Assembly: GCA_000320545.1 (NCBI GenBank) | Contig: ADNK01000555.1 | Coordinates: 33,335 to 97,334, forward strand | Origin: Bigelowiella natans CCMP2755 | Taxonomy: Eukaryota > Protista > Cercozoa | Reading direction: 5' to 3' | DNA: 64,000 nucleotides | Shown: positions 1 to 64,000 of the stretch, one piece after another | How the letters are laid out: every line of letters begins with the position of its first letter | Numbering within the stretch: the stretch's first letter is position 1 | Made by a program: the position numbers and the translations under genes | The notes under the pieces: generated by a model | Told to the model about the DNA's origin: nothing | What the model saw: the letters and a program-made list of their open reading frames with translations, nothing else | Database searches by the model: none

Positions 1-2854
1 TTTAAGCATTTAAGCTTACAGGCGATGACGTCTTTCTCAGTAGAAGACTCTTGGCTTCGAACGGAGGTAATATAGTCTCCATACTGAAGTCCTGGTGCAC
101 GCACCCAACAGTGATCATCGTCAATTTGCACGACTAAGGGATGGGTGCTTTTCTCCAACCGGACTTGAGGCAGATAGGAAGCAGACTCAATCCCAACGTA
201 CACTTCACATCGTAACGTAATGGATGCCCGCCCTCGAGTCGAAGGCATGAACTCACGGAGCCCGACGTGTGGCGATCCGGAGATCTTTCCTGTGATTGGG
301 TGAACATTGATGACAGGTAGGCCATGGATATTGACGTTTCCTGTCGCCATATCGTACTCCACAGGCAGCTGGTTAGTGCTGCTGCAGTCCAAGTTAACGG
401 AGAACTGTCCCTCGATGTCCTTGACCTTGTTCGTGCTGTACTCAACTCTGTCCAGAGCGCCTAGCTTGACGGGTACGACGATTGGCTGACCAACTGTGAC
501 GCGGATCGAGGCGGATGGCTCAAACGTAATCGTTTGTGGCTTGGATGGTGGGTAAGCGAAAACAGACACCTGCAAAGAGTGTTTTTGCAGCCCTGAAACT
601 GCGGTGACGTAACAGCTGCTACGCATAACAGTTTCATGACCCGAGGGTGTCGTAAGGTTATTTGTGAACATCATCCCCTTGTATCGTTCGAAGAGGTCAG
701 CGTAGTCCTTGGCCGTCGAGGTATCCTTCAGGTAGATAATCCCCGTCTTCTCGTCAATCGCTACAAAGCTCTTTGGCGCGCATGTCATCGAGTATTTGTA
801 ATTAGCAGCTTTTGACGGCGCCCAAACAGGTTGGAATTCCCGAGAGAAGCTGTATTCGTCGAAAGTGACTGCCGATCCAATGCCTTTATGGGGAGGGGGT
901 GATTCGCAAATTAAGTACAACCACACGTATCTAAAGTAATGGTACAGACATGTACAGACATACAGAACGTGATTGTAGAAGACAAAAGGAAAGAGGTTGT
1001 ATATGTTTTCTTCTACCATAGCTTGGGTTGTCAGTCGAAGAGTAGCCAAACGAGTGAATAGTGATCTCAATCGTGTGATTGGTATCGATGTACTTTGGAT
1101 TCAACTTATTCGACTCTGAAACTGATGGATTCCGTGCGGTAACCGTGCATTTTACAGCGAAGGGTTCATCGTGCATTGGGGTTCCAGAGATTACACCGGT
1201 GTTTCCTAAGGTATTAAGAAGATACGGTAGTAACTGAAGCAATTATGATAACAATGACAGAACAGTAATCGTAAAAATTACTAATAATATAGACTAGTCT
1301 ACCACACAATCCTAACAAATTACCGTCCATGGTGAGATTGAATTTGGCCAGTTCACAGTCTTTCGAGAGAATATACGACTTTGCAGTGCGAGGAACCTAT
1401 AATTTCAGAATATCGATTGATGCAGCGAGTAGTGAATGCTGAATACTGAATCGAAAAGCTACCCCCATTCTATACTTTACGTGGAAACGCTTTAGGAGTC
1501 ATGATTAGTTGTTGATTGTAAAAGAGTCACACTTACCGGCACCGCCTTAAACTCAGAACCTACTAAGCCCATACCATTCGTACGCTCCATGTAATACCTG
1601 TAAAATTGCCAAATTTGAATAGAAAATCGCCATAAATACATAAGCCTTCTAAGAGAGGTCGATCATCATTACTCGAAAGGAGTTCCGGAGTGAAGTCCTC
1701 CACCGCAGGCGCAGCAGGCCTCTGCAGGAGAAAGCCCCTTGTATCTTGATATAGAAACAACACATAGACACCCAAAACAGTTCACTTGTAAGATGGAATA
1801 TTCAAAGGAGCACTAGGTGAAATAATCGGGAAAACCAGAGGCTAACTACGGAGCACCATTTCGATATAATTCGTTCTTCAGTACAGTTTTACAACACGGG
1901 TTGGATATAAATCTAGATAACTTATCTATACTTATAATCAGCTAAAGATTCTTTTCCAGGGGCTGGTCTTCCACCATAGCACCATCCTCTGAGCGCATAA
2001 GTTGCGCACGAATGACCGTCTTTGTCCAGGAACCGTCTGTCATTCTTGCACTTGATGCACCTCTGATCGATCATCTGGTATCCGCCGAAACACTTGTTAC
2101 ATCCACCGTTGCCGTACTCCTCGCAGCCACTATGAATGATTGAACAAGAAGGGTATATCAAGTGGGTATCTCAAAATTTTCCATTCGAAATATTTCTCTG
2201 AAACTATTTTTTACCGCACCTGCAGGCAAGAGAAGATTCTTCCTTATCGAATTCGTTCGGACAGCATGTTTGATGCACCTTCTTGCCAACAAAGGAAAAA
2301 ATGGTGCTCTCAGAGCCGGACTTACATGTGCAGGGACCTTCAGTCTGTGTCGTATCGCAATAGTATGACACAGCTGATGCCTCGCCTCCTTCAGCTGTCA
2401 AAACGTGGAAGCCTGTGGATGTGGTAAGAGATTATGAGTTGCAGGGATAGCACCAAGAATATTCTTTATCAAATCAGAACAGATGTGTCTGGGTGTGTAT
2501 GTCTTTGTGTGTGATTTCTTGTCGGTATAACGACGACAGAGAGTACATTGAAGTGTGATGCTGTGACTTTCAGCATAAAAACTTACCAGGAAAGTTAGGA
2601 CCATCTGCTGGGCAGGTTTCAAATACTCTCTTCTGATGATGCTTCTTGGATACGGCGCTAGAGCCATGCGGATTCGCTCTCAGTGGCTGAGATACCGAAA
2701 TCACAGAATCTATCGCAGACTCCATCGCAGTTTCATTTTGATGTGGCTTCAACGCAGATTGCTTCTGAAACCAGTGCGCATCAATCGTGGGCACACCCAA
2801 AAGAATAGAAGCCAGAAGGGCCAAGCCCCTAGCCGGCTCCCGAACTGAACGCAT
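1..2854 (-). CDS. Large secreted/surface protein with Cys-rich region and putative Ig-like (He_PIG/cadherin-like) repeats; multi-exon, 3' end beyond the left edge
   Basis: ATG at 2854 gives MRSVREPARGLALLASILLGVPTIDA (signal peptide). Cys-rich exons at about 2220-2400 (CDTTQTEGPCTC) and 1925-2160 (GCNKCFGGYQMIDQRCIKC). Ig-like motifs TGVISGTP (about 1180-1200), IDEKTGII and HPITGKISGSP lie in a long open exon running to position 1. Exons are flanked by GT-AG. Confidence 0.7.
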
Positions 2855-3341
2855 GAAAGGTTGGGGCCGCAGACGTTTGATATTTGATCCATTTGAGTCC
2901 GTTGGTGCAGGCCCTGATCAGTGATCAATGTAACGCACAACGTGTTTTCATGTCGCTCTATGATAACGTCTTCATATTTCGTCCATGAACGTCATAACCT
3001 CTTTGTCGTTCTGTGTGAAAAGCTGAATTTTCGGAGGGAACGGGTTTGGTTTTCCGCTCGGCGGAACCGGTAAACACATTTAATTTTTCGCAACTGTTCC
3101 CTGATATCCCGTTGGTATTCCAGGTAGATCTATTCCATCGTTGTGAGGATGGGTACCTGCAAACGCCGCCGCAGCCACTGTGTGTTTTTGAAGGGATGTC
3201 GCACAGCATAAATTGAGGTGTTATTTCTCAATAAATATTAAATACAAAAATACCGGTACATCTTCGTGTTGTACGAGTACTGGCTACTGGATTTTTCCTG
3301 GAGTGTGTTGTGGTCTTTTTTCCTGACGTCTCTCCGCCGAG

Positions 3342-3698
3342 ATGGATGTTGGACCTGTGCTCTCGGCTACACTCCGAAGCGTTCTTCCATGGTATATTCT
3401 CTGGCTGGTCGACCACACTGTGGTTTTCTTTGTCCTCCTCGCGATCTCCGCGATGGTAGCAGTGCGCTTTTTAGCCAGCTATGCCAGTATGATGTACAGG
3501 GTGTTGGGGCTAGGAATCACCGTGGGGTTCATCGTAGCACATGTAGGAGCGATGTCGACGGCCTGGTTTGCGCTCGGTAAGGATGCAGGGGTTGTTCAGG
3601 TGGTAGGGACTCTCATAAAAGCGGCTACCCTGCCTACTCGACTATCTATACAAGTGATACTATCTCCATTCAGTTCAATTATTAGCACAGCAAGGTAA
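3342..3698 (+). CDS. Small hydrophobic multi-pass membrane protein (hypothetical)
   Basis: 118-aa ATG-initiated ORF with 2-3 hydrophobic segments (VVFFVLLAISAMVAV, VLGLGITVGFIVAHVGAM), divergent from the preceding gene. No family recognised. Confidence 0.4.
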   Translation: MDVGPVLSATLRSVLPWYILWLVDHTVVFFVLLAISAMVAVRFLASYASMMYRVLGLGITVGFIVAHVGAMSTAWFALGKDAGVVQVVGTLIKAATLPTRLSIQVILSPFSSIISTAR

Positions 3699-3810
3699 TC
3701 ATGAGAGATGTGTGGTGGTGAGAACGATGACGACAACGCCGAAAACGGCTGCGAATGAAAGCTTTTATATGATAAAGTAGACACATGAGTATGCACATAC
3801 TCATAGCTTT

Positions 3811-3848
<38 letters not shown>

Positions 3849-4163
3849 AACCTTCGCGCTTCCCTTTCTGCTCGATTCAGAACTGTCGCGGGAATAGTTG
3901 CTAGCCCTATGCTGAAGATTATTCATGTGCAATGGCACCTATTGTTGGGTGTAGCACACGCACTTCTACGGGAAACAATTCTGGGCTTTAGTATGACTGT
4001 GGTGCTCCTTTACTATCATTGCAAGGCAAGATTTGTCCATAATGCTTGCATCATGTTTCGAATTCTATATTTGATGGCCTCCGTATGTTTGTGTGGTTTT
4101 TCCTAAAGTAACGACGTGTGTTTCGCTTGAAACTGTGCACCATATACCATTGTGCCAAGCCCG

Positions 4164-4250
<87 letters not shown>

Positions 4251-5669
4251 ATGTGGGTGAAATAAAACTGTGTCACCACTGCTACATACAAGAGCGCAAC
4301 TCACTGTCAACTTTCATCACGTGCAGTCCTCTAGAGCGGCACCTTTAGTTCTAGCAGTATGCGCTGAGATCGAGAATGGGGGTGAGTTACACACACACAC
4401 ACACTTCGAGACCATAAGTATTATCTATTTATCGCGTAATGTTTTGAATTTGTATTCCAACTCTCTAATTTCTGATTTTAAGTCGAACTGAAATTATTTT
4501 TGCATGATTAAGAGGATGTACTCGCATATTTGCGATAAATTACTTAGTCACCTCCAAGAAGTCATCCTCGATACAATATTCCTCCCCGAAATCTCGAATA
4601 AACTCTAGTGGCGCCGCAATAAAGGGGAACCAAAAGCCCAATGTACAAAAGATGTCAGCCGAATCTAAGGGGCAGCCAAGACCGCATTTATCAAGTGGAA
4701 ATAAGAGGACGACGACAAACACCGCAATACTTCCAAAAACCTTTATAAGCTTGATTCCCAAAATTCTCCCGGGCTTCGTTCTCACTTTGATAAGGATTGT
4801 TACCTCATTCATTAGAATAATAAGCACGCCATTATCATCACCACCTTCTCCAACTCATCATAGACTGTCTTTGCTATCGTTCAAGGGCTCATCAGCATCC
4901 TATCCGATTGAATCTTGTCATTGCCACAATACTTGCCCTTGCTCTGCATCCTATTCGGGATTTTGTCATACTTGGACTTGTACTAAGGTTTTTGGGTTTG
5001 GAGCTTTTTGTTGCCGTTGTGGATCATAATAAAATGATATAGATGACTATTTAGTGTAGAGATCAAGATTGTATGTATTAATCGACATCAAATGTGGCGA
5101 TGGCATGCTGAGCTACACTGTGGCTGTAGTATCTAAGCGAGCAAAGGCACGAAATATGGGCGCGCTGAATGCATCGTTGCCTCGCAATTTTGCAAATTGA
5201 TCGAGTCGCGCTTATTGACTGCAGAAATGTCCCAGCAACTGTGGCTCATGCCACGCCCGATGCATCCATCACATACCATGTGCATACGGCTTGTGTCGTC
5301 TAGGGTCTACTAGTCTAATCTACAACAATGAATACAGTGACATGCAACACATCAACTATTTTGCCACTGCTAGACTGTGCAGCATCATGCTAGCATGCAC
5401 GTCTTTCAAACCATCGATGATCTCAGATTTCATCACACACCGGGTAGCACAATGAGCAATCATATCACATCCATGTTTTTCTTCTAGCTAGTTCTGGACG
5501 GCACACCATGCAGGTACAACTAAGACAACTTCACGTTCGCAGTTGCACACACGCCACACATGCCACTGATCACCGCAACCATTTGTGCGCGAATGCTCGA
5601 AGCTTCCAAAATGCCCATATTCACCACGTGATGCTCACTGTCACAATCAAGTGCTACAATTGTTGCTAT

Positions 5670-5977
5670 TTGTTGATCATTGTCGACTCAAACAACACGA
5701 AGCGAAATCACCCATGCTAGCATGCAATCGTGAGCGATGAGAATTTGCAATTGACGACCCCACGTGCGAAGTGTTTGCTGCTGTGCACACATGCTGCCGT
5801 CATTGTCACGACACACACTAGACACACCAGATGATGTCGTGCATTGCCACCTTGTCACGATCAACGTGCAGCAAGTGAAATCACGTCAGTCCAACTGTGT
5901 GCATCACAACAATGCGAAGTCTGCATGAGGGTAGGGTTCACCACTTTTTGCCCATGACTTGCATGCACGGTGACACA

Positions 5978-6016
<39 letters not shown>

Positions 6017-6615
6017 CACAGACCAACACACGTGACATCCATCACACACACACGCCTAGACGCGCCCGCGCGCGCGAGGGAGCGTGCACGTGTGGGTGCA
6101 CTGACATGGTCGCGTTCATCAATTGCACTCCCTCCCAGCTCTGGAGACAGCACAGCTCTGTTGATTGCCTTGGCGATGCAACTTCTTCGTTCATCATGCA
6201 GAGCAAAAAACAATGGGAAAATTGGAAACGGGTTGCAATGCACGGCATCGCCAACTGATGATTGACACCACACAATTGTCTCACTTGAAGGCAAAAAAGA
6301 AGAGCTTGTCCAAAGCTTGCAATTGGCAAGAAAGAAGTTCCTCGTCTTGGAACGCAGCACCCCATCGAATCGCATGGTTCAGGATCAGCGATCCTGCTGC
6401 TGTTCACTGCTCCTTCAGTTCGCGCCGGGATTTGCATTTTGAGCGAACCTCATGCTAGCATGGGGTCAAAAGAGGAAACTAGGATTGCCAAATGGGGAAG
6501 AGCATGCACCTGTAGCAGTCCACCATGAGAGAATGATCCCTGTGCACACACCGTGAAGTGCAACGAGTTGCAAAACACAACCATTGAACATCGAACATTG
6601 AAAGAAGCATTGATC
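5670..6615. other. TpA-depleted (CA/TG-rich) intergenic island 1
   Basis: Hand count: 7 TA dinucleotides in about 945 bp (5 CTAG, 2 GTAG), none between about 6060 and 6455. CpG is abundant. Confidence 0.85.
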
Positions 6616-6974
6616 AACTAACTCACCCAGTCCATTTGAAATGTATTTCACTCTGGCAATTTTTTTACGTTTTTCCTAGGATGAATAAAATACAATAATA
6701 TTTGCCACAGATGATTGTTGTTTTGGTACTGTGGTGGTTGAAGCGGCATTTCGTGTTTTCAGTGGTTTCTTCTAGGTCAAAATTATGTTTATTATTCTCT
6801 TTTTTACATGGCTGACTACTCGTAATCAATCATCATTCGGAATCATCGGCACAATGGCTGCTTGCCTGAAGGACGACACAAGGAAATGATGTGTTAGTTT
6901 ACTTCCGTCCCCCCCAATCCAAAATTATCTTTAGTTAAGGCTTTCAGGAAAATAGTGCCCCGCTTCTCGTTCCG

Positions 6975-8917
6975 ATGGTGACTATCATTCGGTGGGCGAT
7001 GGGGTCTGCTTTTCTCTGGCTCATTACCGGCGTAGCTGCAGCACTCAACGAACATGATGCTGGAGGGCTCTCTTTGTCGCTAAAGCAATCGCTCAGGCTG
7101 CGTGGTGGGGGGCGCACGACTTACGTACGCCCCCTTCCGCACACGGGTCCAACTGTTGGGCTTGGGGGCGTTGATCCAAGCGACAATAGAGTGGTAGTTT
7201 TGGGATGAGAACAAAAATAATAGCAGAGATGTGCATTGCTTGACGAGAACTGTTGTGCAGTGCTGCTAAATTTCGCGTACCCTCCCATTCGCGTATGTAC
7301 GCGCGCGTCAATGTTTGTGCATGTGCATGTTTATGTGTGAGTGTGTGGGTGTGTCGGTGTGTTTCCGAGAGGAAGGGTGGGGGGGGAGGAGCGGTAGATA
7401 GACTCCTCCAATGATACAACCGGGCTTCATTTCTTCTAATTAATCTTATAAATTACAGCTTGGGTCGGATATTTGGAGAGTGCGAAAGACTTTCATACGA
7501 GACAACATGAGAGAAACACGGTCTACCTAACATTGATGCAGAGTGCTTCCATCCTTGCCTCATAAAACTTGTTTTTACTCATCCTATCTTGTTCAGCCCC
7601 CTCCCCGCAGTGAAAGTACTCTCCCTGCAGCTAGAAGAACCATGGTACATTGACGCTGATAAATAAATCGTGCATCCAGTAACGATGATGTTGAGTTGCT
7701 GCTCTTTCCTCCACAGTTTATAAAAACGATATGTTGTTGATTCGTAACACACAGGGGGTTGGAGCTAGAGCCGAGAGAAAGCAGCTTGGGAGCGGTGATT
7801 CCTGTGGCTTATGTGATGTGATTGCTGTCACTGATAAGTGAAGTGAATCATAGAGAAAGGATTCCACATGTAATGTGTTATATTCCCTGCGCAATTTTGT
7901 GTTGTTTAGATTGTGAAATCGATCGACCCAGCCGGCCAAGCCGCCAACTTCAAAAAGGTATAGAGTGGGGGTGTGGTTATGTATACTACATACATGCATT
8001 AATCGGTAATAATCTAAGAAGTTAGATGAAGTACAGTACTTAAGTAAAGAATCCACCCTAAAAGAATTTATGGGTCACCAATCGCCAGCCCCCGCCTAAA
8101 TACCTTTTCTTCTCCAGGTAAAAGTCGGTATGCATGTATTGTCAATAAATGGTGAGGATGTGAGGCTACGAGTGTGGACAAGCATCCAAAGGTTTCTTCA
8201 AGAAAAATAAACCCCATGATGTGTTTCTTTCGCGTCGAACAGACGATGATTATCATCGTAACGAACATGGCCATACGAATATCATTAGACACATTGACCG
8301 CTGCAAGGAGAAAGGTGGCGCTATTTCCTTTCAGCTGCTGGATCCGTCCTACGTCGCTGGTGGGGAAAAGGTCATCTCGCTGTCGTCGTCGTCTGTTACC
8401 AATTGTGTTTATTTGCATGGAACTATCGTGTAAGTATTATTCTTCAAAGTCATCGTCACCATCATCACCATCATCAAAGCAGATAAGGTTGCGGATGCGA
8501 AGGCCTTTGGGACTTGAGTTGGCGGAGGACACAAACCCGCAGATAAACAACAAACTTGTCGGCACAAAGGTGGTGGTGGTGGTAGGCAATAGCAACAGCA
8601 GCAGTAGCAGTAGTGGTGTGTATAATTTAGTGTGTGCTTATCATTATCATATTTCTGAATATCCTTCTGGAGAGGAGAAACTCATGCAACGCATCTATAT
8701 ACGTCCCCTCGTTTCTCCATCTTCTCTTCCCTGTACCACCCCTCTGTTGATGCACGTACTGTGTGGTGGATGCTCTCTGATGTCAGGTCGCTAGGCTGGT
8801 GAGTGGCGGAAGTGCTCTTTCACAAGGTATCACAACGGCGCTAGGAAGAACGATAATACGATAACAATGATAGTGATATTATCCTCAATTCAACTGGATG
8901 ATGCGTTTTTTTGTTTG

Positions 8918-8954
<37 letters not shown>

Positions 8955-9085
8955 TCCTCGTCTTCATTGTCGTGCTTCCTATTTGCTACCGTCAGGGCAA
9001 GTGCGGGTTGGGATGAGGATACTCTCTGTCAATAACATCACAGCAGATCGAGCGACACCTGCCGATGTGACGTTAAACATAAATG

Positions 9086-9116
<31 letters not shown>

Positions 9117-9128
9117 TTCATTTATATA

Positions 9129-9164
<36 letters not shown>

Positions 9165-9431
9165 GATGACCATTTGTCAATGTCCAGATACGTCTATTCT
9201 TACGAGAGGAATGCGGCAAAGATAACCAGAAGGCGTGTGCATATGTGACATCACAATGACGAAACTATAGCTATTCTAAAGCATACACAGATTATTATAA
9301 TATTCCCTTGGCACACACAGGTGGATATCGAGTTCAGTACACCGTTTTATGTTAAGGGAGAGACTTTGAATGTCTCGCTGCCAAAGGTAGTCGTCGTCAT
9401 CTGATCTATTAGAAGGAAGAAGAAAGGAGTC

Positions 9432-9464
<33 letters not shown>

Positions 9465-9629
9465 TAATGATGATGATGATGGTGATGATGATGATGATGA
9501 TGGGAAGATCAAGGATAGAGGGAGAATGCTTCAGAACGAGATGATGCACTTTAGAATCAAACTTCAACACAGCTATCAGTGACATACGCGCACACGTGCG
9601 CACACACCCACACACACAGGCGTAGAGAG

Positions 9630-9668
<39 letters not shown>

Positions 9669-9683
9669 CTTGTATATTGCACA

Positions 9684-9725
<42 letters not shown>

Positions 9726-10355
9726 ACCAATGTCGGCCTCTCTCTCTCTCTTTCTCTTCGCAGCCACTTGGACTTGAGCTTGAGGAAGACAAGGCTACAG
9801 GGGAGGTGTGTGTAGATGTGTGTGTGGATGTGTGTGTGTGTGGACGTGTGTGTGGTTGCATTTTCTTTATCTCCCCTTACCTCTCCTTACCGCCAATCGG
9901 ATAATTAATATAGGTTTTTGTACGCAAAGTCTTGAAGGAAGGTCAAGTCGCCATCAGCTTTCCTCCTTCCTTTCTTGTCCCCCTCCCCCCCCAACCGTGA
10001 AACGCGACGTGCCATCCCCTTCCCCCTTTTCGAATTATTGCGTGTTTGGTTTTTTGCTCGAAACGAACATTAACGACGACCGATGGTAGGGTCAGCATGT
10101 GCGGTGGCAGGGAACGCCATCGTGCCTGGGATGCATATATGCTCTGTACAAGGCATCGACGTGCTATTGAGAGGCGTGGCCACAGTCAAAGCGGTCTATT
10201 ATATTAGTAGTGAGGGGGGGGGGGTGGGAGGAAGCATTCAACAGTTTCATTGTGAGGAATGATCTACTCGCTGTACTAAGCTAGGGGGCGGGAAGCAGAT
10301 AGATTATAAATGCTCGTTGGTTTGAAAAACAACTCGCTGCTGCGATGATGATGAC

Positions 10356-10389
<34 letters not shown>

Positions 10390-10856
10390 CGTTGAGCGTC
10401 TACGTCGTACGTGACGACGCGGATCGGCTAGCACTGCATACACACATCAATCGAATACATTACTGACAAAGCTACTGCTGCTGCTGCTGCTGCAACTACT
10501 ACTACTACTACAAATGCGACTATTTCTATCTAGATTCTGTCTTCTGTGCCGCCGAGCGAAAAGGTACAGCTATGTTTGCAGATGTTGCGGCAAAATCCGG
10601 GCAGTAGTAGTAGCAGCACCAGCTCTTCATCACCAACCCAAGGGATGACGATGGGGTTTCTCGCCCCTCTCGAAAAGGCGCGCCCACTTCCAAGAATCTC
10701 GAAGGGAAGGCTTCTTGCCTTAAATCTATCAACACCATTAGGTTGTATCAGTAGTAGTAGCAGTAGTAGGTAGCGCAGCAGTGTAAGTTGAAGTGCTTTA
10801 GATTTCGCCAAAGGCAGCGGCAGTGGCAGTAGTAGTAGTAGTAGTAGTACAGTAGC

Positions 10857-10887
<31 letters not shown>

Positions 10888-12001
10888 TAGTAGTGTGATG
10901 TGGTGGTAGTAGTAGAAGTTGATCTAAATTGCATCGAATACACAGGCATGGTTTTCTCTGCACGAACGCCCGAGGGCCTCGGTGCGAAGCTGGTGGAGCA
11001 TCTCGAGAACTCTCGCGTTCCTGAGGGACTGCTCAAAGTCGAGTCCACGCTCGAGGAAGGTGATGGCCAACTCCTAGACCTGTCGTTATTGTTGTTATAA
11101 TAATAAGTCGTGGTAAATGCGGCCACACGCTTGTGTTGGGTGCTCCGCTGGCACAGCAATGATACTCTATTTCTTGCACCGTCGTCAGTTGAGGGCATTG
11201 ACGTGCGTAACCGCTCTCTGGACACCGTGCAGCGCCTAATACAGAACGCGTTCAATCCGAAATGCGTGACGTTAAAATTCCGGTGAGCAATTAAGTAGCA
11301 GCAGCCCTTCTCCTTGCGCTTCTTCCCCCTTCTTTCGACAACTAGTGTGTGTAGTACTCCCTAGCATTCTTCTTCGTGTATACCGCATCGTCATCATCGT
11401 CATCGTTGACAAGATTCATGAGAGGATATATGACCGAGTTCTACTGTGCTTTCTTCCTTTGTGCAGATTACCCCCAGACCATGGTTCCATCTTGCTGTCT
11501 GAGCAGCTTCTAGACGGCGTTCTCACGGAGGTCGGTTCTCTATGCGTATAGTTATGGGAGTTGGTGAAAGAAAGAATAGGCTAGCGAAAAGGGAATTGGA
11601 ATCTCCAATTTGCTACTAGCTGCTCCTTTAAACGACACACTCCCCTCTCCTCCTTCTCCTTCTTTTTCTTCTTCCTACGGCATTATTGTTGTACACTCTT
11701 TTCTGCATCTCTGCACCGTATTATTAGATGGAGGGAAATTCCCCCTCGGAAAAAGCACGACATATAGTGGCGCGAATCGAGCCTATTTTTTCATCGCCGA
11801 GAAACCTCAGTTTATTCCTTAAGAGCGTGCGGACATTAACGCTGATGATCGAAGGCAAAGCGTATGAGGGGTAAGTGACGACGCAAGGGGTAGATGCTAG
11901 AAGGGAGAGCGAGAAAGACAAAGAGAGTAAGAACGACATTCCTGTATCATCAACATCATGATTACGAGCGGAGCTGAAGATGTGAATACCATGCTTGCAT
12001 C

Positions 12002-12052
<51 letters not shown>

Positions 12053-12391
12053 CTTATATATATTTATGGATGATAGAGAAGTAAGAAGCCCTCGTGGGAG
12101 GATCGGTGGCCCTTCGATGGTGGTAATGGCAAAGCAAACATTCAAATAATAAATTGTAACGATTCCTGCAAATGTTGCATAGCATCCATCGTGCTGAAGG
12201 GGGGGGGGGGGGGGCATGTATGTTCGTTGTATTATTACCTGTTCTCGCCTTCTCATTTCCATTGATTTCAGGCTTAGCGAGTGCACGACGAAGGGCATTT
12301 CCCCGGTCCGTGAATAGTCGCACAAATATCAGTCGCTACACGCTCCTATGCTATCAACGGGAGCTTGTCATCGACGCGGTTCAAAAGGTAG

Positions 12392-12425
<34 letters not shown>

Positions 12426-12881
12426 GGAGAAGAAGAAGGCTTGACAACGTTTTCCCTTCGTGTGGATGCGTTGATCTCGTATACGTTCTTATTCGCGCGC
12501 ACACACACACACACACACACGCTTTGTCCTCTACATTTTTGCGCATTTCTGTTGGAATATCAGGCGCAGGAAAAGTACAATCGGTCGAATTTCCTACTGA
12601 AAGTTGGCGGTGAGTGATGATGATGATGATGATGATATTCTTCCTGCCGTAAACCATGTGTGCGATGTGCGTGCGTGCGTGTGTATGTGTGTGCGTGTGT
12701 GTGTGTGTGTGATGTATATGAGAATCTCTCCTGTGCCATGTGTGCGACTGCAGAAAATTTTGGAAAGCCAATCACGCACACACACACACACACATACGCA
12801 CTCTCTCACGCAAGTATCGCTCCTACCTCTTGCCTCGATTAGATATTATTCATTAAATAATATATACTCCTCATCTCCATC

Positions 12882-12928
<47 letters not shown>

Positions 12929-13025
12929 TTCAAAGGTCCTGAGGCAGACAGCTTTACGAAAAAAGTGTGCGAACAGGTATGCAAAGATGGGGATGGTGAT
13001 AACGATGAATGAGAACGTGTATGTA

Positions 13026-13063
<38 letters not shown>

Positions 13064-13083
13064 CACACACATACGCACGCACA

Positions 13084-13114
<31 letters not shown>

Positions 13115-13555
13115 TATTTCTCATCATGCTCACGTACATCTTCAAATGGCGTTCTCTCTCCCTCCATATCCGCTCCGGTTTCATCAAAAACAGGCGTCCA
13201 AATTCCCACCAGAGCATCGAATGCGGCTCTCCCAGCTCAATGAGCGCATGGTCTCTTTGCTCCTGCACGCACACATTTCAATAATGATGATGGGGAGCGT
13301 ATTCGCGCGCGCGTGCGGCGTGTGTAAAATGGTATTGAATACAAATGGATATAAATGCACGTAGGTGGAAGGAAGACAGCAGCGACAAATTGCAGAGAAG
13401 GAAGAGCAAATGAGTACAAGAATGACCGAGTTTGAGGTATGTTTGTCATAATAACTTGTAAGTCACGATTTCGTCCACAACCATCTACAACTCGGAGAGG
13501 ATGTGAGATTAGTAGCGGTGGGGCATATGCGCTCACAGCTTAGGCTCAATCACTG

Positions 13556-13598
<43 letters not shown>

Positions 13599-13906
13599 TT
13601 ATGAGGGTGAAATTGGATCAGGCGTACGAGCTATATTGGTCTCAACAGAAAGGCGTCTCCAAACGGTATTGTGAATTGTGAAAATCTGCCTTGTGCTTAA
13701 GAAGAGCAACGATGCGGTTCTTCCTGGCGCAGTTTTGTGTCTCTTTGACTATAACCTAAACCAAATCATAGAAAGTTGTCATCGTCATCGTCATCAGTAA
13801 CATCCATCACCATGCGTATCTGTAGGTCGAAGGTGGCTGGCTCTGCCGATTTCAAGATGCACAACGACAATTGGCTGGCAGGATTCTAGCAGGGCAAAGT
13901 AAATAA
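6975..13906 (+). CDS. Signal-peptide protein with multiple PDZ-like domains and a coiled-coil tail (multi-exon)
   Basis: N-terminal MVTIIRWAMGSAFLWLITGVAAA, then SLRLRGG. PDZ-type carboxylate-loop motifs RRPLGLELAED (about 8497) and PLGLELEED (about 9764). PDZ C-halves GQVRVGMRILSVN (about 8996), IVPGMHICSVQGIDV (about 10119) and VEGIDVRNRSLDTVQRLI (about 11188). The last exon VEGGWLCRFQ...GQSK ends at TAA 13904-13906. Exon joins are partly inferred. Confidence 0.65.
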
Positions 13907-14206
13907 AAATCAATATTGAGTAATGATACTAGATAATTACATAGATGCTGGACTCAGCAGAAGCTTACAAGCAGCACGACGTAGTAGTACAAAAGTTAAA
14001 TTGTAAAGGAGATGCTACTGCACGTATCTGATGATAGGGACTCTCGTAGCTGCGCCAAGCATTACTTAGTTATAAAAAAGTGCAATGAATAAGGCAGCTA
14101 TTTTGTTCATGTGCGTTAAGAGTATACAAATACTTGCTGGTGTGGTCGCAGCGCTCACCATAGCCACAGTACGCAACATAACACATGTGCATATCACACA
14201 CACATG

Positions 14207-14246
<40 letters not shown>

Positions 14247-15098
14247 TGTGTATGCATTTGTACACACACACATAATATCATTATATCACATATAAATGTC
14301 AATGCACAGAGATGTGTAGTCGTATGACATGACACATTTTCTTTTTCAATTGTCATCCTGATAACATCATGTAAGTTGCAAAGCTGCCGCTACGATATGT
14401 AACGTTCAATTCATTGTATTTGCATGAGGATGCTGCGCTTTAATGTGTAAATGATGCGCATGTAATGCTGCATGTCTATCATTGTAAAATGCTTTGTGAC
14501 TACATATTGCATGCACATGTGCTGAGCCGCACGTCTCTCTGTGTTCTGCGGACAAGCGTTTAGTCCGATCGTGCCTATATCAATTATAACCTTTAGCTTG
14601 GTTTCTGAATAATCAACACATTAATAGTCCGCATAATATTTCATATAAAACATTGTGTCCATAGCTAGCGAGACACATCCCAGTTAATTCCTATGCACGT
14701 TTGACTTGTATACTGCCTAAACATTTGGCAATCTAATGTGTATTCTTGCTGCCTTTGAAATCCCGACACCACTGCGCGTAGATAGATACTATTTTGCGTG
14801 TATTTTGCGGGTGCTTGCTACATTGCTTACTGGTAAAATTTAAGCTTCGTATGACATGCTCAGCTCTTCCTTCCTATGCTACCGCGCAGTTAAAAGGTTA
14901 GCGGTTCCAACGGTCCATGTGATCCATGAGGTTTAATGGCTACATTGTGTCAATTATCAACTGACGTTCTAACAGATACAATAACAGATCTACTTTAATA
15001 ATGGGCTAAAAAAACTTTGGCAGTGTGACATGAAGCCAATCGATATCTTGCGGAAGTTTATTCTGCATCGAACCCCTCCTCCACACCGTGAGAACTTT

Positions 15099-15653
15099 TT
15101 AATACCACTGTGCCTCAACACCAAGAAACGTAGGCTTTACTGAACTCTCTTGCCTCTGTCCCCATCGGCTAAATCCAAGACCTCCGTCTGGGCGTATTGT
15201 TTTCTGTACGTCGGAGCTTTGCAGGTCTCCCCCTCCACTACGGCTACTCGCGGCTACCTTGTGCACACTGTGGGATGCACTCCCCTGTTGCTTCGCAGCA
15301 ACGTGATCAGAAATCATATCGTACGGGGAATCTATAGGCGCACTCCTTCTCATCTCGTAGCCCTTTTTCGCTTCCCCATCTCCCTTGTGACCACTGTCAT
15401 TTTTCTTCTTCCTCAGGTCCCGATAGCTCGGACCTTGATAGGAAGGTTGATCATCATAAATGTCCCAGAATGCCCCCCCTCCGTTGGTGCTCTTTGCGTG
15501 ATGGTGGTTATTATTCACTGTAGTGATTGCCGGAGCTGCGTCGTCGAAAAAATCCCACATGGCATCGCCATTCGATCCTATTATTACATGTATTCGGGAA
15601 CATGCTTGCATTATTTTCTGGGCATATATATTTACAAATGCGGGGAATTTCAC
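15099..15653 (-). CDS. Hypothetical low-complexity protein (terminal exon; true start uncertain)
   Basis: Open frame with repeated WD(F/I)(F/Y)DD motifs. A plausible acceptor (taatag) near 15580 suggests an upstream exon. Confidence 0.4.
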   Translation of the reverse strand: MKFPAFVNIYAQKIMQACSRIHVIIGSNGDAMWDFFDDAAPAITTVNNNHHHAKSTNGGGAFWDIYDDQPSYQGPSYRDLRKKKNDSGHKGDGEAKKGYEMRRSAPIDSPYDMISDHVAAKQQGSASHSVHKVAASSRSGGGDLQSSDVQKTIRPDGGLGFSRWGQRQESSVKPTFLGVEAQWY

Positions 15654-16414
15654 ACCTGTTTCTCCAACGTGACCGTTTTCAAGAATGTCCTTTCCATAAT
15701 ACTTCGCTTGCGAGCCATAGTACCTTAAAATTGTGCATGACGTACAATCATTCGGTGAAGATCCGATATAATTCGATTAGGGGTTTCGGATTCAGACTTG
15801 TCAGCTGGATCTGTAGCCCCATGCCGTGGAATGCTGTCGGCTCTCCTCCGGGACGTACGAGCCGGTGCTCTGTTAAATGGAAAGGAGATTAACCACTAGA
15901 GGGGGGCGGGGACGCATAATTATAGCGTCAGCTTCTACAAGACCTCCGACCGCGCTGGGGTGGAGCAGTCGCCCTTTGTGGAGGTTTATCAAACATCATT
16001 TGCGAAGACAACATGGTGATAGGGGAGGAACGGAGAGGTGTTTGTGTGGGTGGGGGGGTTCCAATCTGCTGCGTCGTCTGGGACCACTCGATCGCCTGGG
16101 TTCCGAAGAGGTGTGGAGAATCAAAATTGCCTATTTAGCCTGTATTTTCCCCCTGCGTCAACACTTTGTCACCTTATTTTCCCTGAACTGAAGCTGTGGA
16201 GCAAAATCCTTTCTAAAATACCATGGTTTCCCCTTAAACGACAGAGCTTCTTGTTCGTCTTAGCGTTCTCAATGCTCGGTAGTGATAATTTCGGTTGCTC
16301 TTCTAGAAACGCAGGAGATTTTTTACCAGAGTCATGATAAAATCGGCAAATTATTAAGGAAATAGATTCTGACTTGGTACTTCTGTCCTGCTCCAAGTGC
16401 TTGCATCCCCCTCC

Positions 16415-19231
16415 ATGACGACAAGCGCTTCGAATCTGAGCGGCTCGTCTATGATCTGGTTGGGATCACGTTCTCTTACCACCGCCATGATCATATGCTG
16501 CGCATTCACTATGACGTGCTTTCGTGGTAGCTACTACTTGCTTTCGGAGAATGAGGTGATATTCTGCATTTTCGAAGACACTCAAACAAGTGTGCGCATG
16601 GACATCTACATTCATACGAAATTTAGAAGTTGCTTTTCGTTAAGGATGCTAGAGAGTTTTTCCGAGCCGATAAAGGTGAACTGTACGAAGCAAGCATGGA
16701 TCACATATCTAGGATAGACGGCAACACATCTGCGGATGCGTCTGCTCATTCTTCAAACTTTGAGCGGCTAGAATCACGATTGAAGCAGCTCGTTGAAATT
16801 GACAAGGGGATTTTGAAGTCGAATGAACGCATCTATCTCAAACTACACGCGCTCAACGAGAGTGGGTTGTGTTTGTATCTTTGCTTTACACTTACACGTG
16901 TGCATCCGTGCTCTCTATCTGCATGTCTGGTCTGTGTGTCAATATACTCAAAAATGTAATACATGCTCTCAAATTTCTTGTTCATCTAACTCTTTGGCAA
17001 ACGCCCTACTATGAAAGCTCTGATGCACAGTGTTACGACGACTGAGGATGTGGGTGGAACTGTCGTTGAATCGATATCAAAAACCAGCTTCGACTTGAAA
17101 GACACTCTAAAAACAGCTCTTCTTGCGATGATGCCGAGGTGGATTGGAGCACAGATGAGAGAATTCCAAATAGAACCCCACGAAAAAAGTCTGAACGTTC
17201 AAGATAACATCGCATCATTGTCTCTTATCCTGTATTCATATTCGACTACCGATTCCCAAATACATCTAATAACTGTTGCAGGAGCAAAAACATCGCAAAA
17301 TATAGGTCATCTGGCATCTACTCCGATGACAAAGCGGGAGTGTCCTCTCTCACATGTAATACCAGCAGCAGCAGTAGGATCAGCATCAGTGAAAACAATG
17401 GCTCCTCACCTTCCCTCATTACCGAACGATCTCACCTAGGAGCACCTGGAAGCAATATCACCATCAATTCAGCACCCATCCTCGACAAAATCACTGTTCA
17501 GCCTCTTGAAATGAACGAAACTAGCGTCACTACCACTAACGATAGCCGCAGCATTCACAATAGCATTAGCATAGGTAGCAGTATGATGAATAATGAGAAC
17601 ATTGAAACCAATGACGAAGGCGAGGAGAAGAAAGAGGATCAGAAACCACTAGTGATAATAGACGCTTCTTCCACCTCCTCATCCCCAATACCTCCTACCA
17701 CACATATGGCAACTCCGCAGCTAGCGAACCGTCATCATCTGACTGGAGGAATAACGTCGCATGTCACGTTCCTGCCGAACAAGCAACAGACAACTAGGCT
17801 CGTGCACATACCAAAGACAGCGGGCTACTCTGTCCTCACGGTGAATTATGAAGAGGGGAAAGGAGGGGATGGGGCGAAGAAAACCACGTTAGGTGGTATT
17901 ATGGTCATCATCATCGTCAGTATAGTTATTATGATCCAAACCCTCTTTCATCACAACAAACTTCTCCGATGTACCAAATTAGGATGTGCGAGGATACATG
18001 AAGATGTTCGAATCGGAAGATTGCGCGCGAAGTAATGTGTGCCCACAATGTGGAGCGTACAAGGTGGTAGAATCTAACTTACATCATCATCAGCAGCAAT
18101 AGCGGTATCAGTAACAATAATCAACGAATATGCAGCAAGTGTTAGATAATGAGATGAGATACAGAACGAATACTACTTGTGCAAAGACACCGCTGCTATA
18201 ATGTTTGAAGAGGGTAACATTTGACTCATTACGACTCATCAGATGATATATCTTCGAGATCCCCGCAAACACGTTCTCTCACAGTTTTTCGAGTGCACCT
18301 ACGGACATGCCAAGGTCTGGACTAGCGTGGACAAGAGATTCCCGAAGTTTCACGACGTGCGACGGGTGGATCCCAAGCTGAGCACTGCCGAGCAGACGCG
18401 CCTCGACATGTTGGCATTTGACAAGTGGCTTGATTATTTCAGTCCAGGCAGCTGGAACGTTCGAGATGGCCATTTAGGGTGCTATCATCCTCGAAACATG
18501 CAAGCTCGGTGAGAAGAAGAATACTCTGAGAGTGGATAGATCGCTACTACGATGTCTTCTATAATGGTGATGATGAGATAGGGCTGGTGGCGATGAGTAT
18601 CATCATTATTAGTTTATTCTCCAATGCTCTGTGTTATGTAGATTACTATCTGTATTATCGATATTTGTTTTGAAGTTCATCCACACAAGCTCATATCTCC
18701 TCTACCCCGCCCTTCAAACCCCCAATTCATCTTTCTCCTCTCCCTACCCTGCTGTCCCTCTACTATCATTTGTCTGAACACTTACTATTCAGCTATATGG
18801 TATGCGAACGGCGCGGTTGGATGAACTCCCACGGTGTGCAGTCTCCACATCTACTGGAGCCGAATATCTCCCGCGCAAAAGCGTTCCTTAATAGCACGTT
18901 CATGTTGGGACTGGTTGAAGAATACGGTCTATCATTGTGCGTCATCGCATTCCAAGCGAGACAGGGTTCCCTACCAGGCTGGTGTTCTTGCGAGCCAACC
19001 GCGCCAAAACCGCCAAGCTTTGCACGTGTTCTTCACGGTGCCCCAGTGCACTCGCTCCGTAACGCCCGCAATGAGAGTCTGGCTAAGATTGACAAGCTGG
19101 TACGCGTCGATTTGGAGCTCTACGCGTACGCGGAGCAGTTGTTTTGGGCGAGGGTTGAAGATGTCGAGGCGAGAACGGGAAAAGACCTCAGCTGTCTCGC
19201 CAGACGAAAGCTGACGCCGACGAAATATTAA
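16415..19231 (+). CDS. Golgi-type (type II membrane) sulfotransferase, Gal-3-O/carbohydrate sulfotransferase-like
   Basis: N-terminal anchor (LTTAMIICCAFTMTCF) and Ser/Thr-rich stem. 5'-PSB motif LVHIPKTAGYSV (about 17799-17834), 3'-PB motif YLRDPRKHVLSQF (about 18249-18290), then LGLVEEYGLSL and DLELYAYAEQLF. Stop TAA at 19229-19231. Confidence 0.85.
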
Positions 19232-19619
19232 TGGTGTCGTTATTAATGGAGTGAAGTACGCATCGTGTTGAACCACTACACGTAGCTTGTCAGATGACGA
19301 CTGGACTTCTGCTTTGGTACTGCGTACAGTGTGGTCACTCGCAACTAAAAGTGTGGTCGGTCTAGACCGAGCAATACAATTACAAAAAAATGCATGGTTT
19401 CTTAACCGCAAGTAGTTGCAGCTTCTTGTCTGCGCATGCATAGCTGCACGTGCTAGCGTGCATCGTCAGCTTTACCATGATTGCAGCACCACGTACCCGC
19501 ACCATAACATCACAAGAGTAGTGCGCGGCCGCCCCATGTTAGCATGTGTGGAATCCTGTGCATGCATTGTTCACACATTTTAATCACTCGCACATTAGCT
19601 AGTTAGGCCGCACACATAG

Positions 19620-19760
19620 ACGTTGCGTCCCCCATCTAGCCATGCCGTGCTGGCGTGTGCCCTGAATGATGCAATGTGGATGGCATGGATCACGGCCATC
19701 TAGCCAATGATGCCAGCACTAGAGCATGGCATCAAGCATGCATTTGAAAGGAACAAATGT
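19620..19760. other. TpA-depleted intergenic island 2 (core; partial depletion about 19430-19850)
   Basis: In the core the TA dinucleotides are essentially only the three CTAG sites. Flanking survivors are biased to TAG. Lies between convergent genes. Confidence 0.65.
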
Positions 19761-20117
19761 AACACCATGTTGTTCCGCTGAATTAAGTGGCTAGATAAAG
19801 AGCAGCTACAACCATGCCACAACATCGCATCAGCACTGAAGTTATGTAAATTAGAGTAGGCAGAAGAACGCAGCTAGCAAGAAGAAATTGTCCAGTGCAA
19901 CTTCTGATGGAATATGCGCACAGGTTTTTCATCGTGTGTTACGTATTGTCGCTTTCAGAGTCGCATAATCTGCGACACGTTATGATCCATAAATCCAGAT
20001 GCGTACGCGCAAGAATACTTAAATTCTGATCATACAAAATCTAGAATATTACCGCTGGAAAATATTTTTTTATGAAATGCATTATTGCATCATGTCGACG
20101 TTTGCTGTGCACACATT

Positions 20118-21437
20118 CTAATCAGTATCGGAGTCATCGTCAGCAATTTTTATGCTTGATTTAGCTTCATCTTCGGCAACAGCTGATAGAATATCATATT
20201 ATCAGTCATATTTTAACGACTATGCTGAGCACTACGATTATCGCTAAAAGCAAAAATCAAGACCACCAAAAGTCTACGACAGATCCCTATTCCAAGTTTC
20301 CACTCTAATATCTTTCTCCCGGTCAAAAATGATCCTGGCATCGTTGTTTTACTACCAAGAAGTTTTTCCCTTGCCTCTTGCGATCGTCCGAGGTCCAGCG
20401 GCACCTTTCCTGAAAGCAGTGAAATGAGAACGATAGTAAAACTTCTCGCAACTAAAGAATACCATTTTGGTTCTTCAGTCCTTTCTCCGCGCCAGCATCA
20501 ATGAGCACCTTTATTACATCTACACAGTCTCGCCAAGCGGCCACTTGAAAACAATACCATTACAACGAAAGATTATAATTAAAGATTCCGGAATTCCTGT
20601 CGCTCATGTGTGTGTGTGTGTGCGCGCGCGCGCGCGCGTGTGGGTTTGTGTTGAATGTATTGCCTTGTATGGTTGTGCAAATGCGGGGAAACGGTGCATG
20701 CACGCGAAATAGGGATATAAGAGCGATTTTTGTCTATCTGTCATGAATAGCTGCGCTAGGATCATTGTTGGTGGTAGAGTGTATGAAACTTAACTATGCA
20801 GCGGCGTATCCTTGACTTTGTTTTGAGCATTCACGCTCGCCTTTGCATCGATCAGCATCTAGATTTATTTAGGGGAATGGAGCACAACAACCATCAGGCA
20901 TAGCAATGGATTAGGATGAAGGACCCCGATTTGTTGATATCTATCTGGTCAACATTCATAGCTATCCTTACTAGTTCTCCAGTTTTACCTGAGCAACTTT
21001 GGTGTGCCCTCCTATTGTCCAAAACATGAAAACACTCAGAGGAGTCTCAAAAGATTGGATGGGGTGCACAGGAAATACGTGCATAATTGTTATCAAGAAT
21101 ATTCGATAGTTTTCGTTATATTTTTATAAATGTACTGATAACTCTTCGCTTTAACACCTGAGCTAGCCCAATGAAGTGCGGTATTTCCAAGCTGGCCAGG
21201 CGTGTTAATCGAGGACTTGGAATCTTTCAAGATCTTCGCAACCTCTTCATCCACACCGCGAGTACAGAACTACAAATGCAATCATGCGCAATGATATTTC
21301 TGAAACAAATTCATTGAGGTCAACAGAAGCCTATTCTGGTTGCTTGATATTTGACGAAAAACAACGTCGTGTTTTGGCACTTTGATCACACCAACCTCGT
21401 GGAACTGCTCGAGCACAGATATCTTTTTTGTAGTCAT
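20118..21437 (-). CDS. Ankyrin-repeat protein resembling the ankyrin/acidic-tail part of OSTF1 (no SH3 exon seen)
   Basis: Hand-spliced: MTTKKISVLEQFHE|FCTRGVDEEVAKILKDSKSSINTPGQLGNTALHWASS|GGHTKVAQ|MLIDAKASVNAQNKVKDTPLH|VAAWRDCVDVIKVLIDAGAEKGLKNQN|GKVPLDLGRSQEAREKLL|AVAEDEAKSSIKIADDDSDTD*. Not captured by the ORF track. Confidence 0.85.
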
Positions 21438-22578
21438 CCGTTCTGTATAAGGGACACTGTGAGCAGGTGATAACGTCGTAGCTTAGCTTTCCGATTCCGG
21501 ATGCAACAAAAGCAAATAATTCCTGGAAACATGTGCCATGCATCAACTGTTCTATGGATTTCCTCGATTAAATGGCAGGCGAGATTCTACATACAAGTAG
21601 ATTACGAATCTCACATAAAAATGGGGTCCTTGGATTGCAGTGGTGGTAGGCACGACCTTTTCAAGCGAGTTGGCTGAAGTACACGATGTATTTACACGAG
21701 TCTATCAGGCTTTTAGTACTTAGAGAGTCGGCCAAATTCTCAAATCGCGCAAAAATCACACCCAATATTGAAGAAAACATTAAAATAATTATGTCTCATA
21801 TTGATAAGTAGATAGATATTTAGTTACAAATGAGGTCCATAGTCTTTCCTGTGAGTCTTACAACAAGAAACTACCATTAATATGAATAGTGTGTGATATT
21901 CTTTTAAAGAGACAAACATATTATGTTAAAAATAGTGAAAAAAGGATCAATCACTGCTGACTGGGTATTTGAGGCAAGATGATAAAATAGGTTATATTTG
22001 AGTCTAGATCTATAATGTTGGTAAACAACAGTTCTGACGCAAAAACACAATTGGAATCCATATTTTTATTATAACGACAACAGGTTTATGTAGACGTTAG
22101 TTGCAAATGCTGAATATTCCTTGACTTTTTCCGGACCACAAGTGCCGGGATTAAACTTCGCGACGATTCGAGAAAGAATCCCGTCCGTCATTACCGGATT
22201 TTGGTGACGATAATTGTAAAAATGAAGGGGATACTACAACTAGATCTAGGGTTACAGAAGATACATCATTTACGAGTAGCTTAATTTACATTCTGAATTT
22301 ATTTCAGAAATCATAGAATCTACAGTCCATTCACAATTTACGACTTGATCATCGCCAAGAATTTGTTATTTGCGGGCAGTGGTTAGACCGCAAGGTGTTG
22401 TTTATCGCGAAGTGAAAGCCGTCGAAGGGTTTCACCGAAACAAATTAACAAAAAACGTATTTATGGATTATCGTCCTTGATAAATAGCCTTGATTTTGCC
22501 TCTTCCTTCAACCCAAACCCCACCAACCAACCTCAACCCTCTACGCTTGACAGAACTCAAACGAAGAAATTCTATAAC

Positions 22579-23149
22579 ATGCCTCGTCGTGGTCGCTCCT
22601 CCCGTTCCCGTGGATCCTCTTTCGGATCGCGTAGATCTATGTCTACAACTACTGCTTCTAAGCCTAAGGCCAAACGTCCACCACCACCAGCGCAGTCTAG
22701 AACAGCTCCTGCTCCTGCCCAATCTCAAGGGGGGTCCATGGTAGGCGGACTTGGCTCCATGCTTATGCAAGGTCCTATCAATATTCTGTTTTCGGACTTG
22801 TAAATATTTGAGCATCGTTTTTACGTATTTTTCATCTCCACGAAGCCTGATAACTACGAATACAACAAAAGGTATGGCTTGGGGTGCTGCATCCTCTGTT
22901 GGACACCGAGCTGTGGACGCCGTAATGGGCCCTCGCTCCGTGAATGTGGAGCACTCCCATCCTGAGTCGAAGGGGGAAACTAAGCAGGCTCCCCAGCAAA
23001 ACTCCGAAGGATTCAACTGCAGCTTCGAACTGGGTCAGTTCAATCAGTGTGTCCAAAAAAATAGTGGAGACATCGGTGCTTGTCAGTTCTATTTTGATGC
23101 GATGAACCAGTGCAACCAAACCTTAAAGGACAACCAGAAGTGGAACTAG
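22579..23149 (+). CDS. CHCHD2: Mitochondrial intermembrane-space twin CX9C protein, CHCHD2/CHCHD10/Mix17 family
   Basis: Basic N-terminus MPRRGRSSRSRG, hydrophobic core GMAWGAASSVGHRAVDAVMG, and C-X9-C...C-X9-C (CSFELGQFNQC, CQFYFDAMNQC). One GT-AG intron at 22772-22871. Confidence 0.93.
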
Positions 23150-24087
23150 AGTTCCTAATGTGAATATATCATCGTGAGACCGGCGTTGAAACTTGACCGA
23201 GAACTCGTGATAACACATAATTTGTCGGTGGGTCCAGGGTTAGAGGTTGATGTTCAGAATCTTAAAAAAATGTACATCACCATGTAGCCGTGATTCATAA
23301 AAATGGAATGCAGTAAATCGTCGCTTTTGTCGCATATATCGCGTTCATGCTCTGTTGTGCATGCATGGTACCTGTGTTATTGTAATAAATATGCTTGATT
23401 TCGATCCTTTTTGGAGTTGACATCGCAGCTAGGCGTGTGCCTCATGTGTGCTAGCTAGAGTACGGCATGCATGTACATCTACATAGAATTGCAGTAACGA
23501 TGCTTGTGCCTAGCTGCATACGTGTGTAGTGTCTAACTGCCTACGCATGTATAAGTATCTGCTTTTATGTGTGTCCTCAATTTTTCGCAGCACGATTCTG
23601 TGCATCATCACAAACCATGCTAGCTAGCTAGCCAGCATGCACGACGGCGCACATGCACGTATAGCTAGCGTAGTCTAGCTAGCAGATATCAGCAGTGCAT
23701 GCGCAACACTATTCTAGCTGGATGGGAATAAATAGGCTGTAGTTTCCCTTCCCGTACATACATGTCTAGTAGACGTGTTGCAGGCTAGCAGGGTGCGTAT
23801 CTATGGTCAACTCTAAGGAGAGTAGAGTGTCTATATTTACTTGCGTGCATGTGTACCGATTGCGGCGATTGGCATTGCACTGCGAATGATAGACATGCAA
23901 TACACAATATATATAATATATATAGTGTATTGCTGTGTCTATTATGCGAGGCCGTACCGTGCCAATAATCCTGCATAGTTTTATGGCGCATAAGGCTAAT
24001 TATAAAAGCTCATACGATGTTGCAGGTATTACATCGCATGCTCTGCTCATATATCTATAAAAACAAGACACATTGTATAGGACGGAC

Positions 24088-24236
24088 TTAAGAGTCAAGT
24101 AGTTTCTTTTCATTCGAATGTAATAGGTATTTCTGCCAATTTTCATGCTCCAGAGTCCTGAAATCATCTTTGGTTGCTATTAATTTAAGATATTCTGTAA
24201 GATACAGAAGTTCCTTATCCCTATGCCTAGAATGGG

Positions 24237-24278
<42 letters not shown>

Positions 24279-24781
24279 GCGCGCGCGCATGAATCATGCA
24301 CCGTCATAAGACTACCAAATTATTTAGATTAATATTTGCCTGTTTTTATAAGCCTTCTTATACGCCTTAATCTTCAGCCCAGACTGCGGATTCATCACTG
24401 TACGTGCAATGTTGTAATTTACATATAAAATAAATTTTAAATCACGAATAAAAGTATGCGTTGGCGGGGAATGAGATTAGTTCCAGTTCCACTAGATAAA
24501 GTAATCATTAATTGATTTTATTGTTCACTTTTTGATCTCGTTTTATACTTTGATCACTCTCACTACTACCAAAGTTGCGGCCAAGATCATCAACGTGGAC
24601 GGTATTTTTGGCGCTCCACTGAGGAAATTTGCTCCATATAATTCCCAGAGATTTCACCTATTTTGATTGTGTTGAGGAACTCCCATTGCTTACGAATATA
24701 TTGTATTACCTGGTGCTTGCGAACGCGTCCCTTCCTCATCGAGGAGACACTGAACATGCACCTGTAATAGATAGGTGTATG

Positions 24782-24833
<52 letters not shown>

Positions 24834-26794
24834 AGAGAAAGAAAGACAGAAAGATAGAGAGAAAGGAGATTATGCAATATTGGGAGACTATTGAGTCGAG
24901 TTAGGGCTAAATGCGACTTCCACAATTTGAAAAACAAATCATTACGTCTTGTCCAAGACGAAACATATCTTATAATCCGGATGTGTGAGAAATCCTATCA
25001 ATACCGCATACAGCATTCGACTTTAGAAACGTATTCGGAATGATATAAATGCGAAAGGAAACATGGATAGTTTTGCAGAGTGAGCATCACAAACGTCATA
25101 ATTGATTTCTACTTCACTACTACCTAATTCTGTGAGCTTGATCTCCAGCCACTTCCAGGACGTTTGGCTCCAAAAGATAATATCTTTTCGAGTGCAATGC
25201 ACATATAAGAAGAACCCAAAAAGAGAGGGATGGAAAACCAACCGTCAAGAGCCAGAAACGGAGATATTAGAACAGCAAAATAAATTAGCAGGGGAAGATT
25301 TACCATAATAGGGGTACAGTTCTTTCAGAAAGTGATCGGAGAAAGGCCGTTTTAGCTCTGAACATTTGAGGCAGTGCAAAAAAATAAAGATAATTTTATG
25401 ACCACTTTGCGATGACTGGTGCCTCATATAACTCAGTAAAATGCAAATCTCCAGCACTTCCGTATTAAATATCCGGGCATTAATGTTGATCTCTCAAATG
25501 CATATGGTAAATATGGAACAGTCACTGATGTAATTAGGATGGTGAGTGGTATTAGAATAATTCCATCACCGTTAAAGTTTTCTGCGGAAGATTTCATGTC
25601 GAACAGAGTGTAGTCCAAATCCATCACTAGCTATACACCATTACACCAACATACTTATTTTTAGTGGAGCCAAAATCCGTGTTCTCATGGCATTTATAGC
25701 AACCAAGCTGCATGATATTTGTGCCATATATGTATAAATGAAGAAGTCTATCAGAAGAATATGCAGAAGATGTAAGCTTCGCGTGATTTTTGTGGGTTGA
25801 TTTGTTCGTTTGTGTCATCGTCAAACCAGAGGCTTGTCCTTTCGAGGTTTGTTCATGATGTTTATTGTGAGTTGTCCAGCAACTTCCTTCTGATCAGACA
25901 ATATTTTTGCGATTATCAATTAAAAGGAGCAAATCACTGAATTCTACCATCTTGGCAATATTTTCGGGCGCATTTTTCAGGATGAGGGCCTCTTCGATCT
26001 AGCATCCATAGTGCACATGGAAAATAAAATATTAATCATAACATGGAGCAAGCATGATTTATCCTACAAATATCAAGAAAATGAGTTTGATCTCGTGTGT
26101 GTAAAAAAAATGTTGGCAAACGACTACTGGCAACATCTCTCCCTTCACTCTCTCTGAACGAACACAACTACGCACGTCATAGTTGAAGTCTTGGTCTAGA
26201 TCATTCAACACCTCCGGTAGATCCTTTTCGTCTGGTGTTATCAACTAGGTATTTGTTTTACACTGACGGATGGTCTTAGGGTTGGGAGACATGTACAGTG
26301 CGTGCGCATAAGTTGCGTAGGTGTAGGCATTCACAGCACCTTTATCCACCACTGCCTCTGCTTCAGGTACGCCGACCATCATAAACTATGGAAACCAATC
26401 TTAGCTTGCAGATGAGAATATGCTTTCTCTATCTACCACAACCGCATACACCTTTTTCACTTCTCCCAAGTGATACCTTTGTTTTCCGCCCACCTCGGAG
26501 TGACAACGCCGCGAGCTTGGTGTTGTCGGAAATGCTTGTGGTCGACGACGATGATGATTCTGAGGACGATGACGAATGTTCTTTTTTCTTGTGTAGACGC
26601 AGACCAATAAGTTTTTGTCGCTTCGGCTGCACCTGTGTCAGGTCTGCGAGCATCTGCCGCACTTTCCCAATTGTATGTTCTTTTGACAACTGGCATTTTA
26701 TAGAAAACCATCCTTATGTTGTTAATGTACGGAACCTTTGCTGCTGTTGCTTACTCCCTCCCTCCCTCCCGTTCCCCTCCTCCAACCACCCCCC

Positions 26795-26843
<49 letters not shown>

Positions 26844-26999
26844 TCTCTCACTCTCGCTCTCTCTCTCTCGCTAGTTTGTTCTCACCTTGAGGGTGAAGCT
26901 CTTCTTTTGCCACTTGCATAGAAGCTCAACACTTGAGTCATCCTTCTTCGGGCTCGCAATTTTTTGCACATCCTTCGCCTTACCCTCTTTCACACTCAT
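24088..26999 (-). CDS. UBLCP1: Ubiquitin-like domain-containing CTD phosphatase 1 (HAD/NIF phosphatase)
   Basis: UBL region (LCKWQKKSFTL; TIGKVRQMLADLTQVQPKRQKLIGL; FMMVG), HAD motif DLDYTLFD (about 25600-25625), LKRPFSDHFL, IIFWSQTSWKWLEIKLTELG, DLGRNF, MNPQSGLKIKAY, and terminal DKELLYLTEYLKLIATKDDFRTLEHENWQKY. Confidence 0.92.
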
Positions 27000-27815
27000 G
27001 GTAGAGCTCAGAGCAATATCGGTGCGAACGTAGTTCTCTAGCCTCCCTCCCCTTTATTTTCTCCCCAAGCAAGGCAAGCTTTCTTTCCGAGGTCGTCTGC
27101 TTCCTTCGAGGAGGCGAAGAGAATTGGGGAAGGTGGTCATTGTGTCAAATATTCAACCCGAAAACTTCCACATGGAATGGGACATACGAAGTCGATATCT
27201 AGCCATCTAGCTTCGAGATAGTGCTCAACGGAAGCGGGACGGCGCATGTTTTTCGGAAGTTCCTCGGTCATCCATCCGGAAAGATGGAATCAGCGGGAAT
27301 TGAAGCGCTGCGACATGAACGACTGACTACCCCTTTCTCGTTGTCGCGGAACGGAAAGTCGCAAGTTCTCCAGCAGGGGCATTTATACAAATAAGTCAGT
27401 GTAGAATCATTGTCGCGGGGGTAATATACGAAGCCTAATTACCGTACTCTCTGTTCGGACTTCTGACGCTCGTAGAGTTCGAATCGATCGCCTTCGAGAT
27501 TCACGCAGCGCTCTTGGGGCATTCCCAGCTCCTGGAGATGAGCAATGTTGCCCACCATGGTGACCGAGGTAGATAAAATACGACTGCAGAATCTGTTTGC
27601 TGAATTAGTCTTACGGGGGAGCATTTTATCATATGGAGATGTGTATGACGTCAAGAGCGAATATGCGAAAGAGAGAATGATAGGATATGTAGGGTGAGAC
27701 TGTTACAATGAAGGGTATCCTACACATCCCACTTACATTCGATTTCCGCTAAGATTCCAAGACGCTCAGCCATTTAGGTCACCAAGTCATTAATTTCTCT
27801 TTTGCAGCAGGCCAT

Positions 27816-28815
27816 ATGCAGAAAAATCGATCAGGTGCGTCGCCTACCATAGCACCCACCTCGGCCCCAGAAGCGTCTTCGCTTAACAACAGGAGCAAGA
27901 TGAATTACCCGCCCGGTTTTGCACAGTATTCTGCGACATTGTCGCGTGAACAACAGCAGGCCTTCGTTTCTCGGTGAGCCCCCTGCTTTCGGCATATATA
28001 CGCGACATATGCGTCCAAGTCTGATTCTCTCTCCCTCCCTTTAACTTTCCTCCCTCTGATGTACTAAATCGCAGCACTAGATAGACTCATCATCTATTCG
28101 TTTTCATCTCATTGGTTTAGACCTAGTTACTCCGCTATTGCCCGGCCCCAACAAAATGATCTCAAGACCAGCATTAGAAATGCTGTGGTATCACTCAGCA
28201 CAGGCTCTCTCTACTCAAAGAGTAGGGTTCATGGCGGTCGGAGACCTAAAAGAGGGACAGCTAGCGTCGCAAGCGAGAGGGTAAACAATTCCTCCTTGAA
28301 TGGGGCGTTGTCATCCCAGAAAAAGTCGTATTTGGAAGTCTTGAAGAGAGCAGATAATCACCACGCTCCTGCTCCATCGATATATGATCGTAATAGCGGC
28401 AGAACTAGTGCTCATTTTAATAGCAATAGTGCTAACACACGCCAGCGAAACTCATCTCTACAGCAGGAGCGCAGCCATTACCATCAGCAGCAGCCCCAAT
28501 ATCAACTCTCATCGTCACGACAACGTGCTAATCAGAATCAATTTGATGTTGGGAATAATATTGGTTCCACAGCTGGAACACGATTCTCCACTCCCCAACC
28601 TCTCAATTCCCACCATCAGCAGTACTTTAAGCAAGGAACCAATTATGCGCACACGCAACACAACAGCTACACCCACCAGTATCAGCCTCAAAACGGTGGT
28701 ATTTTCTCACATCCCTCTCATCATCATCATCATCAGCAGCAGCAGCAACCCATCCCCTCTAATTTCCATGGACATTCTACTCCTTCTCGCCTTGGATATG
28801 ATAACCCACCGCTAT

Positions 28816-28855
<40 letters not shown>

Positions 28856-29069
28856 CGTGAGATCCCCACAATATCCTTATAACGGCTCGCACTTCCAGCC
28901 CGCCCCACAAGTTTATGTACCCCCTCCCAAATTTCAGCCTGTACAAAGTGTTCAGGTAGATAGTTATAATGAAAATTTCATCGGAAGATGATTAGTGCGA
29001 AAAGCAGCAGTAGCAGCAGCAGCAGCACCATTGTGCTCCCATCTGCAACTGTATTCGCGAAGAACCGCA

Positions 29070-29114
<45 letters not shown>

Positions 29115-29156
29115 GCGCACACATATCCACATTAAAAATTGTGTCTTACATATTGG

Positions 29157-29190
<34 letters not shown>

Positions 29191-29509
29191 TCCTGGTGAT
29201 GGATGGGATGTCGTTTACAGATTACGCGAGAATGGCTGATGAACCTTGCACGGACGATGATGAACAATCCCCAGCTAGCAAATAGCGTGCGCGAACGGGG
29301 GAAGTTCCAAGAAAGAAAGAGAATCAGCAGCAAATACGACGACGTTTCTATCACTGGGGATATAAACTTTGGGACAGTTGTTATTGAGAAGTCAAGAATA
29401 GAGCAGGACGAGGATCAAATATTAGGTGATGATGATGATGATAATGATGATTAATTGTTACATGGCACGTATTGACGAAGGCACAGTTGAATAGCAAAGA
29501 ATATGTATA

Positions 29510-29547
<38 letters not shown>

Positions 29548-29927
29548 TAGTAGATAACGCCCCTCCACCCCCGCATATATTTTACTCTAGATGCACTTAC
29601 AAAACTTGGAATGGTGGATGATGAAGATGGTGGCGATTATGGCGAGGGAGAAGAGGGGGAAGATGATGGCGGTTATGGAGAGGGAGAAGAGGAGGAAGAG
29701 AAGGAGGGGGAGATAATAGAGGAAGATGAAGAGGAAGAGAAGAAGGGCGTGGATGAATCCTCTAAGTACGGTGAGGATGATAACGGGAATAAAAATCAAG
29801 CAGAAAGAGGAGGAGGAGGAGGAGGAGGAGGAGGGGGAGGAGGAAAGAGGAACAAGAGAAGCTTCTTAATTAGAAACATCTCACCTACCACGCCATATAA
29901 GGTTTGTTTATGATTTGACTCAGATGT

Positions 29928-29959
<32 letters not shown>

Positions 29960-31397
29960 TATCATAATCATCATTGTACCATAAAAATATTCACTCTTCC
30001 TTCGCCTCCTCCTCAATCATCACCTACCCTCTACTTTCTTCATATTTCCTATTAGGTCATAGCGTTCGTAGTCCCCCCGGTGTACGAGCACTTCTCCATC
30101 TATCCCGAGGGGGGGGAGGGCCTATTACAGCCTGGACAATTCTTGGAAGTGCAGGTGGATGGCGTGAATGACAATTCGTGCTGATATATTAATCAGACCA
30201 TGAATACGTGGTTTGAAAGCAAAACAACCAACAAATTGTCTATACTTCCAGGTGAAGTGCCACCATTTCAACGACGACGATGATGATACGTCTGGGAAGA
30301 GGCAGCAGCAGCCAGGAACGTTTGCATGTTGGGTTATGTTTGTGATCCAAAGACCCACGATGTTCTCCCCCGATAAGATCGCAGAGGGCGAGCGCTATGT
30401 CGTCGTTCGGCGCCTCAGCGTGAGCAGAGCTTACGACGAGGACATCTTCAAGTAATATATGAATAGAATACGGAGGGAGAGGGGGGAGGAGGGGACGGGG
30501 GGAAACTACTGCGAAATATTCGTAAAATGGACAACAGCATTGTTTTTATTGCTGATTTGTGAGTTTGGTAAGTCTTGCATCTCGTGGACAAATAATGCAC
30601 CTCATCCTCATTCCGCCTCCTCCTTCTGACCCATACATGCAACCTTGCTGTTGTAATCTGAGAATGGGAAGAGTGAATACAATCACAGAATAAAGATGAA
30701 ATATGTCTGAAGGTCTTTTTCTTGTTCTTCTTGTTCTTGTTCTTGTTCTTCTTCTTCTTCTTCTTGTTTTTCTTCTTCTTCTTCTTCTTCTTGTTCTTGT
30801 TCTTGTTCTTGTTCTTGTTCTATTCCTGGTTCCCTCTTCCTCCTTCAGATTGGACCCTGAGGCCCACGCATTCGTCCCGTTACGACTACGCACACTGTTC
30901 AATGCCAGCTATGGTGTTGTCGTCGCTGGCCGCCGACCGGATCTTCCGCACACTCCCGAGGTGGAAAATGGCGGCGTGGCGTTGTTATCAGCATTTATAT
31001 CATCGTCATCATCATCATTATCATCATCATTACCAGCAGCGTTATATCACCTCAATTTGATTTCGATGTTTGTTGATAGCAAGAAAGCACAGATGCTTTT
31101 GGAGCTGCTTTGCGACATTACCACCACCACTACTACTACTACTACTACCACTACTACTACCACTACGACTCCCCATTTTACTGAAGTTGTGCCATTCTTC
31201 TTATTATCATAACCCCCCCCCCCCCCCCCCCCCACACACACCAACACATAGGCATGGGCGTTCAGTCCTGAATGGATTGCGAGGATGGTAGCAGTAAGGC
31301 TTCGAGGAGGCGGGCAAGTAGAGCATCTTCACAGGAAGTGCCTTTTGGATCCAAAGGACTCAAAGGCTAGACAGGTGCTATTTGTAAACTTCTACTG

Positions 31398-31437
<40 letters not shown>

Positions 31438-31543
31438 CTACGGAATGGCCAAACTTGAGTGGTTTGAGTAGAAGTTAACGGAGAAAAGTAGAAAAGTGCC
31501 CACACTAATGTTCAGCCTTGTGAGTCGTGTAAACGATTTTCTC

Positions 31544-31585
<42 letters not shown>

Positions 31586-32048
31586 GCGAAGTTGATGACG
31601 ATGATGATGTTGAAGCGATGCTGCTGACCTACCCCCTCTGCCGCTCACACAAATTCCTTATCATTCAGGAGTACCTTCTTGCCGCTGAGAGGCTAGCAAA
31701 GACCCTCAGCCCTGCAGGAGGAGGAGGAGGAGGAGGAGGAGATAGCATTTCCGAGGACAAGGAGAAAGGGAAGAGGAGGCAGAAGCAGACAAACAGCAGC
31801 GCTATTGATGGAAAGATGACAAAACCAACAACTGGTACTACTACTACTACTACTACTAATACTATCACTACTACTGGTATCGGTGGTGGTAGTAGCAGCA
31901 CAGGACAGAACACAGAGGCAGCAGAACCAGCAGCAGCAGCAGCAGTATCTCGCGTGCGGAGGCACCTTCATCGCATGACATCCCTGCTTCGACTTGAAGA
32001 ACGTGCCATGATGGTAGACCACACTTCTATATATCATTATTACATTTG

Positions 32049-32092
<44 letters not shown>

Positions 32093-32563
32093 ATATGATG
32101 GCGTAGTCATCCTTCGGGACGGTGGTTGAAGGGGGAATGTATACTTCCTGCCAAGATAGATGATATCGTGGCGGCACTCTCTCCACCATCCTCACTGTCA
32201 TCATCACCATTATCATCATCATCATCATTATCATCATCATTATTACCAACATCATTCCTCAGGCTGAATTGTGTCAATTCGATCTTTTCAAACGGAAGCT
32301 GCGACCAGTAAAAACTCGAGGCAGAGGAGGGTCTAGTAGAAGAATGAGAAGAAAAAGAGCCAAAGAGAACCCTTATGGAGACACGGAGGGCGGGGAGGGG
32401 GAGGAGGAGGCGAAGATAGAGAATTATTACTATATGCTTGATGCTCCTGGCGTTGGAGAGGGCCGGTGAGAAGAACAACATAGGGTAGATATGGTACGTG
32501 GTTATGATGACGACGATGACAATGATAATGGTGATAATGATAACAATAGTGATAATGATGATA

Positions 32564-32596
<33 letters not shown>

Positions 32597-32910
32597 GTGA
32601 CGATGATGATGCAACTGTACATTTTGATGAGAGGACATATTTTCACGATCACGATTGTCGTTTCGAACGGGAACGATTCGCCGCCATATTGATTATGTGC
32701 ATCGATGATATTAATGTATATTAATCAACAGGCCTGCAGTCTCGATTGGGGACGAGATACTTCTGAGGCCTTCCTTACAGCACCAGCATCCGATTGGAAG
32801 AGGAGTAGCATTGCAGAACTGGGTGCCGGGGCATTGTTTGTGCTTATAGTAGTAGTAGTGGTGGTAGTAGTGTATTTGCAGCGCAAAGCAAAATTATGCA
32901 TGACACACAC

Positions 32911-32959
<49 letters not shown>

Positions 32960-33001
32960 TTATTTATTTATATCCCTCTACATATAATATATAGAAAATA
33001 G

Positions 33002-33039
<38 letters not shown>

Positions 33040-34274
33040 TATAGAGAGAGAGAGGCAACAAAATAATAATCTATTCATCATCAACAGGTAGAGCTGCGAG
33101 CCTATATTCATGCGGTGCACGAGAAGTCGGTTCTGATCGTCATTGAGGCCTCAGCGCATCAATATCTGCTTGAGCGTATCATCCTTCAAGAACAAGAGCT
33201 GCGGTTGGCCAAAGTTGATGTTCCCAATGCCAGTAGGAAGAAAAAAAAGAAGCTGGGCCTTGGACGAGTATTATGGCATGCGCGATTCGTTCTGAATCAG
33301 TATCCTTTCGAGGTAGTGTCGTGAGTGCCTGGTCGGGCAGATGACACCCTTCTCCATCTTGTTGTTGATGTAGTTGATGATGTTGTTGATGTTGTTGATG
33401 TTCTTGATGTTGGTTGGTGGTGGTGAGGGACTTTGAGTATTAGTGGTGCTGCAAGTGGAGAGATTAGCGTGCGACAGCGATGATAACGATTGTGTGATTG
33501 TAAGATTATGACGGTGATGATGTGATGCTATGCATTCGATGATTTAGCTCTCCCACCGCCTTTCCCATTTTGTACCATGTGTTTGGTTGGCCTTCTAATC
33601 GTTTGATTCTTGTTCCCCGCACCATGTTGCCTTCTTCTTCTTCTTCGTCCTCTTCGTCAAGGTTATGCACACCGCGATTCAGACATTGCACCATAACGCA
33701 GAGGATTCTTCCATCTTGCTCACTCCCTCCCCCCCTCCTGCTGGAGCTTCTACCCACCGCATTACCACCGCTACAGCTATGTCTGATGTGGGGGTCAAAG
33801 CCGTTGAGGATAAAAAAAGAGCCAACAGCATCAACAACGACAGCAGCGCTATCAGCAGCGTGAAAGAAGGAAAGCCCTCCTCCTCCTCCTCCTCCTCCTC
33901 CTCCTCTCCCCAACTCAATGCTATTCAGAAGGCAGCAGTAGCCAAGATCACGCGCCTCAAAGGCAATGGTGAATCCCGCTATGGACCTTTCATTGTGTTC
34001 GGACCTCCTGGCACTGGCAAAACGACTGTCATCACCGAGGCCATGCTCGCTGTGCTGCGAGGGGGGCGGGGGGAGAAGGAGGACGCATGCATATTGGCCT
34101 GCACTCCATCGGACTACTCCGCTGATATACTAGTGGCGAGGATGGCAAAGGAATTGGGAGTCAAGTATTATTGCTATGACCACTACCACGACTACCACTA
34201 CAACTACTACTGCTGCTATACTGCTACGATATTATTATAATTGATGTCGATGCGCCACCATTCCTAGTACCATA

Positions 34275-34307
<33 letters not shown>

Positions 34308-34806
34308 GCTGCTGCTGTGTTACATACGAGCTATCACCATCGTCGTCCCCTTCGCATCATGTCTTCAACTCATTTACAGCCGCTAATTCAATGCCCATGG
34401 AACTTCGTACGATTTACGATGATGATGAGGATGATGATGGTGTTGATGATTCTACTACCTATTATCACGTGGTTGGCCTTTCTTTTCATCTACTCATTGA
34501 AAGTTTTCTAAAGTGCTGCTGTGTCTTATATTCTCTCTCACTCTCTATCTCTCTCTCCCCTCCCCCCCCAAACTTACTCCCCCCCCTTGCCTCGTGACTG
34601 CTACTACAATATTACCCCACAGGGAGATGCTTCGGTTGAACCATCCTTCGCGACACAAAGCCGTTGCTTTTGGGGTGTTGTCGTACTGTAAGATGGATGC
34701 TCTTGGCAGATACTTTACACCAAGTCTGGAGGAACTGCGTCAATTCCGCATCATCGTCACAACGTGCATTACAAGTTGGAGGTATTTTTTGGTCGTAGTA
34801 GTAGCA

Positions 34807-34843
<37 letters not shown>

Positions 34844-37376
34844 TTCTTCCTTTCTCCCCCCCCCCCCTCAACCCCCTTCTCGATCTATTCATCAATCAAA
34901 TACTCTCATGCCTAGTGGTAATGTACCAAAGACCAAAATAGAGAGAGAACATGGACATATTACTACGGGGATTTCTCTGTTTTCGTCTCCAATGGCTGGC
35001 TGATTACAACTGCTGCTACGATATATGAAAGGCTGTTCCAAGCAGGACTACCGCGAGGCCACTTCACACACCTATTCTTCGACGAGAGCTCGCAAGCAAT
35101 GGAACCTGAAATGGCCGTTCCGCTGTGCCTCGCCTCCAGGCAAACCCGCGTTGTGCTAGCAGGGGATCACATGCAGCTTGGGGCTATTGTCCACTGCCCA
35201 GTAGCATCAAGATTTGGCCTTCGAGTGTCCCTTCAGGAGCGCCTATTGAAAACAATGCCTCACTACAGGACCTCGTTGCGAGTACAGCAGAAGGTAATTG
35301 AATTCAACTAATTTTGGGGGGGAGGGGGGTGGGGCTGGAGGGGTGGAGAAGTAGAAACAGGTATAACGATGATGACGATATGGGAGATACACAAGTTTTT
35401 CTCGAATAAGTGAGCAGAGCACATACCACCTTCGGACTTGTTATTTAACCTGCTATGTTCTGCTGTAACTCATAGCTACATCGTCTCTCCTCCTCCTCCT
35501 CCCTTTCCTTCTCCCCCGCCTCTCAATGAATATTAATACTTTTTGTCCTTCCTAATACAGCTTCGTGCGAAGGAGGAGGACTCAGAGATCATATGTAAGA
35601 AAATGACCATGACGGCTCATCTGACAGACAATTATCGGTCGCACCCAGCCATCTTAAACTGCTTCTCAAACCTCTTCTACCGAGATGCCCTCAGGCCCAA
35701 GGCTGATAAGAAGATCACGCACGCCCTCGTTGGTAAGTAATGGTAGAGCGTGTGTGCTGATGCTAGCAAAAACTACTACAGACATCAAACCAACACTCTT
35801 TCACATACGAATTGCTGCAGATTGGGAAGAGCTGCCCAATCGGAACGATTTTCCGTGCTTCTTTTACGGGATTGTTGGGAAGGACAGCTACAACTCGGAG
35901 TCGGGGTCACTCTGCAACCAGAGCGAGGTCGACGCCATCGCACACCTCATCCGCCATCTTATCTTGAAATCTAAGGTAGCTTGGTGGTCATCACCGCGCC
36001 AATGATGATGACTCTGTTACGTGGCCGCAGCACCAATCGTTTTATCATAATTATTAGCTTCGGCATGATCTTCAGCTGCAAGAGATCGGAGTCATTGCTC
36101 CTTTCCGCAATCAAGTCTTGCTCATTCGTAAGGTGCTCCGCAAAGCCAAACTAGGTACTGCATTCAACAGAGGAGACGAGGGTGGGGGGGGAGCGCGTCT
36201 GAGCACCACGAAGGGACATATACGTTACGAAAATCTAACATCCTGGCTGAGAATGAGCAAGAATTAATGGCATTGGCCTCTTTCACAAAATTGACCCTCT
36301 TGATTCTCCTCCTCGACACTGGGTTGTTTGTTGTCTGCCCTGTCCTGCTGCTGATAAGGCGCGGTGAATGTGGGTTCCGTAGACGATTTCCAGGGCAAAG
36401 AAACGAAGGTAGCAATAGTAGTAAATAGTAGTAGTAGGAGGAGGAGGAGGAGTAGTAAATAGTAGTAGTTGCTGTACTACCAGTTAGATGAAGAATTCCA
36501 TCTCGCCTTGCAATTACAACGTGGTTGTTTGCCCTACTATAGGTCATCTTTATCTCCACCGTGATATCCCGCGATCGCATGGTGAGTGAGTAGCCACCCT
36601 TATTGATAAATGATAATATCATCAGCATCCTAGCAGTAGCTACTGCTCGATATATTTTTAAGATTTGAGATGGACAAAATAAGTTCTGTATGCTCAATGA
36701 TGATCCCTGTTCTCTAACAAGTCAACTCTTGAAATGAAAGGTGAAACTAACGTATGCTGTTATCGTTGCCATCTCACAGGTTTTGCGGAAAATGGAAGAT
36801 TCTGCCAATGGCATTGGAATTTTCTCAAACCCGAAACGGTTCAACGTTGCGATATCGCGCGCGAAATCGCTCATGGTGGTTGTAGGAAATCCCTTCATCT
36901 TGGCGAGAAAGGTAGAACGCACAATCAGAGCTGTCGTCATTATTATCACCATTCCCCCCCATTAACAACAGTGCGATCATCGTGATCCTACTTGTTGTAT
37001 TCGTACTGATGATTCTCTCTGGTGCTTACTTGTCGATGTAATTTGTTGGCGAATAAACAGGCATGGTGGAAGAATATTCTGACGTATTGTGTAGAGCGTG
37101 GGGCATACGCAGGCATTGACCGCGGTGACGAATTTCTTGAAATTGTCTCCGGTTCAATTCACAACTTGGGTGCGTATGACAGCCAATGTTAGGATATGTT
37201 GTGGATACTACAACCAATGAGCCAATGTGTGAACAACGCAATGAAAAAGTAGAGTTTAACTGATTTATTTACCCTAAAATACGTGTCATATAGGGGCTGG
37301 AGAGAGCCTACAGGACAGCATGATGAGAGCCAGTGAATTTTTTAGTGCGGAGCGGAGATGGAGGATAATGGCATAA
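27816..37376 (+). CDS. MOV10/SDE3/Armitage-type SF1 RNA helicase with long low-complexity N-terminus (start tentative)
   Basis: Walker A GPFIVFGPPGTGKTT (about 33983-34027), ILACTPSDYSADIL, RIIVTTC, GHFTHLFFDESSQAMEPE, VLAGDHMQLG, LTDNYRSHPAIL, IGVIAPFRNQV, VGSVDDFQG, NPKRFNVAISRAKSLMVVVGNP, and C-terminal ERRWRIMA* (TAA 37374-37376). ATG 27816 spliced to the 28185 ORF is plausible but unverified. Confidence 0.9.
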
Positions 37377-38098
37377 AGCATTGTGAATGTACACACAGAG
37401 GCTAGAAATGAAAACAATGCTCAATGCCCCGGGTCTCGAGATGTGATTTTCGTGACCTCTCATGTAACGACTCTAGGACTGGATGCGACGATGCTACTTT
37501 GTTGTCATGTCACATAGCCCAATGAACTGTTGTTGCATCATTCCATTTGATGATGCTAGAATTAGGAATGTAGCGAATCAAAAGAATGTGGAAAGATTCA
37601 AATCGAATTCTTAGAATGTTTGGTGTGTAACGGTTCTTTGCTGAACACATGCTACTGTCTAGTTCGTGCTCATGTGGATCGTCAGAAATGCTCTCTCGCG
37701 CAGCGAACATGTGAACAAATATGATGCACACGCGCATATGACGTTATCGTACAAAATTGTACCAGTTCGTATTAAGCCATGTGGTTGTGTATGCGTGTAC
37801 ACACATCACAAGAACATGTGCGATTATTGCGGACCATTGTACAGCATCAATGCAGCAGATTGACGATGAAATCAAAGCAAATTTGAACAAAACAAATATT
37901 GTTGAAAGAATAAGTCTTGCATTTCTAGGCTTTGTTTGTGCGCAATTACATTATGTTACATGTGTAACATGTACACAATGTTACTATGTCTATTATTGCG
38001 GCGCATCTAACTCTCTAGTAACCATTTACACTATGTGTTGCGATGGGTCGGAACAGTAAGGTCCGCAAAGTTCTGCACACTAGTTAAAAAAATGATAT

Positions 38099-39074
38099 TT
38101 ATTTCAAATCCATCGTGTTACAATTAGCTTGCACTCTTACATCACATATCCCATCATATTGGGAGCTGGTCCGATCCATTTGAGCTAATACGCAGCAACC
38201 ACAGCAACATCTAATAGACACAATTTAGACACAATTTATCACGTTGCAAGGTTCATTGCGAGAATTTTTTAGTTACACTGCACAGCAATCTCCGCACCCA
38301 TCTGGGTCGTATATGTTGTGCTTTCTTCTAAATCTCTGCCTGGGGAGTGTACATGATCATTGTTAATAAAGTTGTATTCATTTTTATTATGTACGAATTA
38401 ACCTTGTTCCCCACACAAAGCAACAAAGGAAAATGTTGACAATTGACGTTATGAAATATATAAGTTGGCCCAAAACGGGAATTCCAGCCGCCTGTGTCAA
38501 AATATGGAAGAAACATGCTAAGCCCTCAAGATTGCACGACAACATTAACGCCACTATATTTTTTTAGTTTGATTCTTACAACGAATCCAAACGTGTAGAG
38601 GACCCCAGGAATTGAAAACAGCGCACAATTTGGCCAGAATTTATCCTCTACGGAGCAGAAGCTTTTTCAACATAAAATATCTTTCAGTAACACCCCATAC
38701 CAAAATGTGTACTTATTGAATGAAGTACTCAAATCTTGAACACACTTCGGTTCCTTAATTCCTTCTATGGCACGAATCCGCGCAATGGTGAAACATGGAC
38801 AGCACCAAGCCATTAAACAAGAAGGAGCACATTGATCGCAGCAACTACATAGACTGGATTCCCAATGACGAAGCTGCTGCGCTTGCTGCTGTCCGACAGT
38901 AGTAGGAACGGCTACTATCACGGGCTGATGCACATGCTGTGCAATTTGTGGCTGGTGTAGGGCTGGAATTGGTTGTCCTACTGGCACTGGTTGAACCTCA
39001 ACTGGCATTGGTTGGGGCTGGAAAGCTTGAGTTGAGGCTGGTTGCTCCATCTCGGGAGCAGAGGGTTGCTGCAT
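38099..39074 (-). CDS. PLAC8-family Cys-rich membrane protein
   Basis: P/Q-rich N-terminus, WESSLCSCCDQCAPSCLMAWCCPCFTIARI, and later exons RQRFRRKHNIYDPDGCGDCCAV|CCCGCCVLAQMDR. The exact 3' end is uncertain. Confidence 0.85.
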
Positions 39075-39457
39075 CTCGATCGGTTGATTCTAAATTTTGC
39101 AAGCCAAAATCAACTAGTCAACGCGATGCGTACTTCAATCATGCATACATCGCATTTTAACTGTACAAAGTTAAAAGTTTTAAATTTAAACACTATTCCT
39201 ATTTCACCGCTCTGTAAACGAGCTCGACATTTAAAAGACTTCTACTGAATCCCTCCGCGTGGGTGTGAATGAAGATGCGAAGCTTACTTGTGAATCTGGT
39301 TTCATGTTTCTTGTAGCTTGCGAGTTTGAGAGCTTGGGCTCACGCTTGAAGAGGGTTGTGCTGCATGTATGCAGATAATCGCCCCTTTTCTAGATTTTTG
39401 CTCATGGAAATGAATGTCGTTTCTCAAAAATGTAGGGGGCTATTTTGTTATTTTCTA

Positions 39458-39697
39458 CGCAGTGTTCCGTGCAATGCCAAATTGAGTCCTTTGCGCTGAA
39501 GTGAGGTTCATTCTGGTGCAGGCTGTTGCGTCGACAGATTGGTCTTCGTGTTTCAATGCGGCTCAAAGGTGATGGTGGGCCCTGGAGACGAGTCAAGAGA
39601 ATGTGGTGGTCCGAAATTGGTCCGCGAATTCATGAAAACGAATTCATGGTCAAAATGATCCTGCTTGTGGAAATCAGAAACACACTCAACCCTTGAA
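39458..39697. other. TpA-free flank of retrotransposon copy 1 (left half of island 3)
   Basis: Zero TA dinucleotides in 240 bp up to the LTR edge (hand check). Confidence 0.85.
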
Positions 39698-40023
39698 TGT
39701 TGCGCGTAAGGTGTTCACAGGCCGAGGCGCTACGTGCACAAGTAGGCAGGGGGGGGGAAAGGCACGTTTGCTTCCTTTTGAAGAGTTGTGTTTATTTTTA
39801 TTAAAGATTATATTTTTATTAAATCGTGCACTGCGTAATCATTCGCGAAGCTTTCGCGAATGCCGCCGCACGTGGGGCAGCACACTTCCGGTGTGCTGCC
39901 ATGAGTCCCGCCGGAACCCACGTGCCTATGCTGTATTAATATCTACGTTATCTATATTCTATATCCGCGACAACCCCTTTGTTGTCGCACGTGACTTGTG
40001 CCCGCGTAGTGGTACGCGCTACA
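39698..40023 (-). repeat. 3' LTR of copy 1
   Basis: Sense strand TGTAGCGCGTA...TACGCGCAACA: an 11-bp terminal inverted repeat with 1 mismatch. Confidence 0.96.
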
Positions 40024-40066
40024 CCTCCCCCAAGTCACGTTGCTCCTTCCTTCCTTCCTTATTCCC
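40024..40066 (-). other. Polypurine tract region
   Basis: On the element sense strand GGGGGAGG directly abuts the 3' LTR, with AAGGAAGGAAGGAAGGAG 11 nt upstream of it. Confidence 0.75.
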
Positions 40067-40074
40067 TTAGACCT

Positions 40075-43000
40075 TCATCGCTTTCGGAACTTCACCAACC
40101 ACCAGGTAATAGATTCCTCTCTAACCTTATCTCCTTTGTCGCTTACCCAGAACTCACCTTCGTCCTTAGGTTCGTGTCCATACCAGCCCTCTGCATCAAG
40201 GTCCCCCAGGACCTTATACCAGTGCTCAAAGGGTAAGTCGGGAACAGCTAGGTAGAGTAGCTGATATTTTCCGTCCTTTATTTTCATAGCTACCCTCTCC
40301 ATATTTCGTAATCCAGGGTAGCCTAGATAGACAATCTTCATGCGCCAATCGTCGTTCACCCTGACCTTATTGTTTCCATATTCCACATCGAACTTAGGTC
40401 GGGGTCCTAAACAAGGCATTGCTCGCTCCCACACAGTAGGGTTTACTTTAACATCCTCTAGGAGCTTCTCACCGATATCATAATTCTTTAGGTGACTGAT
40501 GTGGCGCAAGGTGACCCTGTTCCCATCATAGATGTAGTACTGCTTCCTCCCCTTCCTCTCGGTAACCTTTGCAACGCCACCCCAGAAGGGGTCTTGTTTA
40601 TTTCTCGATCTCAGATTTACCTTGGCCCTAACATACTGTCCTTCCTTTAGAACTCGGCCATCGTACGGGACCTTCTCGTCTTCGCTCTCGGTATCGTCGT
40701 CGTTGTCGTCGCCTTCTTCCCTCTCCTTATCCTTGATACCTCCCCCAGACGTGAAGGTGTCGTTTACTAACCCTTGTATCTTGTCTGGTGTGGTGCTATT
40801 TATCCTGCTTAGGTTGGCCAAGGTGCGGTGGAGTCGCTCTACCTTGGAGTTGGACTGGGCATAGTATACAGGTGAGGCATCAATATTAGGGTGTGGTAGC
40901 TGTAGAAGAGAGGTCTCATTATCCACATGTAACTTCTTTGGTATCTTGTTTATGCTAACTTCATCAGGGATAGCCTGGAGCTCAGACTCCCAGGTACGGT
41001 AGCAGTTAGTAAGCCTCTGCTTATATAAGCCTTTGTTCTTCTTAGCAACGTTGACCTTGATAATCTTTTTAACCCAGCACTTTCCAGTGGCCACATCAAC
41101 GAAGGTAAGGTAGTGATAGCCATCGTACTTATAAACATCAATTTGCACGATATCTAAGAAGTTCCTTGCTTTGATTTTCTTAGATGCACGGCTCTTGCTG
41201 GACTCCTTGGTGGCGACGCCTGCCGCCTTCAAGCTGGAGCACCTGCAGCCACGCAGGTATGTCCTTATCTCTTTTAGCTTGTAGGGCCAGTAGTAATGGT
41301 AGAGTAGAGCAGTGATATGGTTTTCTCCTACGTGTGCAGGTCCATGGGCGGTAAAGAGAAGGGCTCCCCTGGTCCGCCGTGGCACGTAGGTACGCCTAAC
41401 ATTATTAGTGTATACATATATCCTATCACTAAGTACCTCATGCTTGTGTTTGTATTTATCCAGGTGTTCTTGAAGGTGCTGGAGCTCCTCTGGCTCAGGC
41501 AGGAAGTCGCCGTCCTCGAAGGTAATCGCGTTAACCATAGGGGTGACCTGGGTAGGGACTTTCTTTTCGAACAGCCTGCTGAAATAGTCAGCAAGCTGCT
41601 TGTCTCCTGGTGCGTAGACCACTGTCCTCTTGTCCCTAAACTCTTCCGTGTCCGCCCTCATAGCTGCATACTCATCGTTAGGCGCTTCGAGCTTGCGGTC
41701 GATGCCTAGGAGGGGCTTGTGGTCAGTCATTAAGGTGAAGCTGGGCACCGACAGCAGGTAGTATCTTAGTTTCCTCTGCGCCTCAGTCATGGCTTTATAC
41801 TCTCCTTTTGTAGGGCTGTACTTGGCCTCAGCTGCTGTGCAGGCCCTGCCCCACACCCGTATGATCTGCTGGTCTTGGGTAAGTACAGCAGCCATACCTA
41901 GCTTAGACCAGTCTGTCCATAGGGTAGCTGGTCTAGTAGTGTCTAGCTTAGCATTCAATAGGGTGTTGCTGCATAACTTTATTAGGTTATCGAAGTGGGC
42001 ATCAAGGCCAGCCTTGGCCCACACCTTAGCGAAGCTGAGGCCTACAGAGTTCTCCTTCCGGTAAGCAGTAGTAAAAGCAGCTGCAGTCCTAGCGTAGGTA
42101 GGGGAGAACCTACGTAGTATCCAAGCTGCAGTCTGCAAGAATGACTTTAACTCCTTTGCATTCTTAGGTTTAGGGGCTTGCTGTAGTGCTGCTACTTTCT
42201 CGGGGTTTGGGGTGATGCGGCCTTGCTCCAGGTAATATCCACACCACTTGATTCTTGTAGCTAGGAATGTACACTTCTGCAGTCTAATAGTAAAACCGAA
42301 GTGTGCAAACCTAATAAATATATTTTCCAGGAGGAAGATCTGAGCGACGACTGTGTTGGTACATATTATGTCATCATCCACATACACAAACACAAACACC
42401 CACAACACAGACGCCATCCCATCATGTGTGTATGCCCTGTAGTTCTGACTACTGAACGCATCCCCTGATATGCTTAGGCCGTAAGGGAATACGACGAAGT
42501 GCCACTTCCTGTGCCTGCTGGAGAACGCAGTAATGGGGCGGGAGGTTTTGTGGATGGGTGTCTGCATGTATGATTCATTTTTATCTAGGGAAGAGTAGTA
42601 TTTGTATCCTATGACGTGTTCAATAACGTCATCTATCCTTGGTGTAGGTGTCTGGATCCTCTTTATTACTCGGTTGTGGCGGATGAAGTTGTGCGCCAGG
42701 CGGAAGAAAGGGTAAGTAGGTTTCTTAGCTAGCACATGTCTCACGTTCCATGGTGAGTTGCTTGGCTCTATCTTCCCTTCCTTTGCCCATTCATTGATCT
42801 GCCACTCTATCTTTTCCCAGTCCGCTTCCGGTCGCCTATGTTCTGGGTCATTGATGATGCACTCTTCGTATCCCTTCTTTAGCTCGATCTTTACTGGGGT
42901 AAGCTTGCTGGAGGGCTTCGTCGTCGGCTTGGTGATGTCAGAGTACTTCTCGTTTAATATTTTATTAATGTACTTTTTGCCTTTGTCGATATCCCAATCA

Positions 43001-45048
43001 TCAGCTGGGGGGGTCTTGTCCAGTAGCTCCGTTATCTGTCGGATGGTCTTGCCGGGGTTCTTCTTCCGTAGCTCGGTAGGTGTAGGTAGCTTGTTGTCCG
43101 CTAGGTCCATAAACTCTAACGCATTAACGCTTGACTCAGAGGTCCACTCGTCAAGCCGTATCATGTTCTGGCTGATGGTCCTGCCTGACTTCTTTGGCAA
43201 CTTAGCAAAGTATATCTTGTGATTGTAGAATGATATGATCCCCCCTAATTTTTCTAGGGCATCCTGTCCGAGGAGTAGTTCCATGGATAAAGTCATGGCT
43301 ACTCGGGTCTTGATTTGGGTCTCCGCGTCGCTGCCAGGTATCTGTAGCTTTAGCATTAGCTCACCGACGGTCTTCATGGAAGAGCTTCCGTCTGCTTGAG
43401 CATATTTACGTTCTTTCTTAGTCACTTGATCCAATAGTCCTAACCTTCTTACTGTGCTTAGGCTTATGAAGGACTTCGGCATGCTGCCACTATCCCAAAG
43501 GGCAGGTAGTTTCTTGTAGTCTCCGTAGCTGTCTTTAACTTTAACCTTGGTCATAGCAACTTTGATAGTCCTGTTAGCGTCTTCGTCATTAATGTTGCAT
43601 ACTCCTAAGTTCTTTATGTCGTCTAGGGTCATGGGCTTGTCTTGGTCCTGCGTTGCTGGTACTGCTGTCTTCGTCGGCGCCTGCTTAAGGTGATCTAATA
43701 TTCCGTTTATCTGCTGCTGTATAGCATTGATACTGTTCTGCTTTTTGTTCTTATATTTATTGTTCTTCCCGTTGTTGCTGCCTTGCCATTTGCTGTTGTT
43801 ATATCCTTGTCCTCTGCCTTTCTTTCTCTTTAACTTCTCGTAGTGTTCGTTGAGCTGCCTGATCGTCATCCTGGGTCGTCCTTCTTTCCTGTCTCTGCAG
43901 TCTTTAGCGGTGTGTTTCCCTTTACGTGAGCAGTATCCGCAACGTCGGTTACCTTCCCTGTCCTTGTACCAGTTTCGCTGCGGCTTAATAGCGTTAATGT
44001 TTCCTATGCCAGGTACCTTAGGGCTGGTAAACTTGCGGTCCTGCTCCTGCTCGCGTAGGGATATAGCCTGCACTGCTGCCTCCATCGTGGTGTAGCCTTT
44101 CTCCGTAACGTAAGTGGATTCCTTTATCTTTAACTTGAACTCTTCAAACCTTGCCTGATCATCACCTGTGTTGTAATTAAAATCATGTAGTTCGTCGATC
44201 ATATCCTGGAAGCGCGTGGCAAAGTCTCTAACAGGTTCTCTCTCATGCTGCATCATTGCTCTGTATTTTCTAATAGCCTGGGGTAGGGAGTTAGCATCCT
44301 GTTCATTTACAAAAGCCTTCATTATCGCCTCAACGTCTCGTAGCCCACTAACTGTAGTGTGTATTTTCTCTAGCTGCCTGATCCGGGTCCTGCCTGTCTC
44401 GTAAAGGTCCATGGCTTGCTTTATTATAGCTAGCCATTTGAGCTTGTCGTTTTCGGTGGGGTTAGGGGTAAAGTCGCAGAGTATACTCCTAGCGTTCTTC
44501 CACCACCTCCTTGCCTCACCTCTTTTCCCGTTGTATTTCGTTATCATAACCGGTGCTGTTTTAACAGACATGAACTGGGTGTTCCGCTGTACCGGCTGCT
44601 GCTGCTTGACGGTGCTCTGGGTCGTCCCCCGCGAGGCGCCCAGACCCCCGTCGTTCCTAAACAAAGCTGCCCACTCTGGAGGTAAGTCTGCTTCGTAATC
44701 CATGATGTCCTGCATGATAGCTGCCCAAACATCATGTGTCTGATACTTGTATTCTATCGATACTTTCAGTTTGGCGTAGTTGCTCGCCCTGGGTCGCAAG
44801 GCTCGTAATGCCATTACGACCTTCTTGCTTTCGGCGGCCACGTCCTCGTCGTCCGCCTCGTAGAAGTTCTCCAGTGCCTCTGCTGCTGCATCTGCTTTCT
44901 TAATCCCGGGTGCTGGTCCCGGCGGTGCCTGTGGAGGTGTTCCTCCTCCTTCCTTAGCGTCCGTATCGCCCTTCCTTTCCTGTTTCTGCTCGTGCCCTTG
45001 CACGGCCTGCGAGCCAAAGTCCTGCTGTTCTTCTAGCTGCTGTGACAT
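40075..45048 (-). CDS. Gag-Pol polyprotein (1657 aa): Gag, zinc knuckle, aspartic protease, RT, RNase H, integrase, extra C-terminal domain
   Basis: CGYCSRKGKHTAKDC knuckle (43897-43941), ALWDSGS protease, SSLDKNESY/FPYGL/YVDD RT, WTDWS...TDHKPL...ADYFSR RNase H, H-H-C-C, QID/HVDN/KVERL integrase, and an SH3-like GQYV...FWGG...HISHLK module. Uninterrupted. Confidence 0.97.
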   Translation of the reverse strand: MSQQLEEQQDFGSQAVQGHEQKQERKGDTDAKEGGGTPPQAPPGPAPGIKKADAAAEALENFYEADDEDVAAESKKVVMALRALRPRASNYAKLKVSIEYKYQTHDVWAAIMQDIMDYEADLPPEWAALFRNDGGLGASRGTTQSTVKQQQPVQRNTQFMSVKTAPVMITKYNGKRGEARRWWKNARSILCDFTPNPTENDKLKWLAIIKQAMDLYETGRTRIRQLEKIHTTVSGLRDVEAIMKAFVNEQDANSLPQAIRKYRAMMQHEREPVRDFATRFQDMIDELHDFNYNTGDDQARFEEFKLKIKESTYVTEKGYTTMEAAVQAISLREQEQDRKFTSPKVPGIGNINAIKPQRNWYKDREGNRRCGYCSRKGKHTAKDCRDRKEGRPRMTIRQLNEHYEKLKRKKGRGQGYNNSKWQGSNNGKNNKYKNKKQNSINAIQQQINGILDHLKQAPTKTAVPATQDQDKPMTLDDIKNLGVCNINDEDANRTIKVAMTKVKVKDSYGDYKKLPALWDSGSMPKSFISLSTVRRLGLLDQVTKKERKYAQADGSSSMKTVGELMLKLQIPGSDAETQIKTRVAMTLSMELLLGQDALEKLGGIISFYNHKIYFAKLPKKSGRTISQNMIRLDEWTSESSVNALEFMDLADNKLPTPTELRKKNPGKTIRQITELLDKTPPADDWDIDKGKKYINKILNEKYSDITKPTTKPSSKLTPVKIELKKGYEECIINDPEHRRPEADWEKIEWQINEWAKEGKIEPSNSPWNVRHVLAKKPTYPFFRLAHNFIRHNRVIKRIQTPTPRIDDVIEHVIGYKYYSSLDKNESYMQTPIHKTSRPITAFSSRHRKWHFVVFPYGLSISGDAFSSQNYRAYTHDGMASVLWVFVFVYVDDDIICTNTVVAQIFLLENIFIRFAHFGFTIRLQKCTFLATRIKWCGYYLEQGRITPNPEKVAALQQAPKPKNAKELKSFLQTAAWILRRFSPTYARTAAAFTTAYRKENSVGLSFAKVWAKAGLDAHFDNLIKLCSNTLLNAKLDTTRPATLWTDWSKLGMAAVLTQDQQIIRVWGRACTAAEAKYSPTKGEYKAMTEAQRKLRYYLLSVPSFTLMTDHKPLLGIDRKLEAPNDEYAAMRADTEEFRDKRTVVYAPGDKQLADYFSRLFEKKVPTQVTPMVNAITFEDGDFLPEPEELQHLQEHLDKYKHKHEVLSDRIYVYTNNVRRTYVPRRTRGALLFTAHGPAHVGENHITALLYHYYWPYKLKEIRTYLRGCRCSSLKAAGVATKESSKSRASKKIKARNFLDIVQIDVYKYDGYHYLTFVDVATGKCWVKKIIKVNVAKKNKGLYKQRLTNCYRTWESELQAIPDEVSINKIPKKLHVDNETSLLQLPHPNIDASPVYYAQSNSKVERLHRTLANLSRINSTTPDKIQGLVNDTFTSGGGIKDKEREEGDDNDDDTESEDEKVPYDGRVLKEGQYVRAKVNLRSRNKQDPFWGGVAKVTERKGRKQYYIYDGNRVTLRHISHLKNYDIGEKLLEDVKVNPTVWERAMPCLGPRPKFDVEYGNNKVRVNDDWRMKIVYLGYPGLRNMERVAMKIKDGKYQLLYLAVPDLPFEHWYKVLGDLDAEGWYGHEPKDEGEFWVSDKGDKVREESITWWLVKFRKR

Positions 45049-45064
45049 TGTTAGTCAAATCGTT

Positions 45065-45082
45065 TCCCGTGTGTGGAAGCCA
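45065..45082 (-). other. Candidate tRNA primer-binding site of copy 1 (also 61258-61275 in copy 2)
   Basis: TGGCTTCCACACACGGGA starts 5 nt after the 5' LTR. Its complement ends in ...GGAAG-CCA like a tRNA 3' end. It is not the iMet PBS. Confidence 0.6.
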
Positions 45083-45087
45083 AAGGT

Positions 45088-45413
45088 TGTTGCGCGTAAG
45101 GTGTTCACAGGCCGAGGCGCTACGTGCACAAGTAGGCAGGGGGGGGGAAAGGCACGTTTGCTTCCTTTTGAAGAGTTGTGTTTATTTTTATTAAAGATTA
45201 TATTTTTATTAAATCGTGCACTGCGTAATCATTCGCGAAGCTTTCGCGAATGCCGCCGCACGTGGGGCAGCACACTTCCGGTGTGCTGCCATGAGTCCCG
45301 CCGGAACCCACGTGCCTATGCTGTATTAATATCTACGTTATCTATATTCTATATCCGCGACAACCCCTTTGTTGTCGCACGTGACTTGTGCCCGCGTAGT
45401 GGTACGCGCTACA
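45088..45413 (-). repeat. 5' LTR of copy 1
   Basis: Identical by eye to 39698-40023 and, in reverse complement, to 60927-61252. Confidence 0.96.
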
Positions 45414-46030
45414 TGAAGTTGCACTCGCAAGCTCAAGCACAGCTAGCATGTTCACTCCAACCAGAGGGACCACAGCTAGCACAGGGGGGTTCATGATGAA
45501 GCCTCATGTGGAGGAGACTCAGAACTGCAGGTTTGCCAAACGACAAGCCAACTGGCCCCATTCTTTTCACGTGGAAATGCGAACCATTGTTGGGTCCTTT
45601 CTGCGTGTTTGTTGGCCGAGAAACGCACGCTCGTGCACACGTGCTCAAGTGCGCGCATCGCACTGACTTGTGGAGTCACAATGCACACACATCAAATGCA
45701 TGCACTGCCACGCGTGACATTCAGTGTGAAATCATTGACAAGTGGCACCACACACGAAGCGTGCTAGCGAGTGCAGCTGCCATGATGCAGCGCACGCACT
45801 GAACATCTAGCTAGATGTGCGTGTGCGTGCACAAGCTCGCGACCAGCGATGCAAAACCGCAATGGATGCAAATTGTGTGCAATCGCATCCAGTTTTTGCA
45901 ATGTTGATGCTTTTGATCGCTGCATGCATACTGCTAGATGTGCACACATTCGTTTCAACGTTGCTGCCATTGGACACCGCTAGACCGTCCAATGAGCGTC
46001 GAGTGCCGTGTGGACTCGAGCAGGTGATGT
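45414..46030. other. TpA-depleted flank of copy 1 (right half of island 3)
   Basis: Hand count: 8 TA in about 617 bp, 7 of them CTAG. Confidence 0.85.
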
Positions 46031-46156
46031 TGTGTAAACCTTTCGATCAATCTAAACTGGCTCCAGTGATCGTCCCTAAATGAAAACCATTGAATGAATG
46101 ATCACATTTCCTTTTCTAGCTTTTGTAAAAGTGGATGTAATTGGCGTAAATTTTGT

Positions 46157-46575
46157 TCATAGTTCGGAGTGGAGAATACCATAGCATGGATCGCAAACAC
46201 GAACGGGAGACGAAAACCTGCAAGAGAAAGCCAAAAGGTACAAATTAGTGCTAAACAGTAAAACTCTTCTAAGAATTTTTTTCTCGCATCATCAATCAAA
46301 CGTGCATCCCATGAACGAATAGAATCATCATTTCACTAGTACGACCCATGTTCCACAACAGGGATTCTGTGAGATGAACACATGCTGCAGAAGATCCCTC
46401 CGCACTGCCTGCAATGATGCCGCCTCACACTGATAGAAAAAGCTTTCTTGCATCTCTCACAACTTTTAACTTGCTCGTCTTTCCTCCAATGCCTCACCTC
46501 ACCTTGACCAATGTATAAAACATTTTATTGACGCATATCTGATTTTAACAACACTCGCAGACACGATTATACCCC

Positions 46576-46640
<65 letters not shown>

Positions 46641-47750
46641 TTATTTATAGTGTGCAATTAGTAAACCTTTGGTACTCTGTTTCGCCTTTGAAATCTTCTG
46701 AAGATTCTTCTGTTTACCCGCAAACCTACAACCATTCACGTAACCACGCGTTATTAAGATACTGAAATAAACACCGATATGCTGCATATTATTTGAGCAA
46801 ATTAAGAGTGTGTACGCAAATGTCTGACCTTGAGCCAAAGAGGAGCTGCACACCCGAAATTTCTGCTACTTCCGTTGCTTTGGAGTTTTGGACACTGCTG
46901 CTGCTGCTGCTAGAAATGTTCCCGTCTTTGCCTATCGCGACGTTTATCCGTTTTTTCGTCAACCCTATGAGCAACCATTTCAATCAATCGGTAGAGCACC
47001 GGTAAATCATCAACTCTTCCCCACAGAGAAGAATCAGTACGTTTGCAAGAATTAAAGATAACATCTTCCAGTTTGCTATATGCATACACCAGAGCATATT
47101 GTTTTACCCGCGTTGGATGATGCATTTATTGGCCTTTTTCCGGTTGGTGATTGCGCTTCCGATGACGTCGATTCGCGATGAAAGCAAAATATGGTTTCAA
47201 TCACAGAACAATTCTGAAAAAGCACAAGAAGAAATCGTTTAAATTAGTACCCAATACTAGTCACATGCATCCCCGCGCCACAAATGATATAGAAAAAGGA
47301 ATGAATTCCGTGAAAGAGTACGAATTTATCCCACGTTGCTTACTTACGTTTAACACATCAATTGTGAGATCAGAGCAAACCTAGTTAAGGAGTATAAACA
47401 AACAGGAAGCCATATGAGTGTTTGTGCGCAGGGATGAGTGTAAGCAAGTAAAGCTAGAAACAAGAGTATTATCAAGAGCTATTGCTCCTCTTATTCCTTT
47501 CACTGACTTGAGGATGGTTCGCCCTGAAATCTCGGGAGAGATGCGCCTAATGTTATCGCGCCATATAAATGTAGAGAACTATAAATCAGGGGAACATTAA
47601 TTCTTTTGGCTCAGTTTATTGTAGAATATAGGTAATACATATTTGAATTCACCATAGATTTAGTGCATAACTGCAATACGAATTCAGACCTTGAAAAGCT
47701 CCCTGAAGAAGTGGCTATGGCCGACCAGTATGATCTAAAAGTTCGTGACA

Positions 47751-47788
<38 letters not shown>

Positions 47789-48467
47789 GTACACAATTAG
47801 AAAATACGCAACTAAAGAAATTTGCAGATGGCTAGTGAAAGGAAAAAAAGAAGGATAAGGGAGAGGAGAAAGAAGAAACCTTTGAGTATGGGCAGAACTG
47901 TATCACGGAAAGCAAATCGTCCATACGCTCCTTAACTTCATTCATTTCTGATCCCAAAACACCGCAGGGTTATTCTGATAACAGGAAGGATTCTAAACTC
48001 TCGATTCACGCAAATCAAGAACGTACCTTCCGCAGCTTCGCTCCACCAGGCGTCGGTCGCATCCGAAACATCCACATACTTCGATGCCTCTGTAATCTAA
48101 ATATTGAGAATGAAGAACTTGAGTGCAGAAAGGAAGAAGGAAATGCGGTCGCTGTGCGCGGAAGAGAAATCTATTTGGGTTGAACGCCGTTATTCTCTTC
48201 TCCCCCCCCCCTTCCCCCTCTCCTTCTCTCTGGATGATTTATGAATACGTTGGAATTTTATGATAATGATTTAGTTGTTAAAATGAATGAAATGCAACAC
48301 CTCTTTCCAGACTTCTGGCTCTAAGGTTCCGCTAGTTGAAGACTGCCAAACGGTTACAAGACAACAACGCAATAAATTATCAGCTCAGGCTCGTACAACC
48401 ACGTGCACAGCATTAGAGTTAGACGACAACACAATGAATCAACTATACAAAACATTAATACTCTTTC

Positions 48468-48504
<37 letters not shown>

Positions 48505-50286
48505 TCTTTCTCTCTCCCCCTCTCGCTCTCAGGTATAACTTCTACATACTGTTTGGACAGGTACCGGATCCACATTCATCGGTGCACCCGATATGCGTTC
48601 AAGTGCCCTTTTGACTATCTCTGAGCCCTGTGCCGTCGCCTGAGAACGAGGGAAGAGACATATTTGAAAAAATTAAACGGGCAATCATGGAATATCTCAA
48701 TCATGCTGAGATTAAGTGTTTGAGTGTAAATCGAACGACACATGTATGCATCCTCACACACATACACACACACACACACACCCACACACAACACACATTA
48801 GATATCATATTGAGAAAGATGGAGGGGGGGGAGGAAGGGGAAGATACGGGAGGAAGATACGGGAGGAAGATAGTATTATAAGACAGTCACTTACAGCCGT
48901 GTCTCTGCTCGCACCAGAGTTTCTCTTCTCTCGTACCGACGCTAAGAGGGTCTAGAGAAACATTAGAATTTAGACTGATGAAGCAAGGGAATTCTGTATT
49001 GGTATATCATCGTTGCTCGTTTGTGGTCGTTCTGAAGTATACAGTTGGTGGCAAGATTACAATTTTCAGGTTGTGTCCCAGCTTTATCTGAGCTCTTTTC
49101 GGTTTCACAAGGTGATGCCTACGGATCGGAACGAAGTGCGAATATAATAATAAAAAAATTGCTTATACTAAATTGTGTAGCAATATGACAGAGTCCATCA
49201 AGTAGACTTACTTATAGTATTGTGTTCGCAATATATATGAGTTCAGTAAATACGCTACCGTCTCCGCCGAGCTTTGAGAACAAGGTTCTGCTGCTTTTTC
49301 TCCTCTGATTGCAATGGAAATTTGGTTTTGTACAAATTGAAACGAATATACTTACATATAAGAAACGTACCCATGGAGTTCAGCACACCGACCCCGCCTT
49401 GCTCGTGGATGATGAACTATGTTTATTTATACAGACATATTTCAATACATATGCATAAACATACCAAGGAATGAATGCAAACCCTTGTAATTAAAAAAGA
49501 GGGGGGAAATACACAATGCAACACAACAAACGATAAACAATGTACGAGGTACCACCTACCGATTCCCTCTTTCCCCTAGAGCTGTTGGACGACAACTTTG
49601 ATTCATTCTGATGGCAAGTAGTATATATGTGTGTGTCTTCTTCGTGTACGCATGAAGAGGAAGAGCAACTACAATCCACGATCATCAACTCTTCTTTTTG
49701 CAGATGCTCATGATAAGAATCATTATTCAACCTTCGTTTTCGTCAGCAGAGGATGGCCTCTTAAAGCTATGAGCGTCGTTTGTAATGCTCGCGCTTTTCA
49801 CAATACCAACAAGACAGAAACCTCAGCGTTAAACTGCGGCGATATCAAAGGATGCGTAAAGTCTCCTCCCCTCTCCCGTTGTCCTCCCTCCCCTCTCTCT
49901 TTGTCTTTCTTTTCATAAGCATGCTCAAGGTTCAGATACCTAGCGGCGATGAAAATATCATTTCTGCATCGAGAAATCCCCTGTTATGGTTGACCGCACA
50001 CACACAAAACCCAACGCACATGAGCTCGGGGAAGGACATGTTTCTCAAGCAACCCCCAGGAGAGTAATATTAAGAGTACAAAAGTGCGCATGTCTGCGCT
50101 TGCTGTCACGGTGATTTTGAGGTTAGATGAGTTCAAATGAATGGATGTAAGTCATCGTAATCCAACACAACCTCGTTGCTCTATCTAATCGATTTCGTCT
50201 TGTCTGAGAATCACAAACCAAAGTCAAGTTAATGTTGATTTCTGTGCCCTTCGAATGATACCCTTGTGCGTGTGTGTGTGCGTGTG

Positions 50287-50329
<43 letters not shown>

Positions 50330-50449
50330 AGATATCTATCAACGACCTCGTTCGCTATCTTGTCCGACAACTGAAGGGCCTGCATTACCCCTATGGAACG
50401 AAGAAATTTTAGACCCTCGCATATTTTGATAACATAACGTATGTATCAC

Positions 50450-50493
<44 letters not shown>

Positions 50494-50632
50494 TACATTT
50501 TATTTGTGTGGGTGGGCTTTTAAATATAAATAAATTAAGATACCGTCCATTTCTTTGCGTTTCACAAGTGTTGATATGGCATGAATTTGAGCTATGGAGC
50601 AACCATATTTTGTGCATCCCCTGCTGCTGTGT

Positions 50633-50677
<45 letters not shown>

Positions 50678-51563
50678 CCTTCTCCGTGAGCTCATGATCG
50701 ACTTGTGACAGCAGACCCATGATATTCTTATCACGCTGCGCCTTATTCCACTGGCTTTCTGCGTGGCGGATAAGGTACACCTGAAGAAGTACACAAACAA
50801 TAACATTATGAGTAAGATGATATCGAGTACTCATACCATGCAACATCGACATTGGGAGTAACACTATATCGAGTACTCTTACTGTGCAATCGCTACCTTC
50901 TTCACAGGGCTGTAGGTTGTCACCCTCTCGAGCACAACGGTCCTTAGACCATATGGCGTGTCCGAAGAAGACGAAGCAAAATTCGCATCGCCTGAAGCGT
51001 ATTTATCACTCAGCTTGTGCATGCACAGACAGATATCACAGACGTATGCATTAGAGACAGATTAATGCATAGCAATAGGAAGATGCAGGAGGTTGATAAT
51101 TGAGACCTTTAGCTTCGGCTTCCGATCGCTGCATCTTTACCTGCAAAAATGCAATGAGAATACTAATTATGAAGCAGATTCCTCAGGTGGCCACTTTATC
51201 GCACAAACATGAATGTATGAAATCTCGATCTTATCGGCAAACACAACTCCCCTTTCTCTCTCACTCCCACACTCTTTCTCTTAACACTCACACAAGAAGA
51301 ACAACAACATTGCGTCGAGTGAGCTACCGCGACAAATTTCCCATCTCCAATCTCCCCCACAGATATTCTCCCGACAGCTGTTGGTTTTACATTACAAAAG
51401 GCATCAGAGGGAATCCATTCCAAAAACCAATCACCGCAGATGAATGTGGCTCAAGATTCAGCTTTATGGGTACACGTGCACTCATTATATGTTAGTTCTT
51501 ATGTGAATATTGTGTTCTTGGGGGCCATAACTTTTAATTAGAAAGTATCTGTCTCTCCTTCTT

Positions 51564-51609
<46 letters not shown>

Positions 51610-54324
51610 ACTTGTGACAGTCTCTCCGCCGTTACTTGGATACGCTGCCCGGGCCTCGATCTAATAGCATTGCAGGAATTATGTTTAACATGCACGAGGT
51701 GAGTAGATAATAAGAGGGGGAAGAGATAGTAGACGGATACTACGGATTATACTTGTAGTAGGAACGACGTGCTAATTATGTAAGATTTCGATTGTAAACT
51801 GAAATGTGCCAGAGCAGCATTTCGCCGGGAGAATATCAACGAACGCAATCTTCTTGAAGTATGCTCTCCTCCTCCTCCTCCTCTGATATGTGTCATTACC
51901 TCTATGCTACAATCTCCTAGTTTGCAGTTGTTGTCGGTGGAAGGGAAGAGATTCCTATGGAAAGAATCGATGAATAAGCTTAGAATAGGGAGCTGCACCG
52001 GCAAGGACGATACACTCACATATCCAAATCAAGTTGGGAGAAAGTATTTCCATCTGTTCCAACACTGAATATACGACGAAAAAGATCTTCTTTGTGCTAA
52101 TGGAGGCTCTCCACCCTTCCCCCCCCACTTTCTCCATGCTAGCTCTCTCATCCTTCTCATCTCCTGGCAGCTTTCATGCATTGAAAAGAGCAATTCATCG
52201 GCAACAACGCGGAAATAGCGAAACCTGTAAGCAGCCCAGGACACAACGACAGCCTGCGTACAACCACACAAAAGTGTATGAGTACCTTTTGAAAGGTGTT
52301 TATTCATGTAACGTGATAGAATCTGCAGAGCGAGGATTCTAGCTTATGCATGTGTATGTGCTAAAGTACATCGCATCTGATCTCAACCAATAAACGCAGC
52401 ATGCGCCCGCAGAAATTCGATTTACAGATGGGAGGGAGGGAGGGAGGGAGGGGGGGGGGGGGGGATACTACTTTTTTTTTTTCAGTCCATTCAACCCAAT
52501 CGCCTTTTGCCTTCGCACGGGATATTGTAGTGAGTTCCACAATCTCCATCCACACACAAAACACACATACATGCATACTGACACATACACAATTGGGTGA
52601 TATATATCTATTGTGAAGAAAAGGTTTGCCAGCAAGCACCGCTCTACTTACTCAAGCAGCACCTCTGATTTGAAGCCTCCTGCTCCTCTGCGCCAGCCGC
52701 TTATTCTTGCCCTTACTTTGGCCGAAACCATGCTATTAATACCCCCGCTACCTGTTGCGTTACTACTGCTGCTGCTACTGTGAAAGTGCGACACCGAACC
52801 ACTTTCGAAGATGTTGTGCTTGCTGTTGATAGTCCCCGAGGTGAGCAATGATCTGCATGTTCCGTGCTGACACACATAGCAATGAGGAAAGGAGGAGAAT
52901 ATGAGTGTGGATAAGATTGCCCATATTGTATTTATGCATACTATGCACAACCTTCTACTTTTCAACCGGTGAAAGCATCATATAAATTAAAACCAAAAAC
53001 ATTTCCAAAAACATAGGAGCGCAAACAAGCTTTCCCCTTTGACACGCGACCACTCTGGTCAGATCGCAGCAACAGAAATTAACATAACATGAGTCGCATA
53101 GCAAAAATACACATGATAACGTCGATAGATTTTGAAATTGTTTGGGAGGAGCACCAGCTTCTGCCACGCCTTCCTGGGTATGTTATCCTGCGAGCTCCGG
53201 ATGTGCCCTAGCATGTTCGGAAGATGCAAACTCGGAGTCGCGTACATGACCCGTAGCACCACCTAATATGAGATCATCAGCGAGCTGTATAAGATTGGCG
53301 ATGATAATGATGATACTCGCAGGAAGAGGAGAGAGGGCATACCCGATTTTCGATTTCTTTAGGATCTTCATCGGTTCGAATGGGTTCTGAATTCATCCCC
53401 AACATATTAGAATAGTTTGCTGTAGTTGTTGTTGTTATCGTAGTAGTAGTAGCAGTAGTAGCAGTAGTAGCAGTCGTAACAATGGTAATATAATGATGTC
53501 GCTATGAGTACGACGCATACCATACTAACTAGAGACGAAATTCGAATCCCCCCTTTTTCTAGACCTCTCCTTAGTTACATGAATATCACTACTACGACTA
53601 CTGCTGCTGCTACTGTTAGTAAGATGAACGCGTGAAAACAAACAGTACGGCACCAGAATCAGTGGAGCTGATGGAAGTCCTTCTAACATTGTGTAGCCTA
53701 AAAGTAGATAATAAGCAGAAAGAATAGAACACTTGAGAAAATTGCTTGCATGCGTGTTGGCGTGATCCGCCAAGCTCATGCAAGCGTTGTCTTCTGAATG
53801 CGATCACATCTGTTCTGTTTCATCGCCTACATTTATCCATCACGTGGCTATACGAGAATTGAGACAGACTTCAAATTCACTCACGTGGAAGTGTCGCGAT
53901 TGATCGTCTGAGCGATATTAAATGAGCTTTTCTGCAGGCGGGCCTGGCGCCTGGGACATTAATTAAGGACAAGACACAATACTCTGAGTAAGTACTTGCC
54001 ATAAAACTACCCTTGCAGCAAACATACCTTATCATCGCTTGCTTCTTCTTGAGCGAATGGGTTGAAGGGGTAGTTTCAAAGTCTATGGTCTCTTTTGCAC
54101 GCAATACTATGCCCTTCCCGTCGTTGGGACCTTTCCCCTTCTCTCCTCCCTCTGCTGGAGCTTTATGTGCCCTGAATCTTGCATCAGAATTGTACGAGCC
54201 CAGTGGCGATCTACCTCCATTACTCTCTTCGCTGTTCTCTTCTTCCACTATATCACTGAGAGTTCGGGAAGAAGCTACCATGTCGCCGACATCCCCAGCT
54301 TCTGTGGCTGTGTGAAAATACGGC

Positions 54325-54373
<49 letters not shown>

Positions 54374-54874
54374 TGGGTGTCGAATGATGATAGAATGAAT
54401 GCACCAACGATGAAAAGATTACAATCTCTCTCGTTGCACTACCTGTTGAATAACGAGGGGTTTGGACGCTTCCCGCCCCTGCACTATTCTCAAGCCGAGA
54501 TACCAATGGTGAAGGACCAGAGATCAGCGATGACTATTTTGCAACCAATAATGTGAGCTCCAGCAAAACGCAGTATAGTCTTATGTATATATGTATGATG
54601 ATAACAGCAAGGTAGAAGGCCAATCAACTCATTGAAATTAAGTTTACGTATTCGTTTTTCTCGTCAGTCTGTGTCTCCAGATCGAACGATATCGACGCCG
54701 CTGTAATGAGTATCAGCATATTAGTTTGTGCAGCTTCAAATACGCTTTATTGCTCTATCTACATGAGGTAGGATTGAATAAGCCTCAGTGGATGGATGGC
54801 TCCGTCATCAACTCAACGAGAAGTCACCTTTTTGATGATGCTTTCCGTACACGCGAACCCAATTTGAAACCTTT

Positions 54875-54918
<44 letters not shown>

Positions 54919-55864
54919 CATATTTATTACATATGTACTGTTGCCGCTCAAGCATATTTCGTATGCCCCCCCCCACCCTCAGCAACAACCAAGCCCCCCC
55001 CCCTGTCGCTTGCATTAAACTGATCCACACCGCTTGCTTGAGCGTTTTTTTAGGGTCTAGCTGGTCATGGATATCGAGTTGGGAGGACGTCTGTGCAGCC
55101 TGCTCGTGCGGGGGGGGGGGGGGGGTGAATCATAATTGTTGCTATTATCATCAAATCGAACGTAATTACTAGATAGATGGGGGGAGGGAGCAAGAGGGAG
55201 AGAGCTAAAAGAGAGCGCGTGTTGTACTGGTAATAAGTCGTCGTCATGCAATGAGATCCATGCCCCCCCTCCAAGGGATCTCGTTGCACAACAACAACCA
55301 ATCGCCACTGCTTCAAGGCACTCTGTTCGAAAGAATAGTTCTTATACTGATGGAAGATTGTGCTCCTACCCGAAGAGATAGCTTTGATACGAGCGAGTTG
55401 TAGATGCGAAACGCCTCGGAAAGGCGTGCGAGTCTATTTGCATTGGTGATATGAGCACATCATCACCATTCTCAGTACAAAAGCAGAACGTAGAGGAAAG
55501 AGAGGCATCGCTCCATGGTACCGTCGAATGTACGAAAAGATTAATATATGTGTGTATATATATATATATATAAATATCAATGATTTCTTGTAATATAAAA
55601 CTATGGCTCATAACGATATCCCCTCTTATGACCATAAAATGGAGAAGTCTGCTGCAAGGGGTGTTTTTAGTTTGACAGGCTTATGATTGCGACGAAATAC
55701 TCAGTCTTATCTTTAACTTTCCACCTCCCACAAACAACCTTTCAAGCTCGAGGTTCTCCATTGCATCGACTAGCTTGCCAAGCTTTTCGTTCTGCTCTCG
55801 TTCAAATAGCTGAAGTGTTATATGCAGTCAGGGAGGTAGGATGAAGGAGAGCTTAGTCTATTAC

Positions 55865-55935
<71 letters not shown>

Positions 55936-57922
55936 TCGAACATCAAGCGAGGAGTGCTACCTTGAATTTTCCTTCAATTTGCGCCAATCTAATTTTTCAT
56001 TTGGTGGGGAAAATAAACATCAAGAGCTTAGACAGGAATGAGCAAGGGAATCATAAGGAATGTACTCGTCAGGTTGGGTCTTATTATTAAGAAACTAACG
56101 ACTGAACGTCAGATTCATAGGAGATGACTGTTCTGTTGTGAATAATAAAATGTATGCATATATGTCCATTGTATGTATCCGTATGCTTCCTTGATATTGT
56201 AAATAAAAAGCAGCATTATCTTGACCTTCGTTGCGCCACCTCGAATTTATCGAGGGCCTTTTGGTACTTCTTTGGCGCATTATCTACGTCAATGGCCTCG
56301 ACTAGAAAATCATAGAAATCATAAAGGTCTTTCAATCATATTCAAGAGAGTAATAAACTAAATCTACACACTGATGTCACACACATCTTATTCAGATATT
56401 ATATGAGGGGGGGGGTGGGGGTGTAGGTAACAAAGGTACGGCACGAACTTATGTGTACAAATACTAAATACACAAATGGCAATACCAGCAACCCACAGCT
56501 TTGCAACGGCTTCTTTCTCCTTCCCTAATTTCCTCCTATAATCATCAACCCGACGTTATATATGCGAGCGTATCAATACAAACGTGGGCGGTTAAACTAC
56601 GTGTGCGCATGTCTTTGCTACCCATGCAAAACTACAATTTACACAACACAAACCCATTCTCCGACACATACAGATATGCACAGAGAAGGGGGGGCTAGGG
56701 GGCGGGTGGTACTGCTGGAACGACGTAGTACATAAACCATTGGGTACACATTTTCTTTAAAGGTTATTTGCAATGATTCCTTAACTGTTCTCCCGATGTG
56801 ATATCATTCGCGCTCTTGAGGTTCTTCTTCAGCTCAGAAAGCCTATCCTGGGCCAACTATATATCGAGGACACGCCGATTATATTCGTGGCCGCACAAAA
56901 TCATGGAATATTAGTGGGGAATCGGGGGGGGGGGCAGGTTATAGGGCACCTTATGCCATTCTGTAAGAGGTTTGGTCACTTTTGCCTCGATTTCGTGGTA
57001 GAAGACAGCCTGATCCCTAAGATTTGAATGAATTTCTATTTAGACATTTCACCTCCTCTTTCTTCTTCCACTCCTTGTCTTGATAATATGGATTCTTTTA
57101 AGACAACAAGAGGACAAACAACCTGGCGCGCTGGACGACCTCTTTCCTCACCGATACAAAGTAGCTTACAAAAGATGCCATCGAGTCTCTCTGAAGGTGG
57201 TGGTGGTGGTGGTGGTGGTGAAAACGATAATATCGATGAGATTATTACGACAGAAAGTATGCATATCATCGCTACGACATTGTTTCGAAAAAGATATCAA
57301 GATGCAACCCAATTTGATGTGTTTTCATTTGCTTTCGAGGCATGCGATGCGTAGGAGGACCGAACCTTCATGTTGGGCTCCTTTTCCATTTCGTGGTGGG
57401 TGATGAGGTCAATGTTGCGCAGAAGATTGCGATTTTGGTCAACGACCTGTTGCAACGAAAACGAGCATAAGAGCAGAGTATAAGGAGTAATTATAGGATG
57501 ACGTAGTTTCGAGAACAAGCAGAGAGTATTCGCAAGTAATGCGTTTCCATTTCCCCGTTGTCCCCCCCCTCCTATCTCAGCAGTACTCATACCTTCCCCA
57601 AATACATCGCTGTGCGCTTCGCAACGTATAAACCTAAGTAATAGAGAAAGTGACATGGGAGACACTACATATGGTGCATGGTATCCCCAAAATATCATGT
57701 GTTTATCTGTGTGTTAGCGTATGGGGAAGACAGTTGATATTAAAAGTGCAATTTTTTAGTTTTGAATGAAGACCATCACGTATACCTGCTTCAACCTGCC
57801 GAACAAGGAGCGGGATTTGGTGCATTAGCTTCCGGAATTCGGTACCTGAGCGCGTAATGGATAGTAATTAAGGTGTGACAATAGTTTAAAATACCTGCGC
57901 TTGTTTTGTGTTACTACGTGTG

Positions 57923-57954
<32 letters not shown>

Positions 57955-59000
57955 CGCCTGTGCCTATGGGTGTATATGATGTAACTACTTTTATGGCACT
58001 TTGATTGCGCGTATCGAAATTATGCTATTGCTGCATGGGTTTTTACAAATATGACAAAGAAATGTCATCATGGACGTACGAGGGGGGGCGGGGGGGAAGC
58101 CTGAAGGCGAGGGTGGCTGGTTCGCCCTCCCATTAGTATTCTTCTTCTTGTTGCCATCTTCGCTCTTCAGAAGTTGCGGTACAAGCATATTTGTACGCGG
58201 TAGAGACGACGAAAAGACGAAATTTGAAGGCGGTGGAGACTGTGAAAAGCTGAAGAAGATTTTTATGTAAAGAGGCAGACGATCAGACTATCAGCTGTCA
58301 TTAAGCATGGAGATAGGGGAATACTGACTTATTTTTAATTTCGTATTTTATTGACGTCGCAGCTTCACATAGAAGGTCATGTTACCTCTCCGTCTCATCG
58401 TCGCAAGGTTTTCCAGCTTGTCTGTAGGAATTATTCCACAGGGTGAACATACTATGCGGGGAGGGGGGAGGGTTCAATCTTCTCAAAAACTGACCTGGAA
58501 GGCAAGGAATTCTTTTCATTCTCGCGAATGGATTTCATAGAATTTGTCTCTACATTATCTGTTGTATCCTGTGGGATATTAGTGCCTATGGACTCGCGGA
58601 GACTTTGGATTTCGTTCTGTCGCACCGACCTTCTCACTGAAAACAATGAAGTAATATTTTTGAAAGGAAATACCATGAGGAGGTTGAAGTTGCCCGGAGA
58701 CATTGATGTCCGACTGTGTATGTATGATTTTTTTGGGTTCATAAACTAATTTCGGTACTTATCGACAGCAGTTATGGCCATTGGCCTTTCACCATCGCCA
58801 TTGACCCTGTGTAAATAAAAATAAAAAAGGAAATAAACAACGCTGGTTGAAATAACAGCGATGGAAACCAGGCCAGTTGGACGGCGTGCTCACCATCCCC
58901 CAACTAGATCTATGAACACAGCACCTACCTGTAGGAGTGCGTTTCGGAAGCTGTTACCAGTGCAATTGTTGGCTGCTTGTACCACTGTGAGCCTGCTGCT
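46157..59000 (-). CDS. Large multi-exon protein: coiled-coil, possible PH-like region, histidine phosphatase (PGAM-like) domain, C-terminal FYVE finger (start uncertain; the N-terminal part could be a separate gene)
   Basis: VYLIRHAESQWN (about 50745-50780), IFSSPL/RALQT (about 49770-49960), LLASVREKRNSG (about 48910-48950), IILVGHSHFFRELF (about 47692-47733). FYVE: [39 protein letters not shown] (about 46375-46492) and PVRVCDPCY, ending at TGA 46157-46159. Confidence 0.8.
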
Positions 59001-59386
59001 AAAAGCCGACAAATATATCAAAAATTTACACCAAGAATTTCTAAAGGAAGCGGTGAACTTCGCATTTCTGTTCTTCACAAATGCTACGGCCGGTTTTTCC
59101 TAGCTGTTCCCTGGCGAGTTCTGGGAGAGACTATCCCGCGGGTGGAGTCGCAATCCCGAATGTGAAGCCAATTTGGCCTAGCTCGCTACTCCACGGGGAT
59201 TTTCGCATGTATTGCAGTGGCCGGCATTTCGAGGGAGTATACCCCATCTTCCGTGTAGGAAGAATTAATTGGTAATTTCGGGGTGCGACAAAGGTTTTCC
59301 AATTATTTCATTTTTCTCTGTTGCAGGAACCTTTTCTCTTTCTTTACTTCTCGCCGCCCCTCTCTACACAGAGACACATCTTCGTC

Positions 59387-60433
59387 ATGCCCCCTCGCCT
59401 TTCCCTGCAATCGATTTTGGTACTGTAGAAGTGATTGCTGAAGAATGGTATATTTTTTGAGGTTAACACATGTTATCAGTTCCCATCGGCATGTGTTTTG
59501 ACGATCGTGGGTATGATCGCGCTCGGCACTGGTAGCAGCAATGTCGATGTGTCAGTTGGAGTGCAGTCGCGAAGCTTCGCAGCCCCATCGATGAGTGCAA
59601 TTTCCGGCCTTCGAGCAAGTAGAACTGCCCATCGTCCATATATGTTCGAGGTGGATAACAAACAGGAACGAGCAATGAAAAACTCCTTGGACAGGTGACG
59701 TAGTGTGATACACAGGCCTAACCCGATGCAGTTACCACAACATCAATAGTAGTTTACGTAAACTTGGATTTTTATGAAGGTCTGTCAAGGTAAATAACTT
59801 TTTGGAGGGCCTCTTCGGTGGCAACGCAGGCGGTGCAGGAGGCATTGATGCTCAGCCTATGGTACAAACTTCTTGGTTGTTTCTTCTCATACGCTTCGTA
59901 CTTCTGAGCAATCTTCCCTTCCCATCAAAATCTTCTGCTTCTATTTCATACAGATCTGTGTGGATTGCGGCTTTATCTATAAGAAGAAGAACCCGTCATT
60001 CGCAGAGCTTCCGAATTCGTACAAATGCCCTGCTTGTGGGGTGGGGAAGAATCGATTCAAAGTCTTCAAAGAGCAGTCGGACTACTACAAGTCAGTGAGT
60101 GTTAAAATGATTAAATTTCCTACGATAGCAGTGTGACTAAAGGGGTTATACACATACATATTAATTACGCAAAATATGTAATGTGGGTCTCACTGCTCAG
60201 CACTCTCGCCGCTGAAAAAGCAGCGAAGAGGGCGAAAGGCCCCGTAGCGAGGAGTTCCAAGCGCGCAGAGCTTGTACGAAAGCAACAAGAAATGCAACGC
60301 AAAAAAGACGGTAAGCTCCAGACAATCCCTACATATTCGATGTGTTACTATTTAACAATTTTAAGCTTGAGATGAGGTTGATTCGATTTTGTCAGAGCAA
60401 AAAGGCCGCGGTGGTGGTTGGTTCGGGAACTAA
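59387..60433 (+). CDS. Rubredoxin-domain protein with bipartite (signal + transit-like) leader, probably plastid-targeted
   Basis: MPPRLSLQSIL|FPSACVLTIVGMIALG followed by an S/R/A-rich segment. Rubredoxin core ICVDCGFIY...FAELPNSYKCPACGVGKNRF (59954-60058). Last exon ends GGWFGN* at 60431-60433. Confidence 0.87.
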
Positions 60434-60689
60434 TCGCCTCGGTAAATATTGCTGATGTATCGATGAAAAACTACAATCCTAGCTATATGAATCGTATCGT
60501 TGCATCGACTAGGCATACGTGACATTTGCGCAGGGGGGACCATCAAACGTCATGACGACGATGCAACATTTTCAACAAATGTTTGATTAGCACGATCCGA
60601 GTATCGCATGTACTCAATCACGCTGACGTACTTCTAGATGTAATTGTAGCTTAAGTTCTAGAATGATGAGCAGCTAGCATTGCATTACA

Positions 60690-60926
60690 TGGCAAATCAC
60701 AGTGTTGTGTGGGCCAGCATGTGGCCCTCTAGACCTTTCATGGCACATTCCATGTTAGCTAGTTAGCCCACTCATTGTGCACACGCATGAATGCAAGTGC
60801 AACGTGACAAGCCATCATGGCTGAATGTTTTTGGCAGCAAGCGCACACGTCAACATGCGTCTTGTCAGCTGCTGGCCATGATGCACCATCACGGCCGACT
60901 TGTCTGCGCGGCCAGCTCCAGAGCTC
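60690..60926. other. TpA-depleted flank of retrotransposon copy 2 (island 4)
   Basis: Four TA, all followed by G (2 CTAG, 2 TTAG). None in the last 160 bp before the LTR. Confidence 0.8.
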
Positions 60927-63900
60927 TGTAGCGCGTACCACTACGCGGGCACAAGTCACGTGCGACAACAAAGGGGTTGTCGCGGATATAGAATATAGAT
61001 AACGTAGATATTAATACAGCATAGGCACGTGGGTTCCGGCGGGACTCATGGCAGCACACCGGAAGTGTGCTGCCCCACGTGCGGCGGCATTCGCGAAAGC
61101 TTCGCGAATGATTACGCAGTGCACGATTTAATAAAAATATAATCTTTAATAAAAATAAACACAACTCTTCAAAAGGAAGCAAACGTGCCTTTCCCCCCCC
61201 CTGCCTACTTGTGCACGTAGCGCCTCGGCCTGTGAACACCTTACGCGCAACAACCTTTGGCTTCCACACACGGGAAACGATTTGACTAACAATGTCACAG
61301 CAGCTAGAAGAACAGCAGGACTTTGGCTCGCAGGCCGTGCAAGGGCACGAGCAGAAACAGGAAAGGAAGGGCGATACGGACGCTAAGGAAGGAGGAGGAA
61401 CACCTCCACAGGCACCGCCGGGACCAGCACCCGGGATTAAGAAAGCAGATGCAGCAGCAGAGGCACTGGAGAACTTCTACGAGGCGGACGACGAGGACGT
61501 GGCCGCCGAAAGCAAGAAGGTCGTAATGGCATTACGAGCCTTGCGACCCAGGGCGAGCAACTACGCCAAACTGAAAGTATCGATAGAATACAAGTATCAG
61601 ACACATGATGTTTGGGCAGCTATCATGCAGGACATCATGGATTACGAAGCAGACTTACCTCCAGAGTGGGCAGCTTTGTTTAGGAACGACGGGGGTCTGG
61701 GCGCCTCGCGGGGGACGACCCAGAGCACCGTCAAGCAGCAGCAGCCGGTACAGCGGAACACCCAGTTCATGTCTGTTAAAACAGCACCGGTTATGATAAC
61801 GAAATACAACGGGAAAAGAGGTGAGGCAAGGAGGTGGTGGAAGAACGCTAGGAGTATACTCTGCGACTTTACCCCTAACCCCACCGAAAACGACAAGCTC
61901 AAATGGCTAGCTATAATAAAGCAAGCCATGGACCTTTACGAGACAGGCAGGACCCGGATCAGGCAGCTAGAGAAAATACACACTACAGTTAGTGGGCTAC
62001 GAGACGTTGAGGCGATAATGAAGGCTTTTGTAAATGAACAGGATGCTAACTCCCTACCCCAGGCTATTAGAAAATACAGAGCAATGATGCAGCATGAGAG
62101 AGAACCTGTTAGAGACTTTGCCACGCGCTTCCAGGATATGATCGACGAACTACATGATTTTAATTACAACACAGGTGATGATCAGGCAAGGTTTGAAGAG
62201 TTCAAGTTAAAGATAAAGGAATCCACTTACGTTACGGAGAAAGGCTACACCACGATGGAGGCAGCAGTGCAGGCTATATCCCTACGCGAGCAGGAGCAGG
62301 ACCGCAAGTTTACCAGCCCTAAGGTACCTGGCATAGGAAACATTAACGCTATTAAGCCGCAGCGAGACTGGTACAAGGACAGGGAAGGTAACCGACGTTG
62401 CGGATACTGCTCACGTAAAGGGAAACACACCGCTAAAGACTGCAGAGACAGGAAAGAAGGACGACCCAGGATGACGATCAGGCAGCTCAACGAACACTAC
62501 GAGAAGTTAAAGAGAAAGAAAGGCAGAGGACAAGGATATAACAACAGCAAATGGCAAGGCAGCAACAACGGGAAGAACAATAAATATAAGAACAAAAAGC
62601 AGAACAGTATCAATGCTATACAGCAGCAGATAAACGGAATATTAGATCACCTTAAGCAGGCGCCGACGAAGACAGCAGTACCAGCAACGCAGGACCAAGA
62701 CAAGCCCATGACCCTAGACGACATAAAGAACTTAGGAGTATGCAACATTAATGACGAAGACGCTAACAGGACTATCAAAGTTGCTATGACCAAGGTTAAA
62801 GTTAAAGACAGCTACGGAGACTACAAGAAACTACCTGCCCTTTGGGATAGTGGCAGCATGCCGAAGTCCTTCATAAGCCTAAGCACAGTAAGAAGGTTAG
62901 GACTATTGGATCAAGTGACTAAGAAAGAACGTAAATATGCTCAAGCAGACGGAAGCTCTTCCATGAAGACCGTCGGTGAGCTAATGCTAAAGCTACAGAT
63001 ACCTGGCAGCGACGCGGAGACCCAAATCAAGACCCGAGTAGCCATGACTTTATCCATGGAACTACTCCTCGGACAGGATGCCCTAGAAAAATTAGGGGGG
63101 ATCATATCATTCTACAATCACAAGATATACTTTGCTAAGTTGCCAAAGAAGTCAGGCAGGACCATCAGCCAGAACATGATACGGCTTGACGAGTGGACCT
63201 CTGAGTCAAGCGTTAATGCGTTAGAGTTTATGGACCTAGCGGACAACAAGCTACCTACACCTACCGAGCTACGGAAGAAGAACCCCGGCAAGACCATCCG
63301 ACAGATAACGGAGCTACTGGACAAGACCCCCCCAGCTGATGATTGGGATATCGACAAAGGCAAAAAGTACATTAATAAAATATTAAACGAGAAGTACTCT
63401 GACATCACCAAGCCGACGACGAAGCCCTCCAGCAAGCTTACCCCAGTAAAGATCGAGCTAAAGAAGGGATACGAAGAGTGCATCATCAATGACCCAGAAC
63501 ATAGGCGACCGGAAGCGGACTGGGAAAAGATAGAGTGGCAGATCAATGAATGGGCAAAGGAAGGGAAGATAGAGCCAAGCAACTCACCATGGAACGTGAG
63601 ACATGTGCTAGCTAAGAAACCTACTTACCCTTTCTTCCGCCTGGCGCACAACTTCATCCGCCACAACCGAGTAATAAAGAGGATCCAGACACCTACACCA
63701 AGGATAGATGACGTTATTGAACACGTCATAGGATACAAATACTACTCTTCCCTAGATAAAAATGAATCATACATGCAGACACCCATCCACAAAACCTCCC
63801 GCCCCATTACCGCGTTCTCCAGCAGGCACAGGAAGTGGCACTTCGTCGTATTCCCTTACGGCCTAAGCATATCAGGGGATGCGTTCAGTAGTCAGAACTA

Positions 63901-64000
63901 CAGGGCATACACACATGATGGGATGGCGTCTGTGTTGTGGGTGTTTGTGTTTGTGTATGTGGATGATGACATAATATGTACCAACACAGTCGTCGCTCAG
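60927..64000 (+). mobile_element. Ty3/Gypsy LTR retrotransposon, copy 2 (5' part, truncated by the window edge)
   Basis: 5' LTR at 60927-61252, the same leader, and gag-pol from ATG 61292. Reverse-complement near-identical to copy 1. Confidence 0.96.
61292..64000 (+). CDS. Gag-Pol polyprotein of copy 2 (partial, open to the edge, through RT YVDD)
   Basis: MSQQLEEQQDFGSQ start, same frame as copy 1. YVDD at about 63956-63967. Absent from the ORF track, presumably because it has no stop in the window. Confidence 0.95.
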   Translation, partial: MSQQLEEQQDFGSQAVQGHEQKQERKGDTDAKEGGGTPPQAPPGPAPGIKKADAAAEALENFYEADDEDVAAESKKVVMALRALRPRASNYAKLKVSIEYKYQTHDVWAAIMQDIMDYEADLPPEWAALFRNDGGLGASRGTTQSTVKQQQPVQRNTQFMSVKTAPVMITKYNGKRGEARRWWKNARSILCDFTPNPTENDKLKWLAIIKQAMDLYETGRTRIRQLEKIHTTVSGLRDVEAIMKAFVNEQDANSLPQAIRKYRAMMQHEREPVRDFATRFQDMIDELHDFNYNTGDDQARFEEFKLKIKESTYVTEKGYTTMEAAVQAISLREQEQDRKFTSPKVPGIGNINAIKPQRDWYKDREGNRRCGYCSRKGKHTAKDCRDRKEGRPRMTIRQLNEHYEKLKRKKGRGQGYNNSKWQGSNNGKNNKYKNKKQNSINAIQQQINGILDHLKQAPTKTAVPATQDQDKPMTLDDIKNLGVCNINDEDANRTIKVAMTKVKVKDSYGDYKKLPALWDSGSMPKSFISLSTVRRLGLLDQVTKKERKYAQADGSSSMKTVGELMLKLQIPGSDAETQIKTRVAMTLSMELLLGQDALEKLGGIISFYNHKIYFAKLPKKSGRTISQNMIRLDEWTSESSVNALEFMDLADNKLPTPTELRKKNPGKTIRQITELLDKTPPADDWDIDKGKKYINKILNEKYSDITKPTTKPSSKLTPVKIELKKGYEECIINDPEHRRPEADWEKIEWQINEWAKEGKIEPSNSPWNVRHVLAKKPTYPFFRLAHNFIRHNRVIKRIQTPTPRIDDVIEHVIGYKYYSSLDKNESYMQTPIHKTSRPITAFSSRHRKWHFVVFPYGLSISGDAFSSQNYRAYTHDGMASVLWVFVFVYVDDDIICTNTVVAQ

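What the first reader, a model, noticed from the sequence alone, without database searches (positions are those of the whole stretch)
39458..46030. Both young retrotransposons inserted inside TpA-erased islands
Seen: removing copy 1 rejoins a 240-bp TA-free left flank and a right flank with 8 TA (7 CTAG) into one island of about 850 bp. Copy 2 is preceded by 160 TA-free bases. The elements themselves are TA-rich and intact, with identical LTRs, so the islands predate insertion. Islands are only a few percent of the window. Inference: integration is targeted to, or only tolerated in, the chromatin where TA erasure occurs.
Basis: partly seen in the sequence, partly recalled or inferred. Interest (0 to 1): 0.82.

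Follow-up and report, generated by a model that had tools for sequence, protein, structure and literature searches.

The report
Retrotransposon lands in TA-erased islands
In the alga Bigelowiella natans, a very young jumping-gene family of about 300 near-identical copies sits mostly inside small DNA patches where an already published mutation process has erased nearly every TA, so the element appears to choose this already-mutated DNA when it inserts.

Summary
Copy 1 (39698-45413, minus strand) has 326-bp identical LTRs, a TGAA target duplication and an intact 1657-aa gag-pol. It splits a roughly 750-bp TA-poor island. Copy 2's flank is a weaker case: 161 TA-free bases.

I fetched 40 further, independent insertions from the same genome.
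- TA observed/expected is 0.36 at the insertion point and 0.75-0.8 beyond 1 kb.
- 21 of 40 sites fall under the published genome-wide 5% TA cut-off (p = 2.5e-17).
- 26 of 40 qualify once CTAG, which the erasure spares, is set aside. Background is 2-6%.

The copies are at least 99.8% identical, TA-rich, and show no TA-biased changes, so the islands came first. Two older relatives in the same genome encode no tyrosine at all (Y became H or C), so this clade does get erased with age.

The TA erasure itself was published in a 2026 preprint, and this scan had noted such islands before on other DNA. The link to integration is new.

My best reading (0.6) is target choice at integration. The cue is unknown. 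Three unlabelled ChIP runs showed no island-wide mark. GCTAGC motifs are about 9-fold enriched beside insertions. The integrase ends in a Dam-like domain that lacks the catalytic motif.

The parts
39457..39697 (.). Left part of the TA-erased island split by copy 1 (no TA in 240 bp).
39694..39697 (+). Target-site duplication TGAA, left copy. The right copy is at 45414-45417.
   Evidence: read directly
39698..40023 (-). 3' LTR of copy 1: 326 bp, TG...CA ends, 24 TA. A purine tract (GGGGGAGG on the coding strand) abuts it at 40024-40031.
40075..45048 (-). Intact gag-pol ORF of 1657 aa: CCHC knuckle, aspartic protease, RT (YVDD), RNase H, integrase H2C2 finger and core.
40477..40677 (-). SH3-like integrase C-terminal domain (pol residues about 1458-1524).
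   Evidence: AF2 model with alignment A1, pLDDT 92.8. Best match is the PFV integrase CTD, Z 8.1.
40078..40470 (-). Last domain of the polyprotein (pol residues about 1527-1657). It has a small Rossmann-like fold resembling the phage/DIRS Dam family PF05869. GYPG stands where Dam has NPPY. This is the candidate targeting module.
   Evidence: No Pfam hit by sequence.
45088..45413 (-). 5' LTR of copy 1, identical to the 3' LTR.
45414..45928 (.). Right part of the island (HMM call).
38667..39074 (-). First exon of a PLAC8-family host gene. Its ATG lies 383 bp from the island edge, so the island and the element sit just upstream of a gene start.
   Evidence: PF04749, E 8.9e-07
60764..60926 (.). 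TA-free run upstream of copy 2. Short, and not an island by the HMM.
60927..64000 (+). Copy 2 of the same family, cut by the window end. 5' LTR at 60927-61252.
5522..6618 (.). Insertion-free TA-erased island, single-copy in the genome, used as a control. It contains two GCTAGC motifs. It lies upstream of a probable gene start at about 6975.

Best explanation
A very recently amplified Ty3/gypsy-like LTR retrotransposon family of Bigelowiella natans chooses pre-existing TpA-erased islands as its integration target. The family has about 300 copies, at least 99.8% identical.

What the islands are: stretches of 0.5 to more than 3 kb in which the published TpA>TpG/CpA hypermutation has run to completion.

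Shown:
- The islands came first.
- The element inserts into them with an ordinary 4-bp duplication.
- About two thirds of insertions are there, although such DNA is only 2-6% of the sequence sampled.

Inferred:
- The bias arises at the integration step, through a tether, rather than by later loss of other insertions.
- The cue is something the islands share beyond any one sequence. It may be a chromatin state, or DNA features such as the surviving GCTAGC/CTAG motifs.
- The best candidate reader is the conserved Dam-like domain that ends the integrase, at the position where chromoviruses carry a chromodomain.

Older relatives of the element have themselves been erased. The family is therefore a substrate of the mutator over time, and the present copies are simply too young or not yet recognised.
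For: - Family size and youth: 626 exact matches to the LTR 5' end in the genome. All 40 scored LTRs are 100% identical. All 40 fetched copies are 99.6-100% identical over their main alignments, apart from one 1.7-kb segment at 98% in L019.
- Real integrations: perfect 4-bp duplications in 17 of 20 full-length copies.
- Metaprofile over 60 flanks: TA o/e is 0.36 in the first 100 bp and rises to 0.75-0.8 beyond 1 kb. TG+CA o/e falls from 1.6 to 1.2.
- HMM: 15 of 20 full-length and 6 of 20 one-flank sites are inside an island. Every island found in 133 kb of flanks contains the insertion point.
- 21 of 40 sites fall under the published 5% cut-off (p = 2.5e-17). Window background is 1 of 50 (Fisher p = 1.3e-8).
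- 26 of 40 qualify when CTAG is exempted, against 2.4-5.7% of background. Even if islands were 15% of permissible DNA, p = 1e-12.
- Flanks are not homologous to each other or to the element. Some islands are single-copy and others are old repeats. The target is therefore a class of DNA, not one sequence.
- Islands predate insertion. The LTRs carry 24 TA each, some within 3-16 bp of the junction, untouched beside fully erased DNA. Only 7 of 62 substitutions among copies are TA>TG/CA.
- The clade is erased with age. B. natans paralogues P0016 and P0026 have 0 Tyr in 1243 and 670 aa. Young-copy Tyr aligns to H or C in 24 of 49 and 14 of 31 positions. A homologue from a metagenome contig of unknown host (P0032) keeps Y or F.
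- The C-terminal module is conserved in more than 40 proteins, and the longer ones scanned are retroelement polyproteins. It folds confidently.
Against: - No direct evidence for a tether or a chromatin mark. Three ChIP runs of unknown antibody show no island-wide enrichment on the one insertion-free island tested.
- About a quarter of insertions (10 of 40) are in ordinary TA-normal DNA.
- A reference genome shows only surviving insertions, so selection cannot be excluded.
- Background was limited to the window and distal flanks, about 115 kb, plus the published quantile.
- Only the first 100 of 626 LTR places were listed, so the sample is about 13% of the family.
- The Dam-like assignment is by fold only (TM 0.46/0.60, Z 6.5-6.8).
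Confidence: 0.6

Rival explanations
1. Integration is random or only weakly biased, and purifying selection has removed insertions elsewhere. The erased islands are simply the DNA where a 5.7-kb element is tolerated.
For: - Only surviving insertions are visible in a reference genome.
- B. natans is gene-dense, with about 21,700 genes in about 95 Mb (preprint 10.64898/2026.01.13.699255).
- Islands are likely dead DNA.
- Some gene models are chimeric with element sequence, which shows that insertions near genes exist.
Against: - Islands are 2-6% of the sequence sampled, while ordinary intergenic and intronic DNA is far more abundant. DNA 1-2 kb from the same insertions is TA-normal yet unoccupied.
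- Even if islands were 15% of permissible DNA, 26 of 40 gives p = 1e-12.
- Copies inside and outside islands are equally young, so there is no sign of gradual purging.
- Two islands lie directly upstream of gene starts. That is not an obviously harmless place.
Confidence: 0.15
2. The element targets some other recurrent feature, for example particular gene-upstream regions, as Tf1 does. The islands are scars of earlier mobile or foreign DNA that landed at the same hot spots and was then erased. On this reading the link to TA erasure is indirect.
For: - The copy-1 island is 383 bp upstream of a PLAC8 gene ATG.
- The insertion-free island abuts a promoter-like ChIP double peak and a probable gene start.
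- The L011 island consists of repeats, and two of their other genomic copies lie next to copies of the erased relative family.
- Part of the L006 island is a family of about 30 copies.
- Insertions are oriented non-randomly relative to the island. The island extends further on the 5'-LTR side in 12 of 15 cases (p = 0.035).
Against: - Insertion points are inside the erased DNA on both sides in 15 of 20 cases, not merely near it.
- About half the islands tested are single-copy, with no recognisable mobile-element protein.
- Most gene starts in the window have no island.
Confidence: 0.15
3. The integrase recognises DNA itself rather than chromatin. The cue would be either the GCTAGC/CTAG-rich sequence near the sites or the TG/CA-rich, TA-free composition, which is more GC-rich and may favour nucleosomes. 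This is a variant of targeting with a different cue.
For: - GCTAGC density is 3.3-3.7 per kb in the first 200 bp, against 0.39-0.44 per kb in the background.
- GCTAGC lies within 70 bp at 13 of 40 sites, against 1.6-2.5 expected (p between 3e-9 and 6e-7).
- The enrichment is strongest at sites outside HMM islands: 4.7 per kb.
- The motif is mostly on the 5'-LTR side: 11 of 33 flanks against 3 of 27.
- The integrase ends in a fold related to sequence-specific adenine methyltransferases.
- TGCA is the commonest duplication, at 6 of 42 sites.
Against: - There is no fixed spacing between motif and insertion point.
- Many island sites have no GCTAGC within 400 bp.
- 22 GCTAGC motifs in the window background carry no insertion.
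- The target-site logo shows no consensus.
Confidence: 0.3
4. The element induces TA erasure of its flanks after insertion, so the islands are a consequence and not a target.
For: TA depletion is deepest at the junction and decays with distance.
Against: - LTR TAs 3, 10 and 16 bp from the junction are intact in all copies, beside flanks with 0 TA in 200-2000 bp.
- Equally young copies sit in normal DNA.
- Islands are strongly asymmetric, and several run beyond the 2 kb fetched on one side.
- Insertion-free islands exist.
Confidence: 0.03

Closest known systems
TpA>TpG/CpA hypermutation of integrated foreign DNA in B. natans (Mettrop et al., bioRxiv 10.64898/2026.01.13.699255)
   Same: The islands have the same signature: TA depletion with CA+TG gain, in regional clusters. 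The preprint found reverse transcriptase and DDE domains enriched among TA-depleted genes. The erased relatives P0016 and P0026 fit that pattern.
   Different: The preprint does not mention LTR elements, integration sites, CTAG sparing or GCTAGC. Here the point is that a live retrotransposon family inserts into the finished islands and is itself still unmutated.
Chromoviruses and Ty5: LTR retrotransposons tethered to heterochromatin by an integrase C-terminal module (established knowledge)
   Same: An extra conserved domain follows the integrase SH3-like domain. Insertions accumulate in silent or relic DNA rather than in genes.
   Different: There is no chromodomain. The domain has a Dam-like fold. 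No heterochromatin mark has been shown on the islands. Two islands lie next to gene starts.
DAM-LTRs: Ty3/gypsy elements carrying a DIRS-derived adenine methyltransferase domain (Fernandez-Moreno et al., bioRxiv 10.64898/2026.05.21.726589)
   Same: A Ty3/gypsy-like element carries a small Dam-type fold. The nearest structural neighbours are a PF05869 cluster and a retroelement cluster with reverse transcriptase and Dam domains (possibly DIRS-like).
   Different: Those domains keep the Asn-Pro-Pro catalytic triplet and are detected by sequence. This clade has Tyr-Pro-Gly there and gets no Pfam hit. Rhizaria and Bigelowiella are not mentioned in that paper. The domain here is terminal, after the integrase.
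Site-directed retrotransposons that follow a bound host factor (Ty3/TFIIIB, Ty1/Pol III, Tf1/Sap1, Dictyostelium DGLT-A/TRE; established knowledge)
   Same: There is a strong regional preference with a loose local sequence, a suggestion of fixed orientation relative to the target, and a motif enriched on one side.
   Different: There are no tRNA genes within 2 kb of any of the 40 sites. The host factor, if any, is unknown.
RIP-degenerated transposon nests in fungi and piRNA-cluster 'trap' loci in animals (established knowledge)
   Same: New insertions pile into DNA already inactivated by a genome-defence process.
   Different: The mutational chemistry is different (A>G at TpA rather than C>T). 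The islands are small, often single-copy and gene-proximal. No small-RNA link is known.

Membership tests
Ty3/gypsy-type LTR retrotransposon | Direct LTRs with TG...CA ends, flanked by a short target-site duplication | tested here: met
   The LTRs are 326 bp and identical, with a TGAA duplication. A 4-bp duplication is present in 17 of 20 other copies.
Ty3/gypsy-type LTR retrotransposon | Domain order gag, protease, RT, RNase H, integrase | tested here: met
   Pfam matches: gag-asp_proteas at 513-599, RVT_1 at 798-939, RT_RNaseH at 1036-1118 and Integrase_H2C2 at 1222-1269. The integrase core is not detected by Pfam.
Ty3/gypsy-type LTR retrotransposon | Polypurine tract next to the 3' LTR and a tRNA primer-binding site after the 5' LTR | tested here: inconclusive
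   A purine tract abuts the 3' LTR. No clear TGG-type primer-binding site is visible after the 5' LTR.
Chromovirus | Chromodomain at the integrase C-terminus | tested here: not met
   There is no Chromo hit. The terminal domain is Rossmann-like.
DAM-LTR (Fernandez-Moreno 2026) | Dam (PF05869-type) domain in the polyprotein | tested here: inconclusive
   The match is by fold only: TM 0.46 by query and 0.60 by target to a 100% PF05869 cluster, and Z 6.5-6.8 to PCIF1 and KsgA. No Pfam hit in any of the 28 aligned members, even at E <= 5.
DAM-LTR (Fernandez-Moreno 2026) | Conserved Asn-Pro-Pro-aromatic catalytic motif | tested here: not met
   My reading of alignment A1 places V-W-x-G-Y-P-G at the equivalent position. 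Pro139 and Gly140 are nearly invariant, and no member has N/D-P-P. The motif definition comes from the preprint.
TpA-hypermutated island (Mettrop 2026) | rho(TpA) <= 0.43 together with rho(CpA+TpG) >= 1.52 in 1 kb | tested here: met
   The rejoined copy-1 site gives 0.29 and 1.57. Among the 40 other sites, 21 meet the TA cut-off and 10 meet both.
TpA-hypermutated island (Mettrop 2026) | Derived from foreign or mobile DNA | tested here: inconclusive
   The L011 island and part of the L006 island are repeats. The copy-1 island, island A, L008 and most of L002 are single-copy. Ten long island ORFs have no Pfam domain.
tRNA-gene-targeting retrotransposons | Insertions within a fixed short distance of tRNA genes | tested here: not met
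   ARAGORN finds no tRNA gene in any of the 40 loci.

The most novel reading that the evidence does not exclude
The retrotransposon homes specifically to DNA that the host's TpA mutator has already processed. It would do so by reading a persistent cue of those islands, such as the spared GCTAGC/CTAG sites, a protein or adenine mark on them, or the mutator's own chromatin flag. Two consequences are possible. The element may be exploiting 'burnt ground' as a safe haven. Alternatively, the islands may act as traps that draw in new copies and later feed them to the mutator, as happened to the tyrosine-free older relatives.
Probability: 0.25. Interest if true: 0.85.

Novelty: new variant of a known kind. 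Interest (0 to 1): 0.68.

Why it matters
The TpA hypermutation of B. natans was reported only in 2026, and its targeting logic is unknown. A live, roughly 300-copy retrotransposon that lands two times in three in the few percent of DNA already erased gives a second, independent read-out of whatever marks those regions.

It also raises the question of whether a mobile element evades a mutational genome defence or is captured by it. That question can be tested at once with data that already exist:
- the 15 sequenced mutation-accumulation lines;
- the published histone ChIP maps;
- long-read 6mA calls.

Finally, it suggests a possible function, target choice, for a degenerate member of the adenine-methyltransferase domains recently found in many retrotransposons. 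That function is still open.

Tried and rejected
- Random control loci. I planned to fetch sites around a random 11-mer. Background therefore rests on the window, the distal flanks and the published 5% quantile. I did not try to get the letters another way.
- The look-up of encoding contigs with the polyprotein found nothing on record.
- Protein atlas search by features for the C-terminal 218 aa gave no usable hit.
- A single-sequence AlphaFold model was useless, at pLDDT 36.
- A profile search of PDB sequences returned only SH3-like ribosomal L21 noise.
- A word-based protein search of the C-terminus found only B. natans gene models.
- tRNA targeting is rejected.
- Islands as relics of this same family is rejected. 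There is no DNA or protein similarity of flanks to the element, other than a neighbouring young copy in L014.
- Ten long ORFs in the largest islands have no Pfam domain.
- A shared target sequence is rejected. All-against-all flank BLAST finds only microsatellites and short low-complexity matches, and the site logo is flat. The apparent 45-bp repeat beside the L002 insertion is a purine-rich simple repeat.
- TA-biased decay of the young copies was not seen: 7 of 62 changes.
- ChIP test of island chromatin. The antibodies are unknown, there is no island-wide signal, and run X20 (a related organism) laid no contigs. The result is inconclusive, and I obtained no empty-site evidence.
- Variant polarity among copies was judged by allele counts only.


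Full report
**Identity of the DNA**

Earlier notes of this scan place the window in Bigelowiella natans. My protein search confirms it: the element's C-terminus matches JGI Bigna1 gene models at 100%. The window is G000:C3182:33335-97334.

**The observation**

- Copy 1 is a 5716-bp LTR retrotransposon at 39698-45413 on the minus strand. It has identical 326-bp LTRs, a TGAA target duplication and an open 1657-aa gag-pol frame.
- Its left flank has no TA for 240 bp. Its right flank has 8 TA in 617 bp, 7 of them in CTAG.
- With the elements removed, a two-state HMM calls one island of 752 bp across the junction. It calls only one other island in the window, at 5522-6618.
- Copy 2 starts at 60927 on the plus strand and follows a 165-bp TA-free gap. 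That is only borderline by itself.
- The window has four TA-free gaps of 150 bp or more, against 0.13 expected under a first-order Markov model.

**What is already known**

A 2026 preprint (10.64898/2026.01.13.699255) showed by mutation accumulation that B. natans hypermutates TpA to TpG/CpA in two integrated viral regions. It also found that the genome holds clusters of TA-depleted, CA+TG-enriched windows. [quoted passage not shown] It does not mention LTR elements or integration sites. This scan had already noted such islands on other DNA of this genome. The new question here is only whether the retrotransposon prefers them.

**Test on independent insertions**

The family is large and very young.
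- There are 626 exact matches to the LTR 5' end.
- The 40 best LTR matches are all 100% identical.

I fetched 20 full-length copies with 2 kb of DNA on each side, and 20 copies with one flank. All copies are 99.6-100% identical to copy 1 over their main alignments, apart from one 1.7-kb segment at 98% in L019. Their flanks are unrelated to each other. 17 of the 20 full-length copies have perfect 4-bp duplications.

| Measure | At or near the insertion | Comparison |
|---|---|---|
| TA observed/expected, 60 flanks | 0.36 in the first 100 bp | 0.75-0.8 beyond 1 kb |
| TG+CA observed/expected | 1.6 | 1.2 |
| HMM island contains the site | 15 of 20 full-length, 6 of 20 one-flank | no island in the flanks lies away from a site |
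| Rejoined 1-kb site with rho(TpA) <= 0.43 | 21 of 40 (binomial p = 2.5e-17 against 5%) | 1 of 50 window windows (Fisher p = 1.3e-8) |
| Non-CTAG TA o/e <= 0.35 in 600 bp | 26 of 40 | 2.4% window, 5.7% window plus distal flanks (p = 5e-23) |

CTAG is exempted in the last row because the erasure spares it. Four more sites are intermediate, and ten are normal DNA.

**Order of events**

- The element is TA-rich: observed/expected is 1.13, with 24 TA per LTR, some only 3-16 bp from the junction.
- Those TAs are intact in every copy, beside flanks that have lost all of theirs.
- Among 62 polarised substitutions between copies, only 7 are TA>TG/CA.
- Islands are often asymmetric. Five extend over the full 2 kb fetched on one side.
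- An island without any insertion exists, and it is single-copy.

Erasure therefore came before insertion. It was not induced by the element.

Two other B. natans gene models belong to diverged relatives: P0016 (Bigna1 67480) and P0026 (70820). They are 27-41% identical to the young polyprotein and have the same C-terminal module.
- They contain no tyrosine in 1243 and 670 residues, while His and Cys are doubled or tripled.
- Where the young element has Tyr, P0016 has His 13 times and Cys 11 times. P0026 has His 8 times and Cys 6 times.
- A homologue from a metagenome contig of unknown host (P0032) keeps Tyr or Phe.
- Five genomic loci match P0016 at 78-100% identity, and the only stops in them are TGA.

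Older members of the clade have therefore been fully TA-erased, as predicted.

**What the islands are**

They are heterogeneous.
- The copy-1 island, island A, L008 and most of L002 are single-copy.
- L011 and part of L006 are old repeat families. Two of the other genomic copies of the L011 repeats lie next to copies of the erased relative family.
- Long island ORFs carry no Pfam domain.
- No tRNA gene lies near any site.
- The copy-1 island starts 383 bp upstream of a PLAC8 gene ATG.
- Island A abuts a probable gene start.

**The cue**

I laid three 2026 ChIP-seq runs of unknown antibody on island A with its surroundings.
- Two runs show a double peak at 6100-7300. It overlaps only the right third of the island and continues into TA-rich DNA, like a mark of an active gene start.
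- The third run is flat.

This neither supports nor excludes a special island chromatin. A separate preprint reports one H3K9me3+H3K27me3 heterochromatin state on B. natans transposons (10.1101/2025.03.17.643675). I could not link it to the islands.

On the DNA side, GCTAGC is about 9-fold enriched within 200 bp of insertion points.
- It lies within 70 bp at 13 of 40 sites, against about 2 expected.
- It is enriched also at sites outside islands.
- It lies mainly on the 5'-LTR side.
- Islands also extend further on that side in 12 of 15 cases (p = 0.035).

**The candidate reader**

The last 218 residues of the polyprotein are conserved in more than 40 proteins, and the longer ones scanned are retroelement polyproteins. 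With that alignment, AlphaFold gives pLDDT 92.8.
- The first half is the usual SH3-like integrase C-terminal domain. Its best match is PFV integrase, Z 8.1.
- The second half is a small Rossmann-like domain. Its nearest neighbours are a PF05869 Dam cluster (TM 0.46/0.60), a retroelement cluster with reverse transcriptase and Dam domains (possibly DIRS-like), and the adenine methyltransferases PCIF1 and KsgA.
- There is no sequence-level Pfam match.
- By my reading of the alignment, GYPG stands where Dam domains keep Asn-Pro-Pro-aromatic.

'DAM-LTRs' were described in May 2026 without any rhizarian example. This clade looks like a degenerate, probably non-catalytic relative. That it serves as the targeting module is my inference from its position and conservation. 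Nothing here tests it.

**Verdict**

The association is established for this sample. That the islands came first is well supported. I prefer targeting at integration (0.6) over selection alone (0.15), because ordinary non-coding DNA vastly outnumbers islands and lies unoccupied within 1-2 kb of the same sites. Only de novo insertions can settle it. The nature of the cue is open.

Noticed in passing
islands in L001-L040 and window 45414-46030, 5522-6618: The erasure spares CTAG. Of the 138 TA left in 26.5 kb of island DNA, 64 are in CTAG. CTAG density is 63% of background, while other NTAN contexts are at 0-16%. Survival fits a multiplicative rule on the base 3' of the adenine: TAG is much more resistant than TAC or TAA, which are more resistant than TAT.
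   Followed up: partly
within 200 bp of insertion points, e.g. window 45441-45446 and 45474-45479; L024, L028, L038 junctions: GCTAGC, (AGCT)n and CATGCTAGCATG-like palindromes are about 9-fold enriched next to insertions. They are mostly on the 5'-LTR side, and they also occur at sites that are not TA-erased. I have no explanation for why islands and sites are rich in this motif.
   Followed up: partly
proteins P0016 (G000:C3553:2081-6886) and P0026: These are annotated B. natans 'genes' that are TA-erased retrotransposon polyproteins. They have no tyrosine, and their frames stay open only because TAA and TAG cannot occur (an open frame of 1606 aa at C3553).
   Followed up: yes
window 40078-40470 (-): The integrase ends in a Dam-like fold without the NPP catalytic triplet.
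   Followed up: yes
window 6592: A C/T difference at a CpG is seen in roughly 40-70% of reads, by run, in all three 2026 ChIP runs. It is either a polymorphism or a culture difference from the 2012 reference, and it is not a TpA change.
   Followed up: no
window 6100-7300 and 3300-3700: There are sharp ChIP peaks in runs X21 and X22, up to 8-fold over neighbouring bins, with a dip at 6700-6900. They look like marks of active gene starts. The antibodies are unknown.
   Followed up: no
G000:C1160:4064-4226 and G000:C2844:25450-25526: Short stretches of insertion flank occur a second time on other contigs. One is 162 bp of the copy-1 right flank at 98% identity. The other is 77 bp of the L002 flank at 100%, placed (by coordinate inference) next to another copy of the element. 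They may be redundant assembly, or repeated insertion beside the same simple repeat.
   Followed up: no
L014, L034, L019: L014 has two young copies about 900 bp apart. L034 has an inverted LTR fragment inside a copy. The first 1.7 kb of L019 is only 98% identical, mostly through transversions, as if recombined with a sister subfamily.
   Followed up: no
proteins P0005, P0007, P0008: Some JGI gene models fuse host domains (PF10520, WW, others) to the element's integrase C-terminus. This shows that insertions within or next to genes have been annotated as chimeric genes.
   Followed up: no
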